Sequence record: OL657228.1
Source: Escherichia phage 21
Direction: 5' to 3' (one strand)
DNA: 42,931 nucleotides
How positions within the stretch are numbered: the first letter of the stretch is position 1; each line of letters starts with the position of its first letter. The notes beneath the pieces are model-generated. The model was given only the letters and a program-made list of their open reading frames with translations. It ran no database searches and had not been told where the DNA came from. The translations under genes were made by a program, and so were the position numbers. Below are positions 1 to 42,931 of this stretch, one piece after another.

Positions 1-188
1 GGGCGGCGACCTCGCGGTTTTTCACTATTTATGAAAATTTTTCAGGGAAAATCGTGTCGGTACTTCTCGAATATAACTTTTTGTTTTTTTTAATATTGCA
101 TCCGTAAAGGTCCGACATGAAAGTGTCCGAAAATGCCTTTTTCTGGCGTTTTCATGTCGGGCCTTGTATTTGATAATGGGTTGTTTTC
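1..188. promoter_or_regulatory. cos: cos packaging site, left end (cosN cohesive end at 1-12, cosB region upstream of Nu1)
   Basis: Window starts with GGGCGGCGACCT, the lambda left cohesive end as I recall it, directly upstream of the terminase small subunit gene; window ends with ...CAGGTTACG like the lambda right end. Confidence 0.8.
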
Positions 189-737
189 ATGAAGGTTAAT
201 AAAAAGAGGCTTGCCGAAATTTTCAACGTGGACCCGCGGACGATTGAACGCTGGCAGTCTCAGGGACTCCCTTGCGCCTCCAAAGGTAGTAAGGGCATTG
301 AATCTGTATTTGATACTGCCATGGCAATTCAGTGGTATGCGCAGAGGGAAACTGATATCGAAAACGAAAAGCTCCGCAAAGAACTGGACGATTTGCGTGC
401 GGCAGCGGAGTCAGATTTACAACCCGGCACCATTGACTATGAACGCTACCGGCTCACAAAAGCGCAGGCAGATGCGCAGGAACTGAAAAATGCCCGTGAA
501 GACGGAGTAGTGCTGGAAACTGAACTGTTTACCTTCATTCTGCAACGTGTGGCACAGGAGATTTCGGGGATACTTGTGCGTGTGCCGTTGACATTACAGC
601 GTAAATATCCGGACATTTCACCATCACACCTTGATGTGGTGAAAACTGAAATCGCGAAAGCCTCCAATGTTGCAGCTAAGGCCGGTGAAAACGTGGGCGG
701 GTGGATCGATGATTTCAGACGCGCAGAAGGCAGCTAA
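189..737 (+). CDS. nu1: terminase small subunit (Nu1-like, phage-21 gp1-like)
   Basis: 182 aa; N-terminal [12 protein letters not shown]...RTIERWQ HTH and ENEKLRKE...[27 protein letters not shown] align with recalled lambda Nu1 but are clearly diverged; first gene after cos. Confidence 0.9.
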
Positions 738-2637
738 TGCAGCCGGTGCGATAGCTACAGGGCTTTTATCTCTCATTATTCCTGTTCCACTGACGACAGT
801 TCAGTGGGCCAATAAACATTATTACCTTCCTAAAGAGTCGTCTTATACCCCGGGGCGATGGGAAACACTGCCGTTTCAGGTTGGCATCATGAACTGTATG
901 GGCAACGATCTGATTCGCACGGTTAACCTGATTAAATCTGCCCGTGTTGGTTATACAAAGATGTTGCTGGGAGTGGAGGCTTATTTTATTGAGCATAAAT
1001 CACGCAACAGCCTTCTTTTTCAGCCCACGGACTCAGCTGCTGAAGATTTTATGAAATCTCATGTTGAGCCAACGATAAGGGATGTTCCTGCATTGCTGGA
1101 GCTGGCTCCATGGTTCGGAAGAAAACACCGCGATAATACGCTCACCCTGAAGCGTTTTTCCTCCGGTGTGGGGTTCTGGTGTCTGGGTGGTGCGGCAGCA
1201 AAAAACTACCGTGAAAAATCCGTGGATGTGGTCTGTTATGACGAGCTTTCCTCGTTCGAACCGGATGTTGAAAAAGAGGGTTCGCCAACCCTGCTGGGGG
1301 ATAAACGTATTGAGGGCTCTGTATGGCCAAAATCCATTCGCGGCTCGACGCCTAAAATCAAAGGCTCCTGCCAGATCGAAAAAGCCGCTAACGAGTCGGC
1401 ACACTTCATGCGTTTTTATGTGCCCTGTCCGCACTGTGGGGAGGAGCAGTATCTGAAATTTGGCGATGATGCCTCGCCTTTCGGTCTTAAGTGGGAGAAG
1501 AATAAGCCAGAAAGTGTTTTCTACCTTTGTGAGCATCATGGCTGTGTGATCCATCAGTCTGAGCTTGACCAGAGTAACGGGCGGTGGATCTGTGAAAACA
1601 CGGGCATGTGGACCCGTGACGGCCTGATGTTTTTCAGCGCCCGGGGTGATGAAATTCCGCCGCCGCGCTCCATCACTTTCCATATCTGGACGGCGTACAG
1701 TCCGTTCACCACCTGGGTACAGATTGTCTATGACTGGCTGGATGCACTGAAAGATCCCAACGGCCTGAAAACCTTTGTGAACACCACGCTGGGCGAGACC
1801 TGGGAAGAGGCTGTGGGCGAAAAACTCGATCACCAGGTGCTGATGGATAAGGTTGTGCGTTACACGGCGGCGGTGCCTGCCCGGGTGGTTTATCTGACGG
1901 CGGGCATTGACTCGCAGCGAAACCGTTTTGAGATGTATGTCTGGGGATGGGCTCCGGGAGAGGAAGCCTTTCTGGTGGATAAAATCATCATTATGGGGCG
2001 TCCCGATGAGGAAGAGACGCTGTTACGTGTGGATGCGGCGATCAACAAAAAATACCGCCATGCAGACGGAACCGAAATGACCATTTCCCGTGTCTGCTGG
2101 GACATCGGGGGGATCGATGGCGAAATCGTTTATCAGAGGTCAAAAAAACACGGTGTTTTCCGGGTGCTGCCGGTAAAAGGCGCATCTGTCTATGGCAAGC
2201 CGGTGATCACCATGCCAAAAACCCGCAATCAGCGGGGCGTGTATCTGTGTGAAGTGGGGACGGACACCGCAAAAGAAATTCTCTATGCCCGTATGAAAGC
2301 CGATCCCACGCCTGTGGATGAAGCCACGTCGTATGCTATCCGTTTTCCTGATGATCCGGAGATTTTTTCGCAGACAGAGGCGCAGCAACTGGTCGCGGAA
2401 GAGCTTGTGGAGAAGTGGGAAAAAGGAAAGATGCGTCTGCTGTGGGATAACAAAAAGCGGCGTAACGAAGCGCTGGACTGCCTGGTGTATGCCTACGCGG
2501 CATTACGTGTGTCCGTGCAACGCTGGCAGCTTGATCTGGCTGTACTGGCAAAATCCCGGGAAGAAGAGACGACCCGGCCAACCCTTAAAGAACTGGCAGC
2601 GAAGCTGTCCGGAGGAGTGAATGGTTACAGTCGCTGA
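709..2637 (+). CDS. A: terminase large subunit (gpA)
   Basis: Long ORF with strong similarity to lambda gpA throughout ([51 protein letters not shown]). Start set at the ATG at 709 (MISDAQK), overlapping the Nu1 3' end as in lambda; the ORF-track start at 667 is probably too early. Confidence 0.92.
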
Positions 2638-2827
2638 ACTGCAGGCGCTGCGTCAGGCGCGCCTTGATTTATTAACCGGTAAACGGGTGGTGTCTGTCCA
2701 GAAAGATGGTCGCAGAATTGAATATACGGCGGCTTCTCTGGATGAGCTTAACCGGGCGATCAATGATGCGGAGTCGGTACTGGGGACAACCCGGTGTCGC
2801 CGTCGTCCGCTGGGAGTGAGGTTATGA
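2621..2827 (+). CDS. W: head-tail joining protein W
   Basis: 68 aa; LTGKRVVSVQKDGRRIEYTAASLDELNRAI matches recalled lambda gpW; overlaps A stop. Confidence 0.88.
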   Translation: MVTVAELQALRQARLDLLTGKRVVSVQKDGRRIEYTAASLDELNRAINDAESVLGTTRCRRRPLGVRL

Positions 2828-4416
2828 AACGAACGCCTGTCCTGATTGATGTGAACGGCGTTCCGCTTCGTGAGAGTCTCAGCTACAACGGGGGCGGTGC
2901 AGGATTTGGCGGGCAAATGGCTGAGTGGTTGCCACCGGCGCAGAGTGCCGATGCGGCCCTGCTGCCCGCGTTGCGTCTGGGGAATGCCCGGGCAGATGAT
3001 CTGGTGCGCAATAACGGAATAGCGGCTAATGCGGTGGCTCTGCATAAGGATCACATTGTCGGGCATATGTTTCTGATCAGCTACCGTCCGAACTGGCGCT
3101 GGCTGGGGATGCGGGAGACCGCAGCAAAAAGCTTTGTCGATGAGGTGGAGGCGGCCTGGTCGGAATACGCCGAAGGGATGTTTGGCGAGATCGACGTGGA
3201 AGGAAAACGCACGTTCACGGAATTTATCCGTGAAGGTGTGGGCGTTCATGCGTTTAACGGCGAAATCTTTGTGCAGCCGGTCTGGGATACGGAAACCACG
3301 CAGTTATTCCGTACGCGTTTTAAAGCCGTGAGTCCGAAACGGGTGGACACGCCTGGACACGGTATGGGGAACCGTTTTCTGCGGGCCGGTGTGGAGGTCG
3401 ATCGATATGGCCGTGCCGTCGCGTACCATATCTGTGAGGATGATTTTCCGTTCTCTGGTAGTGGACGATGGGAACGGATCCCGCGTGAACTTCCCACCGG
3501 GCGTCCGGCCATGCTGCATATTTTCGAGCCGGTGGAGGACGGGCAGACCCGTGGGGCTAATCAGTTTTACAGCGTCATGGAACGGCTGAAGATGCTCGAT
3601 TCCCTGCAGGCAACACAGCTTCAGTCGGCCATAGTGAAGGCGATGTATGCAGCGACGATTGAAAGTGAACTTGATACCGAAAAGGCCTTTGAATATATCG
3701 CCGGCGCGCCACAGGAGCAGAAGGATAATCCGCTTATTAATATTCTGGAGAAGTTTTCCAGCTGGTATGACACGAATAACGTGACACTGGGCGGTGTCAA
3801 AATTCCGCACCTTTTCCCTGGTGATGATCTGAAACTACAGACTGCGCAGGATTCAGACAATGGATTTTCTGCGCTTGAACAGGCGCTGCTGCGGTATATC
3901 GCCGCCGGTCTTGGCGTTTCCTACGAACAGTTGTCCCGTGATTACTCGAAGGTCAGTTACTCAAGTGCCCGCGCCTCCGCCAATGAGTCGTGGCGCTATT
4001 TTATGGGGCGGCGAAAATTTATTGCGGCCCGGCTGGCCACGCAGATGTTTTCCTGCTGGCTGGAAGAGGCACTTCTTCGGGGGATTATTCGTCCGCCACG
4101 GGCACGTTTTGATTTTTATCAGGCGCGATCAGCCTGGTCACGGGCAGAGTGGATTGGTGCCGGAAGAATGGCCATTGACGGGCTCAAGGAAGTCCAGGAA
4201 TCAGTGATGCGCATTGAGGCCGGACTGAGCACGTATGAGAAAGAGCTGGCGCTGATGGGCGAGGATTATCAGGACATTTTCCGCCAGCAGGTCAGGGAAT
4301 CTGCTGAGCGGCAAAAAGCCGGACTCTCACGTCCGGTGTGGATAGAGCAGGCGTATCAGCAGCAGATAGCGGAGAGTCGTAGGCCGGAAGAGGAGACAAC
4401 ACCACGTGAGACGTAA
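2824..4416 (+). CDS. B: portal protein (gpB)
   Basis: Start at MKRTPVLID (ORF-track start +30 nt); high similarity to lambda gpB (FEPVEDGQTRGAN.FYSVME, QTAQDSDNGFSALEQALLRYIAAGLGVSYEQLSR). Confidence 0.92.
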   Translation: MKRTPVLIDVNGVPLRESLSYNGGGAGFGGQMAEWLPPAQSADAALLPALRLGNARADDLVRNNGIAANAVALHKDHIVGHMFLISYRPNWRWLGMRETAAKSFVDEVEAAWSEYAEGMFGEIDVEGKRTFTEFIREGVGVHAFNGEIFVQPVWDTETTQLFRTRFKAVSPKRVDTPGHGMGNRFLRAGVEVDRYGRAVAYHICEDDFPFSGSGRWERIPRELPTGRPAMLHIFEPVEDGQTRGANQFYSVMERLKMLDSLQATQLQSAIVKAMYAATIESELDTEKAFEYIAGAPQEQKDNPLINILEKFSSWYDTNNVTLGGVKIPHLFPGDDLKLQTAQDSDNGFSALEQALLRYIAAGLGVSYEQLSRDYSKVSYSSARASANESWRYFMGRRKFIAARLATQMFSCWLEEALLRGIIRPPRARFDFYQARSAWSRAEWIGAGRMAIDGLKEVQESVMRIEAGLSTYEKELALMGEDYQDIFRQQVRESAERQKAGLSRPVWIEQAYQQQIAESRRPEEETTPRET

Positions 4417-5911
4417 TCTTTCACACATTATTGCCGCAGCATTCAATGAACCGCTGCTTCTGGAGCCCGCCTATGCGCGGGTTTTCTTTTGCGCGCTCGG
4501 GCGCGAGATGGGGGCAGCAAGTCTTTCGGTACCACAACAGCAGGTACAGTTTGATGCTCCCGGAATGCTGGCTGAAACGGACGAGTACATGGCCGGAGGT
4601 AAACGACCGGCCCGTGTTTACCGGGTGGTGAACGGTATTGCTGTACTGCCGGTGACCGGCACGCTGGTGCACCGGCTGGGTGGTATGCGGCCATTTTCCG
4701 GAATGACAGGCTATGACGGCATTGTCGCCTGTCTTCAGCAGGCAATGGCGGATAGCCAGGTGCGGGGCGTACTGCTGGACATTGACAGTCCGGGCGGGCA
4801 GGCCGCCGGCGCGTTTGACTGCGCTGACATGATTTACCGCCTCCGTCAGCAGAAGCCGGTCTGGGCACTGTGCAATGACACGGCCTGTTCTGCAGCCATG
4901 CTGCTGGCGTCGGCCTGCTCCCGACGGCTGGTTACCCAGACATCCCGTATCGGCTCCATTGGCGTGATGATGAGCCATGTCAGCTATGCCGGTCATCTGG
5001 CGCAGGCCGGTGTGGATATCACGCTGATTTACTCAGGGGCGCACAAGGTGGATGGCAATCAGTTTGAAGCGTTGCCGGCAGAGGTTCGCCAGGACATGCA
5101 GCAGCGGATTGATGCGGCGCGCCGGATGTTTGCCGAAAAAGTGGCGATGTATACCGGTCTGTCTGTTGATGCCGTCACGGGAACAGAGGCTGCCGTTTTT
5201 GAAGGTCAGTCCGGCATTGAGGCCGGGCTGGCGGATGAATTAATCAATGCGTCGGATGCCATCAGTGTGATGGCCACGGCGCTGAACAGTAATGTCAGAG
5301 GAGGCACTATGCCGCAATTAACTGCAACGGAAGCCGCCGCGCAGGAGAACCAGCGAGTGATGGGGATCCTGACATGCCAGGAAGCGAAAGGACGTGAACA
5401 GCTTGCCACGATGCTGGCAGGACAACAGGGCATGAGCGTTGAACAGGCCCGGGCGATTCTGGCCGCGGCGGCACCGCAGCAGCCGGTGGCATCCACGCAG
5501 AGTGAAGCCGATCGCATTATGGTGTGTGAAGAAGCGAACGGTCGTGAACAACTGGCGGCAACGCTGGCGGCGATGCCGGAGATGACGGTGGAAAAAGCCC
5601 GCCCGATCCTGGCTGCTTCACCGCAGGCGGATGCCGGACCATCACTCCGTGATCAGATCATGGCACTGGATGAGGCAAAAGGGGCTGAGGCGCAGGCTGA
5701 ACAGCTGGCTGCCTGCCCGGGAATGACAGTGGAGAGCGCCCGGGCTGTGCTGGCTGCGGGATCAGGTAAGGCAGAACCGGTCTCTGCATCCACAACCGCC
5801 ATGTTTGAACATTTCATGGCGAACCATTCACCGGCAGCGGTACAGGGTGGCGTGGCACAGACGTCAGCAGACGGTGATGCGGACGTGAAAATGCTCATGG
5901 CCATGCCATGA
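4406..5911 (+). CDS. C: head maturation protease C with nested in-frame scaffold (Nu3-like) C-terminal region
   Basis: 501 aa; N-terminal two-thirds align to lambda gpC (AFNEPLLLEPAYARVFF, SIGVMMSHVSYAG, ITLIYSGAHKVDGN). The C-terminal part carries three tandem copies of the motif present once in lambda (ILNCEEAHGREEQARVLAETPGMTV...). Nu3 internal start not placed. Confidence 0.88.
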   Translation: MRRNLSHIIAAAFNEPLLLEPAYARVFFCALGREMGAASLSVPQQQVQFDAPGMLAETDEYMAGGKRPARVYRVVNGIAVLPVTGTLVHRLGGMRPFSGMTGYDGIVACLQQAMADSQVRGVLLDIDSPGGQAAGAFDCADMIYRLRQQKPVWALCNDTACSAAMLLASACSRRLVTQTSRIGSIGVMMSHVSYAGHLAQAGVDITLIYSGAHKVDGNQFEALPAEVRQDMQQRIDAARRMFAEKVAMYTGLSVDAVTGTEAAVFEGQSGIEAGLADELINASDAISVMATALNSNVRGGTMPQLTATEAAAQENQRVMGILTCQEAKGREQLATMLAGQQGMSVEQARAILAAAAPQQPVASTQSEADRIMVCEEANGREQLAATLAAMPEMTVEKARPILAASPQADAGPSLRDQIMALDEAKGAEAQAEQLAACPGMTVESARAVLAAGSGKAEPVSASTTAMFEHFMANHSPAAVQGGVAQTSADGDADVKMLMAMP

Positions 5912-5947
5912 AGTCAGTGCTGACCATCAATAGGAGGTTTTTACAAT

Positions 5948-6295
5948 ATGGTGACGAAAACCATCACTGAACAGCGTGCGGAAGTACGTATTTTTGCCGG
6001 TAATGATCCGGCTCATACCGCCACAGGCAGCAGCGGGATTTCCTCGCCAACACCGGCACTGACGCCCCTGATGCTGGATGAAGCCACCGGGAAACTGGTG
6101 GTCTGGGACGGACAGAAAGCCGGTAGTGCGGTTGGCATACTGGTACTGCCGCTTGAAGGCACAGAGACGGCGCTGACGTATTACAAGTCGGGAACCTTTG
6201 CGACGGAGGCAATCCACTGGCCTGAAAGTGTGGATGAACACAAAAAGGCCAACGCCTTTGCTGGCAGTGCCCTGAGTCACGCGGCGCTGCCGTAA
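5948..6295 (+). CDS. D: capsid decoration protein D
   Basis: 115 aa; NDPAHTAT...TPLMLDE...GKLVVWDG...GILVLP...YKSGTF resembles lambda gpD. Confidence 0.88.
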   Translation: MVTKTITEQRAEVRIFAGNDPAHTATGSSGISSPTPALTPLMLDEATGKLVVWDGQKAGSAVGILVLPLEGTETALTYYKSGTFATEAIHWPESVDEHKKANAFAGSALSHAALP

Positions 6296-6352
6296 CACGT
6301 TATCAGGCCACCGCGGTGGCCTGACTGATTTCTGAATGAAAGGAACTGATTT

Positions 6353-7381
6353 ATGGGATTGTTTACGACCCGCCAGTTACTCGGTTATACCGAACAAAAA
6401 GTTAAATTTCGTGCGCTGTTTCTGGAGCTGTTTTTCCGCCGTACGGTGAATTTCCATACCGAAGAGGTGATGCTGGACAAAATTACCGGAAAAACGCCGG
6501 TGGCGGCCTATGTCTCCCCGGTTGTTGAAGGAAAAGTGCTGCGTCATCGTGGTGGTGAAACCCGCGTGTTGCGTCCGGGCTACGTCAAGCCGAAACACGA
6601 ATTTAATTACCAGCAGGCGGTTGAGCGCCTTCCTGGTGAAGATCCATCTCAACTGAATGATCCGGCTTACCGCCGTCTGCGTATCATTACCGATAACCTC
6701 AAACAGGAAGAGCACGCGATTGTCCAGGTGGAAGAAATGCAGGCGGTAAATGCTGTGTTGTATGGCAAATACACCATGGAAGGAGACCAGTTCGAGAAAA
6801 TTGAGGTCGATTTTGGCAGGTCGACGAAGAATAACATCACTCAGGGTAGTGGTAAGGAGTGGTCAAAACAGGATCGTGACACGTTCGATCCTACACATGA
6901 TATTGACCTCTACTGCGACCTGGCCAGCGGTCTTGTGAATATTGCCATTATGGACGGTACCGTCTGGCGTCTTCTGAATGGTTTTAAGCTGTTCCGCGAA
7001 AAACTGGATACCCGTCGCGGTTCAAATTCTCAACTCGAAACGGCAGTGAAAGATCTGGGCGCAGTGGTGTCCTTCAAGGGGTATTACGGCGATCTGGCCA
7101 TTGTGGTGGCGAAAACGTCTTATATAGCAGAAGACGGTATCGAAAAACGTTATCTTCCAGATGGCATGCTGGTTCTGGGGAATACTGCTGCAGATGGGAT
7201 CCGTTGTTACGGTGCCATTCAGGATGCTCAGGCGTTGTCCGAAGGTGTGGTGGCCTCTTCCCGTTATCCGAAACACTGGCTGACGGTAGGGGATCCCGCC
7301 CGTGAATTTACCATGACGCAGTCCGCGCCGCTGATGGTGTTGCCGGACCCGGATGAGTTTGTGGTGGTACAGGTGAAATAA
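6353..7381 (+). CDS. E: major capsid protein E
   Basis: 342 aa; strong similarity to lambda gpE (DTRRGSNS.LETAVKDLG, GDPAREFTMTQSAPLMVLPDPDEFVVVQ). Confidence 0.93.
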   Translation: MGLFTTRQLLGYTEQKVKFRALFLELFFRRTVNFHTEEVMLDKITGKTPVAAYVSPVVEGKVLRHRGGETRVLRPGYVKPKHEFNYQQAVERLPGEDPSQLNDPAYRRLRIITDNLKQEEHAIVQVEEMQAVNAVLYGKYTMEGDQFEKIEVDFGRSTKNNITQGSGKEWSKQDRDTFDPTHDIDLYCDLASGLVNIAIMDGTVWRLLNGFKLFREKLDTRRGSNSQLETAVKDLGAVVSFKGYYGDLAIVVAKTSYIAEDGIEKRYLPDGMLVLGNTAADGIRCYGAIQDAQALSEGVVASSRYPKHWLTVGDPAREFTMTQSAPLMVLPDPDEFVVVQVK

Positions 7382-7432
7382 TCCGTGAGCGGGGGCGAAA
7401 TGCCCCCGTGTCTTTTTTCACAGGGGGCTGAT

Positions 7433-7807
7433 ATGGCAACGAAAGAGCAAAATCTGAAACGGCTTGATGAACTGGCCCTGATTCTGGGGCGTGAGCCGGA
7501 TATATCCGGGAGTGCCGCAGAGATAGCGCAGCGGGTGGCAGAATGGGAAGAGGAAATGCAGTCATCCGGCGATGATGTACAGGTTATGAATATGGATATC
7601 CGGGAGCGGGAAACCGCGGCTCATGATGTTCGTGAGGAAACATCCGGCGCGTTAACGCGCATCAGAGTTCTGACCTGCCTCCATCTCTGTGGCGTTGATG
7701 GTGAAACGGGGGAATCCGTTGAGCTTGCGGATGTTGGTCGGGTGATTCTGATTATGTCCTCAGATGCAAAAACACACGTTGATGGTGGAATGGCTGTTTA
7801 TGCGTGA
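7433..7807 (+). CDS. FI: DNA-packaging protein FI
   Basis: Position between E and FII; start at MATKEQNLKRL with SD-like GGGGG upstream; acidic FI-like composition, weakly similar to lambda FI. Confidence 0.7.
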   Translation: MATKEQNLKRLDELALILGREPDISGSAAEIAQRVAEWEEEMQSSGDDVQVMNMDIRERETAAHDVREETSGALTRIRVLTCLHLCGVDGETGESVELADVGRVILIMSSDAKTHVDGGMAVYA

Positions 7808-8153
7808 TTTTCAGAATGCCTTTGATGCCGCCCTTGCCGGGGTGGACAGTACGATTGTTGAAGTGATGGGCATCAGTGCGCAGTTCACCTCCGGTGCACA
7901 GCGTGGCGGCGAGGTTCATGGCGTTTTTGACGATCCGGAGTCGCTGGGTTTTGCCAGTAGTGGGATCCGTATTGAAGGAAGTAACCCGTCATTATTTGTG
8001 CTTACGGATACGGTTTGTGCTGTACGGCGTGGTGACACGCTGACCATTAACGGCGAGATGTTCTGGGTGGACCGTGTTTCTCCGGATGACGGAGGGAGTT
8101 GTTATCTCTGGCTCAACCGGGGGCAACCACCTGCCGCCAGCCGTCGCCGCTGA
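7800..8153 (+). CDS. FII: head-tail joining protein FII
   Basis: Start MRDFQNAFDAA; GVFDDPES...RIEGSNPSLFV..RRGDTLTI....FWVDRVSPDDGGSCYLWL matches lambda gpFII closely. Confidence 0.9.
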   Translation: MRDFQNAFDAALAGVDSTIVEVMGISAQFTSGAQRGGEVHGVFDDPESLGFASSGIRIEGSNPSLFVLTDTVCAVRRGDTLTINGEMFWVDRVSPDDGGSCYLWLNRGQPPAASRRR

Positions 8154-8164
8154 AAGGGGGATGT

Positions 8165-8743
8165 ATGGCCATAAAAGGTCTTGAGCAGGCCGTTGAAAAC
8201 CTCAGCCGTATCAGCAAAACGGCAGTGCCTGGTGCCGCCGCAATGGCCATTAACCGCGTTGCTTCATCCGCGATATCGCAGTCGGCGTCACTGGTTGCCC
8301 GTGAGACAAAGGTACGCCGGAAACTGGTAAAGGAAAGGGCCAGGCTGAAAAGGGCCACGGTCAAAAATCCGCAGGCCAGAATCAAAGTTAACCGGGGGGA
8401 TTTGCCCGTAATCAGGCTGGGTAACGCGCGGGTTGTCCTGTCCCGACGCCGGCGTCGTAAAAAGGGGCAGCGTTCATCCCTGAAAGGTGGCGGCAGCGTG
8501 CTTGTGGTGGGAAACCGTCGTATTCCCGGCGCGTTTATTCAGCAACTGAAAAATGGCCGGTGGCATGTCATGCAGCGTGTGGCCGGGAAAAACCGTTACC
8601 CCATTGATGTGGTGAAAATCCCGATGGCGGTGCCGCTGACCACGGCGTTTAAACAGAATATTGAGCGGATACGGCGTGAGCGTCTTCCGAAAGAGCTGGG
8701 CTATGCGCTGCAGCATCAACTGAGAATGGTAATAAAGCGATGA
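8165..8743 (+). CDS. Z: tail completion protein Z
   Basis: Start MAIKGLEQAVENLSRISK; essentially identical to lambda gpZ as recalled. Confidence 0.93.
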   Translation: MAIKGLEQAVENLSRISKTAVPGAAAMAINRVASSAISQSASLVARETKVRRKLVKERARLKRATVKNPQARIKVNRGDLPVIRLGNARVVLSRRRRRKKGQRSSLKGGGSVLVVGNRRIPGAFIQQLKNGRWHVMQRVAGKNRYPIDVVKIPMAVPLTTAFKQNIERIRRERLPKELGYALQHQLRMVIKR

Positions 8744-9135
8744 AACATACTGAACTCCGTGCAGCCGTACTGGATGCACTGGAGAAGCATGACACCGGGG
8801 CGACGCTTTTTGATGGTCGCCCTGCTGTTTTTGATGAGGAAGATTTTCCGGCAATTGCCGTTTATCTCACCGGCGCTGAATACACGGGCGAAGAGCTGGA
8901 CAGCGATACCTGGCAGGCGGAGCTGCATATTGAAGTTTTCCTGCCTGCTCAGGTGCCGGATTCAGAGCTGGATTCGTGGATGGAGTCCCGGATTTATCCG
9001 GTGATGAGCGATATCCCGGCACTGTCAGATTTGATCACCAGTATGGTGGCCAGTGGCTATGACTACCGGCGCGACGATGATGCGGGCCTGTGGAGTTCAG
9101 CCGATCTGACTTATGTCATTACCTATGAAATGTGA
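8740..9135 (+). CDS. U: tail terminator protein U
   Basis: 131 aa, [22 protein letters not shown]..., near-identical to lambda gpU. Confidence 0.94.
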
Positions 9136-9142
9136 GGACGAT

Positions 9143-9883
9143 ATGCCAACACCAAATCCTCTGGCACCGGTGAAAGGGGCCGGGACCACACTGTGGGTTT
9201 ATAACGGGAGCGGCGACCCTTATGCAAACCCGCTTTCAGACAATGACTGGTCGCGTCTGGCAAAAATTAAAGACCTGACGCCCGGCGAACTGACCGCTGA
9301 GTCCTATGACGACAGTTATCTCGATGATGAAGATGCGGACTGGACCGCGACCGGGCAGGGGCAGAAATCCGCCGGAGATACCAGCTTCACGCTGGCGTGG
9401 ATGCCCGGAGAGCAGGGGCAGCAGGCGCTGCTGGCGTGGTTTAATGAAGGTGATACCCGTGCCTATAAAATCCGCTTCCCGAACGGCACGGTCGATGTGT
9501 TCCGTGGCTGGGTCAGCAGTATCGGTAAGGCGGTGACGGCGAAGGAAGTGATCACCCGTACGGTGAAGGTCACCAATGTGGGCCGTCCGTCAATGGCAGA
9601 AGATCGCAGTACGGTGACGGCGGCAACCGGTATGACCGTGACGCCTGCCAGCTCCTCGGTGGTGAAAGGGCAGAGCACCACGCTGACCGTGGCCTTCCAG
9701 CCGGAGGGCGCAACTGACAAGAGCTTCCGTGCGGTGTCAGCGGATAAAACAAAAGCCACCGTGTCGGTCAGTGGTATGACCATCACCGTGAACGGCGTTG
9801 CTGCAGGCAAGGTCAACATTCCGGTTGTATCCGGTAATGGTGAACTTGCTGCGGTTGCAGAAATCACTGTCACCGACAGTTAA
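9143..9883 (+). CDS. V: major tail tube protein V
   Basis: Start [20 protein letters not shown]; near-identical to lambda gpV including the C-terminal Ig-like domain. Confidence 0.94.
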
Positions 9884-9898
9884 TCCGGAGAGTCAGCG

Positions 9899-10321
9899 AT
9901 GTTCCTGAAAACCGAATCATTTGAACATAACGGCGTGACCGTCACGCTTTCTGAACTGTCAGCCCTGCAGCGTATTGAGCATCTCGCCCTGATGAAACAG
10001 CAGGCAGAACAGGCGGAGTCAGACAGCAACCGGCAGGTTACTGTGGAAGACGCCATCAGAACCGGTGCTTTTGTGGTGGCGATGTCCCTGTGGCATAACC
10101 ATCCGCAGAAGACAAAGCAGCCTTCCATGAATGAAGCCGTTAAACAGATTGAGCAGGAAGTGCTTACCACCTGGCCCGCGGAGGCAATTTCTCATGCTGA
10201 AAACGTGGTGTACCGGCTGTCCGGTATGTATGGGTTTGTGGTGAATGATGCCCCTGACCAGGCAGAGGACTCCGGGCCTGCAGAGCCTGTTTCTGCGGGA
10301 AAGTGTTCGACGGTGAGCTGA
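9899..10321 (+). CDS. G: tail assembly chaperone G
   Basis: 140 aa, MFLKTESFEHNGVTVTLSELSALQRIEHLALMK..., near-identical to lambda gpG. Confidence 0.93.
   Translation: MFLKTESFEHNGVTVTLSELSALQRIEHLALMKQQAEQAESDSNRQVTVEDAIRTGAFVVAMSLWHNHPQKTKQPSMNEAVKQIEQEVLTTWPAEAISHAENVVYRLSGMYGFVVNDAPDQAEDSGPAEPVSAGKCSTVS
10297..10303 (+). promoter_or_regulatory. programmed -1 ribosomal frameshift slippery heptamer GGGAAAG (G to G-T)
   Basis: GGGAAAG sits at the end of G where the overlapping T frame (ORF 10303..10737) begins; this is the established lambda G/G-T frameshift site. Confidence 0.85.
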
Positions 10322-10737
10322 GTTTTGCCCTGAAACTGGCGCGAGAGATGGGGCGACCTGACTGGCGCGCCATGCTTGCCGGGATGTCATCCACGGAGTA
10401 TGCCGACTGGCACCGCTTTTACAGTACCCATTATTTTCATGATGTTCTGCTGGATATGCACTTTTCCGGGCTGACGTACACTGTGCTCAGCCTGTTTTTC
10501 AGCGATCCGGATATGCATCCGCTGGATTTCAGTTTGCTGAACCGGCGTGAGGATGACGAAGAGCCTGAAGATGATGTGCTGATGCAGAAAGCGGCAGGGC
10601 TTACCGGAGGCGTCCGCTTTGACCCGGACGGAAATGAAGTTATCCCCGCTTCCCCGGATATGGCGGGCATGACGGAGGATGACGTAATGCTGATGACAGT
10701 ATCAGAAGGGATCGCAGGAGGAGTCCGGTATGGCTGA
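10303..10737 (+). CDS. T: T-frame portion of the G-T tail assembly chaperone fusion (made by -1 frameshift from G)
   Basis: ORF in the -1 frame relative to G, lacking an independent start context; sequence resembles lambda gpT; located just upstream of the tape-measure gene. Confidence 0.85.
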   Translation: MFDGELSFALKLAREMGRPDWRAMLAGMSSTEYADWHRFYSTHYFHDVLLDMHFSGLTYTVLSLFFSDPDMHPLDFSLLNRREDDEEPEDDVLMQKAAGLTGGVRFDPDGNEVIPASPDMAGMTEDDVMLMTVSEGIAGGVRYG

Positions 10738-13291
10738 ACCGGTAGGCGATCTGGTCGTTGATTTAAGTCTGGATGCGGCCAGATTTGACGAGCAGATGGC
10801 CAGAGTCAGGCGTCATTTTTCCGGTACGGAAAGTGATGCGAAAAAAACAGCGGCAGTCGTTGAACAGTCGCTGAGCCGACAGGCGCTGGCTGCACAGAAA
10901 GCGGGGATTTCCGTCGGGCAGTATAAAGCCGCCATGCGTATGCTGCCTGCACAGTTCACCGACGTGGCCACGCAGCTTGCAGGCGGGCAAAGCCCGTGGC
11001 TGATCCTGCTGCAACAGGGTGGTCAGGTTAAGGACTCCTTCGGCGGGATGATCCCCATGTTCCGGGGGCTTGCCGGTGCGATCACCCTGCCGATGGTCGG
11101 GGCCACCTCGCTGGCGGTGGCGACCGGTGCGCTGGCGTATGCCTGGTATCAGGGTAACTCAACCCTGTCCGATTTCAACAAAACGCTGGTCCTTTCCGGC
11201 AATCAGTCGGGTCTGACGGCAGATCGTATGCTGGTCCTGTCCAGAGCCGGGCAGGCGGCAGGGCTGACGTTTAACCAGACCAGCGAGTCACTCAGCGCAC
11301 TGGTTAAGGCGGGAGTAAGCGGTGAGGCTCAGATTGCATCCATCAGCCAGAGTGTGGCGCGTTTCTCCTCTGCATCCGGCGTGGAGGTGGACAAGGTCGC
11401 TGAAGCCTTCGGGAAGCTGACCACTGACCCGACGTCGGGGCTGACGGCGATGGCGCGCCAGTTCCATAACGTAACGGCGGAGCAGATTGCGTATGTTGCT
11501 CAGTTGCAGCGTTCCGGCGATGAATCCGGGGCATTGCAGGCGGCGAACGAGGCCGCAACGAAAGGGTTTGATGACCAGACCCGACGCCTGAAAGAGAACA
11601 TGGGCACGCTGGAAACCTGGGCAGACAGGACAGCACGGGCATTCAAATCCATGTGGGATGCGGTGCTGGATATTGGTCGTCCTGATACCGCTCAGGAGAT
11701 GCTGATTAAGGCAGAGGCTGCGTTTAAGAAAGCGGACGACATCTGGAATCTGCGCAAGGATGATTATTTTGTTAACGATGAAGCGCGGGCGCGTTACTGG
11801 GATGATCGTGAAAAGGCCCGTCTTGCGCTTGAAGCCGCCCGAAAGAAGGCTGAACAGCAGAGTCAACAGGACAAAAATGCGCAGCAGCAGAGCGATACCG
11901 AAGCATCACGGCTGAAATATACCGAAGAGGCGCAGAAGGCTTACGAACGGCTGCAGACACCGCTGGAGAAATATACCGCCCGTCAGGAAGAACTGAACAA
12001 GGCACTGAAAGACGGGAAAATCCTGCAGGCAGATTACAACACGCTGATGGCGGCGGCGAAAAAGGATTATGAAGCGACGCTGAAAAAGCCGAAACAGTCC
12101 GGCGTGAAGGTGTCTGCGGGCGATCGTCAGGAAGACAGTGCTCATGCTGCCCTGCTGACGCTTCAGGCTGAACTCCGGACGCTGGAGAAGCATGCCGGAG
12201 CAAATGAGAAAATCAGCCAGCAGCGCCGGGATTTGTGGAAGGCGGAGAGTCAGTTCGCGGTACTGGAGGAGGCGGCGCAACGTCGCCAGCTGTCCGCACA
12301 GGAGAAATCCCTGCTGGCGCATAAAGATGAGACGCTGGAGTACAAACGCCAGCTGGCTGCACTTGGCGACAAGGTTACGTATCAGGAGCGCCTGAACGCG
12401 CTGGCGCAGCAGGCGGATAAATTCGCACAGCAGCAACGGGCAAAACGGGCCGCCATTGATGCGAAAAGCCGGGGGCTGACTGACCGGCAGGCAGAACGGG
12501 AAGCCACGGAACAGCGCCTGAAGGAACAGTATGGCGATAATCCGCTGGCGCTGAATAACGTCATGTCAGAGCAGAAAAAGACCTGGGCGGCTGAAGACCA
12601 GCTTCGCGGGAACTGGATGGCAGGCCTGAAGTCCGGCTGGAGTGAGTGGGAAGAGAGCGCCACGGACAGTATGTCGCAGGTAAAAAGTGCAGCCACGCAG
12701 ACCTTTGATGGTATTGCACAGAATATGGCGGCGATGCTGACCGGCAGTGAGCAGAACTGGCGCAGCTTCACCCGTTCCGTGCTGTCCATGATGACAGAAA
12801 TTCTGCTTAAGCAGGCAATGGTGGGGATTGTCGGGAGTATCGGCAGCGCCATTGGCGGGGCTGTTGGTGGCGGCGCATCCGCGTCAGGCGGTACAGCCAT
12901 TCAGGCCGCTGCGGCGAAATTCCATTTTGCAACCGGAGGATTTACGGGAACCGGCGGCAAATATGAGCCAGCGGGGATTGTTCACCGTGGTGAATTTGTC
13001 TTCACGAAGGAGGCAACCAGCCGGATTGGCGTGGGAAATCTCTACCGGCTGATGCGCGGCTATGCCACCGGCGGTTATGTCGGTGGCACCGGAAGTCCGG
13101 CGCAAATGCGGCGTTCAGAGGGTATCAGGTTTGAGCAGAACAACAACGTGGTGATTCAGAACGACGGTACGAATGGTCTGCCAGGTCCACAGATGATGAA
13201 GGCGGTGTATGACATGGCCCGCAAGGGTGCCCGTGATGAAATCCAGGCACAGATGCGCGATGGTGGTCTGTTCTCCGGAGGTGGACGATGA
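10730..13291 (+). CDS. H: tail tape measure protein H
   Basis: 853 aa (same length as lambda gpH); coiled-coil-rich centre and glycine-rich C-terminus; position after G-T. Confidence 0.93.
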   Translation: MAEPVGDLVVDLSLDAARFDEQMARVRRHFSGTESDAKKTAAVVEQSLSRQALAAQKAGISVGQYKAAMRMLPAQFTDVATQLAGGQSPWLILLQQGGQVKDSFGGMIPMFRGLAGAITLPMVGATSLAVATGALAYAWYQGNSTLSDFNKTLVLSGNQSGLTADRMLVLSRAGQAAGLTFNQTSESLSALVKAGVSGEAQIASISQSVARFSSASGVEVDKVAEAFGKLTTDPTSGLTAMARQFHNVTAEQIAYVAQLQRSGDESGALQAANEAATKGFDDQTRRLKENMGTLETWADRTARAFKSMWDAVLDIGRPDTAQEMLIKAEAAFKKADDIWNLRKDDYFVNDEARARYWDDREKARLALEAARKKAEQQSQQDKNAQQQSDTEASRLKYTEEAQKAYERLQTPLEKYTARQEELNKALKDGKILQADYNTLMAAAKKDYEATLKKPKQSGVKVSAGDRQEDSAHAALLTLQAELRTLEKHAGANEKISQQRRDLWKAESQFAVLEEAAQRRQLSAQEKSLLAHKDETLEYKRQLAALGDKVTYQERLNALAQQADKFAQQQRAKRAAIDAKSRGLTDRQAEREATEQRLKEQYGDNPLALNNVMSEQKKTWAAEDQLRGNWMAGLKSGWSEWEESATDSMSQVKSAATQTFDGIAQNMAAMLTGSEQNWRSFTRSVLSMMTEILLKQAMVGIVGSIGSAIGGAVGGGASASGGTAIQAAAAKFHFATGGFTGTGGKYEPAGIVHRGEFVFTKEATSRIGVGNLYRLMRGYATGGYVGGTGSPAQMRRSEGIRFEQNNNVVIQNDGTNGLPGPQMMKAVYDMARKGARDEIQAQMRDGGLFSGGGR

Positions 13292-13617
13292 AAACCTTCC
13301 GCTGGAAAGTGAAACCCGGGATGGATGTGACATCGGCTCCTTCCGTCAGGGAGGTGCGCTTTGGTGATGGCTATTCCCAGCGTGCGCCTGCCGGGCTGAA
13401 CGCTGACCTGAAAACGTACAGCGTGACGCTGTCTGTCTCCCGTGAGGAGGCCACGGCGCTGGAGTCGTTTCTGGCTGAGCACGGGGGCTGGAAGGCCTTT
13501 CTGTGGACGCCGCCTTATGGTTACAGGCAGATAAAGGTGACCTGCGCAAAATGGTCGTCGCGGGTCAGTATGCTGCGTGTTGAGTTCAGCGCAGAGTTTG
13601 AACAGGTGGTGAACTGA
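13288..13617 (+). CDS. M: tail tip protein M
   Basis: 109 aa; same length and position as lambda gpM. Confidence 0.9.
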   Translation: MKTFRWKVKPGMDVTSAPSVREVRFGDGYSQRAPAGLNADLKTYSVTLSVSREEATALESFLAEHGGWKAFLWTPPYGYRQIKVTCAKWSSRVSMLRVEFSAEFEQVVN

Positions 13618-14315
13618 TGCAGGATATCCGGCAGGAAACATTGAATGAATGCACCCGTGCGGAGCAGTCGGCCAGCGTGGTGCTCTGGGAAATCGATCTG
13701 ACAGAGGTCGGTGGAGAACGTTATTTTTTCTGTAATGAGCAGAACGAAAAAGGTGAGCCGGTCACCTGGCAGGGGCGGCAGTATCAGGCGTATCCCATTC
13801 AGGGGAGTGGTTTTGAACTGAATGGCAAAGGCACCAGTACGCGCCCCACGCTGACGGTTTCTAACCTGTACGGCATGGTCACCGGGATGGCGGAAGATCT
13901 GCAGAGTCTGGTCGGCGGAACGGTGGTCAGGCGTAAGGTTTACGCCCGTTTTCTGGATGCGGTGAACTTCGTCAACGGAAACAGAGACGCCGATCCGGAG
14001 CAGGAGGTGATCAGCCGCTGGCGCATTGAGCAGTGCAGCGAACTGAGTGCGGTCAGTGCCTCCTTTGTACTGTCCACGCCGACGGAAACGGACGGCGCTG
14101 TTTTTCCGGGACGTATCATGCTGGCCAACACCTGCACCTGGACCTATCGCGGCGATGAGTGCGGTTATCACGGTCCGGCGGTCGCGGATGAATATGACCA
14201 GCCAACGTCCGATATCACGAAGGATAAATGCAGCAAATGCCTGAGCGGTTGTAAGTTCCGCAATAACGTCGGCAACTTTGGCGGCTTCCTTTCCATTAAC
14301 AAACTTTCGCAGTAA
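13617..14315 (+). CDS. L: tail tip protein L
   Basis: 232 aa; same length and position as lambda gpL; cysteine cluster near C-terminus (CSKCLSGC). Confidence 0.9.
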   Translation: MQDIRQETLNECTRAEQSASVVLWEIDLTEVGGERYFFCNEQNEKGEPVTWQGRQYQAYPIQGSGFELNGKGTSTRPTLTVSNLYGMVTGMAEDLQSLVGGTVVRRKVYARFLDAVNFVNGNRDADPEQEVISRWRIEQCSELSAVSASFVLSTPTETDGAVFPGRIMLANTCTWTYRGDECGYHGPAVADEYDQPTSDITKDKCSKCLSGCKFRNNVGNFGGFLSINKLSQ

Positions 14316-14319
14316 TCCC

Positions 14320-15063
14320 ATGACAGAGACAGAATCAGCGATTCTGGCGCACGCCCGGCGATGTGCGCCAGCGGAGTCGTGCGGCTTCGTGGTGAGAGCG
14401 CCGGAGGGGGAAAGATATTTTCCCTGCGTGAATATCTCCGGTGAGCCGGAGGCGTATTTCCGGATGGCTCCGGAGGACTGGCTGCAGGCAGAAATGCAGG
14501 GTGAGATTGTGGCGCTGGTCCACAGCCACCCCGGTGGTCTGCCCTGGCTGAGTGAGGCTGACCGGCGGCTGCAGGTGCAGAGTGATTTGCCGTGGTTGCT
14601 GGTCTGCCGGGGGGCGATTCATAAGTTCCGCTGTGTGCCGCATCTCACCGGGCGGCGCTTTGAGCACGGGGTGACGGACTGTTACACGCTGTTCCGGGAT
14701 GCTTATCATCTGGCGGGGATTGAGATGCCGGATTTTCATCGCGGGGATGACTGGTGGCGTCACGATCAGAATCTCTATCTGGATAATCTGGAGGCCACAG
14801 GGCTGTATCAGGTGCCGTTGTCATCAGCACAACCGGGCGATGTGCTGCTGTGCTGTTTTGGTTCATCGGTGCCGAATCATGCCGCCATTTACTGTGGTGA
14901 TGGCGAGCTGCTGCACCATATTCCTGAACAACTGAGCAAACGAGAGAGGTATACCGACAAATGGCAGCGACGCACACACTCCCTCTGGCGTCACCGGGCA
15001 TGGCGCGCATCTGCCTTTACGGGGATTTACAACGATTTGGTCGCCGCATCGACCTTCGTGTGA
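14320..15063 (+). CDS. K: tail tip assembly protein K (JAMM/MPN plus NlpC/P60-like)
   Basis: C-terminal 199 aa (from the Met at 14464) match recalled lambda gpK. The reading frame is open upstream to the ATG at 14320, adding a segment with the Glu (PAESCGF) that completes the JAMM motif E...HSHPGG...SEAD. Start is therefore uncertain (14320 or 14464). Confidence 0.85.
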   Translation: MTETESAILAHARRCAPAESCGFVVRAPEGERYFPCVNISGEPEAYFRMAPEDWLQAEMQGEIVALVHSHPGGLPWLSEADRRLQVQSDLPWLLVCRGAIHKFRCVPHLTGRRFEHGVTDCYTLFRDAYHLAGIEMPDFHRGDDWWRHDQNLYLDNLEATGLYQVPLSSAQPGDVLLCCFGSSVPNHAAIYCGDGELLHHIPEQLSKRERYTDKWQRRTHSLWRHRAWRASAFTGIYNDLVAASTFV

Positions 15064-15632
15064 AAACGGGGGCTGAAGCCATCCGGGCGCTGGCCACACA
15101 GCTCCCGGCGTTTCGTCAGAAACTGAGCGACGGCTGGTATCAGGTACGGATTGCCGGGCGGGACGTCAGCACGTCCGGGTTAACGGCGCAGTTACATGAG
15201 ACTCTGCCTGATGGCGCTGTGATTCATATTGTTCCCAGAGTCGCCGGGGCCAAGTCAGGTGGCGTATTCCAGATTGTCCTGGGGGCTGCCGCCATTGCCG
15301 GATCATTCTTTACCGCCGGAGCCACCCTTGCAGCATGGGGGGCAGCCATTGGGGCCGGTGGTATGACCGGCATCCTGTTTTCTCTCGGTGCCAGTATGGT
15401 GCTCGGTGGTGTGGCGCAGATGCTGGCACCGAAAGCCAGAACTCCCCGTACACAGACAACGGATAACGGCAAACAGAACACCTATTTCTCCTCACTGGAT
15501 AACATGGTTGCCCAGGGCAATGTTCTGCCGGTTCTGTACGGTGAAATGCGCGTGGGGTCACGCGTGGTTTCTCAGGAGATCAGCACGGCAGACGAAGGGG
15601 ATGGTGGTCAGGTTGTGGTGATTGGTCGCTGA
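14961..15632 (+). CDS. I: tail tip assembly protein I
   Basis: 223 aa, ubiquitin-like N-terminus and glycine/alanine-rich C-terminus as in lambda gpI; overlaps K 3' end. Confidence 0.9.
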   Translation: MAATHTLPLASPGMARICLYGDLQRFGRRIDLRVKTGAEAIRALATQLPAFRQKLSDGWYQVRIAGRDVSTSGLTAQLHETLPDGAVIHIVPRVAGAKSGGVFQIVLGAAAIAGSFFTAGATLAAWGAAIGAGGMTGILFSLGASMVLGGVAQMLAPKARTPRTQTTDNGKQNTYFSSLDNMVAQGNVLPVLYGEMRVGSRVVSQEISTADEGDGGQVVVIGR

Positions 15633-15692
15633 TGCAAAATGTTTTATGTGAAACCGCCTCCGGGCGGTTTTATCGTTTATGGAGCATGAGGA

Positions 15693-18600
15693 ATGGGTAA
15701 AGGCAGCAGTAAGGGGCATACCCCGCGCGAAGCGAAGGACAACCTGAAATCATCCCAGATGCTGAGCGTGATAGACGCCATCAGCGAAGGGCCGGTTGAA
15801 GGTCCGGTGGATGGATTAAAAAGCGTGCTGCTGAACAGTACGCCGGTGCTGGACAGTGAGGGGAATACCAATATATTCGGCGTCACGGTGGTGTTCCGGG
15901 CCGGTGAGCAGGAGCAGACACCGCCGGAGGGATTTGAATCCTCCGGCTCCGAGACGGTGCTCGGTACAGAAGTGAAATATGACACGCCGATCACCCGGAC
16001 CATCACGTCGGCAAACATTGACCGTCTGCGTTTTACTTTCGGCGTGCAGGCACTGGTGGAAACCACCTCAAAGGGGGACAGGAATCCATCGGAAGTCCGC
16101 CTGCTGGTTCAGATTCAACGTAACGGTGGCTGGGTGACGGAAAAAGACATCACCATTAAGGGCAAAACCACGTCGCAGTATCTGGCCTCGGTGGTGGTGG
16201 ATAACCTGCCGCCGCGCCCGTTTAATATCCGGATGCGCAGGATGACGCCGGACAGCACCACAGACCAGTTGCAGAACAAAACGCTCTGGTCGTCATACAC
16301 CGAAATCATCGATGTGAAACAGTGCTACCCGAACACGGCACTGGTCGGCGTACAGGTGGACTCGGAGCAGTTCGGCAGCCAGCAGGTGAGCCGTAATTAT
16401 CATCTTCGCGGGCGCATTCTGCAGGTGCCGTCGAACTATAACCCGCAGACGCGGCAATACAGCGGTATCTGGGACGGAACGTTTAAGCCAGCATACAGCA
16501 ACAACATGGCCTGGTGTCTGTGGGATATGCTGACCCATCCGCGCTACGGCATGGGGAAACGTCTTGGTGCGGCAGATGTGGATAAATGGGCGCTGTATGT
16601 CATCGGCCAGAATTGCGACCAGTCAGTGCCGGACGGCTTTGGCGGCACGGAGCCGCGCATCACCTGTAATGCGTACCTGACCACACAGCGCAAGGCGTGG
16701 GATGTGCTCAGTGATTTTTGCTCGGCGATGCGCTGTATGCCGGTATGGAACGGGCAGACGCTGACATTCGTGCAGGACCGACCGTCGGATAAGGTGTGGA
16801 CCTATAACCGCAGTAATGTGGTGATGCCGGATGATGGCGCGCCGTTCCGCTACAGCTTCAGCGCCCTGAAAGACCGCCATAATGCCGTTGAGGTGAACTG
16901 GATTGACCCGGATAACGGCTGGGAGACGGCGACAGAGCTTGTGGAGGACACGCAGGCCATTGCCCGTTACGGTCGTAACGTCACGAAGATGGATGCCTTT
17001 GGCTGTACCAGCCGGGGGCAGGCACACCGCGCCGGGCTGTGGCTGATTAAAACGGAGCTGCTGGAAACGCAGACCGTGGACTTCAGCGTGGGTGCAGAAG
17101 GGCTTCGCCATGTACCGGGCGATGTCATTGAAATCTGTGATGATGACTATGCGGGGATCAGCATCGGCGGGCGCGTGCTGGCGGTGAACAACCAGACGCG
17201 GACACTGACGCTCGACCGTGAAATCACGCTGCCATCCTCCGGCACCACGCTGATAAGCCTGGCTGACGGACAGGGGAATCCGGTCAGCGTGGAGGTCCAG
17301 TCCGTCACCGACGGCGTGAAGGTAAAAGTGAGCCGTGTTCCTGACGGCGTTGCAGAATACAGCGTGTGGGGGCTGAAGTTGCCAACGTTGCGCCAGCGCC
17401 TGTTCCGCTGTGTGAGTATCCGTGAGAACGATGACGGCACGTATGCCATCACTGCCGTGCAGCATGTACCGGAAAAAGAGGCCATCGTGGATAACGGGGC
17501 GCACTTTGACGGCGACCAGAGCGGCACGGTGAATGGTGTCACGCCGCCAGCGGTGCAGCACCTGACTGCCGAAGTCACCGCAGACAGCGGGGAATATCAG
17601 GTGCTGGCGCGCTGGGACACGCCGAAGGTGGTGAAGGGGGTGAGCTTTATGCTTCGCCTGACCGTGGCAGCGGATGACGGCAGTGAGCGGCTGGTCAGCA
17701 CGGCCCGGACGACGGAAACCACATACCGCTTCAGGCAACTGGCGCCAGGGAACTACAGGCTGACAGTCCGGGCGGTAAATGCGTGGGGGCAGCAGGGCGA
17801 TCCGGCATCGGTATCGTTCCGGATTGCCGCACCGGCAGCGCCGTCGCAGATTGAGCTGACACCGGGGTATTTTCAGATAACCGCCACGCCGCATCTTGCG
17901 GTTTATGATCCGACGGTACAGTTTGAGTTCTGGTTCTCGGAAAAGCGGATTGCGGATATCAGGCAGGTTGAAACCACAGCACGCTATCTTGGCACGGCGC
18001 TGTACTGGATAGCCGCCAGTATCAATATCAAACCGGGCCATGATTATTATTTTTACATCCGCAGTGTGAACACCGTTGGCAAATCGGCATTTGTGGAGGC
18101 TGTTGGCCAGCCGAGTGATGATGCATCCGGCTATCTGAATTTTTTCAAAGGAGAGATAGGGAAAACCCATCTGGCTCAGGAGTTGTGGACGCAGATTGAT
18201 AACGGTCAGCTTGCGCCTGACCTGGCTGAAATCAGGACGTCCATTACGGGTGTCAGCAATGAAATCACGCAGACCGTCAATAAGAAACTGGAAGACCAGA
18301 GTGCAGCGATCCAGCAGATACAGAAGGTTCAGGTTGATACAAATAATAACCTGAACAGCATGTGGGCTGTGAAGCTGCAGCAGATGCAGGACGGACGCCT
18401 TTATATCGCGGGTATTGGTGCCGGTGTTGAGAATACTCCTGACGGTATGCAGAGTCAGGTGCTGCTGGCGGCGGACAGGATTGCGATGATTAATCCTGCG
18501 AATGGCAACACAAAGCCGATGTTTGTTGGGCAGGGCGATCAGATATTCATGAACGAAGTGTTCCTGAAATATCTGACGGCTCCCACCATTACCAGCGGTG

Positions 18601-19175
18601 GCAATCCCCCAACGTTTTCACTGACACCTGATGGTCGACTTTCTGCGAAAAATGCGGATATCAGCGGTAACGTGAACGCGAACTCCGGGACGCTCAACAA
18701 CGTCACGATTAATCAGAACTGTCGGATTCTGGGAAAACTGTCAGCTAACCAGATTGAAGGTGATATTGTCAAAACGGTGGGAAAAGCCTTTCCGAGAAAT
18801 GGCAGTTATGCCAGCGGTACAATAACGGTCACTGTGTACGATGACCAGGCTTTTGACCGTCAGATAGTAGTCCCCCCCGTTCTGTTTCGTGGGGGTAAGC
18901 ATGAAAACTTCAACAGCAACAACCAACAGTCATACTGGTATTCAACCTGTAAGCTGCAGGTACTGAAGAACGGACAGGAAATCTTTCAGCAACCCGCGAC
19001 GGATGTCAGCAGGGTATTTTCATCAGTCATTGATATGCCTGCCGGACACGGCCATGTCACCCTGACTTTCAATGTTTCTTCATATGGTGCTAATAACTGG
19101 ACGCCAACGACCAGTATCAGCGACCTTCTTGTTGTTGTGATGAAGAAATCTACAGCCGGTATCAGTATCAGTTGA
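15693..19175 (+). CDS. J: central tail fibre / host specificity protein J
   Basis: 1160 aa; N-terminal about 950 aa nearly identical to recalled lambda gpJ ([20 protein letters not shown]...); C-terminal about 200 aa recognisably J-like but diverged. Confidence 0.93.
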
Positions 19176-19193
19176 ATTTTATAACCCAGATAC

Positions 19194-19220
19194 GGGCGCC
19201 AGAAATGGCGCCTTTTTTAT
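19194..19220 (+). terminator. rho-independent terminator after J
   Basis: GGCGCC-AGAAAT-GGCGCC hairpin followed by TTTTTTATTT immediately after the J stop codon (approximate coordinates). Confidence 0.7.
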
Positions 19221-19227
19221 TTGTGGA

Positions 19228-21294
19228 GTGAATATGGCAGTACAGATTTCAGGCGTGCTGAAAGACGGTGCAGGAAAACCGATACAGAACTGCACCATTC
19301 AGCTCAAAGCAAAACGTAACAGCACCACGGTTGTGGTGAACACGGTGGCCTCAGAAAATCCGGATGAAGCCGGACGTTACAGCATGGATGTCGAGTATGG
19401 CCAGTACAGCGTTATCCTGCTGGTTGAAGGTTTTCCGCCTTCACATGCCGGGGCCATCACCGTGTATGAGGATTCTAAGCCGGGGACATTGAATGATTTT
19501 CTGGGCGCTGCAACAGAAGATGATGTTCGTCCGGAGGCACTGTATCGTTTTGAAAAGATGGTGGAAGAGGTGGCACGCAACGCTGAAGCCGCCTCTCAGA
19601 GCGCAGCGGCAGCAAAGAAATCAGAAACAGCAGCGGCATCGTCCAGGAATGCGGCGAAAACATCAGAGACGAATGCAGGTAACAGCGCGAAAGCGGCAGC
19701 TTCTTCAAAAACAGCCGCACAAAACGCAGCAACAGCGGCAGAACGTTCAGAGACAAATGCCCGTGCGTCAGAAGAAGCCTCCGCAGACAGTGAAGAGGCT
19801 TCCCGCCGTAATGCAGAGTCAGCCGCTGAAAATGCCGGAGTCGCCACCACAAAAGCGCGGGAGGCCGCAGCAGACGCAACAAAGGCCGGGCAGAAAAAGG
19901 ATGAGGCTCTGTCGGCAGCGACACGGGCTGAAAAGGCGGCAGACCGCGCAGAAGTCGCAGCGGAAGTGACTGCAGAGCCCTATGCGAATATAGTGCCGCC
20001 GCTGCCTGATGTGTGGATACCGTTTAACGATTCACTGGATATGATTGCGGGTTTTTCTCCGGGCTATAAAAAAATAGCTATTGGTGACGATGTGGTTCAG
20101 GTCGCCAGTGATAAACAGGTTAATTTCAGTCGCGCATCAACGGCAACATATATCAACAAATCTGGCGAACTGAAAACGGCGGAAATTAATGAGCCGCGAT
20201 TTGAGTGTGATGGCCTGCTTATTGAGGGACAAAGAACGAACTACATGCTCAATTCGGAAAGTCCAGCCAGCTGGGGGAAGTCATCAAACATGGATGTGCC
20301 CGAAACCGGGACAGATAGTTTTGGTTTTACTTATGGAAAGTTTGTCTGCAACGATTCTCTGGTTGGGCAAACTTCGGCTATTAATATGGCATCAATTGCT
20401 GCAACAAAGTCAGTTGATGTCTCAGGCGATAACAAGTACGTGACAACCTCATGCCGTTTTAAAACAGAACGACAGGTAAGGTTACGTATACGGTTTGATA
20501 AGTATGATGGTAGTGCAACAACTTTTCTTGGCGATGCGTACATTGATACGCAAACGCTTGAAATTAATATGACAGGTGGGGCTGCCGGCAGAATTACGGC
20601 ACGAGTCAGGAAGGATAAGACCACAGGCTGGATTTTTGCAGAGGCAACGATTCAGGCAATTGATGGTGAGTTAAAAATAGGCTCTCAGATACAGTATTCT
20701 CCTGAGCGGGGTGGGGCAACAGTATCTGGTGACTATATTTATCTTGCCACCCCACAAGTAGAGAATGGGCCGTGTGTATCATCATTTATTATTTCAGGAG
20801 GCAGCGCAACGACAAGAGCCAGTGATTTGGTTAGTATCCCCACCAGAAATAATCTTTATAAGTTACCATTTACTTTTTTACTTGAGATTCATAAAAACTG
20901 GGATATTGCACCAAACGCCGCACCCCGCGTGTGGGATATAGCAGCAGCCAATACCGGGCAATCAGCAATTGCAGCAATCAACAGAGGTAGTGGTAAGTTA
21001 TATATGAGTCTGTCAAACCCTTCAGGCTTGTATGTTAATAGCGCAGCGACAGATGTATTTGCAGAGAAAACCACATTTGGATGTATTGCAAAAGCTGATG
21101 GTCACTTTCATGTGGTGACAAATGGTAAAGCGGTTAATGAAGTTTATTGTGAATATAATGGTGTGACCGCTGATAAAAATATCCGATTTGGAGGGCAGAC
21201 GAATACTGGAGAACGACATCTGTTTGGCCATATTCGCAATTTCCGCATATGGCATAAAGAATTAAATGACAGGCAATTAAAAGAGGTCGTATGA
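19228..21294 (+). CDS. stf: side tail fibre protein (Stf-like N-terminus, unrelated C-terminal domain)
   Basis: 688 aa; first about 90 aa near-identical to lambda Stf (MAVQISGVLKDGAGKPIQNCTIQLKA...), then an Ala/Ser/Glu-rich repetitive shaft, then a C-terminal half from about aa 250 with no Stf similarity and visibly lower GC. Confidence 0.8.
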   Translation: MNMAVQISGVLKDGAGKPIQNCTIQLKAKRNSTTVVVNTVASENPDEAGRYSMDVEYGQYSVILLVEGFPPSHAGAITVYEDSKPGTLNDFLGAATEDDVRPEALYRFEKMVEEVARNAEAASQSAAAAKKSETAAASSRNAAKTSETNAGNSAKAAASSKTAAQNAATAAERSETNARASEEASADSEEASRRNAESAAENAGVATTKAREAAADATKAGQKKDEALSAATRAEKAADRAEVAAEVTAEPYANIVPPLPDVWIPFNDSLDMIAGFSPGYKKIAIGDDVVQVASDKQVNFSRASTATYINKSGELKTAEINEPRFECDGLLIEGQRTNYMLNSESPASWGKSSNMDVPETGTDSFGFTYGKFVCNDSLVGQTSAINMASIAATKSVDVSGDNKYVTTSCRFKTERQVRLRIRFDKYDGSATTFLGDAYIDTQTLEINMTGGAAGRITARVRKDKTTGWIFAEATIQAIDGELKIGSQIQYSPERGGATVSGDYIYLATPQVENGPCVSSFIISGGSATTRASDLVSIPTRNNLYKLPFTFLLEIHKNWDIAPNAAPRVWDIAAANTGQSAIAAINRGSGKLYMSLSNPSGLYVNSAATDVFAEKTTFGCIAKADGHFHVVTNGKAVNEVYCEYNGVTADKNIRFGGQTNTGERHLFGHIRNFRIWHKELNDRQLKEVV

Positions 21295-21569
21295 AAGATT
21301 TAACTTTGAAGTTTCATGACAAACTGCAGTTTAAGGCCTTCCTGTCATCTCTTGACTGGGAGGAGGATGAAGACCTCCAGAATAAACTGTTAGTCGATGA
21401 AATTGGTTTCACCTACACAGAAACAGGGGTAACAGAAGAGGGAGAACCTGTCTGTGTCCGGAATGACGGTTATTTTGTCAACATTCGCATTCTTGATGAC
21501 TTGTTTGATGTTTCTGTATTCTCTGATTATGTCGTGGAGCTGGAAACACCGCTTCGGGAATGGAGCTGA
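21291..21569 (+). CDS. hypothetical small acidic protein, start overlapping the tail fibre stop (ATGA)
   Basis: 92 aa, about 25% Asp+Glu; start overlaps the stf stop, suggesting coupled translation; no family recognised. Could be a fibre chaperone or something else. Confidence 0.45.
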   Translation: MKDLTLKFHDKLQFKAFLSSLDWEEDEDLQNKLLVDEIGFTYTETGVTEEGEPVCVRNDGYFVNIRILDDLFDVSVFSDYVVELETPLREWS

Positions 21570-21581
21570 AAGGAGGAAATA

Positions 21582-21875
21582 ATGGATATAAGCCCCTTAC
21601 TTCATGCGCTTTGTGCTGTGGCTGCGCAGATACTGGTTGGTCTTTTTACCGGAAACTGGGCTTACGGAGCGATAGCCGGTTGTACGTTCTTCATTGCGCG
21701 TGAACATACCCAGGCAGAATATCGCTGGATTGAAATGTTCGGGCATGGCAAGCGAATGAATATGCCGTGGTGGGGCGGTTTTGATCCGCGAGCTTGGGAT
21801 GTGGCAAGCCTGATGGATTTTGCTGTGCCGGTGGTGGCGTGTCTGCTGGTCTGGCTGTTGGTTAATCGTGGGTGA
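21582..21875 (+). CDS. hypothetical small membrane protein
   Basis: 97 aa with two hydrophobic segments (LLHALCAVAAQILVGLF and FAVPVVACLLVWLLV); SD-like GGAGG upstream; no family recognised. Confidence 0.45.
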   Translation: MDISPLLHALCAVAAQILVGLFTGNWAYGAIAGCTFFIAREHTQAEYRWIEMFGHGKRMNMPWWGGFDPRAWDVASLMDFAVPVVACLLVWLLVNRG

Positions 21876-21966
21876 AAAAAGGTGAGCTGTATATGCAACG
21901 GAGGAAGAAACCCCGTTGCTGGAAGCCAGGAAAAAGTATCGGGTGTTGCTGTCCTCGGATGTTGTG

Positions 21967-22824
21967 CTAATTGGGTGATAACAGATCCTGTGTATGGGAG
22001 TTTCCCTTTTTGCGTGCGTTGATGCTGGTAACGGCAAACGTCATGATGAACAAAACCGCGAATAAGACGACAATCGTCGGAGCTGGTGCGCTGTCGATAA
22101 AAAAGGACAACCAGACACCAGTCATTGACACTATTACCGATATGCCAGTCGCCAGTAGGAGCGCAATATGAAAGCGTTGTGTCAGGAGTACCGCAATGGC
22201 GCCAGGCGCAATGAGCAGAGAAATGGAGAGAATGATACCTACCGCTTTCAGCGTCGCCACAATGGTCAGAGAGACCATGCACAGCAGCCCATAATGCAGC
22301 CATCTCGTATGCAAACCGCTTACCTGCGCCTGTTGATAATCAAAGCTGAACAGCAAAAAATCCCGCCATTTTACGCTAATAACAAGTGTAACCAGCCCGG
22401 CAATAATCATCGTCTGGATTATATCGCCGATGGTTATCCCGAGCATGTCGCCGAAAAGAATATGGTCAAGATGTACGTCTGGTTTGACTGCAATATACAA
22501 GATCAGACCTGCGGCAAACATGCCAGAAAAAACAATCCCCATCACTGTATCTTGCTTGATTCGGCTGTTGTCTTTCAGGTATCCCGTCGCCACCGCGCAG
22601 AATACTCCGGCGACGAATGCCCCTGTAGCCAAAGGTAACCCCAGAATCCAGGCAAGCACGATTCCAGGAAAAACCGCATGACTCATCGCGTCACCCATCA
22701 GTGCCCAACCTTTCAGGACCAGAAAGACCGACAGCAGCGCACAGGGTATGGAAACTACCAGTGAAATCAGCAGTGCGTGACTCATAAAGGTGAACTGCAG
22801 TGGCTCCAGTAATAATGCCATCAT
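21967..22824 (-). CDS. sitD: Mn/Fe ABC transporter permease SitD
   Basis: 285 aa polytopic membrane protein, paralogous to the adjacent SitC and last gene of the four-gene minus-strand operon. Confidence 0.85.
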   Translation of the reverse strand: MMALLLEPLQFTFMSHALLISLVVSIPCALLSVFLVLKGWALMGDAMSHAVFPGIVLAWILGLPLATGAFVAGVFCAVATGYLKDNSRIKQDTVMGIVFSGMFAAGLILYIAVKPDVHLDHILFGDMLGITIGDIIQTMIIAGLVTLVISVKWRDFLLFSFDYQQAQVSGLHTRWLHYGLLCMVSLTIVATLKAVGIILSISLLIAPGAIAVLLTQRFHIALLLATGISVIVSMTGVWLSFFIDSAPAPTIVVLFAVLFIMTFAVTSINARKKGNSHTQDLLSPN

Positions 22825-23678
22825 GAGCGATCCTCCAGCGCCTTATGCGCACGCCGACGATTTGCCAAAAGCCCATGGGTGGGCGCAAAGACAAATGCTA
22901 AAAGAAACAGCAGTGTCTGCGCCACCACGATGATTCCACCTGTCGCGCCGTCCAGAAAGTAACTGACCCACGCGCCGAGGAAACTGGTCACACTGCCAAT
23001 AGTTACAGCAATCATGAGCAGGCGGGGAAAACGATCGGTTAACAACCATGCTGTTGCACCGGGAGTCACCACCAGACAGATCACCAGAAAGGCACCAACC
23101 GTTTGCAGCGCCGCAACGGTCGAAACCGACAGCAGGGTGAAGAAGATGAGTTTTAATCTGCCCGGATGCAATCCAATAGCACGGGCGTGATTCTCGTCGA
23201 AAAAGGTCACCATAAGATCTTTCCATTTGAAAAAAAGCACGATGATCGAGAGAATGCCAATGATAGTGAGTTGCAGGATATCCGCCGGATCGATTGCCAG
23301 AATATTGCCCAGGACGATGGTCTGAATGTTCACAGATGTCGGGTTCAATGACACCATAAACAGCCCCAGGCCAAAAAAGGACGAGAAGATCAGACCGATG
23401 ATGGCATCTTCTTTTAAGCGGGTGCGTTGGTTAAGAAACAGCATGCTGCCCGCAGCCAGTCCGCCGGAAAAGAAGGCTCCCAGAGAAAACGGAAGCCCCA
23501 GCATATATGCCCCCGCAACACCCGGGACAATAGAGTGCGACAACGCATCGCCAATCAGCGACCAGCCTTTTAGCATCAGATAGCATGACAGGAAAGCGCA
23601 GAGACCGCCGACCATCGCCGAGACCCACATCGCATTGAGCATATATTCATAGCTGAAGGGTTCCAGTAGCACGTTCAT
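22821..23678 (-). CDS. sitC: Mn/Fe ABC transporter permease SitC
   Basis: 285 aa polytopic membrane protein with ABC-3 permease character; overlaps sitB and sitD by 4 nt. Confidence 0.85.
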
Positions 23679-24502
23679 CTTTCTTCCCTCTGCACCGCTG
23701 ACGGTCGATGAGCCACAAAAGGGCGTTCATCGTCAGTAATAATGCTTTCTTCCGAGCCGTTAAGTGTGACATGGCGCAGTACGCCGCTAAAAGCCAGCTC
23801 TAGGTTCTCGGCTGTAAAAGTGGTGTCTGTCGGCCCGCTTGCCAGGACGGTGCCTTTGACCATGACCGTATAATCGCAAAATGTCGTGACGGATCCGAGA
23901 TTGTGTGTTGAGACAAGCATCGTTTTGCCTTCCGCGCGTAACTCCCTCAACAGGCTGATGATTTTGGCTTCGGTTTTCACATCAACGCCAGTAAAAGGTT
24001 CATCCAGCAGGATCACATCACCCTGCTGTGCAATCGCTCTCGCCAGAAAGACGCGTTTCTTTTGTCCACCGGAAAGCTCGCCGATTTGTCGATGGCGAAA
24101 ATTCACCATATCGACACGTTCCAGCGCATCGGTGACAATTTGACGATCCCTCTTTTTGGCGATACGCAACATACCCATATGCCCATAGCGGCCCATCATC
24201 ACCACATCTTCCACCAGTACAGGAAATGACCAGTCAACATCTTCTGACTGAGGGACGTAGGCAACCAGGTTTTTCTGTAACGCCTGTCGCGTGGGAATAC
24301 CCAGAACAGATATCTTTCCGCTGGTCAGACGCACAAATCCCATAATCGCTTTAAACAACGTCGATTTTCCGGAACCGTTTACCCCAACCAGAGCGGCAAT
24401 AGATCCACTTGGTACTGTGAAGGATGCATCGCGCAGTGCTGTGTGCCCGTTACGCCAGGTGACAGTAACATCATTAACGACAATGCCTGCAGATTGCATC
24501 AT
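23675..24502 (-). CDS. sitB: Mn/Fe ABC transporter ATP-binding protein SitB
   Basis: Walker [13 protein letters not shown] signature LSGGQKKRV, Walker B ILLDEP. Confidence 0.9.
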
Positions 24503-25416
24503 TATTTCTCCCTTTTCCCAGCTTTAATTCCCTGTACCAGCGTACTGGTAGTAACCTTAAGAAGGTCGATATACGTCGGTACCGGGCCGTTTTCTGTGCT
24601 CAGGGAATCGACATAGAGCACACCGCCGTAGTGTGCGCCGGTTTCACGCGCAACCTGACGCGCTGGTTTATCGGAAATCGTACTCTCGCTAAAGACTGCC
24701 GGGATATGATTTTTCTTAACTATATCAACAACCTTACGTACCTGCTGCGGTGTTCCTTGTTGATCGGCATTAATCGGCCACAGATAAAGCTCTTTTAGCC
24801 CCAAATCGCGTGCGAGATAAGAAAAAGCCCCTTCACTGGTGACCATCCATCGCTGATTCTCAGGGAGTTCCGTAATCTGCTTACGCAGGGGGGCAAGGGT
24901 TTGGGTAATCTTGGCTTTATAAGTATCGGCATTGCGTTGGTAGGTTTGTGCATTTGCCGGATCGTATTTTATCAACGCATCACGAATATTATCGACGTAA
25001 ATCAGAGCATTATCTGGCGACATCCATGCATGGGGGTTAGGTTTGCCCTCATAGGGTCCTTCGGTGATCCCTACAGGCGTCACACCCGAAGAGACAATTA
25101 CTTCTGGAACCCCATTGAGATGCTGGTAAAAGCGTTGGAACCACAATTCCAGATTCATACCATTGGCGAGAATCAGTTGTGCCCCCTGCGCACGTTTAAT
25201 ATCGCCAGGGGTAGGCTGATACTCATGAATTTCTGCACCAGGCCTGGTTATGGATGAGACTTCTGCAGCATCTCCCGCCACGTTTTTGGCCATATCCGCG
25301 ATGATGGTAAATGTTGTAATGACCTTGAATTTTTCAGTTGCACTTGCCTGAAATGCGATCGAGCAGGTGAGTGCGAGGCCCCCCAAGAGCATGGTTACTT
25401 TTTTTATTGAGTGCAT
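24502..25416 (-). CDS. sitA: periplasmic Mn/Fe-binding protein SitA
   Basis: 304 aa with N-terminal signal peptide ([26 protein letters not shown]); first gene of the operon; resembles cluster A-I metal-binding proteins. Confidence 0.88.
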
Positions 25417-25448
25417 AATTTAGTACCTATAGTGAGCAAAATTAGAAC

Positions 25449-25470
25449 AAACATAGCAACGGCTATGTTT
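25449..25470. promoter_or_regulatory. candidate MntR box upstream of sitA
   Basis: Perfect inverted repeat AAACATAGC-aacg-GCTATGTTT about 35 bp upstream of the sitA start, matching the MntR operator as I recall it (approximate coordinates). Confidence 0.7.
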
Positions 25471-25492
25471 TATAGCACAACCTATACAAAAT

Positions 25493-25511
25493 GAAAATGA
25501 TTATCATTAGC
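25493..25511. promoter_or_regulatory. candidate Fur box upstream of sitA
   Basis: GAAAATGATTATCATTAGC resembles the Fur consensus GATAATGATAATCATTATC; adjacent to the MntR box (approximate coordinates). Confidence 0.65.
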
Positions 25512-25699
25512 AACTTTGAGGCCCAAAACAGGGATTAGGTTGTTTCCTGCTGGCGACGTGTTATTGAGGAAAAAAGTAAGGCAGCTAGTAGGCTTTGAAA
25601 TAACGTTCTGCGGTTGGCTGATGCAATTTCGAGAGTGCATGTATTGAATGATTTCTAGCCGTTACTGATTTTCGTATTTTTTGCATGAGATGATTTGCA

Positions 25700-25990
25700 C
25701 CTCCCCCCACCGAGCCTCCATGACTTTACTCCACTGTCTCTAGGGCTGCTGTGTGCCAGGAGCGGAAGCAGGGGGGCCAGAGACTCCTTAAAAGTTGATA
25801 GCTCGTTTTGCAGGGAGACTTACACGGTAAGCGTTATTCCGAAGAGCTTAAAATTGAAGCAGTCAAACGGGTTGTTGAGCGTGTTTATGCGCTGCCATCT
25901 GATTAATCGACGGAAGCAGTTCCGTTTGGTCTATGATGCAGTTGTCCGGCAGGCGCTCTGTGACGCAAAAGAACGATAGGAGTAGCATTG
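25700..25990 (+). mobile_element. probable IS3-family insertion sequence remnant (orfA N-terminal fragment, disrupted)
   Basis: A short frame translating to ...GKRYSEELKIEAVKRVVER resembles IS3-family OrfA HTH N-termini but has no start and is bounded by stop codons; no intact transposase follows. Confidence 0.4.
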
Positions 25991-26114
25991 AAGTGAACGA
26001 GGTTATGCTTGTCTTATATTATCCTCTATTTTAAAAACATCAGCTGGTTGTGTAAGAGTTTTTATTGTTTTATCTTGTTGACTTTGCTTTTATGAAAACA
26101 GAGTGATTGATACA

Positions 26115-26873
26115 ATGAAAACCTTAAGTGGGAAAGAGTTTAGGAAATTATTTAATCGTTATGAGACAGGATTCTATCTAAGTGAGTTTGAATACTTAAA
26201 GGACTTTGATCCTTTGTTTCCTGAATGCGTAGGGAAAGAATTAAAGTTGGGTTATAAACGAAAAGTTGATGTATGGTGCGAAGAGGATGCTGCGCTATAT
26301 GCAGAATTTATAGCTACAAAAGAAAGGCTGAAAAGAGGCCGGTTAATCCTAAAAATAAACCAAGTGTGGTCGCGTGTATATCCTGCTTATATTTATGCAA
26401 TTGAAGAAAGAATAAATGTCAGGGCAAAGGGGAGAGAGTCATTTAAGTATGAAACTGTGCAAGAAAAACAATGTAAACTTTCCATAATGTTAGATGGTCT
26501 GAAAGACCTTGAATGTGAAATAGCTATGATTTCAAGTGAGTTTGAAATTGAAAAACACTCTATGCACTATTTTTATATGATTTTTGATATTGAACGCTAT
26601 ATAAATGACTGCAGTTACTTTGTTTTTTCTGCTGCTAAAGTTGTTAAAGGCGTGATTCAATGCATTGGTTACATTGACAAAAATAACAAAGCAAGTTGCG
26701 ATGAATTTTATTCAGGCAGCTATGAATGCTTGGATGATGATCAGGAAACACTGAACTATTTAAATGAATCATGCGCAGAGGGTATAGACGCTGATAAAGA
26801 TCTCATCAGGAAGAATGAGTTATTAGCCTTATCCCTGAAGGAATTGTATCAACTTCTCGTTTCAAAAAAATAA
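26115..26873 (+). CDS. hypothetical protein, AT-rich orphan cargo gene (no recognisable family)
   Basis: ORF track 26103..26873; probable ATG at 26115 (MKTLSGKEF). Visibly AT-rich, Lys/Glu-rich with 9 Cys; TTGACT -35-like hexamer about 30 bp upstream; lies between the IS remnant and attP. Confidence 0.6.
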   Translation: MKTLSGKEFRKLFNRYETGFYLSEFEYLKDFDPLFPECVGKELKLGYKRKVDVWCEEDAALYAEFIATKERLKRGRLILKINQVWSRVYPAYIYAIEERINVRAKGRESFKYETVQEKQCKLSIMLDGLKDLECEIAMISSEFEIEKHSMHYFYMIFDIERYINDCSYFVFSAAKVVKGVIQCIGYIDKNNKASCDEFYSGSYECLDDDQETLNYLNESCAEGIDADKDLIRKNELLALSLKELYQLLVSKK

Positions 26874-27203
26874 CAAGTAATACGGCGAGCGATATGACGT
26901 GCCATGGGATATCCGCACCCAGCAGCATGTTGTCTCCACGATGTCCGCAGTTCGCTCATAATAGACATTCACTACAGTTATAGTAGAAGGTATGCATGCT
27001 GCTGAGTGGGGAAAGTGTGAAAGAAAAGAAGACAGCTGCTTTGTTTGTCGTCACGTTTATCTTCATTGGCTATGCAAGTCGTAATACAAGGCGGGACAAA
27101 ACTGAGACACATAAGGCCTCGCAATGGCTTGCAAGGCCACACATGTATTGAGATGTTAATAAAATGTAGACTTGTAATTTTGATATAAATGGTAGAGAAA
27201 ATC

Positions 27204-27214
27204 TTTCCCCAAAA
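27204..27214 (+). repeat. arm-type integrase binding site (P arm), TTTCCCCAAAA
   Basis: Same motif as the three tandem copies at 27565..27600 (approximate coordinates). Confidence 0.6.
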
Positions 27215-27332
27215 TAAAAACGAACGTCAATGAAATCAAACGGTTGAATAAAGTTGATTTTGGCTAATACAAAGACAAGAAAATAATATTTATGATTAAA
27301 TATCAGCGAGTTGAATACATAATTTTTATATA

Positions 27333-27497
27333 CTGCTGCGCCATATGGGCTGGACTGAAGCCGCAGACCTGATTGTTAAAGGTATGGAAGGCGCAATCAA
27401 CGCCAAGACCGTAACCTATGACTTCGAACGTCTGATGGAAGGCGCTAAACTGCTGAAATGCAGCGAGTTTGGTGACGCGATCATCAAAAATATGTAA
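27333..27497 (+). other. icd': phage-borne icd 3' end (replacement C-terminus of isocitrate dehydrogenase)
   Basis: In-frame translation ...[54 protein letters not shown] is the Icd C-terminus with a few substitutions, followed by a hairpin terminator (ACGGGCGT...ACGCCCGT, about 27520..27545). Confidence 0.85.
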
Positions 27498-27564
27498 TTA
27501 CCACATGTGTTAAATATTATAACGGGCGTATAACACGCCCGTTGTTTTATGATGATGTAAAATC

Positions 27565-27600
27565 TTCCCCAAAACTTTCCCCAAAACCCTTCCCCAAAAC
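27565..27600 (+). repeat. three tandem arm-type integrase binding sites (P' arm), consensus YTTCCCCAAAAC
   Basis: cttccccaaaac / tttccccaaaac / cttccccaaaac in direct tandem just inside the int 3' end (approximate coordinates). Confidence 0.7.
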
Positions 27601-27610
27601 TGGCTATTTT

Positions 27611-28753
27611 CTATGCTGTTTTGATATCTACGATAATCCAGTCTTTACCACGATCATCATTGTATCGGTCGGTCATTTTTCTGGATTTATGGCCTAACAA
27701 CTTTTGCGTATCCAGACCCTGTTCCCGATATAATCGTTCTGACAGAGATCGCTGTTCATGAAATGTGGGCGCAGTTCCTTGCTCCCATTTTATGCCACAT
27801 TTTTCCTTGGCCTTTTTAAAAGCCGTTGTCAGAGTATTTGCAGAAACCTGGTCTCCTCTGTTTGCTTGAGAGGTAGTGTGACGGTAATGGACCAGATATT
27901 TACTAACAACAGCATCCCTGCACTGAGATATAACTTCACGAAGGGTAATATTCAGAGCATCGCATTTCAGGTTAAGCGGAATAGCAAGTTTTGAACCGGT
28001 TTTTTCCTGAGTAATGTGCAACATGTCGTCCCATATATCAGAGAATTTCAAATTGCAGATATCGCCTAAACGTTGTCCAGTAACAAGAGCAAGTAGCATG
28101 CCGCATTTTAAATAGGGCTGCCGTCTGCTTACGCTTTCAAATATTGCCTGCCATTCGAGCAGTGACAATCTTTGGCGGTTTACTCGATTTCGCGGTTGTT
28201 TTGTTGCCTGCGCTGGGTTAAATCCTGGCGGAACATGTCCTGCGTGTTGTGCTTCTTTGAAGACGTCGATCAACACCATTCTCACGACTTGCGCCATCCT
28301 GTTATGACCTTCAGCCTTTACAGCATCAATTATTTCGGCAATATCAAGTGCGGTAATATCCTTGAGGTGTTGCATTCCACAATGCTCACGGAAAAGACGA
28401 ATGGGTTTGCCTTTTTGCCGATAGGAGTTGGGTCTTAGTTCATTATGTTGCAGCCTGTCCTCCTGGATAGAAATATATTTATCAAGCCATTCTGTCACCG
28501 TAATGTCTGAGCGCCTGCCTTTCATTCTTTCCAGACGCTCATTGACGCTTAATATTTGTCTGGTACGTTGTTCAGCAATAATGGTATTTGCTTCAGTAGC
28601 AACTTGTTTTGCTTCATTCTCATCAGTTCCTAAGCTATGAAAACGACCGGATAGTGGATGTTTGTATTGCCAATATACCTTTCCGGTTCGCTTATCTAAT
28701 TTGCAATATAAATTGGGTATAGAGATTTTGTGAGATCGGGGTCTAGCAGCCAT
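27611..28753 (-). CDS. int: tyrosine integrase (lambda-type, icd-targeting)
   Basis: 380 aa; N-terminal arm-binding-like domain, C-terminal catalytic region with ...HEQRSLSERLY...LLGHKSRKMTDRY (R..H..R..Y); adjacent to attP and xis. Confidence 0.92.
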   Translation of the reverse strand: MAARPRSHKISIPNLYCKLDKRTGKVYWQYKHPLSGRFHSLGTDENEAKQVATEANTIIAEQRTRQILSVNERLERMKGRRSDITVTEWLDKYISIQEDRLQHNELRPNSYRQKGKPIRLFREHCGMQHLKDITALDIAEIIDAVKAEGHNRMAQVVRMVLIDVFKEAQHAGHVPPGFNPAQATKQPRNRVNRQRLSLLEWQAIFESVSRRQPYLKCGMLLALVTGQRLGDICNLKFSDIWDDMLHITQEKTGSKLAIPLNLKCDALNITLREVISQCRDAVVSKYLVHYRHTTSQANRGDQVSANTLTTAFKKAKEKCGIKWEQGTAPTFHEQRSLSERLYREQGLDTQKLLGHKSRKMTDRYNDDRGKDWIIVDIKTA

Positions 28754-28979
28754 CAGCGATTATCCGTTGGAGTTTTGGGTTTGCGTTTATTGGGAGTTGC
28801 GGTTCTGCAAGCGTTCCTACAAAACGGGAATTTCGGTCAATCATCCAGTAGCGACCAACTTTTATAGCGGGTGGGGCCATCATTTTCCCTTGCGCGTATT
28901 TTTTCAGAACTCGCTCACTTGGTGCTAAGTCCCCAAATTCTTCTTTAGCCCAGTCCTGTAAAGTGATTAGTCGAGACAT
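28743..28979 (-). CDS. xis: excisionase
   Basis: 78 aa immediately upstream of and overlapping int; winged-helix-like (LITLQDWAKEEFG...IKVGRYWMI). Confidence 0.8.
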   Translation of the reverse strand: MSRLITLQDWAKEEFGDLAPSERVLKKYAQGKMMAPPAIKVGRYWMIDRNSRFVGTLAEPQLPINANPKLQRIIADGC

Positions 28980-29118
28980 TTGTCCTCCTCTTAGCTGCTG
29001 AGGGAGTTTGTGACCGATATATCTGACATGATATTAAGCTCATGGCAGGTACATCTCTTGACTGGTCATAGAGATAAATTTAATGCTGAAAAATGCAGTA
29101 TTGAATTTATCAATTTTT

Positions 29119-29358
29119 CTATTTCCTGCGTATGGCGCGTAACTTCTTAATGTGTTCTGCTGTATCGATCTCTTCGGCTATCCGCTCTGATTCCACTTTA
29201 CTAACAGGTTCAAAGTCATGATTAAAGCGGAACATGCTGGCGATACATGTTCTGCCTTTTCGGATGTAGTGAACTTTGTTGTGGGTAGAACGCAGGATTT
29301 TGCAGGGAGTGCCGTGGTGGTCGACGTACCAGGTGTTAGGGTAAATCACTCTGAACAT
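29119..29358 (-). CDS. hypothetical protein (early-left accessory region)
   Basis: 79 aa ORF in the int-xis-proximal variable region, co-oriented with the pL operon; no family recognised. Confidence 0.4.
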   Translation of the reverse strand: MFRVIYPNTWYVDHHGTPCKILRSTHNKVHYIRKGRTCIASMFRFNHDFEPVSKVESERIAEEIDTAEHIKKLRAIRRK

Positions 29359-29671
29359 TCTTGACCTTGTGTTGTGCGGATTGATATTCAGTGCTGATAT
29401 TCACCTTTATAGCGAACACCTTTACCGGTTTATCGCCAAAGTGCGGATGTGTGATTGTCTTCACTTCATATCCGTCATACGGAACATCAATTCTGCGACT
29501 GGAATCGTCGCGCTTCGGATATCCCTTTGTGATAATCAGGCGGTCATATTCCCGGAACATAATTCGCTTATTCCAGTAGTCATTACACAAGCGATACTCT
29601 TCTGTTTTCTCTCCGCGAATCATGGCATCGAAGTATTCACTTTTAACAGCAAGTTGCAGGTTAGCCATCAC
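29336..29671 (-). CDS. hypothetical protein, possible ASCH/PUA-like domain
   Basis: 111 aa; SEYFDAMIRGEKTEEYR resembles the ASCH-domain N-terminal motif; weak assignment from memory. Confidence 0.4.
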   Translation of the reverse strand: MMANLQLAVKSEYFDAMIRGEKTEEYRLCNDYWNKRIMFREYDRLIITKGYPKRDDSSRRIDVPYDGYEVKTITHPHFGDKPVKVFAIKVNISTEYQSAQHKVKNVQSDLP

Positions 29672-29889
29672 TTAATCCCCCTTTGTTTGCGGATAAGCTC
29701 CAGATCTTGCTGGCAACTGGCGCAAGTACGACAACCCTGAACGGCCAGTCGTCTTCGTTCATCTATCGGATCGCCACACTCACAACAATGAGTGGCAGAT
29801 ACAGCCAGGTAGTTCAGGCGGCGCATTTTTATTGCTGTGTTGCGCTGTAATTCTTCTATTTCTGATGCTGAATCAATGATGTCTGCCAT
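29668..29889 (-). CDS. TraR/DksA-family C4 zinc-finger protein
   Basis: 73 aa with CxxC-x17-CxxC (CCECGDPIDERRRLAVQGCRTCASC), typical of phage TraR-like proteins. Confidence 0.65.
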   Translation of the reverse strand: MADIIDSASEIEELQRNTAIKMRRLNYLAVSATHCCECGDPIDERRRLAVQGCRTCASCQQDLELIRKQRGIK

Positions 29890-29987
29890 CTTTCATTAAT
29901 CCCTGAACTGTTGGTTAATACGCTTGAGGGCGAATGCGAATAATAAAAAAGGAGCCTGTAGCTCCATGATGATTTTGTTTTTCATGT

Positions 29988-30269
29988 TCACCGTTCCTTA
30001 AAGACGCCGTTTAACATGCCGATCGCCAGGCTTAAATGAGTCGGTGTGAATCCCATCAGCGTTACCGTTTCGCGGTGCTTCTTCAGTACGCTACGGCAAA
30101 TGTCATCGACGTTTTTATCCGGAAACTGCTGTCTGGCTTTTTTGATTTCATAATTAGCCTGACGGGCAATACTGCGAAGGGCGTTTTCTTGCTGAGGTGT
30201 CATTGAACAAGTCCCATGTCGGCAAGCATAAGCACACAGAATATGAAGCCCGCTGCCAGAAAAATGCAT
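29988..30269 (-). CDS. hypothetical protein
   Basis: 93 aa ORF; ATG directly follows the upstream gene's stop codon (possible coupling); start may instead be the internal Met (MTPQQ...). Confidence 0.4.
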   Translation of the reverse strand: MHFSGSGLHILCAYACRHGTCSMTPQQENALRSIARQANYEIKKARQQFPDKNVDDICRSVLKKHRETVTLMGFTPTHLSLAIGMLNGVFKER

Positions 30270-30279
30270 TCAGTGGTTG

Positions 30280-30471
30280 TCATACTTGGTCTCTCTCATC
30301 TGCTTCTGCTTTCGCCACCATCATTTCCAGCTTTTGTGAAAGGGATGTGGCTAACGTATGAAACTCTTCGTCTGTTTCTGCTGGTATTGGCACAAACCTG
30401 GCTCCAATTTGAGCAAGGCTATGTGCCATCTCAATGCTCGTTTTTAACTCAACAGGAGATGCTTTGTGCAT
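30280..30471 (-). CDS. hypothetical small protein
   Basis: 63 aa ORF in the operon between exo and xis; no family recognised. Confidence 0.4.
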   Translation of the reverse strand: MHKASPVELKTSIEMAHSLAQIGARFVPIPAETDEEFHTLATSLSQKLEMMVAKAEADERDQV

Positions 30472-30632
30472 ACAGCCCCTCGTTTATTATTTATCTCCTC
30501 AGCCAGCCGCTGGGCTTTCAGTGGATTTTGGATAACAGAAAGGCCGGGAAATACCCAGCCTCGCTTTGTAACGGAGTAGACGAAAGTGATCGCACCTACC
30601 CGGATATTATCGTGAGGATGCTTCATCGCCAT
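30444..30632 (-). CDS. hypothetical small protein
   Basis: 62 aa ORF immediately downstream of exo, overlapping the exo stop. Confidence 0.4.
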
Positions 30633-31303
30633 TGCTCCCCAAATACAAAACCAATTTCAGCCAGTGCCTCGTCCATTTTTTCGATGAACTCCGGCACCAT
30701 CTCGTCAAAACTAGCCATGTACTTTTCATCCCGCTCAACCACGACATAATGCAGTCCTTCACGCTTCATACGCGGGTCATAGTTGGCAAAGTACCAGGCA
30801 TCTTTTCGCGTCACCCACATGCTGTACTGCACCTGGGCCATGTAAGCTGACTTTATGGCCTCGAAACCACCGAGCCGGAACTTCATGAAATTCCGGGAGG
30901 TAAACGGGCATTTCAGTTCAAGGCCGTTGCCGTCACTGCATAAACCATCCGGAGAGCAGGCGGTACGCATACTTTCGTCGCGATAGATGATCGGTGATTC
31001 AGTAACATTCACGCCGGAAGTGAACTCAAACAGGGCTCTGGCGTCGTTCTCGTACTGTTTTCCCCAGGCCAGCGCTTTAGCGTTAACTTCCGGAGCCACA
31101 CCGGTGCAAACCTCAGCAAGCAGGGTGTGGAAGTAGGACATTTTCATGTCAGGCCACTTTTTTCCGGAGCGGGGTTTTGCTATTACGTTATGAACTTCTG
31201 AAGCTGTGATGACGCCGAGCCGTAATTTGTGCCACGCATCATCCCCCTGTTCGACAGCTCTCACGTCGATCCCGGTACGCTGCAGGATAATGTCCGGTGT
31301 CAT
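30623..31303 (-). CDS. exo: exonuclease (Red-alpha)
   Basis: 226 aa, essentially identical to lambda Exo as recalled ([40 protein letters not shown]...). Confidence 0.96.
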
Positions 31304-32085
31304 GCTGCCACCTTCTGCTCTGCGGCTTTCTGTTTCAGGAATCCAAGAGCTTTTACTGCTTCGGCCTGTGTCAGTTCTGACGATGCGCGAATGTCGCGGC
31401 GAAATATCTGGGAACAGAGCGGCAATAAGTCGTCATCCCATGTTTTATCCAGGGCGATCAGCAGAGTGTTAATCTCCTGCATGCTTTCATCGTTAACCGG
31501 AGTGATGTCGCGTTCCGGCTGGCGTTCTGCAGTGTATGCGGTATTTTCGACAATGCGCTCGGCTTCATCCTTGTCATAGATACCAGCAAATCCGAAGGCC
31601 AGGCGGGCACACTGAATCATGGCTTTATGCCGTAACATCCGTTTAGGATGCGACTGCCACGGCCCCGTGATTTCTCTGCCTTCGCGGGTTTTGAATGGTT
31701 CGCGGCGGCATTCATCCATCCACTCGGTAACGCAGATCGGATGATTACGGTCCTTGCGGTAAATCCGGCATGTACAGGATTCGTTGTCCTGCTCAAAGTC
31801 CATGCCATCAAACTGCTGGTTTTCATTGATGATGCGGGACCAGCCATCAACGCCCACCACCGGAACGATGCCGTTCTGCTTATCAGGAAAGGCGTAAATT
31901 TCTTTCGTCCACGGATTAAGGCCGTACTGGTTGGCGACGATCAGCAATGCGATGAACTGCGCATCGCTGGCATCACCTTTAAATGCCGTCTGGCGAAGAG
32001 TGGTGATCAGTTCCTGTGGGTCGACAGAATCCATGCCGACACGTTCAGCCAGCTTCCCAGCCAGCGTTGCGAGTGCTGTACTCAT
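31300..32085 (-). CDS. bet: recombinase Bet (Red-beta)
   Basis: 261 aa, essentially identical to lambda Beta ([37 protein letters not shown]...). Confidence 0.96.
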
Positions 32086-32090
32086 CCGTT

Positions 32091-32507
32091 TTATACCTCT
32101 GAATCAATATCAACCTGATGGTGAGCAATGGTTTCAACCATGTACCGGATGTGTTCTGCCATGCGCTCCTGAAACTCAACATCGTCATCAAATGCACGGG
32201 TAATGGCTTTTTTGCTGGCCCCGCAGCGTTGTAAATGATCGATGCAGAGCGATTCAAACAAATGCTGGGGCAGGCCTTTTTCCATGTCGTCTGCCAGTTC
32301 TGCCTCTTTCTCTTCACGGGCGAGCTGCTGGTAGTGACGCGCCCAGCTCTGAGCCTCAAGACGATCCTGAATGTAATAAGCGTTCATGGCTGAACTCCTG
32401 AAATAGCTGTGAAAATATCGCCCGCGAAATGCCAGGCTGATTAGGAAAACAGGAAAGGGGGTTAGTGAATGCTTTTGCTTGATCTCAGTTTCAGCATTAA
32501 TATCCAT
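32091..32507 (-). CDS. gam: RecBCD inhibitor Gam
   Basis: 138 aa, near-identical to lambda Gam ([24 protein letters not shown]...). Confidence 0.95.
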
Positions 32508-32605
32508 TTTTTATAAGCGTCGACGGCTTCACGAAACATCTTTTCATCGCCAATAAAAGTGGCGATAGTGAATTTAGTCTGGATAGCCATACGTGTTTGA
32601 TCCAT
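32462..32605 (-). CDS. kil: Kil (host division inhibitor)
   Basis: 47-aa frame starting [36 protein letters not shown]..., matches lambda Kil; nested in a longer spurious ORF in the track. Confidence 0.85.
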
Positions 32606-32738
32606 TCTTTGGGACTCCTGGCTGATTAAGTATGTCGATAAGGCGTTTCCATCCGTCACGTAATTTACGGGTGATTCGTTCAAGTAAAGATTCGGAAGGG
32701 CAGCCAGCAACAGGCCACCCTGCAATGGCATATTGCAT
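32574..32738 (-). CDS. cIII: CIII (FtsH/HflB inhibitor)
   Basis: 54-aa frame [54 protein letters not shown], identical to lambda CIII as recalled. Confidence 0.92.
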   Translation of the reverse strand: MQYAIAGWPVAGCPSESLLERITRKLRDGWKRLIDILNQPGVPKNGSNTYGYPD

Positions 32739-32810
32739 GGTGTGCTCCTTATTTATACATAACGAAAAACGCCTCGAGTGAAGCGTTATTGGTATGCGGT
32801 AAAACCGCAC

Positions 32811-33179
32811 TCAGGCGGCCTTGATAGTCATATCATCTGAATCAAATATTCCTGATGTATCGATATCGGTAATTCTTATTCCTTCACTACCATCCATTGG
32901 AGGCCATCCTTCCTGACCATTTCCATCATCCCAGTCGAACTCACAAACAACACCATATGCATTTAAGTCTTTCGAAATTGCTATAAGCAGAGCATGTTGC
33001 GCCAGCATGATTAATACAGCATTTAATAAAGAGCCGTGTTTATTGAGTCGGTATTCAGAGTCTGACCAGAAATTATTAATCTGGTGAAGTTTTTCCTCTG
33101 TCATTACGTCATGGTCGATTTCAATTTCTATTGATGCTTTCCAGTCGTAATCAATGATGTATTTTTTGATGTTTGACAT
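32811..33179 (-). CDS. ea10: Ea10 (SSB-like early protein)
   Basis: 122 aa, MSNIKKYIIDYDWKASIEIEIDHDVMTEEKLHQINNFWSD..., near-identical to lambda Ea10. Confidence 0.9.
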   Translation of the reverse strand: MSNIKKYIIDYDWKASIEIEIDHDVMTEEKLHQINNFWSDSEYRLNKHGSLLNAVLIMLAQHALLIAISKDLNAYGVVCEFDWDDGNGQEGWPPMDGSEGIRITDIDTSGIFDSDDMTIKAA

Positions 33180-33198
33180 CTGTTCATATCCTCACAGA

Positions 33199-33232
33199 TA
33201 AAAAATCGCCCTCACACTGGAGGGCAAAGAAG
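33199..33232 (-). terminator. candidate tL2-like terminator between ral and ea10
   Basis: On the minus strand a GCCCTCCAGTGTGAGGGC hairpin is followed by a T-run (approximate coordinates). Confidence 0.5.
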
Positions 33233-33361
33233 ATTTCCAATAATCAGAACAAGTCGACTCCTGTTTAGTTACGAGCGACATTGCTCCGTGTATTCACTCA
33301 TTGGAATGAATACACAGTGCAGTGTTTATTCTGTTATTTATGCCAAAAATAAAGGCCACTA

Positions 33362-33562
33362 TCAGGCAGCTTTGTTGTTCTGTTTACCAAGTTCTCTGGC
33401 AATCATTGCCGTCGTTCGTATTGCCCATTTATCGACATATTTCCCATCTTCCATTACAGGAAACATTTCTTCAGGCTTAACCATGCATTCCGATTGCAGC
33501 TTGCATCCATTGCATCGCTTGAATTGTCCACACCATTGATTTTTATCAATAGTCGTAGTCAT
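33362..33562 (-). CDS. ral: Ral (restriction alleviation protein)
   Basis: 66 aa, MTTTIDKNQWCGQFKRCNGCKLQSECMVKPEEMFPVMEDGKYVDKW..., matches lambda Ral. Confidence 0.92.
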   Translation of the reverse strand: MTTTIDKNQWCGQFKRCNGCKLQSECMVKPEEMFPVMEDGKYVDKWAIRTTAMIARELGKQNNKAA

Positions 33563-33640
33563 ACGGATAGTCCTGGTATTGTTCCATCACATCCTGAGGA
33601 TGCTCTTCGAACTCTTCAAATTCTTCTTCCATATATCACC

Positions 33641-33970
33641 TCAAATAAGTGGTTTGCTGCCTAATTTAATTTTCTGGCGACCAACACAAGTCACACCCAT
33701 TTCACTGCGTGGCTTGCTGTAGTAAATACGGTTCTGTTTACGCTCGACTTCTTCTGCCTTCTTGCAGCGAAGGCTTCCGAGTGATGCTGCTTTATCTGCT
33801 CTGACGCAACCAGAGAGCTTTAGCGCAATTTTTCGCGCCAGTGCTTCATTACTGCGTCGCTCGGCAATAAGTTCTGCTCTGCGAGCTTTGTAGCGGCTTT
33901 TTGCCGTACCTTTGGATTCTTTCCAGACAATGGTTACCATGATGGTCTCCTTTAAGTGGCTTTGGCGCAT
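33641..33970 (-). CDS. N: antitermination protein N (phage-21 type)
   Basis: Arginine-rich motif GTAKSRYKARRAELIAERR matches the phi21 N ARM peptide as I recall it; C-terminus (YYSKP...GVTCVGRQKIKLGSKPLI) is lambda-N-like. Start may be the internal Met (MVTIVWK...). Confidence 0.8.
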   Translation of the reverse strand: MRQSHLKETIMVTIVWKESKGTAKSRYKARRAELIAERRSNEALARKIALKLSGCVRADKAASLGSLRCKKAEEVERKQNRIYYSKPRSEMGVTCVGRQKIKLGSKPLI

Positions 33971-34051
33971 GACGCGTCGAGGTGCTTATCTTCTCGATCG
34001 CTGTCTTGTAGCTGCAATTCGCGCCATCCCCAAAACCACTCAAGTTCTGGT

Positions 34052-34071
34052 CTCAACGGTTAGGTTGAGAG
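34052..34071 (-). promoter_or_regulatory. nutL: nutL boxB-like hairpin
   Basis: Transcript-sense sequence UCUCAAC-CUAACC-GUUGAGA between pL and N; shares the UAACCG loop motif with the nutR hairpin (approximate coordinates). Confidence 0.6.
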
Positions 34072-34136
34072 TCCGTCGATGTTAAAGAGCCTGCCAATCT
34101 GTTCCGTTTGGCTTCCAGCGTCCTGCTGATGGCTTA

Positions 34137-34200
34137 AATTTAAGACTTCTTAATTTATTGGTCAAGTGCATTTTTGAAGAAAACTTAATTTTATGGGCGT
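34137..34200 (-). promoter_or_regulatory. pL: pL promoter and OL operators
   Basis: Minus-strand -35 TTGACC and -10 TAAATT with 17-bp spacing, overlapping a TTAAGACTTCTTAA palindrome that resembles the operator-like palindrome at OR (approximate coordinates). Confidence 0.6.
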
Positions 34201-34227
34201 GAATTTAGTTTGTCTTTGATTTTTAAC

Positions 34228-34254
34228 GGGAAATAAAAAAGGGGCGAAAGCCCC
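34228..34254 (-). terminator. rho-independent terminator just downstream of cI
   Basis: AAGGGGC-GAAA-GCCCCTT hairpin with a flanking T-run on the minus strand, at or just past the cI stop (approximate coordinates). No rexA/rexB follow cI. Confidence 0.65.
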
Positions 34255-34905
34255 TTAAGGAAGGTTTGCTAGCTTGGCATCAACGACAACGCCAATGATT
34301 TTACAGTTCCCATTGATTTCAATCATTGGGTATTGTGGATTGAGTGGTTTCAGGAATTTTCTACCGGCATCAATAACTAACTTTTTGAATGTCGCCTCGT
34401 TTTCTCCTTCAAGTTTGGCGACTACCAGCTTTCCATTACGTGGTTCGACTTCTGGGTCGACGAGAATAATCATCCCCTCAGGAATACTCAGTCCTGCCGG
34501 GGCAGTCATTGAATCGCCTTTAACGTCGAGCCAAAAAGAGTCTTCAGAACAATCTACCGTTGTGTCGTACCAGTTATCTATTGCACGCCTATGATATGGC
34601 TCTACAGCTTCCATCCAACATCCTGCGCTTACCCAACTAATTAGAGGATACGAACCTCTTGGATCATGCCTGCTGTGATAGGCAATGTTTGAAAGACTAT
34701 CCTCTCCTTTCAACAGGTAATCAGGGGAGCACTGCAAAGCCTTGGCTAAGGCCAATAGGTTTTCGCCATTGGGCTCAGTTTCAGATCGCTCCCATTGGGA
34801 AATAGCAACATTAGACACGCCAACCATCTTGCCAAGGGCAGCCTGCCTAATCTTGAGTTCTTTTCTGCGAGCGCGAATACGCTCACCCATCAGTTGTGTA
34901 TTCAT
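34255..34905 (-). CDS. cI: CI-type prophage repressor (HTH plus S24 autopeptidase domain)
   Basis: 216 aa; N-terminal HTH (IRQAALGKMVGVSNVAISQWE), C-terminal LexA-like domain with GDSM serine and downstream lysine; divergent from cro. Confidence 0.9.
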   Translation of the reverse strand: MNTQLMGERIRARRKELKIRQAALGKMVGVSNVAISQWERSETEPNGENLLALAKALQCSPDYLLKGEDSLSNIAYHSRHDPRGSYPLISWVSAGCWMEAVEPYHRRAIDNWYDTTVDCSEDSFWLDVKGDSMTAPAGLSIPEGMIILVDPEVEPRNGKLVVAKLEGENEATFKKLVIDAGRKFLKPLNPQYPMIEINGNCKIIGVVVDAKLANLP

Positions 34906-34985
34906 AGTTAAGACATCTTAAATAAACTTGACTTAAGATTCCTTTGGTGGATAATTTAAGTGTTCTTTAATTTCGGAGCGAGTCT
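34906..34985. promoter_or_regulatory. OR: OR operators with pR (and divergent pRM)
   Basis: Rightward -35 TTGACT and -10 GATAAT (about 34928..34955); palindrome TTAAGACATCTTAA and related half-sites; SD GGAG before cro. Confidence 0.7.
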
Positions 34986-35171
34986 ATGTACAAAAAAGAT
35001 GTTATTGACCACTTCGGAACCCAGCGTGCTGTTGCTAAAGCACTAGGCATTAGCGATGCAGCAGTCTCTCAGTGGAAAGAAGTTATCCCAGAGAAAGACG
35101 CCTATCGATTGGAAATCGTTACAGCTGGCGCCCTGAAGTATCAAGAAAGTGCTTACCGCCAAGCGGCATAA
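34986..35171 (+). CDS. cro: Cro repressor
   Basis: 61 aa with HTH (GTQRAVAKALGISDAAVSQW), divergent from cI across the operator region. Confidence 0.9.
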   Translation: MYKKDVIDHFGTQRAVAKALGISDAAVSQWKEVIPEKDAYRLEIVTAGALKYQESAYRQAA

Positions 35172-35195
35172 GCAAATTGCTCTTTAACAGTTCTG

Positions 35196-35218
35196 GCCTT
35201 TCACCTCTAACCGGGTGA
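35196..35218 (+). promoter_or_regulatory. nutR: nutR boxB hairpin (phage-21 type)
   Basis: UUCACC-UCUAACCG-GGUGAG hairpin between cro and cII, consistent with the phi21 boxB as I recall it (approximate coordinates). Confidence 0.65.
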
Positions 35219-35286
35219 GCAAACATCAGCGGCAAATCCATTGGGTGTGCCGCTATAACTCAATATCAATATAGGTAAATTAACAA

Positions 35287-35586
35287 ATGGCACAAGCAAG
35301 CTACAGCAAGCCAACACAGCGAGAAATTGATCGCGCTGAAACTGATTTACTCATCAACCTGTCAACGCTTACCCAGCGCGGTCTGGCAAAGATGATTGGC
35401 TGTCATGAATCGAAGATAAGCAGAACGGACTGGAGATTTATTGCTTCGGTCTTGTGTGCTTTCGGAATGGCATCAGACATCAGTCCGATTAGCAGGGCTT
35501 TTAAGTATGCGCTTGATGGACTCACAAAGAAAAAACGCCCGGTGTGCAAGACCGAGCGTTCTGAACAAATCCAGATGGAGTTCTGA
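35287..35586 (+). CDS. cII: CII transcriptional activator
   Basis: 99 aa; C-terminus KKKRPVCKTERSEQIQMEF parallels lambda CII; HTH in the centre. Confidence 0.85.
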   Translation: MAQASYSKPTQREIDRAETDLLINLSTLTQRGLAKMIGCHESKISRTDWRFIASVLCAFGMASDISPISRAFKYALDGLTKKKRPVCKTERSEQIQMEF

Positions 35587-35608
35587 GGTCATTACTGGAT
35601 CTATCAAC
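35530..35608 (-). ncRNA. oop: OOP antisense RNA
   Basis: Minus-strand sequence GUUGAUAGAUCCAGUAAUGACCUCAGAACUCCAUCUGGAUUUGUUCAGAACGCUCGG...CCGGGCGUUUUUU matches lambda oop RNA as recalled; antisense to the cII 3' end, ending in a hairpin plus U-run (approximate coordinates). Confidence 0.75.
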
Positions 35609-35618
35609 AGGAGTCATT

Positions 35619-36518
35619 ATGACAAATACAGCAAAAATACTCAACTTCGGCAGAGGTAACTTTGCCGGACAGGAGCGTAATGTGGCAGATCTCGATGATG
35701 GTTACGCCAGACTATCAAATATGCTGCTTGAGGCTTATTCGGGCGCAGATCTGACCAAGCGACAGTTTAAAGTGCTGCTTGCCATTCTGCGTAAAACCTA
35801 TGGGTGGAATAAACCAATGGACAGAATCACCGATTCTCAACTTAGCGAGATTACAAAGTTACCTGTCAAACGGTGCAATGAAGCCAAGTTAGAACTCGTC
35901 AGAATGAATATTATCAAGCAGCAAGGCGGCATGTTTGGACCAAATAAAAACATCTCAGAATGGTGTATCCCTCAAAACGAGGGAAAATCCCCTAAAACGA
36001 GGGATAAAACATCCCTCAAATTGGGGGATTGCTATCCCTCAAAACAGGGGGACACAAAAGACACTATTACAAAAGAAAAAAGAAAAGATTATTCGTCCGA
36101 GAATTCTGGCGAATCCTCTGACCAGCCAGAAAACGATCTTTCTGTGGTTAAACCGGATGCTGCAATTCAGAGCGGCAGCAAGTGGGGAACAGCAGAAGAC
36201 CTGACCGCCGCAGAGTGGATGTTTGACATGGTGAAGACCATCGCGCCATCAGCCAGAAAACCGAATTTTGCTGGGTGGGCTAACGATATCCGCCTGATGC
36301 GTGAACGTGACGGACGTAACCACCGCGATATGTGTGTGCTTTTCCGCTGGGCCTGCCAGGACAACTTCTGGTCCGGTAACGTGCTGAGTCCGGCCAAACT
36401 CCGCGACAAGTGGACCCAGCTCGAAATCAACCGTAACAAGCAACAGGCAGGCGTGACAGCCAGCAAACCAAAACTCGACCTGACAAACACTGACTGGATT
36501 TACGGGGTGGATTTATGA
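35619..36518 (+). CDS. O: replication initiator O
   Basis: 299 aa, essentially identical to lambda O as recalled (MTNTAKILNFGRGNFAGQERNVADLDDGYARLSNMLLEAY...). Confidence 0.96.
   Translation: MTNTAKILNFGRGNFAGQERNVADLDDGYARLSNMLLEAYSGADLTKRQFKVLLAILRKTYGWNKPMDRITDSQLSEITKLPVKRCNEAKLELVRMNIIKQQGGMFGPNKNISEWCIPQNEGKSPKTRDKTSLKLGDCYPSKQGDTKDTITKEKRKDYSSENSGESSDQPENDLSVVKPDAAIQSGSKWGTAEDLTAAEWMFDMVKTIAPSARKPNFAGWANDIRLMRERDGRNHRDMCVLFRWACQDNFWSGNVLSPAKLRDKWTQLEINRNKQQAGVTASKPKLDLTNTDWIYGVDL
35965..36110 (+). repeat. ori: ori-lambda: four O-binding iterons plus adjacent AT-rich region inside the O gene
   Basis: Four tandem 18-20 bp iterons of the form TCCCTCAAAACGAGGGA (atccctcaaaacgaggga / aatcccctaaaacgaggga / atccctcaaattggggga / tccctcaaaacaggggga) followed by an A-rich tract (approximate coordinates). 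Confidence 0.85.
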
Positions 36519-37216
36519 AAAACATCGCCGCACAGATGGTTAACTTTGACCGTGAGCAGATGCGTCGGATCGCCAACAACATGCCGGAACAGTACGACGA
36601 AAAGCCGCAGGTACAACAGGTAGCGCAGATCATCAATGGTGTGTTCAGCCAGTTACTGGCAACTTTCCCGGCGAGTCTGGCTAACCGGGACCAGAACGAA
36701 CTGAACGAAATCCGCCGCCAGTGGGTGCTGGCTTTCCGGGAAAACGGGATCACCACAATGGAACAGGTTAACGCAGGAATGCGCGTAGCCCGTCGGCAGA
36801 ATCGACCATTTCTGCCATCACCCGGGCAGTTTGTTGCATGGTGCCGGGAAGAAGCATCCGTTATCGCCGGACTGCCAAACGTCAGCGAGCTGGTTGATAT
36901 GGTTTACGAGTATTGCCGGAAGCGAGGCCTGTATCCGGATGCGGAGTCTTATCCGTGGAAATCAAACGCGCACTACTGGCTGGTTACCAACCTGTATCAG
37001 AACATGCGGGCCAATGCGCTTACTGATGCGGAATTACGCCGTAAGGCCGCAGATGAGCTTGTCCATATGACTGCGAGAATTAACCGTGGTGAGGCGATCC
37101 CTGAACCAGTAAAACAACTTCCTGTCATGGGCGGTAGACCTCTAAATCGTGCACAGGCTCTGGCGAAGATCGCAGAAATCAAAGCTAAGTTCGGACTGAA
37201 AGGAGCAAGTGTATGA
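36515..37216 (+). CDS. P: replication protein P (DnaB helicase loader)
   Basis: 233 aa, near-identical to lambda P; overlaps O stop. Confidence 0.95.
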   Translation: MKNIAAQMVNFDREQMRRIANNMPEQYDEKPQVQQVAQIINGVFSQLLATFPASLANRDQNELNEIRRQWVLAFRENGITTMEQVNAGMRVARRQNRPFLPSPGQFVAWCREEASVIAGLPNVSELVDMVYEYCRKRGLYPDAESYPWKSNAHYWLVTNLYQNMRANALTDAELRRKAADELVHMTARINRGEAIPEPVKQLPVMGGRPLNRAQALAKIAEIKAKFGLKGASV

Positions 37217-37503
37217 CGGGCAAAGAGGCAATTATTCATTACCTGGGGACGCATAATAGCTTCTGTGCGCCGGACGTTGCCGCGCTAACAGGCGCAACAG
37301 TAACCAGCATAAATCAGGCCGCGGCTAAAATGGCACGGGCAGGTCTTCTGGTTATCGAAGGTAAGGTCTGGCGAACGGTGTATTACCGGTTTGCTACCAG
37401 GGAAGAACGGGAAGGAAAGATGAGCACGAACCTGATTTTTAAGGAGTGTCGCCAGAGTGCCGCGATGAAACGGGTATTGGCGGTATATGGAGTTAAAAGA
37501 TGA
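37213..37503 (+). CDS. ren: Ren
   Basis: 96 aa, MTGKEAIIHYLGTHNSFCAPDVAALTGATVTSINQAAAKMARAG..., matches lambda Ren. Confidence 0.9.
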   Translation: MTGKEAIIHYLGTHNSFCAPDVAALTGATVTSINQAAAKMARAGLLVIEGKVWRTVYYRFATREEREGKMSTNLIFKECRQSAAMKRVLAVYGVKR

Positions 37504-37526
37504 CCATCTACATCACTGAGCTAATA

Positions 37527-37556
37527 ACAGGCCTGCTGGTAATCGCAGGCCTTTTT
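37527..37556 (+). terminator. tR2-like rho-independent terminator
   Basis: AGGCCTGC-tggtaatc-GCAGGCCT hairpin followed by TTTTTATTT between ren and ninB (approximate coordinates). Confidence 0.65.
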
Positions 37557-37576
37557 ATTTGGGGGAGAGGGAAGTC

Positions 37577-38017
37577 ATGAAAAAACTAACCTTTGAAATT
37601 CGATCTCCAGCACATCAGCAAAACGCTATTCACGCGGTACAGCAAATTCTTCCAGACCCAACCAAACCAATCGTAGTAACCATTCAGGAACGCAACCGCA
37701 GCTTAGACCAGAATCGAAAGCTTTGGGCTTGCCTTGGTGACGTCTCTCGTCAGGTTGAATGGCATGGTCGCTGGCTGGATGCAGAAAGCTGGAAGTGTGT
37801 GTTTACCGCAGCATTAAAGCAGCAGGATGTTGTTCCTAACCTTGCCGGGAATGGCTTTGTGGTAATAGGCCAGTCAACCAGCAGGATGCGTGTAAGCGAA
37901 TTTGCGGAGCTATTAGAGCTTATACAGGCATTCGGTACAGAGCGTGGCGTTAAGTGGTCGGACGAAGCGCGACTGGCTCTCGAATGGAAAGCGCGATGGG
38001 GAGACAGGGCGGCATGA
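37577..38017 (+). CDS. ninB: NinB recombination protein
   Basis: Start [21 protein letters not shown] with SD GGGAGAGGGAAG upstream; matches lambda NinB. Confidence 0.9.
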
Positions 38018-38196
38018 GACGACAGCGACGAAGTATCACCGACATCATCTGCGAAAACTGCAAATACCTTCCAACGAAACGCTCCAGAAATAAACGCAAG
38101 CCAATCCCAAAAGAATCTGACGTAAAAACCTTCAACTACACGGCTCACCTGTGGGATATCCGGTGGCTAAGACATCGTGCGAGGAATACAAGGTGA
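38014..38196 (+). CDS. small Nin-region zinc-finger-like protein (NinD/NinE-like)
   Basis: 60 aa, [24 protein letters not shown]...; start overlaps the ninB stop (ATGA); which lambda nin ORF it corresponds to is uncertain. Confidence 0.6.
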
Positions 38197-38363
38197 TTGA
38201 CCCAAATCGAAGTTACGAACAAGAAAGCGTCGAGCGGGCTTTAACGTGCGCTAATTGCGGTCAGAAGCTGCATGTGCTGGAAGTTCACGTGTGTGAGTAC
38301 TGCTGTGCAGAGCTGATGAGCGATTCGAATAGCTCGATGCACGAGGAAGAAGATGATGGCTAA
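38193..38363 (+). CDS. ninF: NinF-like small protein
   Basis: GTG start ([37 protein letters not shown]...) with SD GAGGA 8 nt upstream; Cys-rich; resembles lambda NinF from memory. Confidence 0.6.
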
Positions 38364-38967
38364 ACCAGCGCGAAGACGATGTAAAAACGATGAATGTCGG
38401 GAATGGTTTCACCCTGCATTCGCTAATCAGTGGTGGTGCTCTCCAGAGTGTGGAACCAAGATAGCACTCGAACGACGAAGTAAAGAACGCGAAAAAGCGG
38501 AAAAAGCAGCAGAGAAGAAACGACGACGAGAGGAGCAGAAACAGAAAGATAAACTTAAGATTAGAAAACTCGCCTTAAAGCCCCGCAGTTACTGGATTAA
38601 ACAAGCCCAACAAGCCGTAAACGCCTTCATCAGAGAAAGAGACCGCGACTTACCATGTATCTCTTGCGGAACGCTCACGTCTGCTCAGTGGGATGCCGGA
38701 CATTACCGGACAACTGCTGCGGCACCTCAACTCCGATTTGATGAACGCAATATTCACAAGCAATGCGTGGTGTGCAACCAGCACAAAAGCGGAAATCTCG
38801 TTCCGTATCGCGTCGAACTGATTAGCCGCATCGGGCAGGAAGCAGTAGACGAAATCGAATCAAACCATAACCGCCATCGCTGGACTGTCGAAGAGTGCAG
38901 GGCCATCAAGGCGGAGTATCAGCAGAAACTCAAAGACCTGCGAAACAGCAGAAGTGAGGCCGCATGA
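38353..38967 (+). CDS. ninG: NinG (Rap) recombination endonuclease
   Basis: 204 aa, [34 protein letters not shown]..., matches lambda NinG. Confidence 0.92.
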
Positions 38968-39010
38968 CGTTCTCAGTAAAAACCATTCCAGATCACAAGG
39001 GAGAAGGCGC

Positions 39011-39499
39011 ATGGGCATAAGAGAACTAAACCTCACCAAAGAACAGCACGAGTGGCTGAATGGCTGGCTTGAACTGTGGGGCGCATGGGTTTATTCAGGT
39101 CGTCTGGAAAAGCGCATGAGCAGCGTAATAGCTAAGTTCATGGAGAGCGTAGAGCCGGGAAGAGTTATGACAAGGCCAATGTGTAATGATGATGATGGAA
39201 TGTTGATTTCTCAGGTCGTCGATTCCGTCATGTACATTGACAAGAAAGCCTTTGGCATCCTCCTCAGCTACTACGCCCACGGCTCTTCCAAGCACGCCAT
39301 TGCATCTTACTATCATCGCGTCGCAAGACCTCGCAAGATGTTATGCCGGGGCGGCGGGCGCATTCAAAAACCATCGCTCGCAACCTGTCGACGGGAAGTT
39401 GACGAAATCCTCAATGCCTCGTTGTTTATGATTTACCCGGTTCTGGATAGTGCGTTTAAAAACCGGAAACGTGTAGAGAAAATTAAACATGTAGCATAG
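39011..39499 (+). CDS. Q: late-gene antiterminator Q (non-lambda, phage-21-like type)
   Basis: 162-aa frame from MGIRELNLTKEQHEWL with SD GGAGAAGG upstream; sits between the nin genes and the pR'/tR' region; no similarity to lambda Q, so identity rests on position and size. Confidence 0.6.
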   Translation: MGIRELNLTKEQHEWLNGWLELWGAWVYSGRLEKRMSSVIAKFMESVEPGRVMTRPMCNDDDGMLISQVVDSVMYIDKKAFGILLSYYAHGSSKHAIASYYHRVARPRKMLCRGGGRIQKPSLATCRREVDEILNASLFMIYPVLDSAFKNRKRVEKIKHVA

Positions 39500-39544
39500 A
39501 ACGTGTTGACATCATTGAGCAAATGAGCAACACTATTCGCATAA

Positions 39545-39590
39545 GCTGCCGTTAGTGACTCTTAAGTTGCAACGGTGGCTTTTTTTATTT
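39545..39590 (+). terminator. tR'-like terminator downstream of Q (with pR' candidate about 39505..39540)
   Basis: GCCGTT...AACGGTGGC hairpin followed by TTTTTTTATTT; TTGACA -35-like hexamer just after the Q stop (approximate coordinates). Confidence 0.6.
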
Positions 39591-39665
39591 GGGTCAGTCG
39601 TATAAAGGTCATTACGGAAGGCTGTTAACCTTCTTATCGTGGTTCGAGTCCACGCTGTCCCGCCA
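39591..39665 (+). tRNA. tRNA-like gene, anticodon GUU (Asn) by hand folding, atypical D-arm
   Basis: 75 nt by hand fold: acceptor GGGTCAG/CTGTCCC (one mismatch), anticodon stem GGAAG/CCTTC with loop CUGUUAA, T-arm CGTGG-TTCGAGT-CCACG, 3' CCA encoded (approximate coordinates). Confidence 0.55.
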
Positions 39666-39670
39666 AACAT

Positions 39671-39746
39671 GCTGGTTTAGCTCCAATGGTAGAGCAGTCG
39701 CCTTGTAAGCGAATGGGTAGCGGTTCAAGTCCGTTAACCAGCACCA
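39671..39746 (+). tRNA. tRNA-like gene, anticodon UGU (Thr) by hand folding
   Basis: About 76 nt: acceptor GCTGGTT/AACCAGC, D-arm TAGCTCCAATGGTAGAGCA, anticodon loop CUUGUAA, T-loop TTCAAGT, 3' ACCA (approximate coordinates; anticodon assignment tentative). Confidence 0.55.
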
Positions 39747-39865
39747 TAACTGAGCCGTAGCCACTGGCTATCATGAATTCATCAGTGATAGTTACGCTGC
39801 GGCCTTCTTTTTTTCCCCTTCCCAATATAAGAACTACGCAATCCGTTACTGGCGGAGGCGTTGCT

Positions 39866-40081
39866 ATGAAATCAATGGACAAAATCTCAACTGGCATTGC
39901 CTACGGAACATCTGCTGGTAGTGCGGGATACTGGTTTTTGCAGTGGTTGGATCAGGTCAGTCCGTCACAGTGGGCTGCGATTGGAGTGCTTGGAAGCCTT
40001 GTGTTGGGTTTTCTCACTTATCTGACAAATCTGTATTTCAAAATCAGAGAAGACAGACGAAAGGCTGCGAGAGGTGAATAA
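39866..40081 (+). CDS. S: pinholin S21 (dual-start holin/antiholin)
   Basis: 71-aa frame [71 protein letters not shown]; dual-start MKSM motif; matches phage-21 S21 as I recall it. Confidence 0.9.
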
Positions 40082-40578
40082 TGCCTCCATCATTACGAAA
40101 AGCCGTTGCTGCTGCTATTGGTGGCGGGGCTATTGCCATAGCATCTGTGTTAATCACTGGCCCAAGTGGTAACGATGGTCTGGAAGGTGTCAGCTACATA
40201 CCATACAAAGATATTGTTGGTGTATGGACTGTATGTCACGGGCATACAGGAAAAGACATCATGCTCGGTAAAACGTATACCAAAGCAGAATGCAAAGCCC
40301 TCCTGAATAAAGACCTTGCCACGGTCGCCAGACAAATTAACCCGTACATCAAAGTCGATATACCGGAAACAATGCGCGGCGCTCTTTACTCATTCGTTTA
40401 CAACGTGGGTGCTGGCAATTTCAGAACATCGACGCTTCTTCGCAAAATAAACCAGGGCGATATCAAAGGCGCATGTGATCAGCTACGTCGCTGGACATAT
40501 GCTGGCGGTAAGCAATGGAAAGGTCTCATGACTCGTCGTGAGATTGAGCGTGAAATCTGTTTGTGGGGTCAGCAATGA
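40081..40578 (+). CDS. R: SAR endolysin (R21-like lysozyme)
   Basis: 165 aa; N-terminal signal-anchor-release segment ([20 protein letters not shown]) followed by a lysozyme-like domain; pairs with the pinholin. Confidence 0.88.
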
Positions 40579-41036
40579 ACAGAGTAACCGCGATTATCTC
40601 CGCTCTGGTTATCTGCATCATCGTCTGCCTGTCATGGGCTGTTAATCATTACCGTGATAACGCCATTACCTACAAAGCCCAGCGCGACAAAAATGCCAGA
40701 GAACTGACGCTGGCGAACGCGGTAATTACTGACATACAGATGCGTCAGCGTGATGTTGCTGCGCTCGATGCAAAATACACGAAGGAGTTAGCTGATGCGA
40801 AAGCTGAAAATGATGCTCTGCGTGATGATGTTGCCGCTGGTCGTCGTCGGTTGCACATCAAAGCAGTCTGTCAGTCAGTGCGTGAAGCCACCACCGCCTC
40901 CGGCGTGGATAATGCAGCCTCCCCCCGACTGGCAGACACCGCTGAACGGGATTATTTCACCCTCAGAGAGAGGCTGATCACTATGCAAAAACAACTGGAA
41001 GGAACCCAGAAGTATATTAATGAGCAGTGCAGATAG
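40575..41036 (+). CDS. Rz: spanin inner-membrane subunit Rz
   Basis: Start [21 protein letters not shown]; near-identical to lambda Rz. Confidence 0.9.
40795..40977 (+). CDS. Rz1: spanin outer-membrane lipoprotein Rz1 (embedded in Rz, +1 frame)
   Basis: 60 aa with lipobox (LVVVGC) and proline-rich tract, fully nested within Rz in another frame. Confidence 0.88.
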
Positions 41037-41067
41037 AGCTGCCCATATCGATGGGCAACTCATGCAA

Positions 41068-41361
41068 TTATTGTGAGCAATACACACGCGCTTCCAGCGG
41101 AGTATAAATGCCTAAAGTAATAAAACCGAGCAATCCATTTACGAATGTTTGCTGGGTTTCTGTTTTAACAACATTTTCTGCACCACCACAAATTTTTGCT
41201 GCATCGACAGTTTTCTTCTGCCCAATTCCCGAAACGAAGAAATGATGGGTGATGGTTTCCTTTGGTGTTACTGCTGTAGGTTTGTTTCCAACAGTAAACG
41301 TCTGTTGAGCACATCCTGTAATAAGCATTGCCAGAGCGGCAGAAAACAACATTTTTTTCAT
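41068..41361 (-). CDS. bor: Bor serum-resistance lipoprotein
   Basis: 97-aa frame MKKMLFSAALAMLITGCAQQTFTV...EARVYCSQ, near-identical to lambda Bor. Confidence 0.92.
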   Translation of the reverse strand: MKKMLFSAALAMLITGCAQQTFTVGNKPTAVTPKETITHHFFVSGIGQKKTVDAAKICGGAENVVKTETQQTFVNGLLGFITLGIYTPLEARVYCSQ

Positions 41362-41841
41362 CTTATTATCCTGCATTGTTAAAAACGGCAGAATCCTATG
41401 TGACAACAATTAAACGATAGTTAAATGGATTGATGAAAATTAAAACTACACAGGTGGGCTCAGACTATTGGAGGAAGTTGGGGACACTCAGAATCCTGTG
41501 GAATGAAATAAACCGGTCTATCCGTCCATTACCCTTTTAGCTGCGCTGTATCGTCGCCGTATTCCCGCATTAACCATGACCGTAGCCCGACGGGGAATTC
41601 CTTCTGCGTGAGTGTGCGGGAATAATTAAAAACGATGCACACCGGGTTTTTACCGCGTTAATGATTCGCGGGTTTATCCCGGTGCGATGGTGGAAGAAAC
41701 AGGAAGCTGTATTACAGAAAGTGCTACTACTGTATCCCGATGCGATGTATGTAATGTGAGTCAGATAATGGCACAGGATGTGGTGATGTGGCAGTCTGGA
41801 ACACAGGATATATTGTCAGAATAAGACCCGTAGGAATAAAA

Positions 41842-42168
41842 ATGAAAAGACGCCTTTTACTACTTTTTCTGTTATCTGTCCTGGCAGTGGGATGCTCGCA
41901 GCAAAAAGCTGATGAGCCCCGGCAATTAGTGACGGTGTATCCACGATATCCGGAATATGCTGCAGCAAATTATATCAAGGGGCTGGTTGAGGTTAAGTTC
42001 GATATTGGTGCTGATGGGACTGTGACACGGATCGTTTTTCTCCGCTCAGAGCCTCATAATTTGTTTCGTGATGAAGTGGTGAAGGCCATGGCGAAATGGC
42101 GATTTGAAAAGAATCGCCCCTGTCAGGGAGTGAAGAGACAATTTATCTTTACGCCGTCACGTCCTTGA
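41842..42168 (+). CDS. putative envelope lipoprotein (TonB C-terminal-like)
   Basis: Start MKRRLLLLFLLSVLAVGCSQQ (lipobox LAVGC) with SD AGGA upstream; C-terminal part (YPRYPEYAAANYIKGLVEVKFDIGADGTV...AMAKWRF) resembles a TonB C-terminal domain. Confidence 0.6.
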   Translation: MKRRLLLLFLLSVLAVGCSQQKADEPRQLVTVYPRYPEYAAANYIKGLVEVKFDIGADGTVTRIVFLRSEPHNLFRDEVVKAMAKWRFEKNRPCQGVKRQFIFTPSRP

Positions 42169-42290
42169 TGCTTCCAGGTAGAGAGGGGCTGGAAGCAGGA
42201 GAAAAATGAAAGAGCCAGCGGTTATATTTTTGTCATGGCTGACGAGGAATGATGGAAGAAGGCGTTGTATGCCACACAACGCCTCACTGT

Positions 42291-42470
42291 TCATTTCTTC
42301 TTTTTCTCTGGTGGAACCCGATGAATAAGAGTTGCACTGGTTTCCGATGAGATGGCGATATACTCGGGCAAAGTATGCTGGCAGTTTTCCAACTGGTCAA
42401 AAATACCTGCTCTCGTCTGTTGCAATGCCTGCAGCATGCGGCGGCAATGCGCCTTGCTTTTACTAACCAT
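42291..42470 (-). CDS. hypothetical small protein (59 aa)
   Basis: ATG preceded by SD GGAAGGAAAG; MVSKSKAHCRRMLQALQQTRAGIFDQLENCQHTLPEYIAISSETSATLIHRVPPEKKKK; no family recognised. Confidence 0.45.
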   Translation of the reverse strand: MVSKSKAHCRRMLQALQQTRAGIFDQLENCQHTLPEYIAISSETSATLIHRVPPEKKKK

Positions 42471-42531
42471 CTTTCCTTCCTCTATCAGTCGCTGCGTGAA
42501 CTCATCATGGAATACCAGGTAAATGCGGATG

Positions 42532-42783
42532 TTATCGGTTTTGGCTACGCAGCATAGTACAAAACGGACAGGTGCATCCCGGGACGGGGGAGGCGTCACA
42601 TGTCCCTGTGATGGTTGTTCCGGGTAATGTACTGTGTGGGGCATAAAAATGTCCGATAATTTTACTTTCTACCGCAGTTAGTTGATTCGTTGGTCCTGGT
42701 AGCACATTGGGCGAGGATTTAAATGCCAGGCAACTGAAGGATGATGTCGCAAGGGAGATAGCGAGAATATTTCTGATTTTCAT
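42532..42783 (-). CDS. hypothetical small secreted cysteine-containing protein (83 aa)
   Basis: ATG preceded by SD-like GAGG; N-terminal signal-peptide-like segment MKIRNILAISLATSSFSCLA; C-terminal Cys cluster GTCDASPVPGCTCPFC; immediately upstream of the 59-aa ORF on the same strand. Confidence 0.45.
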   Translation of the reverse strand: MKIRNILAISLATSSFSCLAFKSSPNVLPGPTNQLTAVESKIIGHFYAPHSTLPGTTITGTCDASPVPGCTCPFCTMLRSQNR

Positions 42784-42852
42784 TTGATGATGCCTCTGTG
42801 TGAAATGACGGTAAACGACGCACTTGTGCCGGCACATAATAGCAAGCACCAT

Positions 42853-42931
42853 AATAGATCAGATTCGATTCTTGCTGTAAGTGATAATTATTCTCGTTTT
42901 CGGGTCCTTTCCGTCGATCCAACAGGTTACG
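42853..42931. promoter_or_regulatory. cos: cos right end
   Basis: Terminal ...CCGTCGATCCAACAGGTTACG resembles the lambda right end (...CGACAGGTTACG); together with the left end defines a linear cos-to-cos genome. Confidence 0.7.

Follow-up and report, generated by a model that had tools for sequence, protein, structure and literature searches.

Among the closest described systems is that of phage lambda, where the scaffold Nu3 is transient and shares its sequence with the C-terminus of the protease C. The interaction partners of Nu3 are C, B, Nu3 itself and, in yeast two-hybrid analysis, E; Nu3 is degraded ahead of DNA packaging, a degradation that is attributed to C (PMC3224144). In the MD8-like phages protease, scaffold and coat are fused, and resemblance to the lambda scaffold ends 40 residues short of its end (PMC8508860). 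The scaffolding protein of P22 carries a C-terminal helix-turn-helix, which like the unit described below is a short helical module of a transient scaffold. The analogy is functional only; the P22 helix-turn-helix is present in one copy, has no fused protease, and has neither sequence similarity nor significant fold similarity to the unit. The tandem three-helix-bundle binding modules, exemplified by staphylococcal protein A and the affibody and by albumin-binding domains, are also counted among the closest known systems. Lambda gpC is a protein of 439 aa with a single unit, ENSRIMGILNCEEAHGREEQARVLAETPGMTVKTARRILAAAPQ.

The window analysed here is a 42,931 nt stretch of Escherichia phage 21 (OL657228.1). 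Gene 5 (4406–5911, plus strand) begins with GTG and is an ORF of 501 aa, encoding an S49 prohead protease that is homologous to lambda gpC and has its scaffold domain at the C-terminus. Over its 1,506 nt the gene is 100% identical to positions 4572–6077 of the phage 21 record M81255.1, entitled 'Bacteriophage 21 head gene operon', where gene 5 is entered as a CDS. We take this record to belong to Smith & Feiss 1993 (Gene 126:1-7). The sole significant Pfam domain of the ORF is Peptidase_S49 (PF01343, aa 146–293, 4841–5284, plus strand; E = 3.7e-35, 121.6 bits with a cut-off of 24.9), and a search of PDB sequences finds solved relatives in SppA only (3rst and 4kwb, E ~ 1e-16), matched over the protease domain alone. 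Ser162 (in N-D-x-x-C-S-A) and Lys214 (in S-G-x-H-K-V-D-G-N) are candidate catalytic residues and are identical in the alignment with lambda gpC; that they are catalytic is presumed from the example of SppA. Residues 3–346 of gp5, including the S49 region, have 54% aa identity with lambda C. The S49 domain, the lambda alignment and the annotation of M81255.1 thus all agree with the original prediction that the gene is a gpC/Nu3 homologue.

The gene order is also that of lambda, with portal, protease/scaffold, decoration and coat proteins following one another. The portal-like ORF (2794–4416, annotated gene 4) lies upstream of gene 5, and the decoration-protein ORF (5948–6295, annotated shp) and the major-capsid ORF (6353–7381, annotated gene 7) lie downstream, so that lambda C/Nu3 and phage 21 5/6 occupy like positions in the head module. 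The gap between shp and gene 7 contains a perfect 9 bp G+C-rich hairpin (6303–6324, plus strand; TCAGGCCACCGCGGTGGCCTGA) followed by a T-poor tail; the role of this hairpin could lie in translation or mRNA stability and not in termination. Terminator-like sites number 4, where 1.8 ± 1.4 are expected; the excess is not clear, and all four are downstream of genes 5 and 6. Promoter-like sites are no more frequent than shuffled sequence predicts (1 versus 0.9), and Rfam gives no match. Two minus-strand ORFs opposite gene 5 (5206–5517 and 5653–5904) were rejected as genes and are taken to be chance ORFs of the kind typical of G+C-rich coding sequence. The head genes of the window are identical to those of phage 21, but further to the right the best match of positions 20000–42931 is phage ev017, at only 86% coverage and 98% identity; among the features annotated in the ev017 record under this match are a porin (OmpC/NmpC-like) and SitA. 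This ev017-like right two-thirds of the window is ordinary lambdoid mosaicism.

Nested within gene 5, and in frame with it, is gene 6 (5309–5911, plus strand), which encodes the 200 aa gp6, the analogue of Nu3, and is entered in M81255.1 as CDS AAA32344.1. Its ATG at 5309 is preceded, 4 nt upstream, by the Shine–Dalgarno sequence AGAGGAGG (5297–5304, plus strand), which is marked as a putative RBS in M81255.1, and the arrangement of aGGAGGcact followed by ATG is kept in two relatives (loci L083 and L085). It is on this strong Shine–Dalgarno sequence that the putative separate synthesis of the C-terminal 200 residues of gp5 as gp6 rests, in the manner of lambda C/Nu3. Profiles of Nu3 type match the repeats of gp6: three stretches are matched both by phrog_8940 (Nu3 'capsid assembly protein', E = 9e-30) and by phrog_8399 ('head scaffolding protein', E = 1.6e-34).

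The two scaffolds do not start at homologous positions as annotated. The lambda nu3 start is placed at Met239, within the protease domain, and for this reason Nu3 (201 aa) and gp6 (200 aa) are alike in length and unlike in composition. Met239 (MDATRQ) has no obvious Shine–Dalgarno sequence, and an Ile codon stands at that place in phage 21. At the position homologous to the gp6 start, lambda has Met309 (MTKETQ), with caGGAGGgcga directly before its ATG. Judged from these start sites, lambda may have a second, shorter scaffold product, unless lambda and phage 21 really differ in where their scaffolds start. A short form of the scaffold is sometimes called by gene callers (P0110).

The three repeat units lie within the C-terminal 190 residues of gp5, their successive starts being 150 and 141 nt apart, all on the plus strand. 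Unit 1 (aa 314–358, 5345–5479; ENQRVMGILTCQEAKGREQLATMLAGQQGMSVEQARAILAAAAPQ) is the orthologue of the single copy of lambda and holds the GenBank 'Tri1 box' (5376–5479). Unit 2 (aa 367–407, 5504–5626; EADRIMVCEEANGREQLAATLAAMPEMTVEKARPILAASPQ) holds the 'Tri box' (5516–5626), and unit 3 (aa 414–455, 5645–5770; LRDQIMALDEAKGAEAQAEQLAACPGMTVESARAVLAAGSGK), which is the most divergent copy with GRE replaced by GAE, holds the 'Tri3 box' (5657–5770). The protein then ends with a conserved C-terminal tail (aa 456–501, 5771–5908, plus strand), of the form ...AMFEHFMANHSP...KMLMAMP, that is homologous to ...ALDRLMQGAP...DLLNTPV of lambda. A possible fourth, partial repeat downstream of unit 3 (AMFEHFMANH) is better read as part of this tail (compare ALDRLMQGAP of lambda). 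Pairs of units have 45–61% aa identity. Smith–Waterman scores between them are 83–101, compared with 22–25 ± 4–5 in composition-preserving shuffles (z = 11.6–18.2), and none of the shuffles matched the observed scores, so the Ala-rich composition does not explain the similarity. The three tandem copies of the motif that had been noticed in the sequence are therefore real, and the peptides quoted for them are exact.

It was also correctly noted that lambda has one motif where three are found here, with protein lengths of 439 and 501 aa. The lambda unit has 64% identity with copy 1 of phage 21, 61% with copy 2 and 44% with copy 3. The excess of 62 aa is a balance: gp5 is longer than gpC by 97 aa through copies 2 and 3 and the linkers that go with them, by 7 aa in the tail and by a further 1 aa, and it is shorter by 43 aa ahead of the first unit. 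The largest share of this last term is a 36 aa linker rich in Thr, Ala and Asp that precedes the unit in lambda and is absent from gp5.

The array has been annotated before. M81255.1 lists repeat_regions named 'Tri1 box', 'Tri box' and 'Tri3 box', each with the comment 'function unknown; putative', and these translate to the three motifs QEAKGREQ...APQ, IMVCEEANGREQ...SPQ and IMALDEAKGAEAQ...GSGK. The triplication has thus been in the public record of phage 21 for three decades. That the three motifs are this known 'Tri box' triplication of the gene pair 5/6 is very probable as a whole reading, and its identity, age and architecture, taken on their own, are close to certain.

The copies are old. 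Aligned by codon, the units have 53–66% nt identity, with third positions identical at 34–41% where composition predicts 28%. Between units the NG86 estimates of dS are 1.5–1.9, which is saturated, and those of dN are 0.28–0.59; dN/dS is therefore roughly 0.16–0.40. The original prediction had allowed for a recent slippage event or for an artefact of assembly, and had named nucleotide-level repetition and alignment with related phages as checks. Tandem Repeats Finder, run on the DNA with a minimum score of 30, returns no rows and hence no usable repeat, and the DNA repeat search finds only fragments of 12–25 nt and no array. In the alignments the same three divergent segments are present in related phages and prophages (Gifsy-1, Providencia, Shigella, Escherichia albertii, IMG/VR and E. 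coli), a result that also speaks against slippage.

The most informative relative is Gifsy-1 of Salmonella, where the prohead protease STM2605 has three units in the same order as phage 21. Compared with phage 21, its units are 77, 78 and 60% identical at matched positions and 46–55% identical at unmatched ones, in a gene that is otherwise diverged (72% DNA identity over part of the gene only). Copy 3 of Gifsy-1 retains the canonical GRE that copy 3 of phage 21 has lost. Prophages of Providencia, Shigella and E. albertii have three units each. In a neighbour-joining tree of units, built on about 40 columns and weakly resolved, every copy-1 unit falls with the single-copy units that lambda and other phages carry, and copies 2 and 3 are grouped apart from these, sorted mostly by position. 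Since position-matched units are common to the relatives, and there is no repeat at the DNA level, the triplication is older than the split between these head modules, and each of the copies has been kept since. On this evidence the unit was triplicated long ago among enterobacterial prophages of the phage 21/Gifsy lineage, with copy 1 staying lambda-like, copies 2 and 3 being added between copy 1 and the conserved tail, and purifying selection maintaining all three thereafter.

Recent replication slippage, or misassembly of a repetitive region, would account for the tandem layout and for the near-constant period, and related lineages do both expand (four copies, with a repeat at the DNA level) and contract (two copies). 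Neither is compatible with the saturated dS, the low nt identity of the units and the failure of Tandem Repeats Finder to find a match, and the identical sequence of the independently determined M81255.1 and the three copies shared with Gifsy-1 and with 1,864 complete E. coli genomes add to this. The probability of either is negligible.

The three-unit array is both widespread and stable. Three units are found in 79 of the 80 best IMG/VR loci, the remaining one being interrupted by a contig end. The segment coding for gp6 matches 1,870 of 5,426 complete E. coli genomes, with at least 80% coverage in 1,864, and the matches listed are all exactly 603 nt long. A three-unit segment so widespread in IMG/VR and in complete genomes excludes an artefact of assembly. 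The scan of viral contigs gave near-identical loci only, and so informs on stability and not on diversity; the search for homologous proteins with gp6 gave mostly fragments.

Diversity is seen when a profile of the three units is compared with 1.84 billion representative proteins, giving 428 matches at E ≤ 1e-3. Among the matches listed, 143 that were new to the search were re-scanned locally; 131 have one unit, 7 have two and 5 have three. A single copy is the norm across representative proteins. Of the single-copy proteins, 53 measure 380 aa or more (median 442), and in these the median distance from the end of the unit to the C-terminus is 53 residues; the other 78 are short (median 135 aa), being Nu3-like ORFs or fragments. 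The single-copy proteins extend to alpha-proteobacteria (Hoeflea, Rhizobium and Loktanella), where the tails are quite different and basic. About 25 assemblies (L092–L114, L119, L120, L123 and L126) carry a C-terminal segment of gpC that is identical in aa sequence to that of lambda or differs by one residue. Their nominal hosts are unrelated (Bradyrhizobium, Enterococcus, Kitasatospora, Paenibacillus, Veillonella, Marinifilum and others), the segments are usually on contigs that are tiny or of ~48.4 kb with low coverage, and they are almost certainly contamination with lambda DNA. A 258 aa Gifsy-like fragment of gpC (P0176) has Ala to Val, Thr to Ile or Met, Ser to Phe or Leu, and Pro to Leu changes throughout; from this pattern of substitutions it appears to be C-to-T converted DNA (bisulfite-type reads) that was assembled and then gene-called.

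Copy number has changed in other lineages. One E. coli protein (P0026, at locus L137 in GCA_032727965.1, 1–1043) has four units, with 76–78% DNA identity between units 2–4. This array is detected by Tandem Repeats Finder (period 138, 3.7 copies), and the expansion, which is younger and specific to its lineage, lies beside a lambda-type D/E head module. Contractions to two units are rare: E. coli P0022 has two units with a hybrid copy 1/2 junction, having lost exactly one period of 50 aa, and E. coli P0018 is missing copy 2. Other E. coli variants are P0095, whose larger in-frame deletion starts where the protease domain ends and reaches into copy 2, P0079 and P0088, which have frameshifted, pseudogene-like versions of the array, and P0016, which is a further natural variant by contraction or decay. 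P0130 is a non-enteric, stand-alone scaffold with two copies from an independent duplication.

The unit of ~45 residues is the most conserved element of the Nu3-type scaffold domains. Its consensus over 160 units is ErsRgILaCeEAKGREaLArhLAetPGMTVEqAkaILAAAP, in which 12 positions (I, E, A, G, R, E, A, L, A, M, A and L) are conserved at 83–96%. AlphaFold2 models a single unit (18 sequences) with pLDDT of 82 and pTM of 0.64, placing helices at residues 3–17, 25–32 and 39–48, and the E-A-K-G-R-E stretch falls between helices 1 and 2. For the whole of gp6 (alignment of 15 sequences) the mean pLDDT is 69 and the pTM 0.29; a pattern of helix, short turn, helix and helix is repeated three times, and two further helices are placed in the tail, at residues 160–173 and 191–196. 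Each unit is thus predicted to be a small three-helix module. Lambda gpNu3 is reportedly intrinsically disordered, and for this reason the fold of the unit may form only on binding. Foldseek finds no structural match at E ≤ 0.001, the profile of the unit has no match among PDB sequences, and no family in Pfam or NCBIfam spans the repeat. Assignment to the helix-hairpin-helix family (Pfam HHH) was rejected, the hit (E = 0.097) being sub-threshold, and the P22-type helix-turn-helix coat-binding domain gives no significant profile or fold match to the unit.

The unit is most likely a repeated protein-interaction module in the core of the transient scaffold. Its partner would probably be as well conserved as the unit is, which points to the S49 protease domain or to a further scaffold unit, and the lineage-specific C-terminal tail would contact the coat protein. 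The units would carry the protease into the prohead, and proteolysis by gp5 would remove them at maturation. Based on patterns of conservation, this specific model of the binding partners is offered tentatively, and we judge it to be a little short of evenly balanced. It is favoured by the near invariance of the unit while the tails, and presumably the coats, differ between lineages, and by the MD8-like fusion proteins. If the unit is indeed a homotypic or protease-docking module then gp6 would be a trivalent version of a scaffold that is normally monovalent.

Alternatively, the units themselves might bind coat, as does the helix-turn-helix of P22, and three copies would allow one gp6 to hold three gp7. 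The scaffolds of P22 and phi29 grip the N-arm of the coat protein by means of a short helix-turn-helix (PMC11922011), and Nu3 interacts with E in the yeast two-hybrid assay (PMC3224144). The unit is modelled as a compact helical module, and its helix 1–turn–helix 2 element bears the weak resemblance to helix-hairpin-helix noted above. Coat binding by the units is rather unlikely but deserves to be kept in view. It is considerably less probable that the unit serves mainly as a site for recognition or cleavage by the S49 protease, with the repeats ensuring that the scaffold is cut into pieces small enough to exit the prohead. Wherever the unit occurs, an S49 protease domain goes with it, or else the unit belongs to an ORF that is nested or adjacent; its most conserved stretch sits in the inter-helix loop, and C is reported to degrade Nu3 (PMC3224144). 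However, the conserved hydrophobic residues (I, A, L, A, M, V, A and L) are distributed across all three helices, as is typical of a module that is folded or that folds, and not of a linear site for cleavage. An interaction module of the scaffold core, with a tail that faces the coat, remains the preferred reading.

As a discovery the triplication matters little: its annotation is old, and roughly one complete E. coli genome in three has it. Such modest value as it retains rests on the unit, which is the best-conserved piece of the lambda-type scaffolds. More generally, the core of the Nu3-type scaffold might be a three-helix module present in one to four copies and duplicated independently in several lineages (the enteric three-copy clade, the four-copy E. 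coli variant and the two-copy P0130 are proposed), where the number of copies would set valency and so tune the kinetics or fidelity of prohead assembly. This generalization is speculative, and we consider it somewhat improbable. From 1993 onwards the entry for function has read 'unknown', and there is no structure, so the comparative picture of copy number may be undescribed. The natural scaffolds with one, two, three and four copies provide a ready series for the effects of valency on capsid assembly, and could be used also in the engineering of lambda-like particles.

What the first reader, a model, noticed from the sequence alone, without database searches (positions are those of the whole stretch)
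18120..19175. Diverged central and C-terminal regions of J (host-specificity protein)
J is nearly identical to lambda J for about 800 residues, then diverges in a central patch (about residues 815-930) and in the last about 150 residues (...[74 protein letters not shown]). That is the receptor-binding end that contacts LamB in lambda, so this phage likely uses a different outer-membrane receptor.
Basis: partly seen in the sequence, partly recalled or inferred. Interest (0 to 1): 0.4.

Follow-up and report, generated by a model that had tools for sequence, protein, structure and literature searches.

The report
Lambda-like tail tip with OmpC-type end
The tail-tip protein J of this lambda-like phage carries swapped-in shaft and receptor-binding modules that match J variants shown to bind the porin OmpC rather than LamB; the same allele is already sequenced in isolated phages and many E. 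coli genomes, so the finding is correct but ordinary.

Summary
J (window 15693-19175, 1160 aa) is 96.9% identical to lambda J over residues 1-805. It then diverges in two places:
- A helical-shaft module, aa 806-898, is 44% identical and 28 aa longer than in lambda.
- The receptor-binding domain (RBD), aa 1021-1160, is 48% identical.
- The stretch between them is about 70% identical.

The two patches are separately exchangeable cassettes. Phage PhiR46_1 has the same shaft and prism (97%) with another RBD. Phage 4A7 has a lambda-type shaft with this RBD (99%).

- The RBD is 81% identical to 'A8 gpJ', solved in complex with OmpC (PDB 9WCB), and to phage phi330, shown to need OmpC by knockout and complementation.
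- It sits in a clade (197/200 bootstraps) whose other tested member, 1A2, also uses OmpC.
- The two hairpins predicted to contact OmpC in phi330 are identical here.

I found no receptor test for this exact allele, so OmpC use is inferred. A third bottom loop differs from A8, so OmpC-variant preference may differ.

The allele is ≥99.9% identical at DNA level in three isolated phages (ev017, PhiR57_1, PhiR63_2). The 1056-base stretch is 100% identical in many E. coli chromosomes. Low novelty.

The parts
15693..18107 (+). J residues 1-805: tail-tip hub domains and two FNIII/Ig domains, lambda-type
   Evidence: 780/805 aa identical to lambda J, 94.5% at DNA level. Pfam domains FNIII-A_GpJ, Phage-tail_3, Ig_J and Ig_J_second are present.
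18108..18386 (+). J residues 806-898: alpha-helical shaft (AHS) module, long variant, 28 aa longer than in lambda
   Evidence: 44% identity to lambda over 65 alignable residues, plus a 28-aa gap. 97% identical to PhiR46_1 and 93% to PPompW_EH1846; 56-61% to the long shafts of phi330 and Stx1 phages. It aligns to the lambda region called AHS in PMC11101478. AlphaFold2 predicts helices at aa 811-888, but in a low-confidence monomer model.
18387..18752 (+). J residues 899-1020: beta-prism 'central straight fibre' (CSF), moderately diverged, with the conserved stretch where natural and engineered recombination junctions lie
   Evidence: 70% identical to lambda, 97% to PhiR46_1 and 79% to 4A7. Pfam Phage_Tail_Tip covers aa 872-1000. 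Identity to 4A7 becomes 93-100% from about nt 18540 (one 60-nt window at 0.77), and identity to PhiR46_1 collapses after about nt 18780.
18753..19175 (+). J residues 1021-1160 plus stop codon: Ig-like receptor-binding domain of the A8/phi330 (OmpC-binding) clade
   Evidence: Identities: 48% to lambda, 42% to 434, 81% to A8 gpJ, 80% to phi330, 99% to 4A7. Best PDB sequence hit is 9wca/9wcb 'A8 gpJ 713' at E = 3.5e-152. Best fold hits are 9wca and 9wcb at 83% identity. Pfam Ig_GpJ_C is present.
18789..18815 (+). Bottom loop L1 (aa 1033-1041, FPRNGSYAS)
   Evidence: It is a loop between strands in the AlphaFold2 model. It reads NGS here, TNS in A8 and TST in phi330, where the loop is T918-Y921. 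It is variable among homologues.
18903..18932 (+). Bottom hairpin L2 (aa 1071-1080, [10 protein letters not shown])
   Evidence: Identical to phi330 E953-S962, the hairpin predicted by AlphaFold3 to point into the OmpC barrel (PMC12502783; mapping). It is also identical in A8.
18987..19013 (+). Bottom loop L3 (aa 1099-1107, QQPATDVSR)
   Evidence: 6 of 9 residues differ from A8 and phi330 (NQSTTDAQG). It is among the most variable stretches in homologues. It is a candidate determinant of OmpC-variant preference; that role is inferred.
19089..19106 (+). Bottom loop L4 (aa 1133-1138, ANNWTP)
   Evidence: [quoted passage not shown] The neighbouring residue Y1131 is S in A8.

Best explanation
The J gene is a natural mosaic. 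A lambda-type hub and FNIII body (aa 1-805) is joined to a long-variant helical shaft and beta-prism cassette (aa 806 to about 1030), and then to a receptor-binding domain cassette (from about aa 950-1030 to 1160). The RBD belongs to the A8/phi330 clade of J RBDs.

Proposed mechanism: the trimeric Ig-like RBD docks its bottom loops onto the trimeric porin OmpC instead of LamB. As shown for lambda with LamB and for A8 with OmpC, binding would then drive the closed-to-open rearrangement of prism and shaft that opens the tail tip.

What is shown: the mosaic structure, module boundaries, fold and clade membership. What is inferred: OmpC use by this exact allele and the conformational mechanism.
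For: 1. Module structure. Per-domain identities and sliding DNA identity show sharp boundaries at about nt 18110, about 18540 and about 18780. PhiR46_1 shares FNIII, shaft and prism at 97-98% but has a 64%-identical RBD. 4A7 has a lambda-type short shaft but a 99%-identical RBD. G+C drops at the first boundary.

2. Solved relatives. The best PDB hit is 'A8 gpJ 713' (9wca/9wcb), E = 3.5e-152. 9wcb also contains three OmpC chains. It is titled 'Open state of A8 gpJ 713 central tail fiber with OmpC G17 from E. coli EDL933'. The AlphaFold2 model of aa 960-1160 (RBD blocks at pLDDT 71-96) hits 9wca and 9wcb first, then lambda 8xck and 8xcj.

3. Genetics. A8 and 1A2 chimeras deliver DNA to a lamB/ompC double-deletion strain only when a suitable OmpC is supplied (PMC11338833). 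phi330 fails on an ompC deletion strain and is rescued by complementation (PMC12502783).

4. Phylogenetic bracket. In a neighbour-joining tree the window RBD is sister to the A8/phi330 type. The 1A2 type is the outgroup within a clade that excludes lambda, 434 and Fels-1 in 197 of 200 bootstraps. The assignment of 1A2 to the PPompW/PhiR5_1 type rests on a frameshift-tolerant reading of machine-read supplement DNA, at 96% identity.

5. Contact loops. The phi330 hairpins predicted to contact Omp[11 protein letters not shown] and ANNWTP, are identical in the window.
Against: - I found no adsorption, plating or binding data for this exact RBD allele. Mathieu et al. 2020 only report four J clusters that did not track host range (PMC6969025).
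- 19% of RBD residues differ from A8, including 6 of 9 in bottom loop L3 and 2-3 in L1.
- In lambda, four or so substitutions in these loops can add OmpF as a receptor (background knowledge, Meyer et al. 2012), so 81% identity does not guarantee the same porin.
- The phi330 contact residues come from an AlphaFold3 prediction, not from coordinates I could inspect. I could not read the interface of 9WCB.
- Deep in the family, identity does not track receptor: 434 uses OmpC at 42% identity, and lambda uses LamB at 48%.
Confidence: 0.8

Rival explanations
1. The RBD has shifted to a different general porin or other outer-membrane protein (OmpF, PhoE, NmpC/Lc-type, OmpN and so on). It might instead need a particular OmpC variant class so narrowly that standard K-12 OmpC is not a receptor.
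For: L3 differs at 6 of 9 positions and L1 at 2-3 positions from A8. These loops are the most variable in the family. A8 and 1A2 already differ in which OmpC variants they accept; 1A2 does not use K-12 OmpC. Few mutations suffice for lambda J to gain OmpF (background knowledge).
Against: L2 and L4, the hairpins predicted to contact OmpC, are identical to the OmpC binders. The phylogenetic bracket by two OmpC users has 197/200 support. PhiR57_1 and PhiR47_2, whose last 152 J residues are identical to the window's, were propagated on ECOR13 and E. coli C respectively, so the allele is not confined to one strain background.
Confidence: 0.13
2. The divergence is neutral or antigenic drift without a change of receptor, and the phage still uses LamB like lambda.
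For: The fold and many framework residues are conserved with lambda (DMPAG, FDRQ, KK..GIS). Relatives with other receptors show that overall identity is a poor predictor at depth.
Against: The RBD is 48% identical to lambda but 81% to RBDs that work in lamB deletion cells and bind OmpC. All four bottom loops differ from lambda in length or sequence. The sharp DNA breakpoints and the G+C shift indicate cassette replacement, not drift.
Confidence: 0.04
3. J is not the effective host-range determinant here. Adsorption would be governed by the side tail fibre (Stf, 19228-21294), with the J tip playing only a structural role.
For: An intact 688-aa Stf with a ConA/laminin-G-like C-terminal domain follows J directly. 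Mathieu et al. found that J clusters did not match host range.
Against: In lambda, A8 chimeras and phi330, J-receptor binding is required for DNA delivery whatever the Stf. The J ORF is intact, and its RBD is conserved at 99-100% across many phages, which argues that it is under functional constraint.
Confidence: 0.03

Closest known systems
A8 gpJ (chimera of lambda J 1-964 and a natural E. coli prophage J C-terminus; Brödel et al. 2024, PMC11338833; PDB 9WCA closed state, 9WCB open state with OmpC)
   Same: Same Ig-like RBD clade, 81-83% identical over the RBD. Bottom hairpins L2 ([10 protein letters not shown]) and L4 (ANNWTP) and the C-terminal strand are identical. Same conserved junction region upstream of the RBD.
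   Different: 27 of 140 RBD residues differ, concentrated in L1, L3 and two strands. A8 carries lambda's short helical shaft, whereas the window has the 28-aa-longer shaft. The receptor is proven for A8 and only inferred here.
Phage vB_EcoS_phi330 J (Pankowvirus; OmpC shown by Keio knockout and complementation, PMC12502783)
   Same: RBD 80-81% identical. It also has a long-type shaft (61% identical), and its predicted OmpC-contact hairpins are identical.
   Different: Its hub and FNIII body is much more diverged (80% in aa 600-805, and its J is 1042 aa). It has lom after J. It is an Stx2a phage with a different genome backbone.
Lambda J (LamB; PDB 8XCJ, 8XCK, 8IYK)
   Same: Same protein family and domain order. 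96.9% identical for aa 1-805, with the same RBD fold.
   Different: Shaft 28 aa shorter and 44% identical. RBD 48% identical, with different bottom loops. Uses LamB.
Phage 434 J (OmpC, the classical lambda h434 hybrid)
   Same: A lambda-type body with a swapped C-terminus that redirects the phage to OmpC. This is the same principle of modular receptor switching.
   Different: Its RBD is only 42-43% identical and lies outside the A8/window/1A2 clade. Its OmpC binding is probably an independent solution.
Isolated phages ev017, PhiR57_1, PhiR63_2, 1H12, 4A7 and prophages of B2 E. coli (Nissle 1917, NU14, ATCC 11775)
   Same: The whole J gene is 99.9% identical at DNA level in ev017, PhiR57_1 and PhiR63_2. 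The last 152 J residues are 100% identical in protein in PhiR57_1, PhiR47_2, 1H12 and Lambda_ev066. The 1056-nt finding is 100% identical in many chromosomes.
   Different: Nothing relevant differs in J. I found no receptor reported for them.

Membership tests
Lambda-type tail tip attachment protein J (NCBIfam NF049904 lambda_TipJ) | Full-length match to the curated family model above its cutoff | tested here: met
   2384 bits against a cutoff of 1950, covering aa 1-1160 against profile positions 1-1163.
Lambda-type tail tip attachment protein J (NCBIfam NF049904 lambda_TipJ) | Domain order: hub, two FNIII/Ig domains, helical shaft, beta-prism, C-terminal Ig-like RBD | tested here: met
   Pfam domains appear in the expected order: FNIII-A_GpJ, Phage-tail_3, Ig_J, Ig_J_second, Phage_Tail_Tip, Ig_GpJ_C. 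Helices are predicted at aa 811-888. The RBD model hits the J RBD structures.
Lambda-type tail tip attachment protein J (NCBIfam NF049904 lambda_TipJ) | Genomic position after tail genes M, L, K and I, and before the side tail fibre gene | tested here: met
   ORFs matching lambda L, K and I lie upstream and stf lies downstream. The annotation of 99%-identical ev017 and PhiR57_1 agrees.
OmpC-binding J RBD clade (A8/phi330 type and 1A2 type) | RBD sequence groups with experimentally OmpC-dependent RBDs to the exclusion of LamB-type lambda | tested here: met
   81% identical to A8 and phi330, 64-68% to the 1A2 type, 48% to lambda. The clade bipartition is found in 197 of 200 bootstraps.
OmpC-binding J RBD clade (A8/phi330 type and 1A2 type) | Conservation of the loops that contact OmpC | tested here: inconclusive
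   The L2 and L4 hairpins predicted by AlphaFold3 for phi330 are identical. L1 and L3 differ. The true interface in 9WCB could not be read with these tools.
OmpC-binding J RBD clade (A8/phi330 type and 1A2 type) | Infection or DNA delivery depends on OmpC and not on LamB | not testable with these tools
   This needs plating or adsorption on ompC and lamB deletion hosts. I found no published test of this allele.
LamB-binding lambda-type RBD | High identity to the lambda RBD, including bottom loops L1-L4 | tested here: not met
   48% identity. All four loops differ in sequence or length.

The most novel reading that the evidence does not exclude
This very common allele, found in sit-operon lambdoid prophages of B2/ExPEC E. 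coli, may have retuned loops L1 and L3. On this reading it would recognise a different porin or a specific class of OmpC variants. J allele distribution would then reflect porin-variant partitioning among E. coli lineages. The 28-aa longer helical shaft might also alter the trigger for tail opening.
Probability: 0.12. Interest if true: 0.35.

Novelty: already known. Interest (0 to 1): 0.15.

Why it matters
It shows how lambdoid phages change receptors by swapping a roughly 140-200-residue cassette at conserved junctions. That is the same junction region engineers use to retarget lambda particles. The practical use is modest. It gives a receptor prediction (OmpC) for a widespread family of sit-operon-carrying prophages, including those of Nissle 1917 and the isolated phages ev017 and PhiR57_1. 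It also points to loops L1 and L3 as candidates for OmpC-variant specificity. It does not reveal a new kind of system.

Tried and rejected
- **Direct receptor data.** I looked for published tests on phages with the identical RBD. The PhiR phages appear only in the SNIPE preprint, which gives no receptors for them. Mathieu et al. 2020 report four J clusters but no receptors. Searches on ev017, 1H12, 4A7 and on long-tailed Stx phages gave nothing further. One literature search failed on term format.
- **The 1A2 sequence.** The 1A2 C-terminal DNA from the supplement gave no blastn match in the phage collection. The text is machine-read with many single-base losses. I therefore wrote a frameshift-tolerant DNA-to-protein alignment; a first version timed out and the second worked. 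Percentages for 1A2, and for A8 from that source, are approximate. The clean A8 sequence came from PDB 9wca.
- **The 2026 receptor-prediction preprint.** It covers Drexlerviridae-type GpJ and excludes lambda-type RBDs, so it was not informative.
- **Porin-replacement idea.** I considered that a prophage porin gene might support OmpC use through receptor replacement. ev017 has an OmpC-family porin (64% identical to K-12 OmpC) between Q and the holin gene, but the window lacks that segment. I do not use it as evidence.
- **Shaft and prism model.** The monomer AlphaFold2 model of aa 801-1000 is poor (mean pLDDT 46.5). Only its helix prediction is cited, as weak support.
- **Other strand.** No ORF of 80 aa or more lies in other frames or on the opposite strand within 18171-19175. 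The long antisense ORF at 16623-18170 lies in the G+C-rich part of J and has no support as a gene.

Full report
**What is there.** The finding lies in the 3' third of one intact ORF, window 15693..19175 (+). The ORF encodes a 1160-aa protein. It matches the curated lambda_TipJ model end to end (2384 bits against a cutoff of 1950). It has the full set of J Pfam domains in order: FNIII-A_GpJ, Phage-tail_3, Ig_J, Ig_J_second, Phage_Tail_Tip and Ig_GpJ_C. The window is a whole lambdoid phage genome. It is 99.4% identical over nt 10-29667 to isolated phage ev017, with tail genes L, K and I upstream and a side tail fibre gene downstream.

**Check of the observation.** Against lambda J (NC_001416), BLASTP gives 83% identity overall.
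- Residues 1-805 are 780/805 identical, 94.5% at DNA level.
- In 90-nt windows, DNA identity is about 90-99% up to about nt 18110.
- It is below 50% over about 18123-18392, where there is an 84-nt insertion.
- It is 60-84% over 18393-18707 and about 50% from 18708 to the stop.
- G+C falls from 0.59 in the conserved part to 0.47-0.52 in the diverged parts.

The strongly diverged central patch is aa 806-898 and includes a 28-aa insertion. The stretch between the two patches (aa 899-1020) is itself only about 70% identical.

- The central patch corresponds to the AHS. Here it is 28 residues longer than in lambda, which would be four heptads if it forms a regular coiled coil (not tested).
- A monomer AlphaFold2 model of aa 801-1000 is of low confidence (mean pLDDT 46.5). 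It does predict helices over aa 811-888, including one continuous helix at 842-888.
- The model of aa 960-1160 is better in the RBD (10-residue blocks at pLDDT 71-96) and shows a beta-sandwich.
- From that model and the alignments I place the bottom loops at L1 aa 1033-1041, L2 1071-1080, L3 1099-1107 and L4 1133-1138.

**The two patches are independent cassettes.** Identities of the window J to relatives, by domain:

| Relative | FNIII (600-805) | AHS (806-898) | CSF (899-1020) | RBD (1021-1160) |
|---|---|---|---|---|
| PhiR46_1 | 98% | 97% | 97% | 64% |
| 4A7 | 97% | 44% (short type) | 79% | 99% |
| lambda | 95% | 44% | 70% | 48% |
| 434 | 97% | 46% | 72% | 42% |
| phi330 | 80% | 61% | 72% | 80% |

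Sliding DNA identity puts the PhiR46_1 breakpoint at about nt 18780, the start of the RBD at the conserved KAFPR motif. The 4A7 breakpoint is at about nt 18540, in the conserved FMNEVFLK...[12 protein letters not shown] stretch. That stretch is the same region Brödel et al. chose as the junction for engineered chimeras, lambda aa 964.

**Which receptor.** Four lines of evidence point to OmpC.

*Solved structures.* The best PDB sequence match of the C-terminal 360 aa is 'A8 gpJ 713' (9wca/9wcb, E = 3.5e-152), ahead of lambda J. Entry 9wcb also holds three OmpC chains. Its title is 'Open state of A8 gpJ 713 central tail fiber with OmpC G17 from E. coli EDL933'. The model's best fold hits are 9wca and 9wcb at 83% identity, followed by lambda 8xck and 8xcj.

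*Genetics.* A8 and a second chimera, 1A2, were selected on a lamB deletion recipient. They deliver DNA to a lamB/ompC double-deletion strain only when an accepted OmpC variant is supplied. A8 works with K-12 OmpC, and 1A2 works with other variants such as EDL933's (PMC11338833). Phage phi330, whose RBD is 99% identical to A8, does not plate on a Keio ompC deletion strain and is rescued by Plac-ompC (PMC12502783; identities).

*Phylogenetic bracket.* I reconstructed the A8 and 1A2 C-termini from machine-read supplement DNA with a frameshift-tolerant alignment.
- A8 matches the phi330/2H10 type at 94-96%.
- 1A2 matches the PPompW/PhiR5_1 type at 96%.
- The window RBD is 81% identical to A8 and 64% to 1A2.

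In a neighbour-joining tree of 15 RBDs, the window (with 4A7 and Stx1_132418) is sister to the A8/phi330 group. The 1A2 group is the next branch. This clade is separated from lambda, 434 and Fels-1 in 197 of 200 bootstraps. Both flanking groups use OmpC.

*Contact loops.* The phi330 authors' AlphaFold3 model places hairpin E953-S962 inside the OmpC barrel and A1015-P1020 on its rim. These are [10 protein letters not shown] and ANNWTP. Both are identical in the window, at aa 1071-1080 and 1133-1138.

**Limits.** I found no experiment on this exact allele.
- The ECOR-derived PhiR phages appear only in a preprint that gives no receptors for them.
- Mathieu et al. 2020, who isolated ev017, 1H12, 4A7 and others, report four J clusters without receptor tests.
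- The window RBD differs from A8 at 27 of 140 positions, including 6 of 9 in L3 (QQPATDVSR against NQSTTDAQG) and 2-3 in L1. These are also the most variable positions among homologues.
- A8 and 1A2 already differ in which OmpC variants they accept. A difference in OmpC-variant preference is therefore plausible, and a shift to another porin cannot be excluded.
- I could not read the 9WCB interface.

I put OmpC use at about 0.8.

**Comparison with what is known, and novelty.** This is the classical modular receptor switch of lambdoid J proteins, as in the lambda h434 hybrid.
- The same J gene is 99.9% identical at DNA level in the isolated phages ev017, PhiR57_1 and PhiR63_2.
- The last 152 J residues are 100% identical in protein in PhiR57_1, PhiR47_2, 1H12 and Lambda_ev066.
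- The 1056-nt region of the finding is 100% identical in many E. coli chromosomes, including ATCC 11775, Nissle 1917 and NU14.
- It is at least 99% identical in 267 records.
- Homologous RBDs are abundant in E. coli protein collections.

It is an already sequenced allele of a known kind, so interest is low.

Noticed in passing
window 21967-25416 (- strand): A sitABCD iron/manganese ABC transporter operon is carried as cargo between the tail-fibre genes and the integrase. The same operon is annotated in ev017 and PhiR57_1. Mathieu et al. found it in about 70% of infant-gut lambda phages.
   Followed up: partly
window 19176-21875: There is no lom gene after J, unlike lambda, 434 and phi330. J is followed after 52 nt by a 688-aa side tail fibre (19228-21294). 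That fibre has a lambda-type N-terminus and a ConA/laminin-G-like C-terminal domain. Two small ORFs of unknown function follow: 92 aa (phrog_1361) and 97 aa (phrog_1443, probably a membrane protein).
   Followed up: partly
window 19194-19219: A terminator-like hairpin, GGCGCC-AGAAAT-GGCGCC followed by a run of T, lies in the J-stf intergenic spacer.
   Followed up: no
L014 (ev017) 45281-46423, - strand; absent from the window (window 38198-39865 differs): The closest relative, ev017, has the same J and encodes an OmpC-family porin between Q and the holin gene. The porin is 64% identical to K-12 OmpC and passes the NCBIfam OmpC subfamily cutoff. This recalls the lc/nmpC porin genes of OmpC-using lambdoid phages. 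The window carries a different Q-region segment without a porin.
   Followed up: partly
window about 27345-28753: By offset from the ev017 annotation, an icd (isocitrate dehydrogenase) 3' fragment lies next to the integrase. This is the phage-21-type attachment site described for prophage NC-SV of E. coli NC101. That prophage encodes the sRNA svsR at the 3' end of cI and represses lamB (PMC12803456). I did not check whether svsR is present in this window.
   Followed up: no
window 16623-18170 (- strand): A 515-aa open frame runs antisense to the G+C-rich, lambda-like part of J. It is probably a compositional artefact rather than a gene.
   Followed up: no
window 20000-21500: G+C falls to 0.38-0.46 across the C-terminal half of stf and the 92-aa ORF. 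This suggests another horizontally exchanged cassette.
   Followed up: no

What the first reader, a model, noticed from the sequence alone, without database searches (positions are those of the whole stretch)
19980..21294. Chimeric side tail fibre: lambda Stf-like N-terminus fused to an unrelated AT-rich C-terminal domain
The first about 90 residues are near-identical to lambda Stf and followed by an Ala/Ser/Glu-rich shaft. From about residue 250 the protein is unrelated to Stf and visibly lower in GC (ending ...GERHLFGHIRNFRIWHKELNDRQLKEVV). That indicates a horizontally swapped receptor-binding module, and the usual Tfa chaperone is absent. The distal domain probably targets a different surface receptor and defines host range.
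Basis: partly seen in the sequence, partly recalled or inferred. Interest (0 to 1): 0.55.

Follow-up and report, generated by a model that had tools for sequence, protein, structure and literature searches.

The report
Mosaic lambda-type side tail fibre

Summary
The ORF at 19228/19234-21294 (688/686 aa) is 90% identical to lambda Stf over its first 90 residues. It continues as an Ala/Glu/Ser-rich shaft and loses all similarity to Stf at about aa 255. There GC falls from 0.56 (late operon) to 0.435.

The swapped part is a 1.9-kb cassette, 19993-21877. It holds the fibre head (aa 256-688) plus a 92-aa and a 97-aa gene. A P2-like prophage carries the same cassette at 87.6% nucleotide identity. 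A 58-bp relic of lambda tfa lies just to its right.

The head has two lectin-type domains. One resembles the RcGTA head-spike fibre and CBM4 modules. The other is LamG-like with a hypervariable core. Glycan binding is inferred, not shown.

No Tfa gene is present. The 92-aa gene follows this head in 144 phage records and is a candidate accessory factor of unknown role. In many phages a further distal fibre gene follows it. This phage lacks that gene.

The first 25 kb of the window is 100% identical to phage PhiR63_2, and this head allele occurs in 453 of 5426 complete E. coli genomes. The feature is real, modular and already known. "Defines host range" is untested, and relatives with an IS-cut fibre are still deposited as isolated phages.

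The parts
19234..21294 (+). Side tail fibre gene (686 aa from ATG 19234; the ORF listing starts it at GTG 19228, 688 aa; residue numbers in this report use the 688-aa frame)
   Evidence: GGAG 7 nt upstream of the ATG; PHROG 1419 at 1102 bits; 99.9% identical to the ev017 fibre
19234..19626 (+). Lambda-Stf-type N-terminal anchor domain (aa 3-133). In Ur-lambda, residues 1-94 form the 12-copy collar at the gpV/gpM junction
   Evidence: PF08400 E 1e-68; PDB 9e7m E 1e-49; 85% nt identity to lambda over 19228-19583 only; PMC12617516
19627..19992 (+). Ala/Glu/Ser-rich shaft, presumed trimeric coiled coil, about half as long as lambda's
   Evidence: Composition; weak similarity to lambda's shaft and to the IrisVonRoten gp22 shaft; coiled coil is inferred, not computed
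19993..21877 (+). Mobile 1.9-kb cassette: fibre head (aa 256-688) + 92-aa gene + 97-aa gene
   Evidence: One collinear blastn block, 87.6% over 1885 bp, with the P2-like prophage locus L017; GC drop begins here
20119..20847 (+). Head domain D1 (about aa 298-540): beta-sandwich, RcGTA head-spike-fibre / CBM4-like
20848..21291 (+). Head domain D2 (about aa 541-688): LamG / concanavalin-A-like
   Evidence: PF13385 aa 562-683 at E 5e-5, 23.9 bits, below the gathering score 27.6; 9 of 12 homologues match, best E 1.9e-7; the AF2 model is unreliable here
20935..21174 (+). Hypervariable core of D2 (aa 570-649), GC 0.40, GC3 0.26
   Evidence: 10-47% identity to phages whose D1 is 87-97% identical; 27-37% mean identity across 25 homologues, against 65-89% in the flanking bins
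20244..21182 (+). Block replaced relative to the close relative Lambda_2E9 (aa 339-651)
   Evidence: blastn: 93% identity over 19228-20243 and 89.7% over 21183-21569, with nothing between
21291..21569 (+). 92-aa partner gene (PHROG 1361), start overlaps the fibre stop (ATGA). Small alpha/beta protein of unknown role (assembly factor or adaptor)
21582..21875 (+). 97-aa predicted membrane protein (PHROG 1443), last gene of the cassette in temperate phages
   Evidence: hydrophobic segments at about aa 3-25 and 73-97; no Pfam, NCBIfam or PADLOC match
21894..21951 (+). Relic of the 3' end of lambda tfa (Tfa aa about 156-175), the scar of the replaced stf-tfa module
   Evidence: 54/58 nt identical, E 3e-21; tblastn 80% over 20 aa

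Best explanation
The gene encodes the side tail fibre of a lambda-like temperate coliphage. The first 25 kb of the window is identical to phage PhiR63_2.

The model has four parts.
1. Anchor. Residues 1 to about 96 fold like lambda gpStf-N and anchor four trimeric fibres as a collar at the tail-tube / tail-tip junction. This rests on 88-90% identity to a solved structure.
2. Shaft. Residues of about 100-255 form a short Ala-rich coiled-coil shaft. This is inferred.
3. Head. Residues 256-688 form a terminal head of two lectin-type beta-sandwich domains, a CBM4 / RcGTA-head-spike-fibre-like D1 and a LamG-like D2. Each has conserved edges and a replaceable core. The domain assignment is shown for D1 and is weak for D2.
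4. Function. The head most likely binds a surface polysaccharide (O-antigen or capsule) reversibly. That would concentrate virions on the cell and let the J tip reach its outer-membrane receptor, as lateral fibres do in T5-like phages and Ur-lambda. This is inferred, and no ligand is known.

The head belongs to a 1.9-kb cassette (19993-21877) that also carries a 92-aa soluble protein and a 97-aa membrane protein. The cassette replaced the ancestral Stf receptor tip and Tfa chaperone by recombination. It left a 58-bp tfa scar, and the same event is seen in a P2-like prophage. The 92-aa protein probably takes over an assembly or adaptor role for this head type.
For: - Anchor; structure described in PMC12617516.
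- Position: the gene sits directly after J in the late operon.
- Head domains: NF048003 above cut-off; profile hit to RcGTA Rcc01080 at E 2.6e-17. That protein binds capsular polysaccharide (PMC7296036; PMC10218006).
- D2: Laminin_G_3 matches in 9 of 12 homologues.
- Published homologue: the head of IrisVonRoten gp22 (46% identical over 589 aa) was described as carrying a galectin-like domain that may act as an extra receptor-binding domain (PMC11990801).
- Variation pattern: it fits a specificity determinant, with conserved linkers at aa 258-287 and 648-688 and replaceable cores at aa 340-530 and 570-649.
- Cassette and scar.
- Family size: 227 phage records and 2890 clusters at 50% identity; in the full-length matches listed, the module ends at the protein's C-terminus.
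- 92-aa partner.
Against: - No ligand, adsorption or virion-proteomics data exist for this allele or any close homologue.
- The AF2 monomer model is poor overall (mean pLDDT 55.5). Only aa 343-509 is reliable, so the D2 fold, the conserved edges and the oligomeric arrangement are unverified.
- The Laminin_G_3 score for this protein is below Pfam's gathering threshold.
- The globular part of the RcGTA fibre was never resolved experimentally.
- In many phages a separate distal fibre gene follows the 92-aa gene. There the head may serve mainly as a docking platform.
- The 92-aa protein does not co-vary with either variable core. It is 93.5% identical in 2E9, whose head is 43% identical. That is unlike tip-specific chaperones such as Tfa.
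Confidence: 0.62

Rival explanations
1. The head is mainly a docking platform (proximal fibre) for a separate distal receptor-binding fibre, with the 92-aa protein as adaptor. This phage has lost the distal fibre gene, so its side fibre is an incomplete or vestigial version with little receptor function.
For: - The gene order fibre(head), then about 92 aa, then a distal fibre occurs in T5-like (IrisVonRoten, C13, SP15), T1-like (tunus, Jahat, PeterMerian), Nonagvirus JenP1 and lambdoid 2G7b.
- The distal fibres share an N-terminal motif, M[AV]T.T.IP.DIT.LK.
- PMC11990801 models gp24 attached to proximal gp22.
- The window has no such gene or motif in any frame.
- IS-cut fibres occur in phages that were still isolated and deposited.
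Against: - The head with the 92-aa gene but without a distal fibre is kept intact in several independent backgrounds: window/ev017, 2E9, ev243, a P2-like prophage and rV5-like nimi.
- The pair is kept as an intact ORF pair in 453 complete genomes.
- The cores of D1 and D2 are hypervariable, which is expected of a ligand-binding surface rather than a constant docking site.
- The 92-aa gene stays intact between distal-fibre-less phages whose synonymous sites are saturated.
Confidence: 0.15
2. The head binds a protein receptor (an outer-membrane protein), as Ur-lambda Stf binds OmpC, rather than a glycan.
Against: - The best fold matches are carbohydrate-binding modules and lectins.
- The nearest characterised sequence relative binds capsule.
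- Lateral fibres of the T5-like and T1-like phages that carry this head are thought to target O-antigens (PMC8594841).
Confidence: 0.15
3. The head is an enzyme: a jelly-roll polysaccharide lyase or hydrolase that degrades capsule or O-antigen, in other words a tailspike-like depolymerase.
Against: - The top matches are non-catalytic CBMs.
- The depolymerase hits lie in the low-complexity shaft and are not significant.
- No catalytic family is hit in Pfam or NCBIfam.
- RcGTA head-spike fibres are reported to bind CPS, not degrade it.
Confidence: 0.06

Closest known systems
Side tail fibre of Escherichia phages PhiR63_2 (PV340574), ev017 (LR597643, Jouyvirus), PhiR57_1, mEp460_4F5
   Same: The same gene. 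Protein identity is 99.1-99.9%, followed by the same 92-aa and 97-aa genes and (shown for ev017) sitABCD. The first 25 kb of the window is 100.0% identical to PhiR63_2.
   Different: Nothing of substance. These records annotate it only as 'tail fiber' or 'side tail fiber protein', without functional data.
Ur-lambda Stf / Tfa (P03764; PDB 9e7m)
   Same: N-terminal collar domain (83/94 identical), Ala-rich shaft, and position after J.
   Different: The shaft is about half as long and lom is absent. The gp37-like distal coiled coil, the OmpC-binding tip and the Tfa chaperone are all replaced. Only 58 bp of tfa remains.
IrisVonRoten (Bas32, T5-like) lateral fibre gp22-gp23-gp24 (PMC11990801)
   Same: gp22 is 46% identical over aa 129-688, covering shaft and whole head. 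gp23 is the 92-aa homologue (48.9% identical by tblastn). gp22's C-terminal 'galectin-like domain' was proposed as an extra receptor-binding domain.
   Different: gp22 has a T5-type N-terminus and carries a T-shaped distal fibre, gp24. The window has no distal fibre gene.
RcGTA head spike fibre Rcc01080 (NF048003; PDB 6tb9 chain F3)
   Same: Sequence homology to D1 and its conserved edges (E 1e-9 single sequence, 2.6e-17 with a profile). It binds capsular polysaccharide.
   Different: It is a single chain attached to capsid pentons through an N-terminal Leu-Gly repeat. It has no LamG domain and is not a tail fibre. Its globular part is unresolved.
P2-like prophage tail fibre P0087 (locus L017)
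   Same: The same cassette at 87.6% nt identity over 1885 bp (head + 92 aa + 97 aa), followed by a truncated Caudo_TAP relic.
   Different: The N-terminus is of the P2 gpH type (PF12571) on a contractile-tail baseplate.
DT57C LtfA/LtfB branched lateral fibres (PMC4728585, PMC10713586)
   Same: The concept is shared: a modular lateral fibre with O-antigen specificity, a proximal fibre carrying a second fibre, and a helical trimeric shaft.
   Different: The C-termini are unrelated. They have a pfam13884 autocleaving intramolecular chaperone, and no homology to this head is reported.

Membership tests
Lambda-type side tail fibre (Stf) | N-terminal PF08400 collar/anchor domain | tested here: met
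   PF08400 at 230 bits against cut-off 26.6; 83/94 identical to the solved gpStf-N
Lambda-type side tail fibre (Stf) | Gene lies downstream of J in a lambda-type tail operon | tested here: met
   J (82.6% identical to lambda J) ends at 19175 and the fibre starts at 19234
Lambda-type side tail fibre (Stf) | gp37-like distal coiled coil and receptor tip homologous to lambda orf-314 | tested here: not met
   No alignment better than E 1.2
Lambda-type side tail fibre (Stf) | Cognate Tfa (Caudo_TAP) chaperone gene immediately downstream | tested here: not met
   Only a 58-bp relic at 21894-21951; the 92-aa ORF is unrelated to Tfa
Lambda-type side tail fibre (Stf) | Trimeric fibres, four per virion | not testable with these tools
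   Inferred from identity to gpStf-N (PMC12617516). No multimer prediction or particle data are available.
Head-spike-fibre-domain tail fibres (NCBIfam NF048003 / PHROG 1419) | Match to the family models above threshold | tested here: met
   NF048003 at 55.3 bits against cut-off 36; PHROG 1419 at 1102.6 bits
Head-spike-fibre-domain tail fibres (NCBIfam NF048003 / PHROG 1419) | Module sits at the C-terminal end of a fibre and is followed by the ~92-aa PHROG 1361 gene | tested here: met
   overlapping ATGA junction in the window
Head-spike-fibre-domain tail fibres (NCBIfam NF048003 / PHROG 1419) | Binds polysaccharide (shown only for RcGTA Rcc01080) | not testable with these tools
   The CBM/lectin fold similarity is supportive only
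Laminin_G_3 / ConA-like lectin superfamily (PF13385) | Score above Pfam's gathering threshold | tested here: inconclusive
   23.9-25.0 bits against 27.6 for the window protein; 9 of 12 homologues match at E <= 0.01, best 1.9e-7; the AF2 model of this region is unreliable
Branched lateral fibre of IrisVonRoten gp22/23/24 type | Proximal fibre homologous to gp22 plus a gp23-like small protein | tested here: met
Branched lateral fibre of IrisVonRoten gp22/23/24 type | Distal fibre gene with the conserved M[AV]T.T.IP.DIT.LK N-terminus after the small gene | tested here: not met
   No motif in six frames; no tblastn hit better than E 0.017 with six distal fibres. The 97-aa gene starts 12 nt after the stop codon of the 92-aa gene.

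The most novel reading that the evidence does not exclude
The 1.9-kb unit 19993-21877 is a self-contained, portable 'recognition kit' with three parts. The first is a two-lectin-domain head whose cores can be exchanged separately. The second is the 92-aa protein, acting as a new class of fibre assembly factor or adaptor that makes the head independent of Tfa-type chaperones. The third, found only in temperate phages, is the 97-aa membrane protein, which would act in the lysogen to mask or exclude the same receptor. No function has been assigned to PHROG 1361 or PHROG 1443.
Probability: 0.15. Interest if true: 0.5.

Novelty: already known. Interest (0 to 1): 0.22.

Why it matters
As a discovery it matters little. 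The exact gene is already in GenBank phage records and in about 8% of complete E. coli genomes, and modular exchange of tail-fibre tips is textbook phage biology. The analysis still yields four practical points.

1. It gives precise exchange boundaries for this head type (19993 and 21877, with internal boundaries near aa 339, 570 and 651). These could guide the design of Stf chimeras for lambda-based delivery vectors.
2. It flags two conserved, uncharacterised small genes (92 aa and 97 aa) that travel with the head and would probably need to be co-transferred in such engineering.
3. It shows that RefSeq's automatic annotation splits this intact gene into a 'pseudogene' plus a separate CDS.
4. 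The phage carrying this fibre also carries the ExPEC-associated sitABCD transporter. Its adsorption range therefore bears on how that trait spreads.

Tried and rejected
- PDB 6tb9 gives no fold for the RcGTA fibre. Only residues 2-10 were resolved.
- PDB 9occ (Sf11 gp17) is a weak hit (E 8.5e-4) to a C-terminal appendage that is unresolved and of unknown function.
- DT57C LtfA/LtfB were considered as characterised homologues and rejected, because their C-termini are of a different type with an intramolecular chaperone.
- Two lambda-Stf engineering papers hold no data on this head.
- Tandem Repeats Finder finds no DNA repeats in the shaft.
- The promoter/terminator scan is at background level. 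The one notable site is a hairpin at 19194-19213 between J and the fibre.
- PADLOC, Pfam and NCBIfam give nothing for the 92-aa and 97-aa proteins.
- The Aeromonas T5-like phage's small ORF could not be shown to be homologous to the 92-aa protein (hhalign probability 5.7%).
- The MSA for structure prediction could not be made deeper. The search for homologous proteins lists only the top 120 hits, all at least 45% identical, and other sequences may not be submitted.
Full report
NUMBERING. The ORF listing reports one ORF, 19228..21294 (+), 688 aa, starting at GTG. An ATG two codons later (19234) has GGAG 7 nt upstream and gives MAVQISG..., which matches lambda Stf's MAVKISG. The phage records annotate 686 aa. 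I use the 688-aa numbering throughout.

- The finding's span (19980-21294) is the C-terminal 437 residues of this ORF.
- The N-terminus matches lambda Stf at 81/90, 83/94 and 101/118 identical residues. Pfam PF08400 covers aa 3-133 at E 1e-68. The solved Ur-lambda gpStf N-domain (PDB 9e7m) matches aa 3-96 at E 1e-49.
- Residues 119-254 are 37% Ala, 12% Glu and 12% Ser. They align only loosely with lambda's shaft.
- Beyond about aa 255 nothing aligns with either lambda stf reading frame.
- GC is 0.435 (GC3 0.364) for aa 251-688, against 0.564 +/- 0.024 for 707 windows of the same length in the late operon. None of those windows is below 0.494, so z = -5.4. GC3 of J against the module gives chi-square p = 1e-26.
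- No intact Tfa is encoded anywhere in the window.

2. WHAT IT IS.
- The first 25 kb of the window is 100.0% identical to Escherichia phage PhiR63_2 and 99.6% identical to phage ev017 of the genus Jouyvirus.
- The fibre protein is 99.1-99.9% identical to the annotated 'side tail fiber' or 'tail fiber' proteins of ev017, PhiR63_2, PhiR57_1 and mEp460_4F5.
- The region 19228-21900 is 100% identical in many phylogroup-B2/ExPEC-type chromosomes, including ATCC 25922, NU14, APEC O18 and DSM 30083.
- PHROG 1419 ('tail protein') matches at 1102 bits.
- The gene follows J, as stf does in lambda. lom is missing here.

3. ANATOMY OF THE HEAD (aa 256-688).
- NCBIfam NF048003 ('phage head spike fiber domain') matches aa 331-531 above its cut-off.
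- The head spike fibre Rcc01080 of the Rhodobacter capsulatus gene transfer agent matches aa 299-545 at E 1e-9. A profile of 12 phage heads raises this to E 2.6e-17.
- Laminin_G_3 (ConA-like lectin) matches aa 562-683 at E 5e-5. This is just below the gathering score, but the family matches 9 of 12 homologues.
- An AlphaFold2 monomer model built on a shallow 26-sequence alignment is poor overall (mean pLDDT 55.5). It does contain a confident beta-sandwich for aa 343-509.
- The head is therefore best described as two tandem lectin-type beta-sandwiches, D1 (about aa 298-540) and D2 (about aa 541-688). D2's fold rests on sequence evidence only.

4. MOSAICISM IS FINER THAN ONE JUNCTION.
The table shows amino-acid identity to the window in 30-residue bins.

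| Segment | Identity to the window |
|---|---|
| aa 258-287 | 83-90% in every phage compared |
| aa 348-527 (D1 core) | 77-97% in T5-like C13, T1-like tunus and lambdoid 2G7b (mostly 87-97%); 17-53% in 2E9, PeterMerian and IrisVonRoten |
| aa 588-647 (D2 core) | 10-27% in everything outside the ev017 group |
| aa 648-688 | mostly 55-83% |

- Across 25 database homologues the D2 core (aa 570-649) averages 27-37% identity, against 65-89% for all the other 20-residue bins.
- At DNA level the close relative Lambda_2E9 is 93% identical over 19228-20243 and 89.7% over 21183-21569, with nothing between. Lambda matches only 19228-19583. C13, tunus and 2G7b match 19991/19998-20938 at 76-82%.
- Junctions therefore lie near aa 118, 255, 339, 570 and 651. 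The conserved linkers presumably serve as recombination sites.

5. THE UNIT THAT MOVED.
- P0087 is the tail fibre of a P2-like prophage. P2 R, S, V, W, J and I homologues lie upstream, and its N-terminus is of the PF12571 type.
- It carries the same head at 86% identity starting at '...PPLPDVWIPFNDSLDM', and this includes the D2 core. A 92-aa ORF, a 97-aa ORF and a truncated 74-aa Caudo_TAP relic follow it.
- blastn gives a single collinear block: window 19993-21877 equals L017 5487-7371, 87.6% identical over 1885 bp.
- In the window, 54 of 58 nt at 21894-21951 match the 3' part of lambda tfa (E 3e-21).
- So a cassette of head + 92-aa gene + 97-aa gene replaced the ancestral Stf tip and most of tfa. 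The same replacement is seen in a P2-type H-G module.

6. THE 92-aa GENE.
- It overlaps the fibre's stop codon (ATGA). It belongs to PHROG 1361, which has no assigned function, and it is unrelated to Tfa.
- tblastn finds it in 144 phage records. In nearly every listed row it abuts or overlaps the 3' end of a fibre gene. The exceptions are the IS-disrupted relatives and a few unannotated or doubly 'hypothetical' records.
- Profile comparison extends the family to the T5-like SP15 and the rV5-like myovirus nimi, at probability 98%.
- The gene stays intact between phages whose synonymous sites are saturated (window against ev243: dN 0.30). Where dS is measurable, dN/dS is 0.11-0.41.
- It does not co-vary with D1 or D2. 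It is 93.5% identical in 2E9, whose head is 43% identical. If it contacts the fibre, it contacts the conserved parts.
- Whether it is an assembly chaperone, a cap or an adaptor cannot be decided here.

7. A COMPLICATION: BRANCHED FIBRES.
- In IrisVonRoten, C13, SP15, tunus, Jahat, PeterMerian, JenP1 and lambdoid 2G7b, a further fibre gene follows the small gene. Its N-terminus is conserved (M[AV]T.T.IP.DIT.LK), and several records annotate it as an endosialidase, an endosialidase chaperone or a lateral tail fibre chaperone.
- For IrisVonRoten, Humolli et al. model this gene product (gp24) as a T-shaped distal fibre attached to the proximal fibre gp22. gp22 is 46% identical to the window protein over 589 residues. 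They note a galectin-like domain protruding from gp22's C-terminus that may be an extra receptor-binding domain (PMC11990801).
- The window has no such third gene. There is no motif in any frame and no tblastn hit. ev017, 2E9, ev243, the P2-like prophage and nimi also lack it.
- Two facts make a purely structural docking role unlikely: the head's cores are hypervariable, and the head persists without a distal fibre. The docking role is not excluded.

8. MECHANISM (BEST ESTIMATE).
- Shown by close homology to a solved structure: twelve N-domains form the collar at the gpV/gpM junction and give four trimeric fibres (PMC12617516).
- Inferred: a short coiled-coil shaft presents the two-lectin head. 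The head binds a surface glycan reversibly and speeds adsorption before J engages its receptor. This is the role proposed for lateral fibres of T5-like and T1-like phages and for Ur-lambda Stf (PMC8594841; PMC11990801).
- The fibre is probably dispensable on permissive laboratory hosts. Phages 4A7, D2, 1W, 3W and Lambda_4C10 carry three transposase ORFs after aa 645 of the fibre and are nevertheless deposited as isolated phages. This mirrors the stf frameshift of laboratory lambda.

9. COMPARISON AND NOVELTY.
- The gene is a member of the lambda Stf family by its anchor and position, but not by its tip or chaperone.
- It is a full member of the large head-spike-fibre-domain fibre family. That family has 227 phage records and 2890 clusters at 50% identity, and in the full-length matches listed the module ends at the protein's C-terminus.
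- The exact sequence, its phage and its sitABCD cargo are published (PMC6969025).
- The verdict is that the feature is already known. Residual interest lies in the sharply bounded three-gene cassette shared by siphovirus and myovirus prophages, and in the two uncharacterised small genes.

Noticed in passing
window 21967-25416 (minus strand): The sitABCD iron/manganese transporter operon lies directly after the fibre cassette. It is inside the genomes of the deposited phages ev017 and 4A7, and sitD follows the cassette in 2E9, so it is phage cargo rather than flanking chromosome. This is already reported: Mathieu et al. 2020 found sitABCD on 70% of infant-gut lambda phages.
   Followed up: partly
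L001 (E. coli ATCC 25922, NZ_CP009072) 6007-8067, equivalent to window 19234-21294: RefSeq/PGAP annotates this intact, 100% identical ORF as a truncated pseudogene ('prophage tail fiber N-terminal domain-containing protein, missing C-terminus') plus a separate CDS ('phage head spike fiber domain-containing protein'). This is an annotation artefact and it recurs in many genomes.
   Followed up: yes
L006 (phage 4A7) 5794-8460; also phages D2, 1W, 3W, Lambda_4C10; chromosomes H41/H42: Insertion sequences disrupt this fibre gene in relatives. Three transposase ORFs cut it after aa 645 in several deposited phage genomes. IS3-family elements interrupt it in two chromosomes.
   Followed up: partly
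window 21582-21875: The 97-aa predicted membrane protein (PHROG 1443, no known function) is part of the cassette in lambdoid and P2-like temperate phages. tblastn did not find it in the T5-like and T1-like virulent phages that carry the same head. A lysogen-side role such as exclusion or receptor masking is a guess only.
   Followed up: partly
window 21894-21951: A 58-bp relic of the 3' end of lambda tfa (93% identical) lies between the 97-aa gene and sitD. The P2-like prophage with the same cassette keeps a 74-aa Caudo_TAP remnant at the equivalent place.
   Followed up: yes
window 19176-19233: lom, which sits between J and stf in lambda and in phages 2G7b and ev243, is absent here. The 58-nt J-stf spacer holds a terminator-like hairpin (19194-19213, 8-bp GC-rich stem followed by a T run).
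   Followed up: no
L003, L005, L008, L010, L012-L015 (gene after the ~92-aa gene): The distal fibre genes of lambdoid, T1-like, T5-like and Nonagvirus phages share an N-terminal motif, M[AV]T.T.IP.DIT.LK. This suggests a common docking mode onto this head type or its small partner protein.
   Followed up: partly
phage records MG065692 (C13), MG065635 (C12), MG065654 (C15); OR847806, OR848352: Records named 'Campylobacter phage' carry coliphage-type fibre heads. C13 is classified as a Tequintavirus (T5-like), and C12 and C15 are about 135-138 kb and match like the rV5-like coliphages. Short 'Listeria phage LM' fragments also match. The host labels look unreliable, and C13 is itself flagged UNVERIFIED.
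   Followed up: no
window about 25900-26400: This is the lowest-GC stretch of the window (GC 0.35-0.37 in 1317-bp windows), just beyond sitA. It was not examined.
   Followed up: no

What the first reader, a model, noticed from the sequence alone, without database searches (positions are those of the whole stretch)
21291..21875. Translationally coupled acidic 92-aa protein and a small membrane protein downstream of the tail fibre
The 92-aa ORF starts in the ATGA overlap with the fibre stop codon and is about 25% Asp/Glu. It could be a minimal fibre chaperone, but that composition is also typical of DNA-mimic anti-restriction proteins. The following 97-aa two-helix membrane protein could be a superinfection-exclusion or immunity-like factor. 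Neither has an obvious lambda counterpart.
Basis: inference. Interest (0 to 1): 0.4.

Follow-up and report, generated by a model that had tools for sequence, protein, structure and literature searches.

The report
Tail-fibre partner protein plus membrane cargo gene
The two small genes after the tail fibre of this lambda-like E. coli phage are real but unrelated: the acidic 92-residue protein always accompanies this type of fibre and is most likely its assembly helper, not an anti-restriction DNA mimic, while the 97-residue membrane protein is a mobile cargo gene of unknown function, found after the receptor-binding genes of many different phages.

Summary
The 688-aa side tail fibre (19228..21294) ends in an ATGA overlap with a 92-aa acidic ORF (21291..21569; 24% Asp/Glu, pI 4.1). 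A 97-aa membrane ORF (21582..21875) follows 12 nt later behind a strong Shine-Dalgarno.

Neither matches any Pfam, NCBIfam or PADLOC model. Both fall in PHROG families of unknown function.

The 92-aa protein is tied to the fibre. An orfA homologue followed all 80 viral loci that encode a relative of the fibre's last 330 residues (27-100% identity). In the reverse search, 76 of 80 loci with distant orfA homologues had this fibre type directly upstream, overlapping by 1 or 4 nt; the other four were cut contigs or ORF-calling artefacts. The pair occurs in lambda-like, T5-like and Mu-like phages. The fibre has no other chaperone. I read orfA as a dedicated fibre chaperone or tip accessory from a new family. 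The DNA-mimic idea is not supported.

The 97-aa protein is independent. It belongs to a family of about 1,900 clusters. It follows tail-fibre, tailspike or gpJ genes in sipho-, myo- and podophages, and also sits at non-phage chromosomal sites. Its near-invariant loop probably faces the periplasm. Superinfection exclusion is plausible but untested.

The parts
19228..21294 (+). Side tail fibre (688 aa). The N-terminal part is the lambda Stf-type attachment domain. The distal part is a GTA-head-spike-fibre-like domain followed by a C-terminal concanavalin-A-like (Laminin_G_3, 'galectin-like') domain. It has no S74 intramolecular chaperone domain.
   Evidence: ORF. (PF08400 E=1e-68 at 3-133; Laminin_G_3 at 562-683, E=5e-5, below the gathering score). 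(phrog_1419). (NF048003 at 331-531).
21280..21285 (+). Shine-Dalgarno-like AAGAGG for orfA, inside the end of the fibre gene.
   Evidence: Read from the sequence.
21291..21569 (+). orfA: 92-aa acidic protein, proposed as a dedicated fibre chaperone or tip accessory. Its start overlaps the fibre stop (ATGA).
   Evidence: phrog_1361. AF2 pLDDT 89.3. Obligate pairing with the fibre C-terminal module.
21571..21576 (+). Strong Shine-Dalgarno AGGAGG for orfB, in the 12-nt spacer after orfA.
   Evidence: Read from the sequence.
21582..21875 (+). orfB: 97-aa inner-membrane protein with three helices and a nearly invariant loop (residues 40-73). It is an independent cargo gene in the slot after the receptor-binding genes.
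   Evidence: phrog_1443. AF2 pLDDT 92.9. Alignments. Genomic contexts.

Best explanation
Two unrelated genes share the end of the late tail operon.

(1) orfA (92 aa) is the dedicated partner of the side tail fibre encoded just upstream. Shown: it is always encoded directly after this fibre class and is translationally coupled to it. Inferred: it is made in step with the fibre and binds the fibre's distal, ConA-like-tipped module. Binding probably uses its conserved, poorly packed C-terminal tail (P-x-x-P-x-R-x-W-A at the C-terminus). It helps that module fold and trimerise, as lambda Tfa or Mu Tfa do for their fibres, and may stay bound at the tip. It belongs to a family unrelated to the known chaperones.

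(2) orfB (97 aa) is a separate mobile cargo gene. Shown: it is a small hydrophobic protein with three confidently predicted helices. It belongs to a large unannotated family and sits directly after the receptor-binding genes of very different phages. Inferred: it has an N-out/C-in topology, with the almost invariant loop (REHTQAEYRWI..FG.GKR.NMPWWGGFD.R.W) at the periplasmic face of the inner membrane. There it most likely interferes with a conserved envelope step used by incoming phages, that is, superinfection exclusion at the level of genome entry.
For: orfA:
- ATGA overlap with the fibre stop.
- In 80 IMG/VR loci found with distant orfA homologues (about 30% identity), 76 have a homologue of the window fibre's distal part directly upstream, overlapping by 1 nt (65 loci) or 4 nt (10 loci). 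The other four are truncated contigs or ORF-calling artefacts.
- In the reverse search, all 80 loci found with the fibre's last 330 residues (27-100% identity) have an orfA homologue starting -4 to +10 nt from the fibre stop.
- The pair occurs in lambdoid prophages, T5-like virulent phages (IrisVonRoten gp22-gp23, fp01) and Mu-like myophages.
- The fibre has no S74 intramolecular chaperone, and no Caudo_TAP gene follows it. The distal fibres that follow orfA elsewhere carry their own S74 domain.
- In Mu-like loci and in this window no distal fibre follows, yet orfA is kept, with dN/dS of 0.27-0.35.
- orfA identity tracks identity of the fibre's last 120 residues (Spearman 0.63).
- The AF2 model is confident except for the conserved C-terminal tail (conservation).

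orfB:
- AF2 pLDDT is 92.9 with helices 4-23, 26-53 and 74-96.
- 19 columns are invariant, most of them in the loop.
- Arg-rich C-terminal tails and an R/K at the helix 1-2 turn in distant homologues indicate N-out/C-in.
- It lies after the fibre module in lambdoids, in 62 of 80 loci.
- It also lies after an S74 fibre in HannyBb, after gpJ in a Comamonas prophage and after an S74 fibre in a Leclercia P2/HP1-like prophage.
- Further contexts: after the fibre assembly gene in phiHAP-1, after the tailspike and before int in the P22-like phage Gally, and between tailspikes on a 160-kb Ackermannviridae-like contig.
- Only 1 of the 80 distant orfA loci carries it, so it is not part of the fibre-orfA unit.
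- The lysis cassette lies elsewhere, at 39773..41036.
Against: orfA:
- Nothing here shows physical binding.
- Co-variation with the lectin domain is only moderate and is not corrected for shared ancestry. Mosaics exist: in L186 orfA is 90% identical but the lectin domain 41%; in L188-190 and L199 orfA is 30% identical but the lectin domain 61-65%.
- In roughly two thirds of distant loci a second, distal fibre gene follows orfA. A joint or adaptor role is therefore not excluded.

orfB:
- No promoter-like site was found upstream, and the spacer to orfA is only 12 nt. There is thus no sign of expression in the lysogen.
- It also occurs in virulent phages. It is also found at apparently non-phage chromosomal sites: pirin-orfB-RIO1 in Aeromonas, and next to ligA.
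- It matches no PADLOC model and no PHROG family with an exclusion annotation.
- Fold searches gave only generic helical matches.
Confidence: 0.55

Rival explanations
1. orfA is a structural joint or adaptor rather than a chaperone. It would cap the distal end of the proximal fibre and dock a second, distal fibre onto it, a role like T4 gp35/gp36. In this phage the distal fibre gene has been lost, and orfA remains as a cap or relic.
For: In IrisVonRoten, fp01, HannyBb and about two thirds of the distant loci, orfA sits between a proximal fibre and a distal fibre carrying an S74 or Phage_tail_C_2 domain. These distal fibres have no recognised anchor domain and share a short N-terminal motif. 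The BASEL paper models IrisVonRoten gp24 as attached to the proximal fibre and leaves gp23 unexplained (10.1101/2024.09.12.612763).
Against: Pairing with the upstream fibre is universal, but pairing with a distal fibre is not. Mu-like loci and this window have none, yet orfA is conserved. DT57C and AnnaHegner branch their fibres without such a protein.
Confidence: 0.25
2. orfA is a DNA-mimic anti-restriction protein, like Ocr or ArdA, that merely happens to lie after the fibre gene.
For: It has 24% Asp/Glu and pI 4.1. The whole family is acidic, with a median of 19% Asp/Glu and pI 4.2.
Against: It is a late-operon gene translationally coupled to a structural gene. It is never found apart from this fibre class in the 160 loci examined. 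It matches no Pfam, PADLOC or PDB-sequence entry and shows no fold similarity to known mimics. By general knowledge, anti-restriction genes are expressed early.
Confidence: 0.03
3. orfB is a lysogenic-conversion factor that changes a surface polysaccharide or another envelope structure. It could, for example, inhibit a periplasm-facing assembly enzyme, as the small membrane peptides Iap of phage D3 and gp21 of epsilon15 do. This would stop adsorption rather than DNA entry.
For: In the P22-like phage Gally it occupies the slot between the tailspike gene and int. By general knowledge, P22-like phages carry O-antigen modification genes in that slot. The predicted periplasmic loop would face where the Wzy and WaaL active sites lie (plus general knowledge).
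Against: The family has about 60% identity across hosts with unrelated O-antigens. It is also present in Sphingomonas-type genomes, which by general knowledge lack LPS. It also occurs in virulent phages.
Confidence: 0.12
4. orfB serves the phage's own lytic cycle at the membrane, for example in timing of lysis or in protecting progeny from abortive ejection into debris. Alternatively it is a host-fitness gene with no role in phage-phage conflict.
For: It appears to be co-transcribed with the late operon: the spacer is 12 nt and no promoter-like site was found. It is present in virulent phages. It sits at stable chromosomal positions in several Aeromonas species.
Against: The lysis cassette is complete and lies elsewhere. 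The gene is dispensable for many relatives of the same phage type, being clearly absent in about 10 of 80 loci. No domain hints at a metabolic role.
Confidence: 0.15

Closest known systems
Tail fibre assembly proteins of the Caudo_TAP family (lambda Tfa, P2 gpG, Mu U/U')
   Same: A small protein encoded directly after the fibre gene in the same operon. The proposed role is folding and trimerisation of the fibre's distal receptor-binding part, possibly with the protein staying at the tip.
   Different: No sequence match to the family. Shorter, at 92 aa against about 175-200 aa. The predicted alpha/beta fold has no solved relative. It serves a ConA-like-tipped fibre rather than the lambda/P2/Mu type of tip.
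S74 intramolecular chaperone domain of endosialidase and T5 pb1-type fibres
   Same: It supplies the chaperone that a trimeric fibre needs. In three-gene versions of this module the distal fibre uses it.
   Different: It is part of the fibre chain and is cleaved off. The window's fibre lacks it, which is why a separate helper is expected.
T4 long-tail-fibre joint proteins gp35/gp36
   Same: Small proteins encoded between the proximal and distal fibre genes, matching the gene order seen in IrisVonRoten, fp01 and HannyBb.
   Different: No homology. The window phage and the Mu-like loci have no distal fibre.
Membrane superinfection-exclusion proteins (T4 Imm, HK97 gp15, P22 SieA)
   Same: Small inner-membrane proteins encoded by phages. 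HK97 gp15 is likewise a cargo gene inside the tail gene region (general knowledge). The proposed site of action is the periplasmic face of the inner membrane.
   Different: No sequence match in Pfam, PHROGs or PADLOC. No experimental evidence. orfB is far more widely distributed and also sits at chromosomal, non-phage sites.
Receptor-blocking lipoproteins encoded next to receptor-binding genes (T5 Llp, phi80/N15 Cor)
   Same: Position directly beside the receptor-binding protein gene.
   Different: orfB has no lipobox, and Cys11 is not conserved. It accompanies receptor-binding proteins of unrelated types, so it cannot be specific to one receptor.

Membership tests
Caudo_TAP tail fibre assembly proteins (lambda Tfa / P2 G / Mu U) | Sequence match to the family profile | tested here: not met
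   No Pfam family at E <= 1 other than a chance LUD_dom hit. None of the 34 family members hits it.
Caudo_TAP tail fibre assembly proteins (lambda Tfa / P2 G / Mu U) | Encoded directly downstream of, and co-oriented with, the fibre gene it serves | tested here: met
   ATGA overlap. 76 of 80 loci and 80 of 80 loci in the two reciprocal searches.
Caudo_TAP tail fibre assembly proteins (lambda Tfa / P2 G / Mu U) | Binds the fibre's C-terminal region and is needed for its trimerisation | not testable with these tools
   Needs co-expression or pull-down, or a multimer structure prediction.
DNA-mimic anti-restriction proteins (Ocr, ArdA) | Sequence or fold similarity to a known mimic | tested here: not met
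DNA-mimic anti-restriction proteins (Ocr, ArdA) | Strongly acidic surface | tested here: inconclusive
   Composition is acidic: 24% Asp/Glu and pI 4.1. The arrangement of surface charge was not analysed. Acidity is shared by the whole fibre-linked family.
DNA-mimic anti-restriction proteins (Ocr, ArdA) | Early-expressed gene, independent of structural modules | tested here: not met
   It lies in the late tail operon, translationally coupled to the fibre, and is never separate from it.
PHROG 1361 (unknown function) | Full-length profile match | tested here: met
   E = 8e-42 over residues 1-91 of 92. All 34 aligned relatives match.
PHROG 1443 (unknown function) | Full-length profile match | tested here: met
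   E = 2e-58 over residues 1-96 of 97.
Known superinfection-exclusion or receptor-blocking proteins (T4 Imm/Sp, P22 SieA/B, HK97 gp15, Cor, Llp) | Sequence match to a described family | tested here: not met
   The only hits are three PHROGs of unknown function. There is nothing in Pfam, NCBIfam or PADLOC.
Known superinfection-exclusion or receptor-blocking proteins (T4 Imm/Sp, P22 SieA/B, HK97 gp15, Cor, Llp) | Located in the cell envelope | tested here: met
   This rests on prediction only: the hydropathy profile, three confident helices and the charge distribution.
Known superinfection-exclusion or receptor-blocking proteins (T4 Imm/Sp, P22 SieA/B, HK97 gp15, Cor, Llp) | Expression protects the cell against incoming phage | not testable with these tools
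   Needs plaque or adsorption assays.
Holins | Encoded in the lysis cassette next to the endolysin | tested here: not met
   The P21-type holin, lysozyme and Rz lie at 39773..41036. orfB is 18 kb away, at the end of the tail module.

The most novel reading that the evidence does not exclude
orfB represents a large, unannotated family (about 1,900 clusters) of periplasm-facing inner-membrane proteins. In this reading the family acts as a generic barrier to phage genome entry, or to another conserved envelope step of infection. It travels with receptor-binding modules through sipho-, myo- and podophages, both temperate and virulent, and has been domesticated at chromosomal sites in Aeromonas and Sphingomonas-type bacteria. 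Separately, orfA would found a new family of fibre chaperones that must be moved together with ConA-like-tipped fibres.
Probability: 0.25. Interest if true: 0.6.

Novelty: new variant of a known kind. Interest (0 to 1): 0.4.

Why it matters
Side tail fibres of this class are common. They occur in lambda-like prophages of pathogenic and probiotic E. coli (Nissle 1917, ATCC 25922, ExPEC/APEC strains) and in T5-like phages used to study O-antigen recognition. If the 92-aa gene is the fibre's helper, host-range engineering that swaps such fibres must carry it along. It would also add a chaperone family unrelated to the known ones.

The 97-aa protein belongs to one of the larger families with no annotation at all. 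Its consistent place beside receptor-binding genes and its invariant loop make it a cheap, well-defined target for a phage-exclusion or envelope-phenotype screen.

Neither result overturns current ideas; both fill gaps in the annotation of very common prophage genes.

Tried and rejected
- Pfam, NCBIfam and PADLOC scans of both proteins gave nothing usable.
- PHROGs returned only families of unknown function.
- PDB sequence profile searches gave no meaningful match for either family.
- An exhaustive HMMER search with the orfA profile found only 83 representatives. Some were long PKD-repeat-like acidic proteins. I judged them convergent beta-hairpin matches, not homologues.
- The first attempt to find loci with the broad orfA alignment failed for lack of a conserved stretch. 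A narrower alignment worked.
- Literature searches on DT57C LtfA/LtfB, the BASEL phages, Gifsy-1 Stf, sitABCD lambdoids, RcGTA head spikes, CFT073 locus tags and superinfection-exclusion reviews turned up no statement on either protein.
- The virion gel analysis of the T5-like phage SIA3lw covered 19-132 kDa, so a roughly 10.7-kDa protein could not have been seen.
- The promoter and terminator scan found no promoter for orfB and no terminator after it.
- A holin role for orfB was rejected because a complete lysis cassette lies elsewhere.
- A lipoprotein role (Cor/Llp-like) was rejected for lack of a lipobox and of a conserved Cys.
Full report
**What is there.**
The window is a lambda-like temperate coliphage. 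It has a gpA-type terminase, a lambda-type tape measure protein, J and a lambda-type integrase. It also has a P21-type holin with lysozyme and Rz.

The region of interest is 100% identical to Escherichia phage PhiR63_2. It is also 100% identical to prophages of E. coli Nissle 1917, ATCC 25922 and many ExPEC/APEC strains. It is 99% identical or better to phages ev017 and Perceval.

Gene order and spacing:
- J runs 15693..19175.
- The 688-aa side tail fibre runs 19228..21294.
- A 92-aa ORF, here orfA, runs 21291..21569. Its ATG overlaps the fibre TGA (ATGA).
- A 97-aa ORF, here orfB, runs 21582..21875. It lies 12 nt after orfA, behind AGGAGG.
- The next gene is sitD, on the other strand. The sitABCD operon is cargo inside the phage.

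orfA has 22 Asp/Glu in 92 residues and pI 4.1. The one amendment is that orfB is predicted to have three helices, not two.

**Are they real genes?**
- Both match PHROG families of unknown function almost end to end: phrog_1361 at E = 8e-42 and phrog_1443 at E = 2e-58.
- Neither matches Pfam, NCBIfam or PADLOC.
- orfA has 48 homologous clusters, nearly all from Escherichia or Shigella. An exhaustive profile search found only 83 representatives.
- orfB has 577 clusters with the single sequence and 1,893 with a profile. They come from Gamma-, Beta-, Alpha- and Deltaproteobacteria.
- Pairwise dN/dS against close relatives is below 1 for both, from few substitutions.
- Both AlphaFold2 models are confident, with pLDDT 89.3 and 92.9.

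**orfA belongs to the fibre.**
The orfA family shares four conserved elements:
- an N-terminal M-[KR]-D-L-x-L-K-F;
- D-x-I-G;
- G-Y-[HF]-V-N-x-R;
- P-x-x-P-x-R-V-W-A exactly at the C-terminus.

I fetched 80 viral contigs holding distant members, about 30% identical to the window protein. In 76 of them the gene directly upstream is a homologue of the distal part of the window's fibre (residues ~255-687, about 30% identity). It overlaps the orfA start by 1 or 4 nt. The other four loci are cut contigs or ORF-calling artefacts.

The reverse search used an alignment of the fibre's last 330 residues. All 80 loci returned, at 27-100% identity, have an orfA homologue starting between -4 and +10 nt from the fibre stop.

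The pair is found in three phage types:
- lambdoid prophages;
- T5-like virulent phages, including IrisVonRoten (gp22-gp23) and fp01;
- Mu-like myophages, where the next gene is the baseplate protein gpP.

The fibre has the lambda Stf-type N-terminus and a GTA-head-spike-fibre-like middle. Its C-terminal domain is ConA-like. The BASEL authors describe this last domain in IrisVonRoten gp22 as a protruding galectin-like domain (10.1101/2024.09.12.612763).

The fibre has no S74 intramolecular chaperone, and no Tfa-type gene follows it. By general knowledge, trimeric fibres nearly always need one or the other. orfA is therefore the only candidate helper.

**Chaperone or joint?**
In IrisVonRoten, fp01, HannyBb and roughly two thirds of the distant loci a second fibre gene follows orfA. 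These distal fibres carry their own S74 domain or a Phage_tail_C_2 domain, and share a short N-terminal motif. That gene order suggests orfA could be a joint between proximal and distal fibres.

Three points argue against this as the main role:
- The tie to the upstream fibre is universal, while the tie to a distal fibre is not.
- The window phage and the Mu-like loci keep orfA without any distal fibre.
- The distal fibres bring their own chaperone.

I therefore favour a dedicated chaperone or tip-bound accessory of the upstream fibre. I keep the joint model as the main rival.

Co-variation is only moderate. Spearman correlation is 0.63 between orfA identity and identity of the fibre's last 120 residues, without correction for shared ancestry. 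There are clear mosaics, such as L186 and L188-190. This suggests orfA recognises conserved elements, such as the invariant ...GHIRN[LF]RIWH... end of the fibre, rather than the variable lectin surface. That last step is inference.

**The DNA-mimic idea.**

**orfB is a separate module.**
Only one of the 80 distant orfA loci carries orfB. In enterobacterial lambdoids, orfB follows the fibre module in 62 of 80 loci. It lies either directly after orfA or after an intervening distal fibre.

Full-length relatives also lie in these positions:
- after gpJ in a Comamonas prophage;
- after an S74 tail fibre in a Leclercia P2/HP1-like prophage;
- after the fibre assembly gene in the myophage phiHAP-1;
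- after the tailspike and before int in the P22-like phage Gally;
- between two tailspike genes on a 160-kb Ackermannviridae-like contig.

Shorter relatives of the loop occur in large Aeromonas phages.

The family also sits at apparently non-phage chromosomal sites. In several Aeromonas species the order is pirin-orfB-RIO1. Some other genomes in the scan have it next to ligA.

So orfB consistently occupies the slot after the receptor-binding genes of phages of all three tail types. The receptor-binding proteins themselves are unrelated. orfB therefore cannot be a fibre-specific factor.

**What orfB looks like.**
The model has helices 4-23, 26-53 and 74-96. The membrane segments vary, but the stretch from residue 40 to 73 is almost invariant: A-R-E-H-T-Q-A-E-Y-R-W-I..F-G.G-K-R.N-M-P-W-W-G-G-F-D.R.W. 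D2, H8 and Q16 in helix 1 are invariant as well.

In distant homologues the C-terminal tails are Arg-rich, and the turn between helices 1 and 2 carries an Arg or Lys. By the positive-inside rule this puts the N-terminus and the conserved loop in the periplasm. This is an inference, not a measurement.

Other points:
- There is no lipobox.
- The lysis cassette is elsewhere.
- No promoter-like site lies upstream.
- No clear terminator lies downstream.
- Fold searches gave only generic helical matches.

**Most likely mechanism for orfB.**
The protein is small, has a conserved periplasm-facing surface and moves between phages as cargo beside the receptor-binding genes. It most resembles exclusion proteins that act at the inner membrane (T4 Imm, HK97 gp15, P22 SieA; general knowledge). 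I rank superinfection exclusion first, at roughly one in three.

A surface-modification role is weakened by the family's presence in Sphingomonas-type genomes and by its high conservation across hosts with different O-antigens. A role in the phage's own lytic cycle, or a host-fitness role, cannot be excluded. No result here tests any of these.

**Verdict.**
- The chaperone reading of orfA is well supported by reciprocal gene-neighbourhood evidence, but orfA belongs to no known chaperone family.
- The DNA-mimic reading is not supported.
- orfB is an independent member of a large unannotated membrane-protein family whose function remains open.
- I found no published work on either protein.
- I rate the pair as a new variant of known kinds, of moderate interest.

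Noticed in passing
window 21967..25416 (minus strand): A complete sitABCD iron/manganese ABC transporter operon lies inside the phage, between the tail module and the integrase and convergent with orfB. Mathieu et al. 2020 reported it in 70% of their infant-gut lambda-like phages.
   Followed up: partly
window 19194..19213: A GC-rich terminator-like hairpin followed by a T-run sits between J and the fibre gene. This phage has no lom gene there, whereas its close relative Perceval does (L001 3371..3970).
   Followed up: no
window 25695..25979 and 26103..26873: Two plus-strand ORFs (94 and 256 aa) between sitA and the integrase have no Pfam match. They are annotated as hypothetical in Perceval.
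   Followed up: no
L019 5315.., L041 5315.., L058 5313.., L063 5314.., L020 5295..: The distal fibre genes that follow orfA homologues share a short N-terminal motif, M-x-[NR]-[RK]-x-D-[ST]-[IV]. It could be the docking peptide for attachment to the proximal fibre.
   Followed up: no
L146 3398..8777: A 160-kb contig labelled Salmonella enterica carries baseplate-wedge and multiple tailspike genes. It looks like an Ackermannviridae phage genome. An orfB homologue sits between two of its tailspike genes.
   Followed up: partly
L186; L188-L190 and L199: These loci show mosaic fibre-orfA pairs. In L186 orfA is 90% identical to the window but the lectin domain only 41%. In L188-L190 and L199 orfA is 30% identical but the lectin domain 61-65%. 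Recombination therefore occurs at or near the gene boundary.
   Followed up: partly
L031 5001..6377: The orfA homologue is fused in frame to the following baseplate gpP-like gene, through a frameshift just before the conserved C-terminus. This is probably a sequencing error or a pseudogene.
   Followed up: partly
P0197, P0198, P0206 (1,326-2,744 aa proteins): The orfA profile hits long, acidic proteins at several places each. I read only P0198, which is a PKD-repeat-like protein with the unit ...VEVDWGDG...Y.V.VRV.DDDG. I took the hits to be a convergent beta-hairpin pattern rather than homology.
   Followed up: partly
L005 8001..8309; L094, L096, L100, L101: In several Aeromonas species the orfB homologue sits at the same chromosomal position, next to a pirin gene. 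L005 shows the full order pirin-orfB-RIO1 kinase, with no phage genes nearby. This suggests a domesticated or ancestral cellular copy.
   Followed up: partly

Follow-up and report, generated by a model that had tools for sequence, protein, structure and literature searches.

Salmonella SPI-1 SitABCD and Yersinia pestis YfeABCD are orthologous four-gene Mn/Fe ABC importers, and both are encoded at fixed chromosomal loci, unlike the phage-borne copy considered here. In Salmonella, Shigella, and Escherichia coli, sitABCD and mntH are repressed by Mn-MntR and Fe-Fur (PMC3852070; PMC8970401); Yersinia is without MntR, and Fur serves both metals (PMC3852070). Only the homologues from APEC, Shigella, and Salmonella are known to take up Mn2+ and Fe2+ (PMC3852070), and transport constants and virulence data have been published for sit (PMC3852070; PMC8970401). 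A statistical association between sitABCD and extra-intestinal virulence has also been reported (PMC7592755). Comparable loci include the “PAI sit” found on Shigella flexneri and E. coli chromosomes (Fisher et al., 2009, as cited in PMC7545054) and the sit locus adjoining icd in the ExPEC strains CE10 and Nissle 1917.

With respect to bacteriophages, sitABCD with a Fur box upstream has been reported on 70% of the sequenced lambda-type coliphages of the infant gut (Mathieu et al., 2020; PMC6969025). In Lambda_ev058, ev017, ev207, and 1H12 (Jouyvirus and others; PMC6969025), in the Perceval prophage of strain LF82 (PMC9928086), and in the PhiR phages of ECOR strains, the operon is 99.6–99.7% identical to that of phage 21 and occupies the same slot, namely after the tail fibre genes and before a 256-aa ORF, an icd fragment, and int. 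The Perceval genes sitA–sitD (99.6% identical to the phage 21 operon) were transcribed 4–13-fold over the prophage background (Misson et al., 2023; PMC9928086), with modest expression in LB-grown LF82 (PMC9928086). For phage 21 itself, the transporter is already annotated in the sequence record (GenBank OL657228; Feiss et al., 2022; PMC9119081), while the Fur and MntR operators are not discussed in the accompanying announcement (PMC9119081). The finding described below is thus correct but ordinary: sitABCD cargo has been described for many lambda-like gut coliphages, the whole picture is present in the literature and the GenBank annotation of phage 21, and the present analysis contributes only small details, namely the limits of the cassette and an additional, degenerate MntR-like box.

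The stretch of DNA analysed (hereafter, the window) is the whole 42,931-bp genome of phage 21, which contains two tRNA genes and has a GC content of 51%. The first 12 nt of the window are the lambda cohesive-end sequence GGGCGGCGACCT, and its last letters are ...ACAGGTTACG; it thus runs from cos to cos, and the preliminary description of a cos-packaged genome is correct. The phage genes TerL, J, stf, int, and CI were recognised, and phage 21 virions have been propagated and sequenced. As had also been claimed, the operon is carried in the b region; in this complete lambda-like genome, it is flanked by the side tail fibre genes on one side and by the icd-type attP and integrase gene on the other. 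Within the b region, which is non-essential in this lambda-like temperate phage, the sit genes make up a cassette of about 3.65 kb, a self-contained cargo unit or “moron,” with the following limits.

Positions 21940–25613, no strand assigned: mobile sit cassette, the segment in common with pAPEC-O2-ColV (97.3% identity)

The sit-less lambda-like phage HannyBb shares just positions 21571–21951 and 25596–25672 with this region and has a DNA invertase between them, this module being an alternative cargo in the sit slot of a relative. No direct or inverted repeats, and none of IS or transposon type, were detected flanking the cassette in a search of its surroundings, and the neighbouring ORFs (26103–26873, 21582–21875, and 21291–21569) gave nothing credible in Pfam or PADLOC.

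In more detailed comparisons with other carriers, the sit DNA was found at 99.7% identity in over 2,300 complete E. coli genomes (2336 of the 5426 genomes contained 80% or more of the sit query) as well as in 26 phages on deposit. PhiR63_2 is 100% identical to the left arm of phage 21 (positions 1–21900), whereas the early, immunity, and lysis regions of the infant-gut, Perceval, and PhiR relatives are mosaic with respect to phage 21; the best match to the whole right arm, ev017, covers 87% of it and carries an extra nmpC porin gene and bor. E. coli CE10 has a counterpart of positions 21569–27550 of the window at 99.3% identity, a region that takes in what is left of the tail fibre, sitDCBA, the 256-aa ORF, and the 3′ fragment of icd. 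At the chromosomal loci, however, the prophage is decayed or interrupted (in CE10, by a Mu-like prophage and IS elements upstream), whereas phage 21 is complete and viable. The copy on pAPEC-O2-ColV, representing the ColV/IncF virulence plasmids, is flanked by plasmid sequence without phage genes and belongs to a separate allele class (about 97% identity).

The operon itself consists of four minus-strand genes.

Positions 24502–25416, minus strand: sitA, 304 aa, periplasmic Mn/Fe-binding protein
Positions 23675–24502, minus strand: sitB, 275 aa, ABC ATPase
Positions 22821–23678, minus strand: sitC, 285 aa, inner-membrane permease of the ABC-3 family
Positions 21967–22824, minus strand: sitD, 285 aa, inner-membrane permease of the ABC-3 family

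The genes span 25416 to 21967 in the order A-B-C-D, with both permease genes after the ATPase gene. The preliminary description of four co-directional overlapping genes agrees with the ORF translations, in which start and stop codons overlap by 1, 4, and 4 nt at the A/B, B/C, and C/D junctions, respectively. The possibility of frameshifts had also been raised; because the lengths of all four products equal those of the full-length RefSeq SitA–SitD of E. coli CE10, there are none. The operon runs leftward, antisense to the adjoining tail fibre genes; int and the early-left genes share its strand.

Upstream of sitA, the following elements were located.

Positions 25449–25470, no strand assigned: MntR operator-type palindrome AAACATAGC-n4-GCTATGTTT, 0 mismatches, 33 nt upstream of the sitA ATG
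Positions 25472–25485, read on the sit strand: second, degenerate MntR-like box ATAGG-ttgt-GCTAT, one mismatch
Positions 25493–25511, minus strand: Fur box GCTAATGATAATCATTTTC, a 19-mer matching GATAATGATAATCATTATC at 17 of 19 positions
Positions 25469–25497, minus strand: candidate sigma-70 promoter placed by eye, with −35 TTTTCA (25497–25492), a 17-nt spacer, and −10 TATAAA (25474–25469)

Both operator-like sites proposed in the preliminary description, a perfect MntR-box-like palindrome and a Fur-box-like sequence, were recovered at this position. The palindrome, spelled AAACATAGC-cgtt-GCTATGTTT over 22 nt, is the sole match in the window when up to three mismatches are allowed (0.03 expected), and its half-sites are identical to those of the palindrome upstream of E. 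coli K-12 mntH. The Fur box is likewise unique in the window, with 0.02 matches expected; neither operator match is expected by chance. The ATAGC-n4-GCTAT core is invariant in nine Enterobacterales sitA promoters and in mntH, and Fur-like boxes with 4–6 mismatches to the consensus lie 94–105 nt upstream in several Enterobacterales orthologues. Furthermore, the positions of both sites are conserved in the sitA promoters of Salmonella, Citrobacter, Erwinia, Phytobacter, Raoultella, and others, with the ATAGC-n4-GCTAT and Fur-like boxes of Salmonella at equivalent promoter positions. Among the scanned orthologues from Rhizobium and other non-Enterobacterales, the motifs were absent, except for a Fur-like box in two Photobacterium loci. 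Within E. coli, plasmid and chromosomal alleles alike retain the two sites: the ColV-plasmid and CE10 alleles have the identical MntR box, and the Fur box of the pAPEC-O2-ColV allele differs at two positions. Binding of Fur and MntR at the phage 21 sites is predicted.

The putative operators imply an autonomous promoter, and the candidate sequence matches the sigma-70 consensus at 9 of 12 positions, with its −35 element overlapping the Fur box and its −10 element abutting the MntR box. A strict sigma-70 consensus scan of 21500–26200 listed no promoter upstream of sitA, since the −10 element of the candidate ends in A. The sit promoter would probably lie here, and it is only under this by-eye placement (−10 TATAAA at 25474–25469) that the MntR palindrome overlaps the core promoter and start.

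Apart from the perfect palindrome, which it abuts, no sequence in the whole window but the degenerate box matches ATAGC-n4-GCTAT with one mismatch or none; with 0.88 such matches expected, the count alone is not significant. At the equivalent position, the orthologues from Phytobacter, Shimwellia, Raoultella, Buttiauxella, and Enterobacter have a perfect ATAGC-n4-GCTAT. We raise, as a reading of low probability, the idea that the sit promoter has two adjacent MntR sites, the degenerate one lying between the candidate −35 and −10 elements, and that cooperative tandem MntR plus Fur would be an ancestral and possibly still functional design. If so, the switch in response to manganese would be sharper than at mntH.

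The host-type operators also bear on when the operon would be expressed. One alternative to lysogenic conversion is that sit serves mainly as an auxiliary metabolic function of the lytic cycle, with N-antiterminated pL transcription passing through int into the b region after induction and boosting Mn/Fe for replication, conversion being secondary. The operon does share the strand of int and the early-left genes, and hence the orientation of pL, and the scan of 21500–26200 found no strong promoter or terminator consensus bracketing it. Downstream of sitD, a hairpin was found.

Positions 21895–21919, minus strand: hairpin GCAACGGGG...CCUCCGUUGC, between the convergent sitD and a 97-aa phage ORF

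The fold of 21876–21970 has an energy of −20.4 kcal/mol (z = −2.0), but no U run adjoins the hairpin and the terminator scan of 21500–26200 did not call it; it may at most be a weak terminator, and neither scan nor fold gave a clear one after sitD. Rfam had no match in the sit region. Nevertheless, a predominantly lytic role is improbable: sit has putative Fur and MntR operators of its own that are conserved with the non-phage copies, the genes are expressed in uninduced lysogens (PMC9928086), and copies of the cassette function where there is no lytic cycle, on plasmids and in decayed prophages.

A second alternative concerns the palindrome alone, which could act as an RNA hairpin in the sitA leader, that is, as a terminator or attenuator rather than a protein operator. 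The terminator scan indeed reports the palindrome, with nine base pairs in the stem, a loop of 4 nt, and GTTCTAATTT after it. However, only three of the nine pairs are G-C, the half-sites equal those of the mntH palindrome, MntR repression of sit has been published (PMC3852070), and, if the promoter is where it was placed by eye, much of the palindrome lies before or across the transcription start. The terminator-like reading was rejected above all because the ATAGC/GCTAT stem positions are invariant across the ten promoters, with no compensatory changes; a role as an operator is strongly favoured and the hairpin is very unlikely.

It is equally hard to credit that sit is an inert passenger, unexpressed or non-functional in phage 21 lysogens. 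Laboratories have maintained phage 21 since 1961 without any selection for sit, yet all four ORFs are full length, the operators are intact, and proteins identical to SitB, SitC, and SitD each occur on at least 1000 contigs (SitA, on 21). A functional transporter is thus favoured, and the protein comparisons identify its type.

The sit DNA shows 99.7% nucleotide identity over 3.9 kb to RefSeq-annotated sitABCD, and exact protein matches to all four products carry the names SitA, SitB, SitC, and SitD, so that the similarity search suggested in the preliminary description supports its assignment of the genes to sitABCD. SitA, identical in sequence to UMO75443.1 of Escherichia phage 21, matches Pfam ZnuA (PF01297; 287 bits, residues 32–295), as expected for the binding protein that had been proposed; of the signal peptide proposed with it, what can be said is that the N-terminus is hydrophobic and signal-like, ending ASA|TE, as judged by eye in the translation. 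SitB matches Pfam ABC_tran and the NCBIfam equivalog NF011630, “manganese/iron ABC transporter ATP-binding protein,” at 592.8 bits over residues 1–274 (cutoff, 393 bits), and the motifs claimed for it were seen by eye in the translation: Walker A, the signature (here LSGGQ), and Walker B (here ILLDEP). The two predicted permeases, SitC and SitD, match Pfam ABC-3 (PF00950) at 278 and 258 bits, respectively.

The nearest solved structure to SitA is Y. pestis YfeA (5uxs; E = 1e-124), and its best structural relatives are YfeA and cyanobacterial MntC. Among the orthologues, SitA of S. arizonae is 74% identical. Residues H64, H129, E195, and D270 of SitA align with H76, H141, E207, and D282 of YfeA, which we take to be the metal ligands of that protein. 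As judged from this alignment, the metal site of SitA is of the Mn/Fe-type His-His-Glu-Asp class, as opposed to the His-rich Zn type. A zinc (ZnuABC-type) importer, suggested by the Pfam domain name ZnuA, can be dismissed as extremely improbable, in that the ZnuA, ZnuB, and AztC models score far under their cutoffs, SitB passes the Mn/Fe equivalog, SitA is YfeA-like in both structure and aligned ligands, and the predicted regulatory boxes upstream are of the Fur and MntR types. Overall, the operon encodes a Mn/Fe ABC importer of the SitABCD/YfeABCD type, with uptake activity predicted for the phage 21 copy.

Taken together, phage 21 very probably carries a sit moron that provides the lysogen with a Mn/Fe importer under the control of host Fur and MntR. 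In the proposed mechanism, SitA would bind Mn2+ or Fe2+ in the periplasm through its His-His-Glu-Asp site, SitC and SitD would form the membrane channel, and SitB would hydrolyse ATP, as in a cluster A-I ABC importer. In the lysogen, sit would be read from a promoter of its own that does not depend on the phage repressor; the Perceval homologue is the one case in which expression in a lysogen has been shown. The host metal sensors would be in control, with Fe-Fur at the box over the candidate −35 element and Mn-MntR at the palindrome or palindromes over the candidate −10 element and start region, so that expression would rise only when iron and manganese are scarce, such as in host tissue or during oxidative stress. 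A second high-affinity route for Mn/Fe and improved tolerance of peroxide would thereby be available to the lysogen. Transport specificity, repression by Fur and MntR, and contribution to virulence are expected by analogy with published homologues, and a conversion phenotype is probable for phage 21; a literature search found no paper in which a sit-negative strain was lysogenised and conversion by a sit phage measured.

The value of these results lies in confirmation and in the reminder that the textbook phage 21 carries sit. It would be a ready-made tool both for the tandem-MntR question and for a direct test of conversion to Mn/Fe uptake. More broadly, temperate phages with a metal-uptake virulence and fitness operon can move sit among gut E. 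coli strains, a point already made for sit and such phages.

The sitABCD operon of phage 21 is best accounted for as cargo of the phage that encodes an ABC importer for Mn2+/Fe2+, autonomous and under host regulation. The preliminary description had reported four co-directional, overlapping transporter genes, and ORF calling indeed recovered four minus-strand ORFs within 21967–25416, with successive start/stop overlaps of 1, 4, and 4 nt from sitA to sitD:

24502–25416, minus strand: sitA, 304 aa, Pfam ZnuA
23675–24502, minus strand: sitB, 275 aa, Pfam ABC_tran
22821–23678, minus strand: sitC, 285 aa, Pfam ABC-3
21967–22824, minus strand: sitD, 285 aa, Pfam ABC-3

All four gene lengths are the same as those of the RefSeq chromosomal sitABCD of E. 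coli CE10, indicating that none of the genes is truncated or frameshifted. In NCBIfam, SitB scored 593 bits with NF011630, the equivalog for manganese/iron ATPases, whose cutoff is 393. The closest solved structure to SitA is that of Yersinia pestis YfeA (E = 1e-124), and the next is cyanobacterial MntC. SitA H64, H129, E195, and D270 align with the metal ligands of YfeA, which fits a site for Mn/Fe and not for zinc. A zinc transporter is much less likely on this ground and also because the ZnuA and AztC models scored far under their cutoffs in an NCBIfam search of the sit proteins.

The genome carrying the operon opens on the cohesive-end 12-mer of lambda, GGGCGGCGACCT, and has ...ACAGGTTACG at its other end, in agreement with the cos-packaged genome described earlier, and its gene order is of the lambda type:

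667–2637: large terminase
15693–19175: J
19228–21294: side tail fibre
27345–27497, plus strand: 3′ fragment of the host icd gene, adjoining the integrase gene
27611–28753, minus strand: integrase
32693–32751, minus strand: lambda cIII thermoregulator RNA element (RF01804, 88.5 bits, full-length match)
34255–34905, minus strand: CI-like repressor
39591–39665, plus strand: tRNA Asn-GTT, just upstream of the lysis genes
39671–39746, plus strand: tRNA Thr-TGT, just upstream of the lysis genes

The operon occupies the place of lambda's non-essential b region, as had been proposed. To its left lie two small ORFs conserved in phages and the gene for the side tail fibre, and to its right an AT-rich stretch (25614–27340; 38.8% GC vs 50.8% window-wide), followed by the icd fragment and integrase gene. 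The position of the icd fragment beside integrase fits a phage with its attachment site in icd; phage 21 and e14-like elements are expected to have such an icd-type attP. The AT-rich stretch contains a 256-aa ORF (26103–26873, plus strand) belonging to phrog_20520 (unknown function), for which no Pfam match and no credible PADLOC match were found. The published announcement of phage 21 gives 42,931 bp, 51% GC, and two tRNA genes for a genome opened at the sticky ends (OL657228; PMC9119081). SitA is exactly UMO75443.1 of Escherichia phage 21 (NCBI); the operon is already annotated in the published genome of this classic lambdoid phage and described for this class of phages.

Upstream of sitA, the order on the sit strand is ...GCTAATGATAATCATTTTC-attttgtATAGGttgtGCTATaa-AACATAGCcgttGCTATGTTT...ATG. 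Both operator-like sites of the preliminary description were recovered here: a perfect palindrome, AAACATAGC-n4-GCTATGTTT, at 25449–25470, the sole match in 42.9 kb with up to three mismatches permitted (0.03 expected), and a Fur-like 19-mer at 25493–25511 agreeing with 17 of 19 consensus positions (0.02 expected). The upstream region of K-12 mntH has half-sites identical to those of the palindrome, and this K-12 element was reportedly identified by Patzer and Hantke in 2001 as the MntR operator. Both mntH and sitABCD are repressed by Mn-MntR, with Fur also acting on both (PMC3852070), and a Salmonella sitA-lacZ fusion was shown to depend on both repressors (PMC8970401).

Conservation of the operators was assessed by fetching sitA loci from other species and scanning 300 nt upstream. 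In the Enterobacterales loci (Salmonella arizonae, Citrobacter, Erwinia amylovora, Phytobacter, Shimwellia, Buttiauxella, Enterobacter, Raoultella, and Pantoea), an ATAGC-n4-GCTAT core was found 43–82 nt before the start codon and, in many of them, a Fur-like box at 94–105 nt. A terminator scan result prompted the reading of the palindrome as an RNA hairpin; this is much less likely than an operator, as the alignment of orthologous promoters shows no sequence variation in the ATAGC and GCTAT columns, which is predicted for a protein-binding site. At two Photobacterium loci there is a strong Fur-like box at −102 but no MntR-type box, and neither motif was found in the 300 nt upstream of the Rhizobium, Oceanisphaera, Oceanimonas, and Halomonas orthologues (SitA 68–76% identical), consistent in Rhizobium with a different regulator. 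Rhizobiales, Bartonella, and Brucella commonly carry SitA orthologues of 64–76% identity.

Directly upstream of the palindrome is a second, degenerate box, ATAGG-ttgt-GCTAT (25472–25485), the only other match to ATAGC-n4-GCTAT in the window at up to one mismatch, which is not significant alone (0.88 expected). The same position is a perfect ATAGC-n4-GCTAT in five sitA promoters (Phytobacter, Shimwellia, Raoultella, Buttiauxella, and Enterobacter), and this adjacency and conservation suggest a putative tandem MntR operator. No promoter was listed upstream of sitA by a strict scan; a candidate recognized by eye comprises a −35 element TTTTCA (25497–25492), a 17-nt spacer, and a −10 element TATAAA (25474–25469). 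The Fur box would then lie over the −35 element, and the perfect MntR box would start inside the −10 element and span the transcription start, the usual layout for steric repression.

The perfect palindrome and the Fur box are both retained in the ColV-plasmid allele and the CE10 chromosome, although across the 200 nt upstream of sitA some plasmid alleles are only ~85% identical. Compared with ~97% in the coding region on plasmids, this lower identity indicates faster regulatory divergence outside the operator boxes. Among E. coli genomes, 25417–25620 falls into distinct allele classes, of ~97% (many chromosomes) and ~85% identity (many plasmids).

Among deposited phage genomes, 26 carry sitABCD at 99.6–99.7% identity to the 3.9-kb sit region; most are lambda-type phages whose hosts were ECOR strains or E. 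coli of the infant gut, and Perceval of LF82 is also included. A search of 5426 complete E. coli genomes found at least 80% of the region in 2336, and sit occurs on ~1000 plasmids, mostly IncF/ColV, at ~97%. Two comparisons set the limits of the cassette: a ColV plasmid has 21940–25613 in common with the window, and the sit-less, lambda-like phage HannyBb has 21571–21951 and 25596–25672 in common, with a DNA-invertase module between. A repeat search found no repeats flanking the cassette, making recombination in the flanks more likely than transposition as its mode of exchange. The CE10 chromosome shares 21569–27550; its homology stops shortly after the icd fragment, where a decayed prophage of the phage 21 type would be expected to have its right end. 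The 256-aa ORF accompanies sit in CE10 and in Jouyvirus ev017, and lies outside the cassette common to plasmids. Phage ev017 is the nearest deposited right-arm relative (87% of 18000–42931 covered at 98.3%) and has the same local gene order, with extra nmpC and bor cargo that phage 21 lacks, whereas the left, structural arm (1–21900) is 100% identical to PhiR63_2. The genome is a mosaic whose arms have different best relatives.

Carriage of sitABCD was reported for 70% of the lambda phages isolated by Mathieu et al. (2020; PMC6969025), and in an LF82 lysogen sitA–D were among the genes transcribed 4–13-fold over prophage background, a possible role in macrophages being discussed (Misson et al., 2023; PMC9928086). 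A lytic-cycle role through pL read-through is much less likely than a host-regulated importer, and an inert passenger is likewise much less likely. With Fe-Fur and Mn-MntR loaded, sit would be silent; metal scarcity would switch it on, and lysogens would gain extra Mn/Fe uptake and peroxide tolerance. The preliminary description thus holds in its coordinates, in what it observed, and in how it read the operon. A literature search found no direct lysogenic-conversion experiment with a sit phage, for which phage 21 would be a convenient tool.

What the first reader, a model, noticed from the sequence alone, without database searches (positions are those of the whole stretch)
27190..27610. attP built around a phage-borne copy of the icd 3' end, with four arm-type repeats and the icd terminator
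The segment 27333..27497 encodes the last about 50 residues of isocitrate dehydrogenase with a few substitutions (e.g. ...MEGAKLL...AIIKNM), followed by a hairpin terminator. It is flanked by TTCCCCAAAA(C) repeats: one near 27204 and three tandem copies at 27565..27600 abutting the int 3' end. This is the architecture expected for an icd-integrating phage (as established for phage 21 and e14), where integration replaces the host icd 3' end with the phage version.
Basis: partly seen in the sequence, partly recalled or inferred. Interest (0 to 1): 0.5.

Follow-up and report, generated by a model that had tools for sequence, protein, structure and literature searches.

The report
Phage 21 attachment site in icd

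Summary
It is already known. Window 27100-27700 is 100% identical to GenBank M61865, the phage 21 int/xis/icd record.

- **icd copy:** bases 27334-27550 (217 nt) copy the last 165 nt of icd plus its terminator. They are 86-95% identical to host alleles, and the peptide matches many host Icd C-termini exactly.
- **Repeats:** TTCCCCAAAA occurs exactly four times in 42.9 kb (0.13 expected). One copy is at 27205. Three tandem copies lie at 27565-27599, 11 nt from the int stop codon.
- **Integrase:** Int has the lambda arm-binding domain.
- **Crossover:** lysogens place it at the extreme left edge of the icd copy (27334-27343, probably a 7-bp overlap TGCTGCG). In Nissle 1917 and 118UI the attL block is identical to free-phage attP (0/217 differences), while attR keeps the host version. 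The whole icd copy therefore lies in the P' arm.
- **Other genera:** across about 50 loci in Enterobacterales, the order is always icd stop, hairpin, two to four roughly 12-bp repeats, int stop. The repeat motif changes together with the Int N-terminal domain. e14 has the same 1+3 layout with its own motif.

Novelty: none for the finding itself.

The parts
27204..27215 (+). P-arm arm-type repeat TTTCCCCAAAAT. It is the single distal copy, about 130 bp left of the crossover, analogous to lambda P1.
   Evidence: Exact TTCCCCAAAA at 27205. It is invariant in six related attP sequences. e14 has its own motif, GGTTATCAAAAC, at the homologous position about 126 bp from the core.
27234..27246 (+). 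IHF consensus site AATCAAACGGTTG in the P arm.
   Evidence: This is the only exact WATCAANNNNTTR match in the whole 42.9-kb window. e14 has an exact consensus, AATCAATGAGTTA, at the aligned position. Binding was not tested.
27301..27313 (+). Second IHF-like site TATCAGCGAGTTG, with one mismatch to the consensus, about 25 bp left of the core.
   Evidence: In phage 4A7 the same position reads TATCAATGACTTA, a perfect consensus. This is inferred only.
27328..27346 (.). Core region: ATATAC (27328-33), a proposed 7-bp overlap TGCTGCG (27334-40) and CCATAT (27341-46), forming an imperfect dyad. Strand exchange takes place here.
   Evidence: The left limit is the homology boundary with icd at 27334. 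The right limit is the first attL/attR difference at 27344 in Nissle and in K-12 e14. The 7-bp overlap and the half-sites are inferred by analogy with lambda.
27334..27550 (+). Phage-borne replacement of the icd 3' end. It comprises 164 nt of coding sequence (54 codons with base 27333) plus the 3' UTR and terminator, and it forms most of the P' arm.
   Evidence: Ungapped at 86-95% identity to host alleles. It is identical to attL of lysogens. The peptide is identical to Icd WP_000444487.1-type C-termini.
27519..27545 (+). icd intrinsic terminator hairpin. By pattern it also looks like a terminator on the minus strand.
   Evidence: Its stem is identical to the host terminator.
27564..27600 (+). 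Three tandem P' arm-type repeats: CTTCCCCAAAAC, TTTCCCCAAAAC and CTTCCCCAAAAC, spaced 12 and 13 bp apart. They are analogous to lambda P'1-P'3.
   Evidence: They are invariant in the related phages except the partial D2 record, where the third copy is gapped or reads N. They are conserved next to int in 24 loci from many genera, and they covary with the Int N-domain.
27611..28753 (-). int: a lambda-type heterobivalent tyrosine integrase of 380 aa.
   Evidence: PF09003 arm-binding domain at residues 1-71 (E 1.8e-28) and PF00589. Full-length match to lambda Int structure 1z1b (E 8e-55). 100% identical to phage 21 Int.
28743..28979 (-). xis: excisionase of 78 aa, overlapping the start of int.
   Evidence: PF07825 with E 6.7e-6, above the curated cut-off. 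Annotated as xis in M61865.

Best explanation
This is the attP site of phage 21, a lambda-type attachment site of about 400 bp (27204-27600).

**Binding and assembly.** Int binds the four TTCCCCAAAA arm-type repeats through its N-terminal arm-binding domain. It binds core-type half-sites flanking a short overlap at 27334-27340 through its core-binding and catalytic domains. IHF, at 27234-27246 and probably also at 27301-27313, bends the P arm.

**Strand exchange.** Exchange with the identical sequence in the host icd gene takes place 165 nt before the icd stop codon. This would truncate a needed gene. The phage therefore carries, immediately to the right of the crossover, a 217-nt replacement consisting of the last 54 codons of icd plus the icd terminator.

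**After integration.** The host 5' part of icd is fused in frame to the phage copy (attL). The original host 3' end is left as a pseudogene at the far end of the prophage (attR).

**Consequence for the site.** The three P' arm repeats have to sit beyond the replacement segment. The P' arm is therefore about 230-265 bp long, and attP is much larger than lambda's.

**Shown here:** identity to phage 21, the junction structure in lysogens, bracketing of the crossover to 10 bp, the Int domain composition, and the repeat statistics and covariation.

**Inferred:** the exact 7-bp overlap, the core half-sites, IHF binding, and physical binding of Int to the repeats.
For: - 100% identity over 601 nt to M61865 (phage 21), and Int 100% identical to phage 21 Int.
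- The icd block spans 27334-27550.
- Nissle attL equals ev017 attP, and 118UI attL equals 2E9 attP, each with 0 of 217 differences. The attR blocks differ at 16 and 8 positions, the first at 27344 in Nissle.
- e14 in K-12 joins at the same TGCTGCGCCA.
- The P' arm plus int end is present in 1679 of 5426 complete E. coli genomes. The P arm is present at 80% coverage or more in 1464.
- Int carries PF09003 and PF00589 and is homologous to lambda Int.
- The repeats occur 4 times against 0.13 expected.
- The only exact IHF consensus of the window lies in the P arm.
- In 50 of 80 loci from other Enterobacterales, int lies directly after icd, with a hairpin and 2-4 tandem repeats between them.
- The repeat motif tracks the Int N-domain signature in 50 of 51 loci. 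The four motif classes are TTCCCCAAAA, TTATCAAAA, CTGCAAAA and CAGTAAAA.
- e14 has 1+3 copies of its own motif at the same positions.
- Literature: phage 21 replaces 165 bp of the icd 3' end (PMC4129442, citing Campbell et al. 1992). icd is a well-known prophage site with an extended identity block (PMC10111431).
Against: No binding or recombination experiment can be run here.

The 7-bp overlap and the half-sites are assigned by analogy. The data only bracket the exchange to 27334-27343 in one lysogen lineage, and to 27334-27409 in another.

No IHF-like site with one mismatch or fewer was found in the long P' arm. How that arm is folded back onto the core is therefore not explained by sequence.

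One locus (L036) has a 21-type Int N-domain next to e14-type repeats.

The primary paper on the in-vitro limits of this attP (Wang et al. 1997, PMC179457) could not be read. Its numbers are quoted from memory only.
Confidence: 0.93

Rival explanations
1. The crossover lies elsewhere in the 217-nt identity block. For example, it could lie near the terminator, at a lambda-like distance of 30-60 bp from the three repeats. The icd copy would then be mostly P-arm or passenger sequence.
For: Identity blocks cannot by themselves locate a crossover, as PMC10111431 notes for icd. In lysogen 118UI the first attL/attR difference is only at 27410. The lambda P' sites sit much closer to the core (established knowledge).
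Against: In Nissle 1917, attL carries the ev017 attP allele from 27344 through 27550 without a single difference. attR carries a different allele from 27344 onward. K-12 e14 shows the same pattern. A crossover at the right end would make the phage-borne icd copy unnecessary. It would also leave the host allele at attL, which is the opposite of what is seen.
Confidence: 0.03
2. The TTCCCCAAAA repeats are not Int arm sites. They would instead bind another factor (Xis, Fis or a host protein), or act on the 3' end of the int transcript.
For: No binding data are available here. The three copies lie in the int 3' UTR on the opposite strand. Xis sites in lambda are also direct repeats (established knowledge).
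Against: The repeat motif changes in step with the Int N-terminal (arm-binding) domain in 50 of 51 loci. The layout of one distal P copy plus three tandem P' copies mirrors lambda P1 plus P'1-3. e14 repeats this layout with a different motif. A Providencia phage with 69% identical Int and an unrelated neighbouring sequence keeps the same motif beside int.
Confidence: 0.04
3. The icd fragment is a functionless relic of an old aberrant excision (a captured pseudogene). It would play no part in keeping icd intact.
For: M61865 and RefSeq label such fragments 'pseudogene'. In the free phage it has no promoter or 5' part.
Against: In lysogens the phage copy is the in-frame 3' end of the only complete icd gene. 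Nearly all differences between phage copies are synonymous. The encoded peptide is identical in phages 21, ev017, 2E9 and 4A7 despite 12-15 nucleotide differences between 21 and ev017 or 2E9. The same arrangement is kept across many genera.
Confidence: 0.02

Closest known systems
Phage 21 attP (GenBank M61865; Campbell, Schneider and Song 1992; Wang et al. 1997 J Bacteriol 179:5705)
   Same: The sequence is identical over 27100-27700, and Int is identical. It shows the same 165-nt icd replacement as described in PMC4129442. From memory of the 1997 abstract (unverified): repeated dodecamers were proposed as arm sites, the minimal attP was 366-418 bp, and a block of about 209 bp was icd-homologous. 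These agree with the 397-bp span between the outermost repeats and the 217-nt block measured here.
   Different: Nothing of substance differs. The icd pseudogene coordinates in M61865 (537..700) are given on the wrong strand numbering.
e14 cryptic prophage att site in E. coli K-12 (icd / icdC)
   Same: It uses the same crossover point, TGCTGCGCCA, 165 nt before the icd stop. It has the same layout: one arm repeat about 126 bp left of the core and three tandem repeats after the icd terminator. The P arm is colinear, with an IHF consensus at the same place.
   Different: Its relatives in the scan are the loci with Int about 57-60% identical to phage 21 Int, and intE-annotated phage integrases are about 50% identical. 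The arm motif is GGTTATCAAAA instead of TTCCCCAAAA. int is separated from the P' repeats by ymfD, ymfE and lit.
Phage lambda attP (P1, P2, H1, H2, core, H', P'1-3)
   Same: Int has the same three-domain architecture and is homologous over its full length. xis overlaps int, and attP lies just beyond the int 3' end. There are three tandem P' arm sites next to int and a distal P site. The P arm holds an IHF consensus.
   Different: Int is only about 35% identical. The target lies inside a protein-coding gene rather than between genes. A 217-nt gene replacement is inserted between the core and the P' sites, so the site spans about 400 bp against about 240 bp. No H'-like IHF site was found, and no clear inverted P2-like copy.
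Integrases that target the 3' part of tRNA or tmRNA genes and restore it (for example P4, P22 and many islands)
   Same: The logic is the same: attP carries a replacement for the displaced 3' end of the target gene (PMC10111431, PMC7192596).
   Different: Here the target is a protein-coding gene, and the replacement block is unusually long.

Membership tests
Phage 21 attP (icd-integrating lambdoid phage) | Sequence identity with the deposited phage 21 int-xis-att region | tested here: met
   100% over 601 nt to M61865.1. Int is 100% identical over 380 aa.
Phage 21 attP (icd-integrating lambdoid phage) | A phage-borne copy of the last 165 nt of icd that replaces the host copy on integration | tested here: met
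   The block spans 27334-27550. attL of Nissle and 118UI equals free-phage attP with 0 of 217 differences, while attR differs.
Phage 21 attP (icd-integrating lambdoid phage) | Prophage junctions in lysogens lie in icd | tested here: met
   Nissle 1917 and 118UI. The P' arm plus int is present in 1679 of 5426 E. coli genomes, and the listed hits for the P arm overlie icd-fragment annotations.
Lambda-type (heterobivalent tyrosine integrase) attP | Integrase with an N-terminal arm-DNA-binding domain plus a tyrosine recombinase catalytic domain | tested here: met
   PF09003 at residues 1-71 (E 1.8e-28) and PF00589 (E 1.2e-23). Lambda Int 1z1b, E 8e-55.
Lambda-type (heterobivalent tyrosine integrase) attP | Repeated arm-type sites on both sides of the core, different in sequence from the core | tested here: met
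   4 exact copies against 0.13 expected, one in the P arm and three in the P' arm.
Lambda-type (heterobivalent tyrosine integrase) attP | The arm-type sites are bound by the Int N-domain | not testable with these tools
   Only indirect evidence is available. The repeat motif covaries with the Int N-domain signature in 50 of 51 loci.
Lambda-type (heterobivalent tyrosine integrase) attP | A 7-bp overlap flanked by inverted core-type half-sites, identical in attP and attB | tested here: inconclusive
   The exchange is bracketed to 27334-27343. An imperfect dyad ATATAC/CCATAT surrounds TGCTGCG. The 7-mer matches between attL and attR in both lysogens examined, including the variant TGTTACG. Cleavage sites are not mapped.
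Lambda-type (heterobivalent tyrosine integrase) attP | IHF site(s) in the arms | tested here: inconclusive
   There is an exact consensus at 27234-27246 and a one-mismatch site at 27301-27313 in the P arm. None was found in the P' arm. Binding was not tested.
Lambda-type (heterobivalent tyrosine integrase) attP | An excisionase gene next to int | tested here: met
   PF07825 for ORF 28743-28979.
e14 attP | e14-type Int and its GGTTATCAAAA arm repeats | tested here: not met
   Loci carrying the TTATCAAAA motif have Int about 57-60% identical, and intE-annotated phage integrases are about 50% identical. The window has TTCCCCAAAA, not TTATCAAAA. It shares the target and layout with e14 but belongs to a different specificity class.

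The most novel reading that the evidence does not exclude
The finding itself is known, but two by-products may not have been described systematically.

(1) The 7 bp at the crossover exist as two synonymous alleles. TGCTGCG is found in phage 21, ev017, and both junctions (attL and attR) of Nissle 1917. TGTTACG is found in phage 2E9, in both junctions of lysogen 118UI, and in the empty site of strain MB30. If this 7-mer is the overlap, the alleles would divide E. coli strains and icd phages into integration-compatibility groups.

(2) Across Enterobacterales, the icd-targeting integrases fall into at least four classes. In each class the arm-repeat motif and residues about 7-24 of Int change together. 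This gives a natural read-out of an arm-recognition code.
Probability: 0.3. Interest if true: 0.3.

Novelty: already known. Interest (0 to 1): 0.1.

Why it matters
This is a classic case of a phage inserting inside a protein-coding gene without destroying it. It explains why icd 3' ends are mosaic in E. coli populations. It also explains why about 31% of complete E. coli genomes carry a prophage, or a remnant of one, at this locus. That prophage often brings cargo such as the sitABCD metal transporter. No new biology is established by the finding itself.

Tried and rejected
- **Primary papers:** Wang et al. 1997 (PMC179457) and Mehta et al. 2004 (PMC331406) are not held. The in-vitro attP limits are therefore quoted from memory and flagged as such.
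- **Further arm copies:** no further degenerate arm-type copies were found in the P arm. With up to 3 mismatches to the 12-mer, only the four known copies fall in the site, and the window-wide count (35) is at chance level (40). An inverted ATTAGCCAAAAT at 27256-27267 has 4 mismatches and was not counted.
- **IHF in the P' arm:** no site with one mismatch or fewer was found.
- **Rfam scan of 26800-27800:** only a sub-threshold hit over the terminator (tpke11, 21.6 bits against a gathering score of 43). Rejected.
- **Providencia phage PSTCR8lys:** searched for a P-arm copy and an icd fragment. Neither was found in the stretches fetched.
- **Allele frequencies of the 7-mer:** two 71-nt BLAST queries gave counts confounded by partial matches, so they were not used.
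- **Script access:** the first script could not see the E. coli loci. Later scripts could.

Full report
**1. What is in the sequence**

The window reads as a lambdoid phage genome.
- Bases 1-25000 are 100% identical to the virion-gene half of phage PhiR63_2.
- The right part matches lambda imm21 hybrids at 98% identity.

Around the finding, the ORF map shows three genes:
- int at 27611..28753 on the minus strand, 380 aa.
- xis at 28743..28979 on the minus strand, 78 aa.
- A short plus-strand ORF at 27345..27497 whose product is the C-terminus of isocitrate dehydrogenase.

The 601 nt from 27100 to 27700 are 100% identical to GenBank M61865.1, 'Bacteriophage 21 icd pseudogene, xis and int'. The encoded Int is 100% identical to phage 21 Int. 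The finding is therefore the phage 21 attachment site itself.

**2. The icd copy and the terminator**

I aligned the window with empty icd sites (strains MB30 and LD27-1), with both prophage ends of Nissle 1917, and with both ends of e14 in K-12.
- Homology begins at 27334 (TGCTGCGCCA...) and ends at 27550 (...GTTGTTTTAT). That is 217 nt without gaps.
- Identity to different host alleles is 86-95%.
- The block holds the last 54 codons of icd and the stop codon (27333-27497). This is the same 165 nt that K-12 annotates as the displaced pseudogene icdC.
- It then holds the 3' UTR with the icd terminator.

The terminator hairpin (27519-27545) folds at -20.7 kcal/mol with z = -3.8. It matches the terminator pattern on both strands.

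The peptide differs from K-12 Icd by D->E and E->K. It is identical to the Icd C-terminus of many E. coli strains.

**3. The repeats**

TTCCCCAAAA occurs exactly four times in 42,931 bases, all on the plus strand, at 27205, 27565, 27577 and 27590.
- Shuffles give 0.13 on average and never reach four.
- The three right-hand copies are tandem, spaced 12 and 13 bp apart, and end 11 nt before the int stop codon.
- Allowing mismatches adds no further copies in the site.

**4. Where the crossover is**

Nissle 1917 carries a prophage at icd with the layout below:
- a complete icd gene, followed by the terminator, the three repeats and int (here cut by an IS element);
- the phage genes, then sitDCBA and a hypothetical gene;
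- the P arm joined to a displaced icd fragment at the far end.

Strain 118UI has the same layout with an intact int.

I compared the 217-nt blocks position by position.
- Nissle attL is identical to the attP of free phage ev017 (0 differences). Nissle attR differs at 16 positions, the first at 27344.
- 118UI attL is identical to the attP of free phage 2E9 (0 differences). 118UI attR differs at 8 positions, the first at 27410.
- K-12 e14 attL and attR also differ from 27344 onward.

Homology with the host starts at 27334. The exchange therefore took place within 27334-27343.

The local sequence ATATAC-TGCTGCG-CCATAT is an imperfect dyad around 7 bp. By analogy with lambda, I propose TGCTGCG (27334-27340) as the overlap. 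This last step is inference.

The consequence is that the whole icd copy and the terminator lie in the P' arm. The three P' repeats sit 230-266 bp from the overlap, and the single P repeat sits about 130 bp on the other side.

The span between the outermost repeats is 397 bp. From memory of the abstract of Wang et al. 1997, the minimal attP was 366-418 bp and included the outermost 'dodecamers'. I could not retrieve that paper.

**5. Are the repeats Int arm-type sites?**

*Int domain composition.* Int has the lambda arm-DNA-binding domain (PF09003, residues 1-71, E 1.8e-28) and the tyrosine recombinase domain. It aligns over its full length with lambda Int structures.

*e14.* e14 uses the same crossover point with a roughly 50-60% identical Int. 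It has three tandem GGTTATCAAAA repeats right after the icd terminator, and one copy about 126 bp left of the core. Its P arm aligns colinearly with that of phage 21, with the repeat and an exact IHF consensus at the same positions.

*Survey of other species.* A scan of one genome per species returned 80 Int relatives at 50-99% identity.
- In 50 of them, int lies directly after icd. In 5 more, icd lies within 1.5 kb.
- The intergenic stretch is always icd stop, hairpin, two to four tandem repeats of about 12 bp, then int stop.
- The repeat motif falls into four classes: TTCCCCAAAA, TTATCAAAA, CTGCAAAA and CAGTAAAA.
- Each class goes with its own signature in Int residues about 7-24: (S/T/A)HKIxIPNLYxKLDKR, KNNVxxPNLYPLxSRK, KYNVxIPGLSCYTDAR and KHNIxVxNLFCFxDPR respectively.
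- The signature and motif agree in 24 of 24, 14 of 15, 8 of 8 and 4 of 4 loci.

*Providencia phage.* Phage PSTCR8lys has a 69% identical Int and a completely different neighbouring sequence. It still has TTCCCCAAAA copies beside int.

Together these points make binding by the Int N-domain by far the best reading. Binding itself is untested.

**6. Accessory sites**

- The only exact IHF consensus (WATCAANNNNTTR) in the whole window is at 27234-27246, in the P arm.
- A one-mismatch site at 27301-27313 becomes a perfect consensus in phage 4A7.
- No comparable site was found in the P' arm. A loop of about 230 bp may not need one, but this is open.

**7. Spread**

- The P' repeats plus the int end are present in 1679 of 5426 complete E. 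coli genomes. The P arm is present at 80% coverage or more in 1464.
- Among related free phages, both arms are almost invariant. The icd block is where they differ, and nearly all those differences are synonymous.

**8. Comparison with what is known**

- The literature held here states that phage 21 replaces 165 bp of the icd 3' end (PMC4129442, citing Campbell et al. 1992).
- It states that icd is a well-known prophage site (PMC10111431, PMC12803456).
- It states that icd has an unusually long identity block that restores the gene (PMC10111431, PMC7192596).
- The specificity difference between phage 21 and e14 at the same attB is the subject of Wang et al. 1997, cited in all of these papers.

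What this check adds:
- exact coordinates;
- placement of the crossover at the left edge of the icd copy;
- the comparative evidence for the arm sites.

**9. Verdict**

This is a real feature, correctly interpreted, and already known. Interest is low. The side observations are listed separately. They include two matched alleles of the crossover 7-mer, the covariation between arm motif and Int N-domain across genera, and an inverted terminator loop in some alleles.

Noticed in passing
window 27334-27340; L091 (phage 2E9), L096/L097 (118UI attL/attR), L003 (MB30 attB): The 7 bp at the crossover occur as two synonymous alleles. TGCTGCG is in phage 21, ev017, both Nissle junctions and K-12. TGTTACG is in phage 2E9, in both junctions of lysogen 118UI and in the empty site of MB30. 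If these 7 bp are the overlap, phages and hosts would fall into integration-compatibility groups.
   Followed up: partly
L010-L089, region between icd stop and int stop: Across many Enterobacterales genera, icd-adjacent integrases fall into four classes. In each class the tandem repeat motif (TTCCCCAAAA, TTATCAAAA, CTGCAAAA or CAGTAAAA) goes with a distinct Int N-domain signature at residues about 7-24. The one exception is L036 (Providencia alcalifaciens). It has a 21-type N-domain with e14-type repeats, and it lies 13 kb from a second integrase (L037) on the same contig.
   Followed up: partly
window 21967-25416 (-): A four-gene sitABCD-type manganese/iron ABC transporter lies between the tail-fibre region and attP as phage cargo. 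The sitB match is above the NCBIfam equivalog cut-off. The same operon is in the same place in the Nissle 1917 and FXCREC028 prophages.
   Followed up: partly
window 27115-27138 (-): A strong hairpin on the int-sense strand lies just beyond the P arm (-23.7 kcal/mol, z = -3.7). Lambda has its sib/tI retroregulator in the same relative place. The stem bases are not kept in phages 4A7 and D2, so its function is doubtful.
   Followed up: partly
window 27527-27537; L091, L094, L096: The loop and closing bases of the icd terminator (GTATAACAC) are exactly inverted (GTGTTATAC) in phage 2E9, phage D2 and attL of 118UI. The stem is unchanged.
   Followed up: no
L005 (E. coli FXCREC028, NZ_CM135822.1 198580-211180): A chromosome holds an intact P-core-P' junction. 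sitDCBA and the P arm lie on one side, and the repeats, int and xis on the other. The genome has four matching places. This looks like two prophages in tandem at icd.
   Followed up: no
L001 (GenBank M61865.1): The record annotates the icd pseudogene at 537..700. That stretch translates to nonsense. The icd copy is at 536..700 of the reverse complement. The coordinates appear to have been given in the numbering of the other strand.
   Followed up: yes
L094 (phage D2, OM475427.1, partial genome): Directly after the P-arm repeat, the record switches to icd sequence from upstream of the crossover. It also contains Ns in the third P' repeat. It is probably an assembly chimera of attL and attR from a lysogen.
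   Followed up: no
L003 (MB30 empty attB); L002, L096: An unoccupied icd site (MB30) carries a phage-type 3' end, 95% identical to phage 21. It encodes the same Icd protein accession (WP_000444487.1) as the hybrid icd of lysogens Nissle and 118UI. This is consistent with past lysogeny, or with recombination leaving phage-derived icd ends in the population.
   Followed up: partly
L007 (Providencia phage PSTCR8lys, MW057859.1 1-300): Int is 69% identical, and TTCCCCAAAA repeats lie beside int. No icd fragment is present in the adjacent 200 nt. The arm specificity is the same, but the target is apparently different.
   Followed up: partly
window 26103-26873 (+): A 256-aa ORF lies just left of the P arm with no Pfam or NCBIfam match. 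A 771-nt hypothetical-protein gene sits at the same position next to attR in Nissle 1917 and FXCREC028.
   Followed up: no

Follow-up and report, generated by a model that had tools for sequence, protein, structure and literature searches.

What are the six small genes that lie between xis and exo in Escherichia phage 21, and are they new? In the stretch of DNA analyzed here (the window: 42,931 nucleotides, record OL657228.1), positions 29119-30632 hold six minus-strand open reading frames (ORFs), all co-directional in the ORF list, between xis (28743-28979) and exo (30623-31303). The initial annotation had described them as a variable, non-lambda block of the early left (pL) operon, with possible anti-defence functions. 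Their number, orientation and place in the pL operon are borne out by the gene order, int-xis-[six ORFs]-exo-bet-gam-kil, which runs on one strand throughout.

All six ORFs have strong matches to phage protein families in PHROGs (E = 1e-25 to 3e-51), and NCBIfam returned no match for five of them. Among relatives, synonymous substitutions are in significant excess in five of the six genes (the ASCH-like gene, orf73, the core of orf61, orf60a and the DUF4222 gene), the exception being orf63, where the excess is marginal (P = 0.079). The genes are linked by start/stop overlaps of the ATGA and TGATG type, and the region is probably home to one or two more very short ORFs, 27 and 31 codons long. 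A search of 28500-31500 against Rfam gave a chance-level miRNA match alone (E = 0.35), and a repeat search of the region found nothing meaningful. An AT-rich inverted repeat in the gap between the DUF4222 gene and xis (29073-29111) was dropped as a feature, its stability relative to shuffled sequences not being significant (z = -1.3).

We propose that the block is, very probably, an exo-xis region as carried by a lambdoid phage of the phage 21 type (genus Jouyvirus), composed of a lambda module and two replacement cassettes. Small accessory genes would be closely packed in it, most of them coupled in translation, and be expressed from the leftward, N-antiterminated early pL operon; such exo-xis genes would be dispensable for plaque formation and would adjust host physiology and the balance of lysis and lysogeny. 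The exo-proximal two thirds (30632 to 29668) would correspond to the conserved set orf60a-orf63-orf61-orf73, with Orf73 as the key known effector, and the xis-proximal third (29668 to 29119) to a recombinational replacement of ea22-ea8.5-orf55 by two independent cassettes. Functions in this phage 21-type block are assigned wholly by homology.

The lambda-like part of the region

In a DNA alignment, positions 29668-30700 of the window are about 95% identical to lambda 30392-31420, and the homology breaks exactly at the orf73 stop codon. The genes orf60a, orf63, orf61 and orf73 are co-directional and follow each other in the lambda order directly downstream of exo, so that only 29119-29668, with two ORFs, departs from lambda. 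The exo-xis region has been described as a conserved block and, after it, a variable tail, with early transcription from pL and support by ribosome profiling, with ea22 counted as the fifth member of the conserved block (PMC8614690). Compared with the lambda arrangement (orf60a-orf63-orf61-orf73-ea22-ea8.5-orf55), the first four genes, their order and the t1 and t2 hairpins are alike, whereas an ASCH-like and a DUF4222 gene stand here in place of ea22-ea8.5-orf55. The slot after orf73 is taken by the start of the ASCH-like gene rather than by an ea22 homologue. Neither ea22, ea8.5 nor orf55 was found anywhere in the window, and a tblastn search of the whole window with lambda Ea22 gave no match below E = 2. 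Two further differences from lambda are a full-length orf61 (a 93-aa ORF, like that of phi24B and 933W, which is frameshifted in the lambda reference) and int and xis genes of the phage 21 type, with integration at icd.

At the sequence level, then, the block is not new: four of its six genes are conserved lambda exo-xis genes, and the last two are swapped-in cassettes. The lambda orf60a, orf63, orf61 and orf73 genes have their own literature (PMC8614690, PMC4195576, PMC6213356, PMC5575149). Taken literally, the earlier statement that the ORFs do not correspond to the lambda ea genes is correct. The description as non-lambda and variable fits the two ORFs of 29119-29668 and has to be given up for the other four; characterised lambda ea/orf proteins thus account for four of the six ORFs, not for all.

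The exo-proximal gene, orf60a (30444..30626, minus strand; 60 aa), has 97% amino acid identity to its lambda homologue, belongs to Pfam DUF1317 (E = 5.7e-40) and displays a synonymous excess (P = 0.004). Its likely start is not the upstream in-frame ATG at 30632 but that at 30626, which forms an ATGA overlap with the exo stop codon. A terminator-like hairpin lies inside the gene (30540..30562, minus strand; RNA fold -17.6 kcal/mol, z = -3.4); this predicted terminator is identical in sequence to the predicted t1 of the lambda and phi24B literature (PMC4195576). The next gene, orf63 (30280..30471, minus strand; 63 aa, DUF1382, E = 6.9e-28), has 90% amino acid identity to lambda orf63. Its substitutions are nearly neutral in our sample (12 synonymous and 25 non-synonymous), and two unique sequences among the relatives carry stop codons.

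For orf61, the longest ORF spans 93 aa, as in Stx phages (29988..30269, minus strand; PHROG 303, E = 1.2e-42), and is collinear with lambda orf61 plus the 60-aa ORF next to it, lambda having a run of A7 where the window has A6. The real gene is probably the 71-aa core starting from MTPQQ (29988-30203): the core has 19 synonymous versus 12 non-synonymous substitutions (P = 2e-6), the frame of the N-terminal extension 2 versus 6, and the MTPQQ start codon, ATG here, is GTG in six unique relatives. A scan of contigs with the core for divergent homologues returned mostly lambda DNA contaminating unrelated assemblies, and added no diversity.

A conserved candidate 27-codon ORF for a hydrophobic peptide (MTTTECIFLAAGFIFCVLMLADMGLVQ) also sits within "orf61" (30200..30283, minus strand), proposed from its sequence and substitution pattern. 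ATGA overlaps couple it with the orf63 stop on one side and with the start of the orf61 core on the other, and it stays intact in each of the 12 further unique sequences that the 75 full-length gapless hits comprise. Codon position 3 takes 11 of its 14 distinct substitutions, and synonymous changes outnumber non-synonymous ones by 9 to 5 (P = 0.001). No family match was obtained in PHROGs or NCBIfam.

The gap between orf61 and orf73 is crossed by a 31-codon ORF from the ORF list (29896..29991, minus strand), which starts with GTG here and ATG in lambda and has a weak selection signal (6 synonymous versus 8 non-synonymous, P = 0.03). A 31-aa "orf2313" is known from lambda ribosome profiling (PMC8614690), and the two may correspond, judging by equal length only. 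Our scan also found an intrinsic-terminator-like hairpin in this gap, GGAGCUacaGGCUCC followed by U6 (29941..29965, minus strand; fold -8.6 kcal/mol, z = -2.8), overlapped by the predicted promoter p1. It is identical to the t2 sequence placed between orf61 and orf73, downstream of which lambda transcripts are lower; t1, t2 and p1 are all predicted signals (PMC4195576).

Orf73 and the host RNA polymerase

The orf73 product (29668..29889, minus strand; 73 aa) is a TraR-family C4 zinc-finger protein, as the initial annotation had recognized. Its finger has the form CxxC-17-CxxC (C35/C38...C56/C59), and it scores 36.0 bits on Pfam PF01258 (zf-dksA_traR; cut-off 24.9), with further matches to PHROG 54, "DksA-like zinc-finger" (E = 2.5e-25), and to TraR in the PDB (5w1s, E = 1e-4). 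On the NCBIfam model TIGR02419 (C4_traR_proteo) it reaches 55.1 bits, narrowly under the curated cut-off of 59.7. We consider this narrow miss to be outweighed by stronger evidence, namely orthology to lambda Orf73, with 90% amino acid identity at the same locus. Both proteins are 73 aa long and share the same six cysteines, including the extra C36 and C53, and 7 substitutions distinguish the one found here. At the DNA level, 14 synonymous versus 8 non-synonymous changes are counted (P = 5e-5). The TraR protein of the F plasmid has in common with it the DxxDxA tip (here D3-I-I-D6-S-A8, at the N-terminus), the C4 finger with its 17-residue spacing, a C-terminal helix and an arginine pair, R46/R47 aligning to TraR R48/R49 in a HMMER alignment with 5w1s_M that reaches residue 68; identity to TraR is, however, only 32%.

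Binding of lambda Orf73 to RNA polymerase (RNAP) has been shown experimentally: the protein enters the secondary channel but does not bind DNA; it needs no ppGpp to inhibit rRNA and ribosomal-protein promoters, and it makes the host grow more slowly and increases burst size and phage yield about 4-fold (PMC9239242, mBio 2022). The DxxDxA motif, which reaches the RNAP active-site region, is important (PMC9239242), and TraR R48/R49 have a role in contacts with the rim helices and beta' Si3. The effect of orf73 on yield varies between laboratories, and exo-xis phenotypes are modest and partly contradictory. Because identity to lambda Orf73 is 90% and every functional motif is intact, we infer that the function is the same, and that Orf73 of phage 21 almost certainly acts like its lambda counterpart on RNAP and on rRNA and ribosomal-protein promoters. 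The early suggestion that the finger protein might bind RNAP is thereby strengthened.

Two cassette genes next to xis

The first non-lambda cassette gene (29336..29668, minus strand) has its start ATG within a TGATG shared with the orf73 stop codon, and encodes a 110-aa protein for which an ASCH-like motif had been noted. Numbered from the ATG at 29668, the octapeptide GxKxxExR reads G19-E-K21-T-E-E24-Y-R26; among 70 diverse family members K21 never varies, G19, E24 and R26 being at least 90% conserved, and across the prophage family (more than 1000 cluster representatives) the Lys and Glu are invariant or nearly so. The structure model is a PUA-like beta-barrel similar to solved ASCH proteins. 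In contrast, the score on Pfam PF04266 is 14.3 bits, below the gathering score of 21.2, with the N-terminal 23 residues alone aligning; the best Pfam ASCH E-values are 0.029 among 31 close members and 0.003 among 70 distant ones. Searches of the PDB with phmmer and two profiles gave chance-level matches only to solved ASCH structures. As sequence searches of the PDB and Pfam stay at chance level, membership rests on the motif and the predicted fold, which support the ASCH-like call at the superfamily level, short of Pfam PF04266. The protein belongs to PHROG 625, a separate phage and prophage family with 1268 cluster representatives at E <= 1e-3, and its ORF carries a 15-residue C-terminal extension absent from most of the family.

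With cellular ASCH proteins (E. coli YqfB, Thermus TthASCH, Zymomonas ZmASCH, human TRIP4/EOLA1) it shares the "GKER"-class octapeptide and a small single-domain PUA-like beta-barrel, although identity in structural alignments is 12-22%. Nineteen cellular ASCH proteins are reported to be deacetylases of N4-acetylcytidine (ac4C) in tRNA, for which the octapeptide Lys and Glu are essential (bioRxiv 10.64898/2026.02.27.708502). By analogy, the phage protein most likely acts on RNA. It is a rather unlikely extension of this idea that the early protein serves as a phage eraser or reader of RNA modification, for example by deacetylating ac4C34 of the host elongator tRNA-Met. If so, an RNA-modifying ASCH-like protein and an RNAP-binding Orf73 would be made from one coupled transcript, and host translation and transcription would both be reprogrammed.

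The last gene before xis (29119..29358, minus strand) overlaps the 3' end of the ASCH-like gene by 23 nt and encodes a 79-aa DUF4222 protein (Pfam PF13973, 67.5 bits for a cut-off of 27). Its sole studied relative is RgdR (ECs1581), an EHEC prophage regulator that activates LEE1 and type III secretion, represses motility and binds DNA with low affinity, its RGD motif being tied to activity (PMC3378721). Both are small, basic, prophage-encoded PF13973 proteins. They differ in length (79 versus 99 aa) and share 29% identity over 45 aa; the RGD of RgdR (residues 20-22) is absent here, R20-G-D aligning to P7-N-T in the BLASTP register. Moreover, rgdR is the neighbor of a primase gene in a cryptic prophage of the P4-like kind, whereas the DUF4222 gene here is in the pL operon. 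Fold matches point to SH3-like barrels, too common a fold to indicate a partner. The likeness to RgdR weakly suggests, for the small DUF4222 protein, a probable role in modulating host transcription.

The same architecture is found elsewhere. The phage 21 int-xis record of 1991, M61865, matches positions 29100-29680 with 100% identity; the two cassette genes are present in it but left unannotated. Gene content and order are also the same in Escherichia phage ev207 (NC_049949), at 96.9% DNA identity, the RefSeq annotations being DUF4222, ASCH, DksA-like zinc finger, DUF1382 and DUF1317; a 4-nt deletion breaks its orf61, which is intact in the window. Among 80 related IMG/VR loci, 16 have the identical architecture through to int, another 4 have it as far as the contig reaches, and 30 have an ASCH-like gene in place of ea22. 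The ASCH, DUF4222, ea22 and orf55 cassettes occur elsewhere in other combinations, and DUF4222 and ASCH-like genes are found widely among the prophages of Enterobacteriaceae, Stx phages like 933W included. The gene set is therefore already known, having been deposited and annotated before: phage 21, ev207 and numerous E. coli prophages have it.

Alternative scenarios and significance

Could the ASCH-like and DUF4222 genes, or the whole block, serve in anti-defence (anti-restriction, anti-CRISPR or similar), as had been supposed? They have gam as a near neighbor in an early operon, as well as ral in relatives; their small size and their swapping from phage to phage are typical of counter-defence loci; PUA-like, ASCH and EVE folds recognize modified bases, and modification-dependent restriction enzymes are among the weaker fold matches. 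However, PADLOC defence-system models had zero matches for any of the six ORFs, no similarity to characterised anti-defence proteins appeared in Pfam, PHROGs, NCBIfam or the PDB, and the characterised relatives (Orf73, RgdR, ASCH enzymes) work on transcription or RNA. Nothing was thus found in support of an anti-restriction or anti-CRISPR role, and we regard this scenario as improbable.

Alternatively, the two cassette genes may be lysogenic-conversion "morons", expressed from the prophage and regulating host genes as RgdR does in EHEC. RgdR, the one DUF4222 protein studied, indeed acts on host promoters from a cryptic prophage, and both gene families are common across Enterobacteriaceae prophages. 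Yet the pair has the orientation of the pL-operon genes and overlaps with them: the ASCH start shares bases with the orf73 stop, and the DUF4222 gene begins inside the ASCH-like gene. A consensus scan detected no minus-strand promoter ahead of either, so that they should be repressed in the lysogen; the RGD motif that RgdR needs is also missing. We therefore tend to exclude this hypothesis, which appears very improbable.

Equally improbable is that some ORFs have lost, or are losing, their function and persist only through their location in a recombination-prone, non-essential region: the broken orf61 of lambda and ev207-type phages, the substitutions and stops of orf63 and the rare extension of the ASCH ORF would fit, but the significant synonymous excess in all the genes except orf63, the expression of the lambda homologues by ribosome profiling and qPCR (PMC8614690, PMC4195576) and the phenotypes measurable in lambda and phi24B argue against it.

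As an exo-xis region of lambda genes and replacement cassettes, the locus is of little weight as a discovery, since the lambdoid exo-xis region is described in many papers. It is nevertheless a natural variant that keeps Orf73 and the orf60a, orf63 and orf61 trio without ea22, ea8.5 and orf55, the other components of the proposed host replication initiation block ("bin") of lambda. A phage 21-type phage could help to separate the contributions of the "bin" genes. Finally, the two cassette families, ASCH-like PHROG 625 and DUF4222, are very common in enterobacterial prophages, and biochemistry on them would annotate thousands of genes.

Phage 21's exo-xis region

The interval from xis (28743-28979) to exo (30623-31303) is occupied, head to tail, by six minus-strand ORFs. 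All of them match phage protein families (PHROGs E 2.5e-25 to 2.6e-51), so none is a chance ORF, and the initial annotation had delimited all six exactly. From the xis side, they encode a DUF4222 protein (29119-29358, 79 aa), an ASCH-like protein (29336-29671, 111 aa, or 110 aa from the ATG at 29668), a TraR-like protein (29668-29889, 73 aa), and the products of orf61 (29988-30269, 93 aa), orf63 (30280-30471, 63 aa) and orf60a (30444-30632, 62 aa). With int, xis, exo, bet, gam and kil as neighbours, the block corresponds to a lambdoid leftward early operon. Aligned with lambda, the DNA is about 95% identical from inside exo as far as the 73-aa ORF's stop codon, beyond which similarity ends abruptly. 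The 62-aa and 63-aa ORFs are lambda orf60a (97% identity) and orf63 (90%), and the 73-aa ORF shares 90% identity with a lambda ORF of equal length left unannotated in NC_001416, named orf73 in the literature. Four of the six ORFs, initially thought to be foreign to lambda, are thus the lambda genes orf60a, orf63, orf61 and orf73, and the description of the block as variable applies to 29119-29668 only. No counterpart of lambda ea22, ea8.5 or orf55 was found anywhere in the window. The locus represents the phage 21 version of the lambdoid exo-xis region, which has been described before. This region comprises a conserved block (orf60a, orf63, orf61, orf73, ea22) and a variable tail, is transcribed early from pL and is confirmed by ribosome profiling (PMC8614690).

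The genes are tightly packed: the exo stop and the orf60a start have a common ATGA (ATG at 30626), 28 nt are shared by orf60a and orf63, the ASCH start overlaps the orf73 stop as TGATG, and the DUF4222 gene starts 23 nt within the ASCH gene. Between orf61 and orf73 (29965-29941) lies a hairpin with a U6 tail that makes a good intrinsic-terminator-like site, and a second, stable hairpin is present inside orf60a. They are identical to the t2 and t1 hairpins, respectively, predicted in lambda and phi24B; lambda transcripts are reported to be lower 3' of t2 (PMC4195576). An Rfam search over 28500-31500 returned no family, and a repeat search no significant repeat.

Orf61 and the tiny reading frames

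Are some of these ORFs decaying? In a sample of related loci, synonymous substitutions exceed the expectation from random mutation in five of the six ORFs (ASCH, P=6e-6; orf73, 5e-5; orf61 core, 2e-6; orf60a, 0.004; DUF4222, 0.018), and marginally in orf63 (P=0.079). These patterns contradict decay; possible exceptions are orf63 and, among some phages, orf61. The 93-aa ORF spans lambda orf61 and the following 60-aa ORF, unannotated in lambda. The window and most relatives have an A6 run (30136-30142, minus), versus A7 in the lambda reference (30870-30876; about 3371-3377 of the lambda locus L002), which is therefore frameshifted, with the 93-aa ORF split in two. In line with this, the literature notes that lambda's Orf61 seems truncated beside the 93-aa proteins of Stx phages. 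Phages of the ev207 type have, in place of this frameshift, a deletion of 4 nt some 20 nt beyond that site, so orf61 has been broken independently in different lineages.

The frameshifted lambda-type orf61 is also present at 100% identity in assemblies of Shewanella, Pseudomonas, Bradyrhizobium, Paenibacillus, Kitasatospora and others (L089, L093, L096 and other loci among L090-L102). Several of these contigs have low coverage, and three (L089, L093, L096) measure about 48.4-48.5 kb; they almost certainly reflect contamination of public genomes by lambda control DNA.

A 27-codon hydrophobic ORF, MTTTECIFLAAGFIFCVLMLADMGLVQ (30200-30283, minus), overlaps the annotated orf61 N-terminus in a different frame. 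It is identical in lambda, where it is unannotated, and has a common ATGA both with the orf63 stop and with the MTPQQ start of a 71-aa orf61 core (29988-30203). Of 14 distinct substitutions, 11 hit codon position 3 in its frame and nine are synonymous (P=0.001); read in the frame of the orf61 N-terminus, these bases yield two synonymous and six non-synonymous changes, a pattern that favours the 27-codon frame. Together with the alternation of the MTPQQ ATG with GTG among relatives, and the TGA that closes lambda's annotated orf61 start in most of them, it suggests that the real orf61 is the 71-aa core, preceded by a tiny membrane peptide gene; this is a lead, drawn from a small sample of closely related loci. 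A 31-codon ORF (29896-29991, minus) spans the orf61-orf73 gap, contains the t2 hairpin and is overlapped by the orf61 stop. Its start is GTG in the window and ATG in lambda, its selection signal is weak (6 synonymous versus 8 non-synonymous), and it equals in length the 31-aa 'orf2313' of lambda ribosome profiling.

The ASCH-like and DUF4222 cassettes

Positions 29100-29680 match M61865, the phage 21 int-xis record of 1991, at 100% identity, and the integrase is of the phage 21 type, which targets icd. Overall, the window is closest to the Jouyvirus phages ev017 and ev207; RefSeq ev207 has the same six genes in unchanged order, with the labels DUF4222, ASCH, DksA-like zinc finger, DUF1382 and DUF1317. 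Among 80 IMG/VR loci collected with the Orf73 protein as query, 16 have the complete order orf73, ASCH, DUF4222, xis, int(icd), and another four agree with it up to the contig end. Remaining arrangements include ASCH accompanied by the orf55 and xis of lambda, and ea22 accompanied by a distant DUF4222, so the cassettes move independently. The ASCH gene also occurs in 933W, VT2-Sakai and P22-like Salmonella phages.

An 'icd pseudogene' feature of M61865 sits between xis and the DUF4222 gene (window 29008-29171; 2211-2374 of that record, L084), whereas ev207 and ev017 have their annotated icd fragment at the other side of int, adjoining attP. The 1991 annotation looks misplaced, and masks both cassette genes. 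Elsewhere, four ORFs at about 21967-25416 (minus) are collinear with sitD, sitC, sitB and sitA of ev017 (iron/manganese ABC transporter); their place is the b region, with the tail fibre genes on one side and attP/int on the other, and they are host-benefit cargo. Just left of attP/int, G+C drops to 35% (26001-27000; 45-58% elsewhere), over a stretch containing a 256-aa ORF (26103-26873, plus) whose counterpart is an ev017 hypothetical protein.

From its sequence alone, ASCH membership of the 111-aa protein would be weak: Pfam ASCH scores 14.3 bits against a threshold of 21.2 and covers the first 23 residues only, significance was never reached among 31 close and 70 distant relatives, and profile searches recovered no solved ASCH protein. 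Support for membership comes from the ASCH octapeptide GxKxxExR (G19, K21, E24, R26), which ranks among the best-conserved positions of the family, with K21 invariant and the others at least 90% conserved in 70 diverse members. We therefore assign the protein to the ASCH superfamily, where it forms a prophage family of its own (PHROG 625, with 1268 cluster representatives at E<=1e-3), and the initial ASCH-like call was correct. In a 2026 preprint, whose assays covered cellular ASCH proteins and no phage one, 19 members, among them the 'GKER' class that has the octapeptide of the window protein, are reported to strip N4-acetylcytidine from tRNA, Lys and Glu being essential (bioRxiv 10.64898/2026.02.27.708502). 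By analogy, an RNA-directed role is reasonable but unproven. The ORF overruns the usual family C-terminus (93-96 aa) by about 15 residues, into the DUF4222 start (29336-29380, minus), an overrun that resembles a scar left when recombination brought the two cassettes together; ev017, unlike the window, has the two genes separate.

A role of the cassettes in lysogenic conversion, as for RgdR, a DUF4222 protein of EHEC, is unlikely because they are coupled to the pL operon and a consensus scan found no promoter match before them. An anti-defence role has a low probability and nothing here supports it, none of the six ORFs having a PADLOC match.

The TraR-like protein Orf73

The recognition of a TraR/DksA-like protein was sound. 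The 73-aa protein passes Pfam zf-dksA_traR (36 bits versus 24.9) and matches solved TraR chains, although it falls formally below the cut-off of the NCBIfam TraR subfamily model (55.1 versus 59.7 bits). It has the DxxDxA tip motif (D3, D6, A8), the zinc-finger cysteines C35xxC38-17-C56xxC59, two adjacent arginines that align with R48/R49 of TraR, and both extra cysteines peculiar to lambda Orf73. That such a protein can bind RNA polymerase, as initially proposed, is already published: lambda Orf73 binds RNAP, inhibits the promoters for rRNA and r-proteins both in vitro and in vivo, slows host growth, and raises phage yield 3- to 4-fold in a D3/D6-dependent manner (Gopalkrishnan et al., PMC9239242). 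The most interesting gene of the locus is thus already characterised in lambda and, given 90% identity at the same locus, the obvious expectation is that the phage 21 protein would act by the same mechanism.
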